Positions 1 to 10,659 of a stretch of 10,659 bases of DNA are shown here, in pieces. How positions within the stretch are numbered: the first letter of the stretch is position 1; the number at the start of each line of letters is the position of its first letter. Both the position numbers and the translations under genes were made by a program. Source of the stretch: Myxococcales bacterium (lineage in GTDB: Bacteria; Myxococcota_A; UBA9042); contig JBBISH010000170.1 of NCBI GenBank assembly GCA_037441385.1, forward strand, positions 1 through 10,659. The letters run 5' to 3'. The notes beneath the pieces were generated by a model. It had not been told where the DNA came from. It saw only the letters and a program-made list of their open reading frames with translations, and did no database searches.

Positions 1-245
1 CGAAAACTTCGGCAATTCTTCGGGCCCGAACCGGGGTCCCCGCCTGATTCTCGCCGGTTGCAGACCGGGTCAGAGGAACCGTACAGGCGTGAATCAGACG
101 GGGTTCGTATGACCTGCCATCGATCCCAATCGGCTCGAAAATTCCTGCAATTCTTCGGGCCCGAACCGGGGTCCCCACCTGATTCTCGCCAGTTGCACAA
201 CGGGTCAGAAGAAGCGTTCAGGCGTGAATCCGGTGGGGTGCGTCT
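1..245. repeat. Tandem direct repeat, period 135 bp (copy 1 from 1, copy 2 from 136), each unit with an internal inverted repeat; truncated by the window edge
   Basis: 1-110 aligns with 136-245 without gaps, 15 mismatches by manual count (~86% identity). Each copy has the perfect palindrome TTCGGGCCCGAA (19-30, 154-165) and a ~21-bp imperfect stem (38-58/83-103 and 173-193/218-238). Confidence 0.93.
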
Positions 246-247
246 CG

Positions 248-1387
248 CTAGTTCATGCCAAGCGCAACAATTTGCTGCGCGAACAAGCGATTGGCCTCTG
301 CAGTCGGATGACCGTCGCCGACGATGTGCAGGCGCGCATCGGTGCCCCAGCCCTGCTGCGCGGGCCAGGCCACTTGCACTTGCGCCGACCGCGCACGGTC
401 GAATAGGTGCACGGGGCCGTAGTAGCTCCACACGATCAACCGAAACCCGTGCTCGCGCTGCAAGACAAGGAGTTGCTGCAGTTGCGCCTCGAACCGGCGG
501 CGAATGGCCGCGGGGATCTGGGCTTCGTCGCGCCAACGGGCCTCGTCCTCCTGCTCCAGCGGGTACAGATCTCCCTCTACGCCCAGCACCGCCGATAGCA
601 CCATGCCGCGCTCGCCCAGCTGCTCCAGGCGCTCCCAAGTATCGGCCGGGTCCAAGTCGTTGCCGGCGTTGAAGCCGACGACGACAGTGCTGGGTTTTTC
701 TGCCGGCAGCCGGCTCTGCAACATCTTGACATAGCTACCAAAACTCAAGCCGGGGAAGCCGGCGTTGACGACCCGCCACGTGCGATTCGGCGTGCGCTCG
801 GCCAGGCCGCGCGCCACCTGCTGGGCCAGGGTTTGGTCGTCGGGCACACCGCTGCCAAATACGAACGAGTCGCCCAGCAAAAGCCACGTCTCTGCAGGGC
901 CTTGCCCGGCGGTGGCGGTAGGGCGGCCCCCGTCCCGGTCGGTACAAAGCGTCACCGCCGCAGCTTGGCCGCGGCGCTCGCGATAGCAGTGGTTGGGCGC
1001 AAAGCCCGGACGCCCGGTTGGCGTGTGCAGGTACGGCGCCAAGATCCCCATCTGTGCCAAAGGCTTGCACCCCAAACTGCCGACCAGAAGCGCCATACTC
1101 GGCGCCGCCAGTGCCAGCCCCAGGAGCCAGCGGCGCTGCCGACCCGTCCAGCCCGCCTCGGGCCGCAGCAGCCACAGCAACAGGAGCGCAGAAAACCCAA
1201 GCATCGTCATCGAGTTGAACAGCACGAGCCGCAGCCGCTGCCCAGGTTGCTCCAAGCGAAGCGCGGCCATCACCACCCGCACCACCAGCGAGAGGGCCGC
1301 ATAGCCCGCCCAGGCCGCTGCCGCGCCGCGAACCCCGTTCAGCAGGATGGTCAGCCAGCGGCGGGTCGGGCGGTCGTCAGGCGTCAT
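248..1387 (-). CDS. Membrane-anchored SGNH/GDSL hydrolase-family protein (esterase/acyltransferase-like), 379 aa
   Basis: Block I LLLGDSFVFG, block II VVNAGFPG, block III GFNAGND and block V DGHP (DxH variant of DxxH) are all present in order. About three hydrophobic segments lie in the first ~105 aa. The ATG directly follows the upstream TAG (TAGATG). Confidence 0.88.
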   Translation of the reverse strand: MTPDDRPTRRWLTILLNGVRGAAAAWAGYAALSLVVRVVMAALRLEQPGQRLRLVLFNSMTMLGFSALLLLWLLRPEAGWTGRQRRWLLGLALAAPSMALLVGSLGCKPLAQMGILAPYLHTPTGRPGFAPNHCYRERRGQAAAVTLCTDRDGGRPTATAGQGPAETWLLLGDSFVFGSGVPDDQTLAQQVARGLAERTPNRTWRVVNAGFPGLSFGSYVKMLQSRLPAEKPSTVVVGFNAGNDLDPADTWERLEQLGERGMVLSAVLGVEGDLYPLEQEDEARWRDEAQIPAAIRRRFEAQLQQLLVLQREHGFRLIVWSYYGPVHLFDRARSAQVQVAWPAQQGWGTDARLHIVGDGHPTAEANRLFAQQIVALGMN

Positions 1388-1549
1388 CTAAAAAATGGTG
1401 TAGAGAAATGGGGTTGCGGCCTGTCCACCGGCCAGGAGTGCGCTCGCCAGAAGCAGCAGCACCAGCACGGGCAGAATCCACAGGGCCCGCCGCCGCCGCG
1501 CCAGACCCACCAAATCCACCGCCATATGCCGCAGGTGCCGCCACCGCAT
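1388..1549 (-). CDS. DUF5989-like small single-TM protein, 53 aa (MRWRHLRHMAVDLVGLARRRRALWILPVLVLLLLASALLAGGQAATPFLYTIF)
   Basis: Basic patch RRRR, then W-x-LP and a hydrophobic helix, then C-terminal PFLYTIF, matching the DUF5989 pattern (..RKKWWLLP..APFIYTLF) as I recall it. ATG at 1549 has GGA upstream. The longer start at 1933 runs antisense into the next gene. Confidence 0.82.
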   Translation of the reverse strand: MRWRHLRHMAVDLVGLARRRRALWILPVLVLLLLASALLAGGQAATPFLYTIF

Positions 1550-1642
1550 GGCCGTTCCATCCCGCAAGCCTTGCCGCTCGCACCCCGAGCATGCCATGCC
1601 CACCGCGTCCGCGCGAGGGCCGGGCCGCGCCATCGTCACGAG

Positions 1643-1672
1643 TTGCGAGCGGTCGCGGCATACCCGTACAAT
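1643..1672 (+). promoter_or_regulatory. Putative sigma70-type promoter for the FG-GAP lipoprotein
   Basis: TTGCGA (1643-1648), 18-bp spacer, TACAAT (1667-1672), in the divergent intergenic region. Confidence 0.5.
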
Positions 1673-1697
1673 GGGGCGTACTGATGCGGACTTGGAC

Positions 1698-1767
1698 TGC
1701 CGCACGCCCGAGCCGCCATGTCGCACGCCCGAGCCGCCAAGCCGCACGCCCGAGCCGAATTGCCGCA
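1698..1767 (+). repeat. 21-bp tandem repeat, ~3.3 copies (TGCCGCACGCCCGAGCCGCCA)
   Basis: Units at 1698-1718, 1719-1739 and 1740-1760, plus a partial unit at 1761-1767. The core CGCACGCCCGAGCCG is identical in all three full units. Confidence 0.93.
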
Positions 1768-3997
1768 TTGCGCGCAATCGACGCCCGGCCCGCGACGGCT
1801 CGCCACCGGTTCGGCCTGGTGCGCCGCGCTTGCGCTGGTTTTGGCCGCTTGCAGTTCGCCCAAAGCAGGCGACTCCGCAACCAAGGCGACCGATGCGACT
1901 GGCGCGGACGCCCAGTGGACCGACCCAATTCAAGACGCGGGCGACGCTGCGGCCGGCAAGGATGGCGATGGGCTAGACGTCGCCTGCACATGCGACGCCG
2001 CGGCGCCACCGACCGATGCCAGCTCGGCGGTTTCGGTCGATGCGACCGCTACGGAGGATGCAGGGGCAACTCCCGACAGTGGGGCAGCGGATGCGGCTCC
2101 CGACGCCGCCGTGGACGCGGGCCCGACACCGCCGCCCACCTACGCAACGGGCAAGTTCGTGGACATGTGGCCCCAGGTGGGGGTCAAGCTGCCCGTCATC
2201 GCGGCCGACAAGAGCAAGATGCTGGAAGCGTGGTCCAGCGCTGGCCTTTTTGCCGATTTGGACAAGGATGGCCTGCTCGACTACGTGGTGCTAGACGGCG
2301 ACAGCCATGCCTACTGGGGGCGGGCGCTCGCGCCGTGGAAGTGGTACGACGCGCCGCTGTTGACGAGCAAGGAGCCGGGCCTGACCTCGGTGGCCGTGAC
2401 GGACGAGGATGCCGACGGCTACCCCGAAATTCTGCTCGGCGGCGGCAAGATCTACTATCTGGTGCGCACCAAGTCCGAGACTTATGTCGATCAGGCCAAA
2501 GATCGCGGCTTCGAACTGAGCCTGCAGGCCAAGGCCCAACACATGGCGGTGGGCGATCTGGACAGCGACGGCCTGTTGGACGTGCTGGTGGCCGAGTACT
2601 CGTGCACGAACACATCGCACTTGCGCGGCTGGGTCAATCAGGGCAACCACACCTATGCCGACGAGACGGCGAGCTTGGGGGTCGGACACTTCTCGTCGTT
2701 TTGGTTCGCCCTGCCCGTCGACCTAGACGGCGACCGGCAGCTGGATGTGCTGGTGGGGCACGAGGGCTGCCAACCGGCCAAAGGCAATGTTCGGCTGCAA
2801 AATCAGGGATTGGACGCAGCGCCGCGCTACAAGTTCGCCGATCTGCCGCCGGTCTTTGTTGCGCCGTCGCCCAAGGGAGGCACGCCCATGGGCGCCACCG
2901 TGGCCGACATGAATGGCGATGGCGTCTTGGACATCGTTGCCTCGGACGTGGGCCTGCACGACCTGTACGCTTCGGGCACGACCATCGAGCAGGCCAAGAA
3001 AGACCCGTCGCTGGCGCTCAAGTACGACAACGGCGCCAATCACCTGCTGCTGGCCAAAGGCGACGGCACCTACGTCGAAAACGGCATCTTGTCTGGACTG
3101 GCCTGGGCGACCAGCCAGACCGGCCAAGCGATGACCGGCTGGTCGATGGGCGTCTTCGACTTTGACGGCGACGGCTGGCTAGACGTGTTCATTAGTAATT
3201 CAGAGAACTTCAGTGAGATGCTTCTGGCAGACGAGGGCGGGATGCGCCCGGTGCTGTTCCGCAACTGGAATGGCACGTCGTTTGCGGAGGTGAGCAGCCA
3301 GTATGGGTTGCCGGTGATGCGCTCGGGCCGGGCGCTGTCGATGGCGGATGTGGACGGCGACGGCGACCTGGACCTGTTCGCGGGCGGCCAAGGCGACCAA
3401 CCGGCGCTATACCGCAACGACCTGCAAACGCCCAACACGTGGATGCAAGTGCAGCTGCGCGGACACGCCAGCAACGTGTGGGGCATCGGCGCCCGGATCG
3501 AGCTGGTGACCGACGTGCGCACACTGGTAGCGCCGGTGACCGGCCAGGGCCCCACCCAAACCGCGAACCTGCCCACGGTGCACTTTGGCATTCCGGCCAG
3601 TTGGTCGGTGCAACAGCTGGTGGTGCACTGGCCGTCTGGCTTTGACCAAGTGCTGGTGGCGCCCGAGACCGGCAAGCTGCTCATCGTCGACGAGCCGCCG
3701 CTGGTCGGTCTGTCGGCGCGCTGGATCAACAGCGGCGAGCAGCAGGCCAAGGTGCAGGTCACGGCGCAGGCCTACACCAAGAGCGCCAAGCCGCAAACGG
3801 GCGTGGCAACCGCGATCGAGCTGGCACCGGGGGCCAAGGGCAGTTGGGCAGGGCCAGTTACCTGCGATCCCAGCGGCCTGTGCATGCGCACCTGGACGCC
3901 CCCCAAGGGCGGCTGGGGCACGGATCGCATCGTGGTGACGTTGGGTGGCACGCCGCTGAGCGTCCGCCCCGCCATCCGCTACGACAAGTTGTTCTGA
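1718..3997 (+). CDS. FG-GAP/VCBS-repeat, ASPIC/UnbV-domain (CRTAC1-family-like) lipoprotein
   Basis: Lipobox LVLAA-C (Cys codon 1850-1852), then an Asp/Ala/Pro-rich linker. Seven Ca-binding DxDxDG-type motifs (DLDKDG, DEDADG, DLDSDG, DLDGDR, DMNGDG, DFDGDG, DVDGDG). ASPIC/UnbV signature LRG..SN..GIGARI..VHFG..V.WPSG. Start uncertain (ATG 1718 or TTG 1760). Confidence 0.9.
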   Translation: MSHARAAKPHARAELPHCAQSTPGPRRLATGSAWCAALALVLAACSSPKAGDSATKATDATGADAQWTDPIQDAGDAAAGKDGDGLDVACTCDAAAPPTDASSAVSVDATATEDAGATPDSGAADAAPDAAVDAGPTPPPTYATGKFVDMWPQVGVKLPVIAADKSKMLEAWSSAGLFADLDKDGLLDYVVLDGDSHAYWGRALAPWKWYDAPLLTSKEPGLTSVAVTDEDADGYPEILLGGGKIYYLVRTKSETYVDQAKDRGFELSLQAKAQHMAVGDLDSDGLLDVLVAEYSCTNTSHLRGWVNQGNHTYADETASLGVGHFSSFWFALPVDLDGDRQLDVLVGHEGCQPAKGNVRLQNQGLDAAPRYKFADLPPVFVAPSPKGGTPMGATVADMNGDGVLDIVASDVGLHDLYASGTTIEQAKKDPSLALKYDNGANHLLLAKGDGTYVENGILSGLAWATSQTGQAMTGWSMGVFDFDGDGWLDVFISNSENFSEMLLADEGGMRPVLFRNWNGTSFAEVSSQYGLPVMRSGRALSMADVDGDGDLDLFAGGQGDQPALYRNDLQTPNTWMQVQLRGHASNVWGIGARIELVTDVRTLVAPVTGQGPTQTANLPTVHFGIPASWSVQQLVVHWPSGFDQVLVAPETGKLLIVDEPPLVGLSARWINSGEQQAKVQVTAQAYTKSAKPQTGVATAIELAPGAKGSWAGPVTCDPSGLCMRTWTPPKGGWGTDRIVVTLGGTPLSVRPAIRYDKLF

Positions 3998-4039
3998 CCG
4001 CCCTACTCATTGCGTAGCGTGCCGGTCTGCGGCGGCGCC

Positions 4040-4068
4040 TTGCGACGGCCGGAACACAGGCGTACAGT
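4040..4068 (+). promoter_or_regulatory. Putative sigma70-type promoter for the SPFH gene
   Basis: TTGCGA (4040-4045), 17-bp spacer, TACAGT (4063-4068), 39 bp upstream of ATG 4108. Confidence 0.5.
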
Positions 4069-4107
4069 CCGGGGCGCAGCCACCACCGAACTGCCGGGAA
4101 CACGCCC

Positions 4108-6201
4108 ATGCTCAACACGTTGCTGTCGATGTCGCACATCTTGATCCCCCTGGCGCTGGCCATTTGGTTCGCGATCTGGCTGCTCACGCGCTGGGTGGTC
4201 AACGTCGGCCCGGTCCAGATCGCCATTGCCGAGCGTCGCTTCGTGGGCGCCAAGCTGCCGACCGGGCGCGTCTTCGCGGCCAACGGCGAAGTGGGCATCC
4301 AAGCCGAGTTCAAAGCCCCGGGGCTGCACTTTGTGCCGTGGCCCATCGTGCGCGTGGTCGACAAGGTCGACTTCGTCACCATCGGACCGGACGAACTGGG
4401 CGTCATCACCGCGGCCGACGGCGAGTCGATGCCCAGCGGCCGGATTTTTGCCGAGGACATGGCCGGCGACTCGCACGACAACTTCCAGAACCCCGCGGCG
4501 TTCTTGCTCAATGGCGGCATCCGCGGCCGGCAGCTGCGCTTCTTGACCAACGGCACCTACAAGATCCACCCGCACATCTTCAAGGTCGAGAAGATCCACA
4601 AGACGCGCATCGACGAAGGCTATATCGGCGTGGTCACGGCGGCCGACGGCACGACCTTGGAGCAAGGCCAGATCATCGGCCGGCGCGTGGAAGGCCACGA
4701 CAACTTCCAAAAAGCCGAGGTGTTCCTAAAGAACGGCGGCCAAAAGGGTCCGCAGATCGACTTCTTGCGGCCTGGTACCTACAACATCAATACCGCGATG
4801 TTCCAGGTCGAGATTCGCGAAGCCGTGCAAATTGGCGAAAACGAGCTGGGGATCGTCGAGGCGCGCGCTGGCGAGCCAATGGGCGCGGGCGATGTGGTGG
4901 CCGAGACGCCCGAAATGGGCCTGCACGCCAGCTACCAGGATGGCCAGGCCTACCTGGACGCGGGCGGCAAGCGCGGTCCGCAAGAAGCGGTACTGCGCCC
5001 GGGTACCTACTACGTCAATCCGTACCTGTTCATCGTGACCACCAAGCCGCAGACCGTGATTCCCCAGGGTCAGGTGGGCGTGCTCATCTCAAACATCGGC
5101 AAGGATCCTGCAGGCTTGGACACCACGGACGACGAGCCGGGCAAGGGTCCGCTGTCGCGCAGTGCGCGGGACCCGGAAGAGTCGCGCGTCGACAGTGGCG
5201 TGCGGACCCGGCACGTGGTGCCCCAAGGCTACCGCGGCATCCAGCAGCAGGTGCTTGGCCCCGGCGTGTACCCGCTGAACCCCCTGTCGTACAAGGTGGT
5301 TCCGATTCCCACCACCACGCGCTCGGTCGAGTGGTCGGGCGACCAGCACAACCGCGACTTCAACCCGTTCGAAGTGGTGTCGAACGATGGTTTTGCCATG
5401 AAGGTTGAAATCCGTTTGCAGTACCGCATCTTGCCCGAGCACGCGCCCTACCTAGTGCAGAAGCTCGGTTCGGTCGAAGAGCTGGAAAAGAACGTCATCC
5501 ACCCGCAGATCGACGGCATTTTCCGGGCCCAGGTCAGCAAGGCGCCCGCGCTCAACTACCAGCAGAACCGCGCTGCCGAACAAAGCGAGGCCGAGAACGT
5601 GGTGCGCAAGGACATGGCCCAATACCGCGTCGAAGTGGTGTCGGTCATGATCTGCAACATCGTGCTGCCCGAAGCGCTGATGCACACCACGCAAGAGCGC
5701 AATCTGGCTGAGCAAAAGAAGGCGATGTACGACGCCCAGCGCGCCGCCGAGCAGCAGCGCATCGCGCTGGAGCAGACCAAGGCCGAGGCGGATCAGCAAG
5801 TCGCGATGAAGAAAGCCGAAGTAGGCATCCAGATCGCCAAGAACGAAGCGACTCAGGCCCAGGAACGCGCCAAGGGCGAGGCGGCGGCCGTCAAAACCCG
5901 CGCCGAGGCCGAGGCCGAGCGCATTCGCAAGACCGGTGATGCCGAAGCGGCCGTCATCCAGTCCAAGGGCAACGCCCAGGCCGAGGCGTACGAAAAGCAA
6001 GTGGCGGCGCTCACTTCGCAGGGCGTGACGGCGGTGGAAGTCACCAAGCTGCTGACGGCGGCGGGCACCAAGATCACGCCGGATGTGCTGGTCCAAGGCG
6101 GCACGGGCTCGAGCAGCGACGGCCTGGTGTCGATCCTGTTGGCCAACACCTTGCGCGGCCAGGTGGGGTCGACCACGGCCGTCACGTCCGAGCGCGCCTA
6201 G
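4108..6201 (+). CDS. SPFH/Band-7 (flotillin-like) membrane protein with tandem N-terminal repeats, 697 aa
   Basis: N-terminal TM helix, then ~75-aa repeats (I...E.G.V.A.DG...HDNFQ...F..NGG.RG.Q...L.PGTY.I.P..F.V). Band-7 core VVSNDGFAMKVEIRLQYRI...VEVVSVMICNIVLPE, an AEA/KAE-rich coiled coil, and a flotillin-type tail KITPDVLVQGG. Confidence 0.92.
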   Translation: MLNTLLSMSHILIPLALAIWFAIWLLTRWVVNVGPVQIAIAERRFVGAKLPTGRVFAANGEVGIQAEFKAPGLHFVPWPIVRVVDKVDFVTIGPDELGVITAADGESMPSGRIFAEDMAGDSHDNFQNPAAFLLNGGIRGRQLRFLTNGTYKIHPHIFKVEKIHKTRIDEGYIGVVTAADGTTLEQGQIIGRRVEGHDNFQKAEVFLKNGGQKGPQIDFLRPGTYNINTAMFQVEIREAVQIGENELGIVEARAGEPMGAGDVVAETPEMGLHASYQDGQAYLDAGGKRGPQEAVLRPGTYYVNPYLFIVTTKPQTVIPQGQVGVLISNIGKDPAGLDTTDDEPGKGPLSRSARDPEESRVDSGVRTRHVVPQGYRGIQQQVLGPGVYPLNPLSYKVVPIPTTTRSVEWSGDQHNRDFNPFEVVSNDGFAMKVEIRLQYRILPEHAPYLVQKLGSVEELEKNVIHPQIDGIFRAQVSKAPALNYQQNRAAEQSEAENVVRKDMAQYRVEVVSVMICNIVLPEALMHTTQERNLAEQKKAMYDAQRAAEQQRIALEQTKAEADQQVAMKKAEVGIQIAKNEATQAQERAKGEAAAVKTRAEAEAERIRKTGDAEAAVIQSKGNAQAEAYEKQVAALTSQGVTAVEVTKLLTAAGTKITPDVLVQGGTGSSSDGLVSILLANTLRGQVGSTTAVTSERA

Positions 6202-6217
6202 ATCGCGCGATCTTTCG

Positions 6218-6226
6218 TGCTACATT
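6218..6226 (+). promoter_or_regulatory. Putative extended -10 element (TGnTACATT), 6 nt before ATG 6233
   Basis: TG-C-TACATT at 6218-6226, followed by GGCCCC-ATG. No Shine-Dalgarno precedes ATG 6233. Confidence 0.4.
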
Positions 6227-6232
6227 GGCCCC

Positions 6233-7504
6233 ATGGCCTGTTTGCGACCGTCGAGCCTGTTCATGCACCGGCCTACGCCGAACGCAACGGTCAACCTGGC
6301 GCGCGGCATGAAACAGGGCCACCAAATGGCCTGGCACAGCGAAGGCCTGGAGGCCGGCGAAGCATTGTTGCGCGAGATCGCCAACGCACGCCGCTCGATC
6401 GACGTCCAGTTGTACATCTTGGAAGCCGACACCGTCAGCCAGACCGTGGTGGCGGCGCTCGTTCAGGCCTGCCAACGCCAGGTACGGGTGCGTCTTTTGC
6501 TGGACGGCCTGGGCTGCAGCGACGCCGATGCCGCGCATCTGGAGCAACTGACCGCGGCCGGCGCGGCGGTGCGCGTCTACCGGCCCCTGCGGTTCAGCTT
6601 GCCGTGGCGCCACTTGCTGCGGCGCAACCATCGCAAAATCTTCGTGTTTGACGGCGAGAGCGCCATCCTGACGGGCCGCAACGTGGGCGGCCACTACCTG
6701 GCCGTTGCGCCGGACCACCCAACCTGGCTGGACTTGGGCGCCGTGGTGCGCGGCCCCGTGGTGTCGACCCTGGCGCGGCAGCTGAACCACGACTGGCGGG
6801 CGGCCGAGCGCAAGTACCGCCTGCACAAGTGGCTGCGCTGGCTGGATCCGTTGGCCCCCAGTGCCGATCTGTTGGCCGCCGAACGCGCCAGTCGAGCAGC
6901 GGCGCGTGCCAATTGGCCAGCGATCCCGCGGAACAAGCCGGGACGCGGCGGCCTGAAAGTGGGCGCGGCGCTCAGCGTGGGCAAGGCTTCGGCAAATCCG
7001 ATAGCAGATCGGTACTTGCAGGCCATCCAGAGCGCGCGCACGTCGATCTGGCTGGTCCACGCCTACTTCTTGCCGGATCACCGGCTGGCGCGGGCGCTGG
7101 TGGCCGCCGCGCGGCGCGGTGTGCAAGTACGGGTCCTTCTTCCCGATTTGCGCACGACCGACGTCAAGCTGGTGGCCCTGGCGTCGCTGCACGGGCTGAG
7201 GCAGTTGATGAAGGCGGGGGTGCAGGTGCGCCTGTTGTGCACCAACAACCTGCACGCCAAGTTCGCCGTGGTCGACGATGTGTGGTGGACGATGGGCTCG
7301 GCCAACTTGGACGCCCTGTCGCGCAAGCGCAATCTAGAAGCCAACTTGGCGGGCTATGGGCGCGAGCCGGGCCTGCGCCTGGCCGGGTTGGCACACGACT
7401 GGTTCGAGCTGGCACAGCCTTGGGATGCGGTCGAGGCAAAGCGGCAGCCGCGGTGGCTGCGCTGGCTGGGGCAAGTGGCATGGCGGTTCCGCGCGTTACT
7501 CTAG
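6233..7504 (+). CDS. Phospholipase D family protein, cardiolipin synthase ClsB-like (no N-terminal TM anchor)
   Basis: Two HKD motifs, RRNHRKIFVFDG and LHAKFAVVDD..GSANLD. Cls hallmarks VRLLLDGLG, W.D, AYFLP, AARRGVQVRVLLP, NLEAN. The track start at 6083 overlaps the SPFH gene, so the real start is probably ATG 6233 (alternatives 6263, 6308). Confidence 0.9.
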   Translation: MACLRPSSLFMHRPTPNATVNLARGMKQGHQMAWHSEGLEAGEALLREIANARRSIDVQLYILEADTVSQTVVAALVQACQRQVRVRLLLDGLGCSDADAAHLEQLTAAGAAVRVYRPLRFSLPWRHLLRRNHRKIFVFDGESAILTGRNVGGHYLAVAPDHPTWLDLGAVVRGPVVSTLARQLNHDWRAAERKYRLHKWLRWLDPLAPSADLLAAERASRAAARANWPAIPRNKPGRGGLKVGAALSVGKASANPIADRYLQAIQSARTSIWLVHAYFLPDHRLARALVAAARRGVQVRVLLPDLRTTDVKLVALASLHGLRQLMKAGVQVRLLCTNNLHAKFAVVDDVWWTMGSANLDALSRKRNLEANLAGYGREPGLRLAGLAHDWFELAQPWDAVEAKRQPRWLRWLGQVAWRFRALL

Positions 7505-8002
7505 TGAATCCGCAAGAATTCGTGCTCCGCGTTTGGGCTGCGGCAAGACGGGCGGCGGCCGGCGCACCTTGGCAAACCGCGAGCAGATCAGGGCATCGCG
7601 GAGCGCGGCGTGCCCCAGCGGCACTTTGCCGTGCGGCAGCGCCGTATGCACAAACAGCAGTTGCGCTTTGCAGAATTGGCGGTAGGGCAGAGCCCCTTCC
7701 GGGTCTTCGCCCACCGGCGTCGCGCCATCTTCGCGCAGACGCTGCAGCAGGATCTGGTTCAGCTTCTCGGGCGCGCCGCGCGTGTACCACGACCACAAGC
7801 GCTTGCCCACTTGGCCTGCCCAGCTGCGAAACAGCGGGACATCGCCGTACAAAGCATCGAATAGATAGGCGTCGTCGATCGGGATGCCGCCCACAGTCAA
7901 TACGCGCGCCGCCACCCGATAGCCACCCGAATGCGCCGACACCGCCACCTGTTGCCAGGTTTGGCGCGCGCTCAACGCCTGCCGGCCCAGCACGCCGCGC
8001 AC
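7496..8002 (-). CDS. C-terminal half of alpha/beta-hydrolase-like protein (nucleophile elbow SAHSGGY)
   Basis: VAVSAHSGGYR (GxSxG variant), YLFDALYG, and a candidate catalytic His in LPHGKVP. GTG start has GGAG 7 nt upstream. The TAA stop overlaps the cls 3' end by 9 bp. Confidence 0.7.
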   Translation of the reverse strand: MRGVLGRQALSARQTWQQVAVSAHSGGYRVAARVLTVGGIPIDDAYLFDALYGDVPLFRSWAGQVGKRLWSWYTRGAPEKLNQILLQRLREDGATPVGEDPEGALPYRQFCKAQLLFVHTALPHGKVPLGHAALRDALICSRFAKVRRPPPVLPQPKRGARILADSLE

Positions 8003-8020
8003 CTTGCGGCTCCGCCTTCA

Positions 8021-8491
8021 TCACAATAGCTCGTTGGCGAATCGGCTGAACCCTTGCGGCTCTTCCAGCTTGCCGCCCGACGAATCCGGGGCATCCACGG
8101 GCCCTTGAGGCACCGCCAGGATCACATTGCGCCCGGCGGCCACCACTTGCTCGCGGAGCTGGTGGTCGTCGATCTTGCGCACCGCCCGGCCGTCGTGGCC
8201 GTGGAAATGGACCAAAAGTCCGATCGGTCGCTTGGGATCGAAGTCCCTGGAAATGAACAGCAGCGTCGTAGGGTCGGTCCACGGCTTGCCTGGGCAAGGG
8301 AAGGGACCGTGGCGCAACTGCAGCGTGAGCGTTACGCCCAAGGGCGAGCGCACCGCCCGAGCCAGCCCTCCCACGGCGTTGGGATCAGCGAGCAGCGTCG
8401 ACTCGCCGGGCAGGGCCACCGCGGTCGCTGGCTCTGCAAGCTCGGTGGGCGCCAGCAGCGCCAACCACAGCACAAACGCAAGCCCGGCCAT
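8021..8491 (-). CDS. N-terminal half of secreted alpha/beta-hydrolase-like protein
   Basis: Signal-peptide-like MAGLAFVLWLALLAP, oxyanion-strand motif LLVHFHGH, and NVILAVPQGP..DSSGGKL. Starts 3 nt after the upstream stop. Confidence 0.72.
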   Translation of the reverse strand: MAGLAFVLWLALLAPTELAEPATAVALPGESTLLADPNAVGGLARAVRSPLGVTLTLQLRHGPFPCPGKPWTDPTTLLFISRDFDPKRPIGLLVHFHGHDGRAVRKIDDHQLREQVVAAGRNVILAVPQGPVDAPDSSGGKLEEPQGFSRFANELL

Positions 8492-8494
8492 CGG

Positions 8495-9154
8495 CTAGCG
8501 GCGCCCTGCGCGGCGGATCACCTGCACGATGTGCCGCGCTCGCCAAGCCTGGTGCTCGCTCCAGCCGGTCAGATGCTCGGCGAGCAGCGCCTCCATGGGC
8601 CGCACACAGCGCCCATCGCCCACCTGCTCCAGCGCCTGCAGCGCCCCGTCGATTTGCTCGGCCGCGGCCGCGCGCTGCACCAGACGATGGAGGGCGGCCA
8701 CCAGCCCCTCCTGCAGGTGCCCCAGCCCGGCCGCCGGCACGACCCGGCAGGCCAAGCCAAGCAACTCGGCTCGCTCACTCAGCAAAGACCGCTGAACCAG
8801 TTCGGCCAAGTGGCCCCGCTCGGTGAGGTGCCCGGCCGGCAGAGTGACCAGCGCGCGCAGAGCCCAACAGGCGGCTGCCTCGTCCAGATCCGCAACGAGC
8901 GCCTCCGCCTGGTGGTCCAGCAAGATGCCAACCTGATCACCGGCCTCGCCCCACTGGTCTGCCTGCCACCAACGCTCCTCGCTCGCCGGGCGCAGCGGCT
9001 GCGGAGCCTGGGGCGGCGCAAGGTCCTCGTCCAAGAAATCCATGTCGTCGGCCAGGCTTGGCGGGCCTGACTGGCTCGCGCTCGCGTGCGCACCTGCCAC
9101 CAGCCAGGTCCACAGCTCGTCGCCATCTTGGCGCGCAGTTGGTTCGTGCTGCAT
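8495..9154 (-). CDS. Hypothetical protein (~219 aa), alpha-helical C-terminus with a possible HEAT-like repeat
   Basis: Fills the gap between flanking genes and stops 3 nt before the next minus-strand ATG. Leu/Ala/Glu-rich helices include ALQALEQVGDGRCVRPMEALL. ATG 9154 has a purine-rich GGACAGGG upstream (alternative ATG 9172). The track start at 9301 overlaps the kal start. Confidence 0.7.
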   Translation of the reverse strand: MQHEPTARQDGDELWTWLVAGAHASASQSGPPSLADDMDFLDEDLAPPQAPQPLRPASEERWWQADQWGEAGDQVGILLDHQAEALVADLDEAAACWALRALVTLPAGHLTERGHLAELVQRSLLSERAELLGLACRVVPAAGLGHLQEGLVAALHRLVQRAAAAEQIDGALQALEQVGDGRCVRPMEALLAEHLTGWSEHQAWRARHIVQVIRRAGRR

Positions 9155-9299
9155 CGTCGGCCCTGTCCACATGGCACGGGGTGTTGCCCCGCGCTCGCCA
9201 AAGTAGTACATCCAGCCCGACTTCGGGCCCCACGAATTGCCGGGGCTTTCGATCCAGTCCCACAGAATCCGGACGAGCCGCCACCGCTGGAGGTGTACC

Positions 9300-9689
9300 A
9301 TGAAAGCGATGATTCGACTGCGCCTGTCGTCCCACGACGCACATTATGGCGGCGGTTTGGTCGACGGCGCGCGCATGCTCGGCCTGTTTGGCGACGTGGC
9401 CACCGAGCTGCTGATCCGCCACGACGGCGACGAAGGCCTGTTCCGCGCCTACGAAAACGTGGAATTTCTGGCCCCAGTCTATGCCGGCGACTTCGTCGAG
9501 GCCGAAGGCGAGATCGTCTCGACCGGCAACACCAGCCGCCGCATGCATTTCGAAGCGCGCAAGGTCATCAGCCCGCGCCCCGATCTCAACGACTCGGCGG
9601 CGGACTTGCTCGAGACCCCGGTGGTGGTGTGCCGCGCTACGGGCACTTGTGTCGTAACCGCCGATCGCCAGCGCGGCCGCGGCGGCTGA
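9300..9689 (+). CDS. kal: 3-aminobutyryl-CoA ammonia-lyase (hotdog fold), 129 aa
   Basis: Recognisable Kal sequence: [54 protein letters not shown]...GNTSR.M.FEARKVI. Strong RBS GGAGGT at 9289-9294. Adjacent to kce. Confidence 0.93.
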
Positions 9690-9727
9690 ACGATCGCGCT
9701 GCCTGACTCGCGGCCGCCAAGGACACC

Positions 9728-10540
9728 ATGCAACCATTGATGATTACTGCAGCGATCTGCGGCGCCGAAGTGACGCGCGCGCAGACGCCACACGTCCCGT
9801 ACACCCCGGCCGAGCTCGTGGCCGAGGCCCTGCGCTGTTACGAGGCCGGCGCGACCATGGTCCACGTCCACGTACGCCTGGACGATGGCACACCCAGTCA
9901 AAGCGCCGACTTGTTTGGTCAGGTGCTCAGCGGCATCCGCAGCCGCTGCGACCTTTTGGTGCAGTTCTCGACAGGCGGCGCGGTGGGCATGGGGGTCGAC
10001 GAGCGTGCCGATGCGGTCAAACTCCGGCCGGACATGGCGACCTTGTCCACCGGCAGCGTCAACTTTGGCGAGGACGTATTCGCCAATCCGCTGCCGCTGG
10101 TCCGGCAAATTGCTCAGCGACTCCAACAGTTCGGGGTTCGGCCCGAGATCGAGGCCTTTGACAGCGGCATGGTCGATACGGCCCTGCGCCTGGCCAAGGA
10201 GGGCCTGATCGAGCTGCCGGCGCACTTCGACTTTGTCCTGGGCATGCCGGGCGGCATGGGCGGCAGCAGCAAGCACTTGGATTTCGTGCGTTCGCTGCTG
10301 CCAGACGACTGCACTTGGTGCGTGGCCGGCATCGGCCGCTTCGAACTGCCGCTCGCCGAACACGCCATCGCCACCGGCGGCCATGTGCGCGTGGGCCTGG
10401 AAGACAACATCTTCCTCAGCAAGGGCGTGCTGGCCAACGGTTCGTTCGAGCTGGTGCAAGCGGTTGCGGCGATGGCCAAAGCCGCCGGCCGGCCCTTGGC
10501 CACGACCGCGCAGGCCCGCGAAATCCTTCGAATCGGCTAG
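9728..10540 (+). CDS. kce: 3-keto-5-aminohexanoate cleavage enzyme (BKACE/DUF849 family), 270 aa
   Basis: ITAAICGAE, Zn-binding HVHVR, QFSTGGAVG, ATL..GSVNFG, PEIE.FD.G, FDFVLG, GIGR, and GGHVRVGLEDN. RBS AAGGA at 9719-9723. Synteny with kal supports the specific Kce call. Confidence 0.93.
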   Translation: MQPLMITAAICGAEVTRAQTPHVPYTPAELVAEALRCYEAGATMVHVHVRLDDGTPSQSADLFGQVLSGIRSRCDLLVQFSTGGAVGMGVDERADAVKLRPDMATLSTGSVNFGEDVFANPLPLVRQIAQRLQQFGVRPEIEAFDSGMVDTALRLAKEGLIELPAHFDFVLGMPGGMGGSSKHLDFVRSLLPDDCTWCVAGIGRFELPLAEHAIATGGHVRVGLEDNIFLSKGVLANGSFELVQAVAAMAKAAGRPLATTAQAREILRIG

Positions 10541-10573
10541 GAGCGTGTCGGGATAATCCCGGCACAATCCTAG
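10537..10573. repeat. CTAG-bounded 37-bp imperfect palindrome overlapping the kce stop (MITE/IS-end-like)
   Basis: CTAG-GAGCGTGTCGGGA-TAA-TCCCGGCACAATC-CTAG. The arms pair except for a 2-nt mismatch and one T-G pair. Confidence 0.7.
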
Positions 10574-10643
10574 CGCCGCGTCTTGCGCGGCGGCAACTGG
10601 CTGAAATCGCACGAATTCACTTCGGGCGATTTTCGGCCAGTTG
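10574..10643. repeat. Two further adjacent inverted repeats: a 7-bp GC hairpin (10574-10592) and a ~22-bp imperfect hairpin (10594-10643)
   Basis: CGCCGCG-TCTTG-CGCGGCG, then CAACTGGCTGAAATCGCACGAA-TTCAC-TTCGGGCGATTTTCGGCCAGTTG. Confidence 0.8.
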
Positions 10644-10659
10644 GACAAACGAAAAAGGC

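Follow-up and report, generated by a model that had tools for sequence, protein, structure and literature searches.

The locus raises the question of what a membrane microprotein of 53 residues, ending in an acyl-shuttle motif, might do when its gene runs directly into that of an SGNH-type protein, and of where the group carried by such a shuttle would come from. The window analysed here, that is, the whole stretch of DNA of 10,659 nucleotides (contig C170), contains the peptide gene at positions 1388..1549 on the minus strand (ATG at 1549, stop codon TAG at 1390-1388). Its product has a basic amphipathic N-side, one hydrophobic membrane helix and the terminal hexapeptide FLYTIF (tail GQAATPFLYTIF), with the codon of Tyr50, the tyrosine at position -4 within the FxYxxF motif, at 1400..1402 (minus strand, read 1402-1400), just as the initial annotation had described it. 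The junction (1385..1390, minus strand) is also as first reported: the TAG is followed, with a spacer of 0 nt, by the ATG of the SGNH gene (1387-1385) and, because the peptide stop abuts the SGNH start, translation of the two genes is likely to be coupled. The same zero-spacer TAG-ATG junction is retained in three genomes, that of the window (G000), G005 and G007, and in the latter two the pair also has the same divergent FG-GAP/ASPIC neighbour; in the corresponding pairs of other phyla, the spacers are about 4-6 nt. The peptide gene and the lipoprotein-like FG-GAP/ASPIC gene (1718-3997, plus strand) point away from each other, and the sequence that separates them (1550..1717) is the presumed site of the promoter for the peptide-SGNH pair. 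A consensus scan of the window returned no minus-strand promoter or terminator, and an Rfam search of the window gave no match.

In DltX and PatA, the FXYXXF hexapeptide serves as an acyl shuttle: its Tyr hands the acyl group over to an SGNH partner, where a Ser receives it (PMC12148441). Such ends are rare in the genome of the window: only 5 of the 90,298 six-frame ORFs of at least 35 amino acids end in F.Y..F, including the window peptide and the three MBOATs of the genome, and the feature is more than a chance occurrence. The codon differences of the peptide gene reveal purifying selection: 22 are synonymous and 2 non-synonymous relative to its counterpart in G007, and 16 and 8, respectively, relative to that in G005. 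The assignment of the peptide to the family DUF5989 (PF19451) was borne out by the Pfam search (39.7 bits against a cut-off of 27, E 5e-10), residues 10-53 aligning with profile positions 4-49 of 49. We know of no function for this family. With 24-42% identity to canonical DUF5989 copies, the peptide of the window ranks as divergent within the family. It displays the family hallmarks, being about 50 amino acids long, with one helix that follows a basic amphipathic N-side and with PFxYTxF at the C-terminus. In addition to an alignment of the window peptide with 15 relatives, we compared the C-termini of 61 copies (60 relatives' loci and the window) and found Tyr at -4 in 56 and the strict FxYxxF in 42, so that the tyrosine, the lack of conservation of which would speak against a shuttle, is conserved. 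At E<=0.001 and a clustering level of 50% identity, the family as a whole amounts to 5,842 representative clusters; the FxYxxF end is present in 131 of the 150 best, and the peptide is nearly unchanged from Cyanobacteria to Bacteroidota.

The adjoining gene (248..1387, minus strand), delineated by its ORF, conserved blocks and an AlphaFold2 model (pLDDT 91, pTM 0.87), encodes a protein of 379 amino acids. Its description as a membrane-anchored SGNH protein with intact blocks holds. The N-terminal membrane domain (residues 1-107; 1067..1387, minus strand) contains, by hydropathy and in the model, three hydrophobic helices, which span residues 6-44, 48-73 and 82-104 in the model, and the positive-inside count for this anchor is indecisive on its orientation. 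In an alignment of 11 homologues, G172-D173-S174, G213, N243-D244 and H360 are invariant; the corresponding codons, all on the minus strand, are those of Ser174, the predicted nucleophile of the GDS block (866..868), Asn243 of block III, GxND (659..661), and His360 of block V, G357-D358-G359-H360 (308..310). The block II glycine is G210/G213 (alignments of 10 and 11 homologues), and the Asp of block V lies two residues ahead of the His, compared to the usual three. Two ectodomain cysteines, C134 and C148, are also invariant in the 11-homologue alignment. The match to Lipase_GDSL_2 scores 26.9 bits, under the cut-off of 32.9, and is limited to the first half of the profile. Among the 46 PDB entries that Foldseek matched to the model at E<=0.001, SGNH enzymes account for nearly all. 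With VIA-align, the closest solved structure is CgnD (PDB 8a2n; Z 17.2, rmsd 4.1, 214 residues), the next best match has a Z of 14.1, and many GDSL esterases as well as PatB score between 12 and 14. These matches encompass hydrolases and transferases alike, and the searches cannot separate the two. A profile-profile comparison with hhalign relates the window protein to the peptide-adjacent SGNH proteins of other phyla (99.3%, E 2.9e-20, 110 columns).

We surveyed the gene neighbourhoods of DUF5989 in 80 loci from many phyla, which were collected with a DNA pattern scan for the motif; the pattern selects copies ending in APFIYTLF, and the set is therefore uninformative on the conservation of the tail. 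NodU/CmcH-type carbamoyltransferases (CT) are encoded within 8 kb of DUF5989 in 71 of the 80 loci and genes for a small membrane protein in 70, in line with the statement in the initial annotation that the family usually neighbours such genes. We refer to this three-helix CT-linked membrane protein as SxtJ-like, on the assumption that the name SxtJ applies to it; it matched no Pfam or NCBIfam family, and was detected with a purpose-built HMM started from three seeds and iterated once. SGNH-type genes, suggested at the outset as a further partner to look for, recur beside DUF5989 in several independent architectures. They are present within 8 kb in 40 of the 80 loci (Pfam match at E<=0.001). 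A Jackhmmer search widened the SGNH-like neighbours to 49 loci, of which only the 40 were counted after the Pfam check; by this check, 47 of the 67 candidate ORFs were confirmed, and the other 20 lacked an SGNH-type match. In 20 of the 80 loci, the closest gene on the strand of the peptide gene encodes an SGNH domain, and the order CT, small membrane protein, DUF5989, SGNH is found in at least 11.

Natural gene fusions link all four parts: CT is fused to SxtJ in five ORFs, CT is joined to SGNH through one membrane helix in two loci (L041 and L053), and in one protein (L125) SGNH is followed by four helices and a DUF5989 tail. Given the single helix between CT and SGNH and the even number between SGNH and the tail, the tail and the SGNH domain are placed together on the side of the membrane opposite to the ATP-using CT. 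Hence the fusions argue against a topology with the peptide C-terminus and the SGNH domain on different sides, an arrangement that would have been hard to reconcile with a handover between them. The predicted fold of the L125 fusion has a mean pLDDT of 78, with only 56-68 for the tail.

The same arrangement is recognizable in the cyanobacterial saxitoxin clusters, where sxtI-sxtJ-sxtK-sxtL encode a CT, a small membrane protein, a 54-codon ORF and a GDSL protein, respectively (PMC2679770). The gene sizes in this segment match those of the module, and SxtJ and SxtK are listed there as being of unknown function, in 2009 and again in 2010 (PMC2679770, PMC2885083). These are the same four parts in the same order as in the at least 11 loci mentioned above; the difference is that, in the genome of the window, the four parts are located on two contigs, with no toxin pathway genes in view. 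We take SxtK to be a DUF5989 protein, which agrees with both gene order and sizes.

Enzymes of the TobZ/NodU family use carbamoyl phosphate and ATP to generate carbamoyl in an activated form. We propose, as a reading with roughly even chances of being correct, that the peptide and the abutting SGNH protein constitute the outer half of a split, MBOAT-free carbamoyl relay, in which the terminal Tyr is the carrier. In this scheme, a cytoplasmic CT would produce activated carbamoyl from carbamoyl phosphate and ATP and, with SxtJ in the place of an MBOAT, would attach it to the peptide in ester linkage, yielding O-carbamoyl-Tyr50; outside the cytoplasmic membrane, the tail would then swing to Ser174 of the SGNH protein, and the SGNH enzyme would hand the carbamoyl group to a hydroxyl of some envelope acceptor. 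The fusions, which place the CT across the membrane from the Tyr tail, speak against this scheme in that the group would need a conduit, for which SxtJ is only a candidate. The extension of this scheme to the family is more tentative and, in our estimate, falls somewhat short of even chances: DUF5989/SxtK would be the carrier of an MBOAT-independent route that carries a one-carbon acyl unit through the cytoplasmic membrane, with an SxtJ-docked CT making the O-carbamoyl-Tyr tail and outward-facing SGNH enzymes carbamoylating envelope polymers. A literature search for an MBOAT-free carbamoyl-tyrosine relay found nothing in print and, to our knowledge, all acyl-tyrosine shuttles described so far have an MBOAT or AT3 donor. 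A CT-fed shuttle would thus add both a new donor class and a new transferred group, and would explain how molecules outside the cytoplasm might come to be O-carbamoylated. If the scheme is correct, a large family, DUF5989, gains a function, and SxtJ, SxtK and SxtL, which have been unexplained since the description of the saxitoxin cluster, become parts of one relay.

All four parts of the module are present in the genome of the window (G000) but are not contiguous. The Pfam scan of the 10.7-kb contig revealed no CT or SxtJ-like gene beside the peptide; an SxtJ-like gene (C4:65824-66270) and a CT gene (C4:63989-about 65840) are found together on contig C4. The three-helix domain of the window SGNH protein was considered as an SxtJ-like candidate and rejected, the SxtJ HMM matches in this genome being confined to C4. 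Two congeners, G005 and G007, show the same split, with SxtJ-CT lacking the peptide, and in all three genomes the sole DUF5989 copy precedes the SGNH gene, with no remnant of a peptide gene after the CT gene. In a further congener, G003, SxtJ, CT and peptide are encoded together, and no such SGNH is present; the CT of the window genome is 68% identical to this peptide-linked CT. The SGNH proteins of the three split genomes share 65-82% identity, and the 6.6-Mb genome of the window contains only 4 Lipase_GDSL_2 matches. On splitting, the peptide leaves the CT and stays, stop to start, with the SGNH gene, which indicates the SGNH enzyme as its closest partner. The window can accordingly be seen as a natural experiment on module splitting: this genome shows that the relay, if it exists, is separable, with the carrier translationally tied to the SGNH enzyme, and the peptide-SGNH pair, being a two-gene unit, is easy to test.

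The initial annotation had called the peptide DltX-like and proposed that it is loaded in trans by an enzyme encoded elsewhere. In architecture, the likeness to the teichoic acid D-alanylation system, with DltX, the MBOAT DltB and the SGNH-like DltD, stands: both peptides are one-helix membrane microproteins of about 50 residues with an outward C-terminal FxYxxF and an invariant Tyr, encoded beside an SGNH-type partner. Homology does not: the peptide lacks detectable sequence similarity to DltX, with no DltX match in Pfam at E values up to 10, and its profile matched no chain among the solved structures, including no DltX or MBOAT chain. The surroundings differ as well. As first noted, there is no MBOAT among the 10 ORFs of the window scanned with Pfam, and neither are the other partners typical of DltB/DltC/DltA-type operons, a carrier protein and a ligase, encoded there; the donor linked to DUF5989 is instead an ATP-dependent CT together with the SxtJ-like protein, and the group carried would be carbamoyl rather than D-alanyl. 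PatA/PatB and other MBOAT-SGNH pairs resemble the module in that a C-terminal hexapeptide (FIYxxF of the MBOAT) feeds the SGNH Ser, but the DUF5989 motif resides on a free-standing microprotein, and its family is linked to CT and SxtJ-like proteins. Loading by an MBOAT encoded elsewhere, with an acyl group such as acetyl carried as in DltX with DltB, nevertheless has to be weighed, given that the motif is that of MBOAT systems, as set out in PMC12148441, and that the genome encodes three MBOATs, all on other contigs. The search for MBOATs devoid of their own terminal motif came out negative: all three end in FIYFQF and have partner genes of their own downstream, namely, a DUF459/SGNH gene on C3, an ORF with a GDSL match on C104 and a weakly DUF1574-like gene on C60, where a carrier protein is also encoded upstream. 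Together with the linkage of the family to CT and SxtJ in the 80 loci scanned for CT, SxtJ-like and SGNH genes, this makes MBOAT loading very unlikely. What survives of the trans-loading proposal is thus a different candidate loader, the SxtJ-like protein and CT encoded on C4.

Three further explanations were considered. The peptide could be a non-covalent subunit or anchor of the CT-SxtJ complex, with the tail as a binding element, and the SGNH protein a plain hydrolase (decarbamoylase or esterase) that edits or removes the modification. NodU/CmcH/TobZ enzymes transfer carbamoyl straight to the final substrate within the cytoplasm, which fits this view, as do the nearest solved folds, mostly esterases with the hydrolase CgnD at the top, and the fact that the literature search found no report of carbamoyl-Tyr. 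A carbamoyl-cleaving role has also been proposed for SxtL itself (PMC2885083). Yet nothing in a plain anchor calls for a Tyr that stays invariant, at -4 relative to a free C-terminus, across thousands of clusters, the peptide remains with the SGNH gene and not the CT in split modules, SGNH and peptide are fused in L125, and in the systems covered by PMC12148441 this motif has been proven to act as a covalent carrier that supplies SGNH enzymes; on balance, we regard the anchor-hydrolase explanation as unlikely while giving it real weight. Far less probable, bordering on negligible, is that the peptide gives rise to a ribosomal natural product, with its Tyr-containing C-terminus processed by the SGNH protein. 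The model for this is CgnD, which in crocagin biosynthesis cleaves a precursor ending in Ile-Tyr-Trp, is a slow protease and belongs to a cluster that holds a carbamoyltransferase (PMC10070186). CgnD, the closest solved structure by the Z values given above, resembles the window SGNH domain down to the beta-rich stretch before block I; like its counterpart here, it is myxobacterial, and its peptide substrate has a Tyr-containing core at the C-terminus. The two proteins are, however, only 18% identical, no DUF5989 partner is reported for CgnD, and CgnD was purified in detergent-free buffer (PMC10070186), in contrast to the membrane-anchored window protein. Furthermore, the peptide has a membrane helix and, unlike precursor peptides, hardly changes between Cyanobacteria and Bacteroidota, and no crocagin-type partner proteins are among the Pfam matches of the window.

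Finally, the adjacency itself could be incidental, an orphan DUF5989 copy having landed upstream of an unrelated SGNH gene with no functional tie. Orphans are indeed common: CT/SxtJ context was found in 34 of the 60 relatives' loci, and in the other 26 the examined stretch contains DUF5989 with neither CT nor SxtJ, as in the case of a copy located between panC and the gene for an 844-aa uncharacterised protein. A peptide gene can thus be remote from those of its partners, and little can be concluded from adjacency by itself. Moreover, five more distant full-length SGNH homologues (33-44% identity) have no such peptide upstream, which restricts the exact pairing to one subclade of a genus. Both observations also count against the proposed relay. 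Against an accidental juxtaposition, which we consider improbable, the junction without a spacer persists in three genomes despite the divergence of their SGNH proteins to 65-82% identity, and adjacency of peptide and SGNH recurs in the 20 loci of other phyla and, as a fusion, in L125. In yet another case, G010 (L043), the DUF5989 peptide adjoins a different SGNH.

On the reverse strand, the window encodes a 53-aa peptide (ATG at 1549, TAG at 1390-1388) that has a basic N-terminal side and a single hydrophobic helix and terminates in GQAATPFLYTIF; the codon of Tyr50 lies at 1402-1400. Directly after this TAG begins the 379-aa ORF of an SGNH protein (ATG at 1387-1385, extending to 248, reverse strand). 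The initial annotation, which described an FLYTIF-ended peptide abutting an SGNH protein and assigned it to DUF5989, is confirmed on both counts by the ORFs, by the Pfam match of the peptide to DUF5989 (PF19451; 39.7 bits, cut-off 27), and by the invariant SGNH blocks and structural model of its neighbor. The same pair, with an identical TAG-ATG junction, is present in the congener genomes G005 and G007, and most codon changes between the peptide genes leave the amino acid unchanged (22 synonymous vs 2 non-synonymous for G007; 16 vs 8 for G005). The six reading frames of this genome contain 90,298 ORFs of at least 35 aa, and just 5 of these end in F.Y..F, including the genome's three MBOAT acyltransferases and the peptide.

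The 379-aa protein scores below the Lipase_GDSL_2 threshold (26.9 bits against 32.9), and its assignment to the SGNH type rests on GDS174, G213, N243-D244 and H360, all invariant in sets of 10 and 11 homologues, on an AlphaFold2 model (pLDDT 91, pTM 0.87), and on the matches of this model to solved SGNH enzymes. The nearest of these is CgnD (8a2n; Z 17.2, rmsd 4.1 over 214 residues; next best 14.1). According to PMC10070186, this hydrolase of SGNH fold is myxobacterial, its cluster includes a carbamoyltransferase, and it slowly cleaves a peptide with the C-terminal core Ile-Tyr-Trp. The PatB and OatA domains match at Z 10.8-12.5, as do many esterases; the modeled fold does not discriminate between a transferase and a hydrolase. 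The protein is rare: a word-seeded search of a 5.8-billion-cluster collection, with 8,000 scored candidates, yielded 9 proteins at E<=0.001, 7 of them full-length relatives, and more distant full-length homologues (33-44% identity, five genomes) have no DUF5989 gene upstream. A profile of the 379-aa protein shows a relationship to the SGNH proteins encoded next to the peptide in other phyla (hhalign, 99.3%, E 2.9e-20, 110 columns), which spans blocks I-III and the region preceding block I.

DUF5989 is present in 49 of the 61 genomes of relatives (own genome counted). We scored 61 matches, that is, 60 fetched loci in relatives and the window, with our own HMM and found a tyrosine at position -4 from the C-terminus in 56, a hydrophobic-x-Tyr-x-x-hydrophobic tail in 52 and the strict FxYxxF tail in 42; the five matches without this tyrosine are low-scoring or atypical. 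Thus, the tyrosine, the loss of which had been named as evidence against a shuttle function, is conserved. A profile searched against 1.84 billion representatives detected 5,842 clusters at E<=0.001; among the best 150 of these, FxYxxF is the very end in 131, and in the other 19, it is followed by an unconserved extension, which we read as a miscalled stop. For a wider, independent sample, the DNA encoding APFIYTLF and a stop was scanned in one genome per species, giving at least 120 stretches, of which 80, from many phyla, were taken with 8-kb flanks. This pattern imposes no selection on the N-terminal side of the DUF5989 copies, and that side, LWxFLKxRKKWWLxP, is nearly identical too in Cyanobacteria, Bacteroidota, Proteobacteria, Omnitrophota, Planctomycetota and others. 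In one relative (L052:5005-6129, forward strand), a 374-aa protein combines an LPG_synthase_TM domain, which is a membrane domain of the MprF type, with a C-terminal DUF5989 match ending in PPLLYILQ.

In the relatives, the direct neighbor of DUF5989 is usually a carbamoyltransferase (CT) with both Carbam_trans domains, adjoined by a membrane protein that has three helices and, at its C-terminus, a conserved DPL...SYW segment. This membrane protein matched no Pfam or NCBIfam model, and we take it to be SxtJ-like. The CT and/or SxtJ-like gene is found in 34 of the 60 loci and absent from 26, of which some lie on short contigs, eight are atypical matches and others are true orphans. In the cross-phyla sample, all 80 loci contain a DUF5989 gene, 71 a CT and 70 an SxtJ-like gene, in agreement with the neighborhood that the initial annotation described; its proposed survey for SGNH genes also gave a positive result. 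At least one SGNH-type gene (Pfam, E<=0.001) is present in 40 of the 80 loci (47 of 67 candidate ORFs confirmed by Pfam; jackhmmer alone gives 49 loci), and, with distances taken to the domain match, the closest neighbor of the peptide gene on its own strand is an SGNH domain in 20 (13 downstream, 7 upstream). For scale, this 6.6-Mb genome has 4 Lipase_GDSL_2 matches. Some peptide-adjacent SGNH-like ORFs of other phyla bear TPR or F5/8-type-C domains. Among the true orphans are four loci of one genus (L084, L087, L089 and L093), where a canonical DUF5989 gene lies between panB-panC and a gene for a conserved 844-884 aa protein of no Pfam family, with no CT or SxtJ-like gene within 7 kb.

At least 11 of the 80 loci are arranged as CT, SxtJ-like, peptide, SGNH. 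Saxitoxin clusters are described with sxtI, sxtJ (405 nt), sxtK (165 nt) and sxtL (GDSL) in that order, where sxtJ and sxtK are given as unknown and sxtL is guessed to encode a decarbamoylase (PMC2679770, PMC2885083). The published order is the same as that of our loci. SxtK is presumably a DUF5989 protein, which is compatible with gene order and sizes. In our literature search, DUF5989 was mentioned in none of the papers found, and none of these connected a carbamoyltransferase with an acyl-shuttle motif.

Natural fusions tie together CT, SxtJ, SGNH and DUF5989. Five ORFs, four from relatives (L068, L073, L077 and L094) and L177, consist of a CT followed by the SxtJ-like membrane protein, a fusion that would tether a soluble enzyme to the membrane. 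In two further loci (L041 and L053), a single ORF runs from a CT through one, and only one, strong hydrophobic helix (residues 598-616) into an SGNH domain, and a DUF5989 gene follows this ORF. Finally, a 523-aa ORF in a Planctomycetota MAG (L125:2806-4377, reverse strand; JBLINP010000039.1) fuses the SGNH and peptide parts: an N-terminal helix precedes the SGNH domain, three helices come next, and the amphipathic segment and helix of DUF5989 then lead to the tail APFIYTLF. The even number of helices between the SGNH domain and the tail puts both on the same side of the membrane whatever the absolute orientation, the opposite of the arrangement that would have spoken against the pair, and the single helix between CT and SGNH puts these two on opposite sides. 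Given that CTs require ATP and carbamoyl phosphate, the CT must be cytoplasmic, and we infer that the SGNH domain and tyrosine tail of the fusion proteins, and by extension of the window's pair, lie outside. The window's SGNH protein has an odd number (three) of hydrophobic helices ahead of the domain and two invariant cysteines within it; its positive-inside count is not decisive alone.

The only DUF5989 gene of the genome is that of the window, and the only full CT gene lies on another contig, C4, with the SxtJ-like gene directly upstream (C4:65824-66270); downstream of the CT, there is neither a DUF5989 gene nor a remnant, and a convergent gene ends there. In G005 and G007, too, SxtJ-CT and peptide-SGNH lie on separate contigs; the congener G003 has the three genes SxtJ-CT-peptide side by side and lacks a homologue of the window's SGNH protein. 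The CT, with identities of 93% to its counterpart in G007, 86% to that in G005 and 68% to that in G003, therefore belongs to the peptide-linked clade. Thus, within one genus, the peptide gene occupies two places: it either follows the CT or abuts the SGNH gene on the upstream side, stop-to-start. None of the 80 cross-phyla loci has the split form, which recurs in another relative, G010 (L043), with a different, one-helix SGNH protein. After this second kind of pair, the next gene (L043:7308-9476, forward strand) encodes a 722-aa protein of no family with about 10 hydrophobic helices, followed by a di-haem peroxidase-like gene.

FXYXXF is the acyl-shuttle motif as defined in a JBC 2025 paper, according to which the invariant tyrosine at the DltX and PatA C-termini accepts an acyl moiety from the MBOAT and passes it to the serine of the SGNH partner (PMC12148441). 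The initial annotation called the peptide DltX-like and had it loaded by an enzyme encoded elsewhere. The likeness holds for the motif, comparable size, single helix and predicted outward tail, but not for homology: no DltX match was found at E up to 10, and the peptide profile matched no solved chain. The peptide would be at most DltX-like in its working and does not belong to the DltX family. Loading by an MBOAT is unsupported because none of the genome's three MBOATs lacks its own terminal motif: all end in FIYFQF and have a partner gene, namely, a DUF459/SGNH gene on contig C3, a downstream ORF with a GDSL match on C104, and, for the MBOAT on C60, a carrier-protein gene on one side and a weak DUF1574-like gene on the other. 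No MBOAT is among the window genes scanned with Pfam. The interpretation in the initial annotation, a module of shuttle and transferase, is partly supported, and the donor is corrected from an MBOAT to the carbamoyltransferase. The mechanism we favor, to which we give about an even chance, is a split carbamoyl-tyrosine relay in which the CT, together with SxtJ, would load Tyr50, the tail would hand the group to Ser174, the predicted nucleophile, and the SGNH domain would pass it to an acceptor outside the cytoplasmic membrane, to which the window gives no hint. The step from tyrosine to serine is plausible because aryl carbamates carbamoylate serine hydrolases. Loading is the weak point of this relay, given that the fusions set CT and tail on opposite sides, which calls for a conduit, with SxtJ as a candidate for that part.

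The C60 genes (C60:27835-32294, reverse strand) form a Dlt-like row, PP-binding carrier protein, MBOAT and weak DUF1574-like gene, in a Gram-negative-type genome; the 562-aa ORF that follows has an end suggestive of an adenylate-forming enzyme. The remaining genes scanned with Pfam in the window encode an FG-GAP/ASPIC protein, a Band-7 protein, a PLD-type cardiolipin-synthase-like protein, a 4HBT thioesterase, a BKACE enzyme and, at 7496-9301 on the reverse strand, three successive ORFs (168, 156 and 268 aa) without a family at E<=0.01. Close homologues carry the NCBI names of Deltaproteobacteria/Myxococcales MAGs. Just past the SGNH stop, a 108-nt element is present in two copies, 87% alike (1-108 and 136-243), with no match in Rfam; the genome as a whole carries 41 or more copies with 87-100% identity (359 first-look candidates). 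Several copies lie at contig ends, and therefore, the element probably broke the assembly (221 contigs, of which the window is one in full) at the window's edge.
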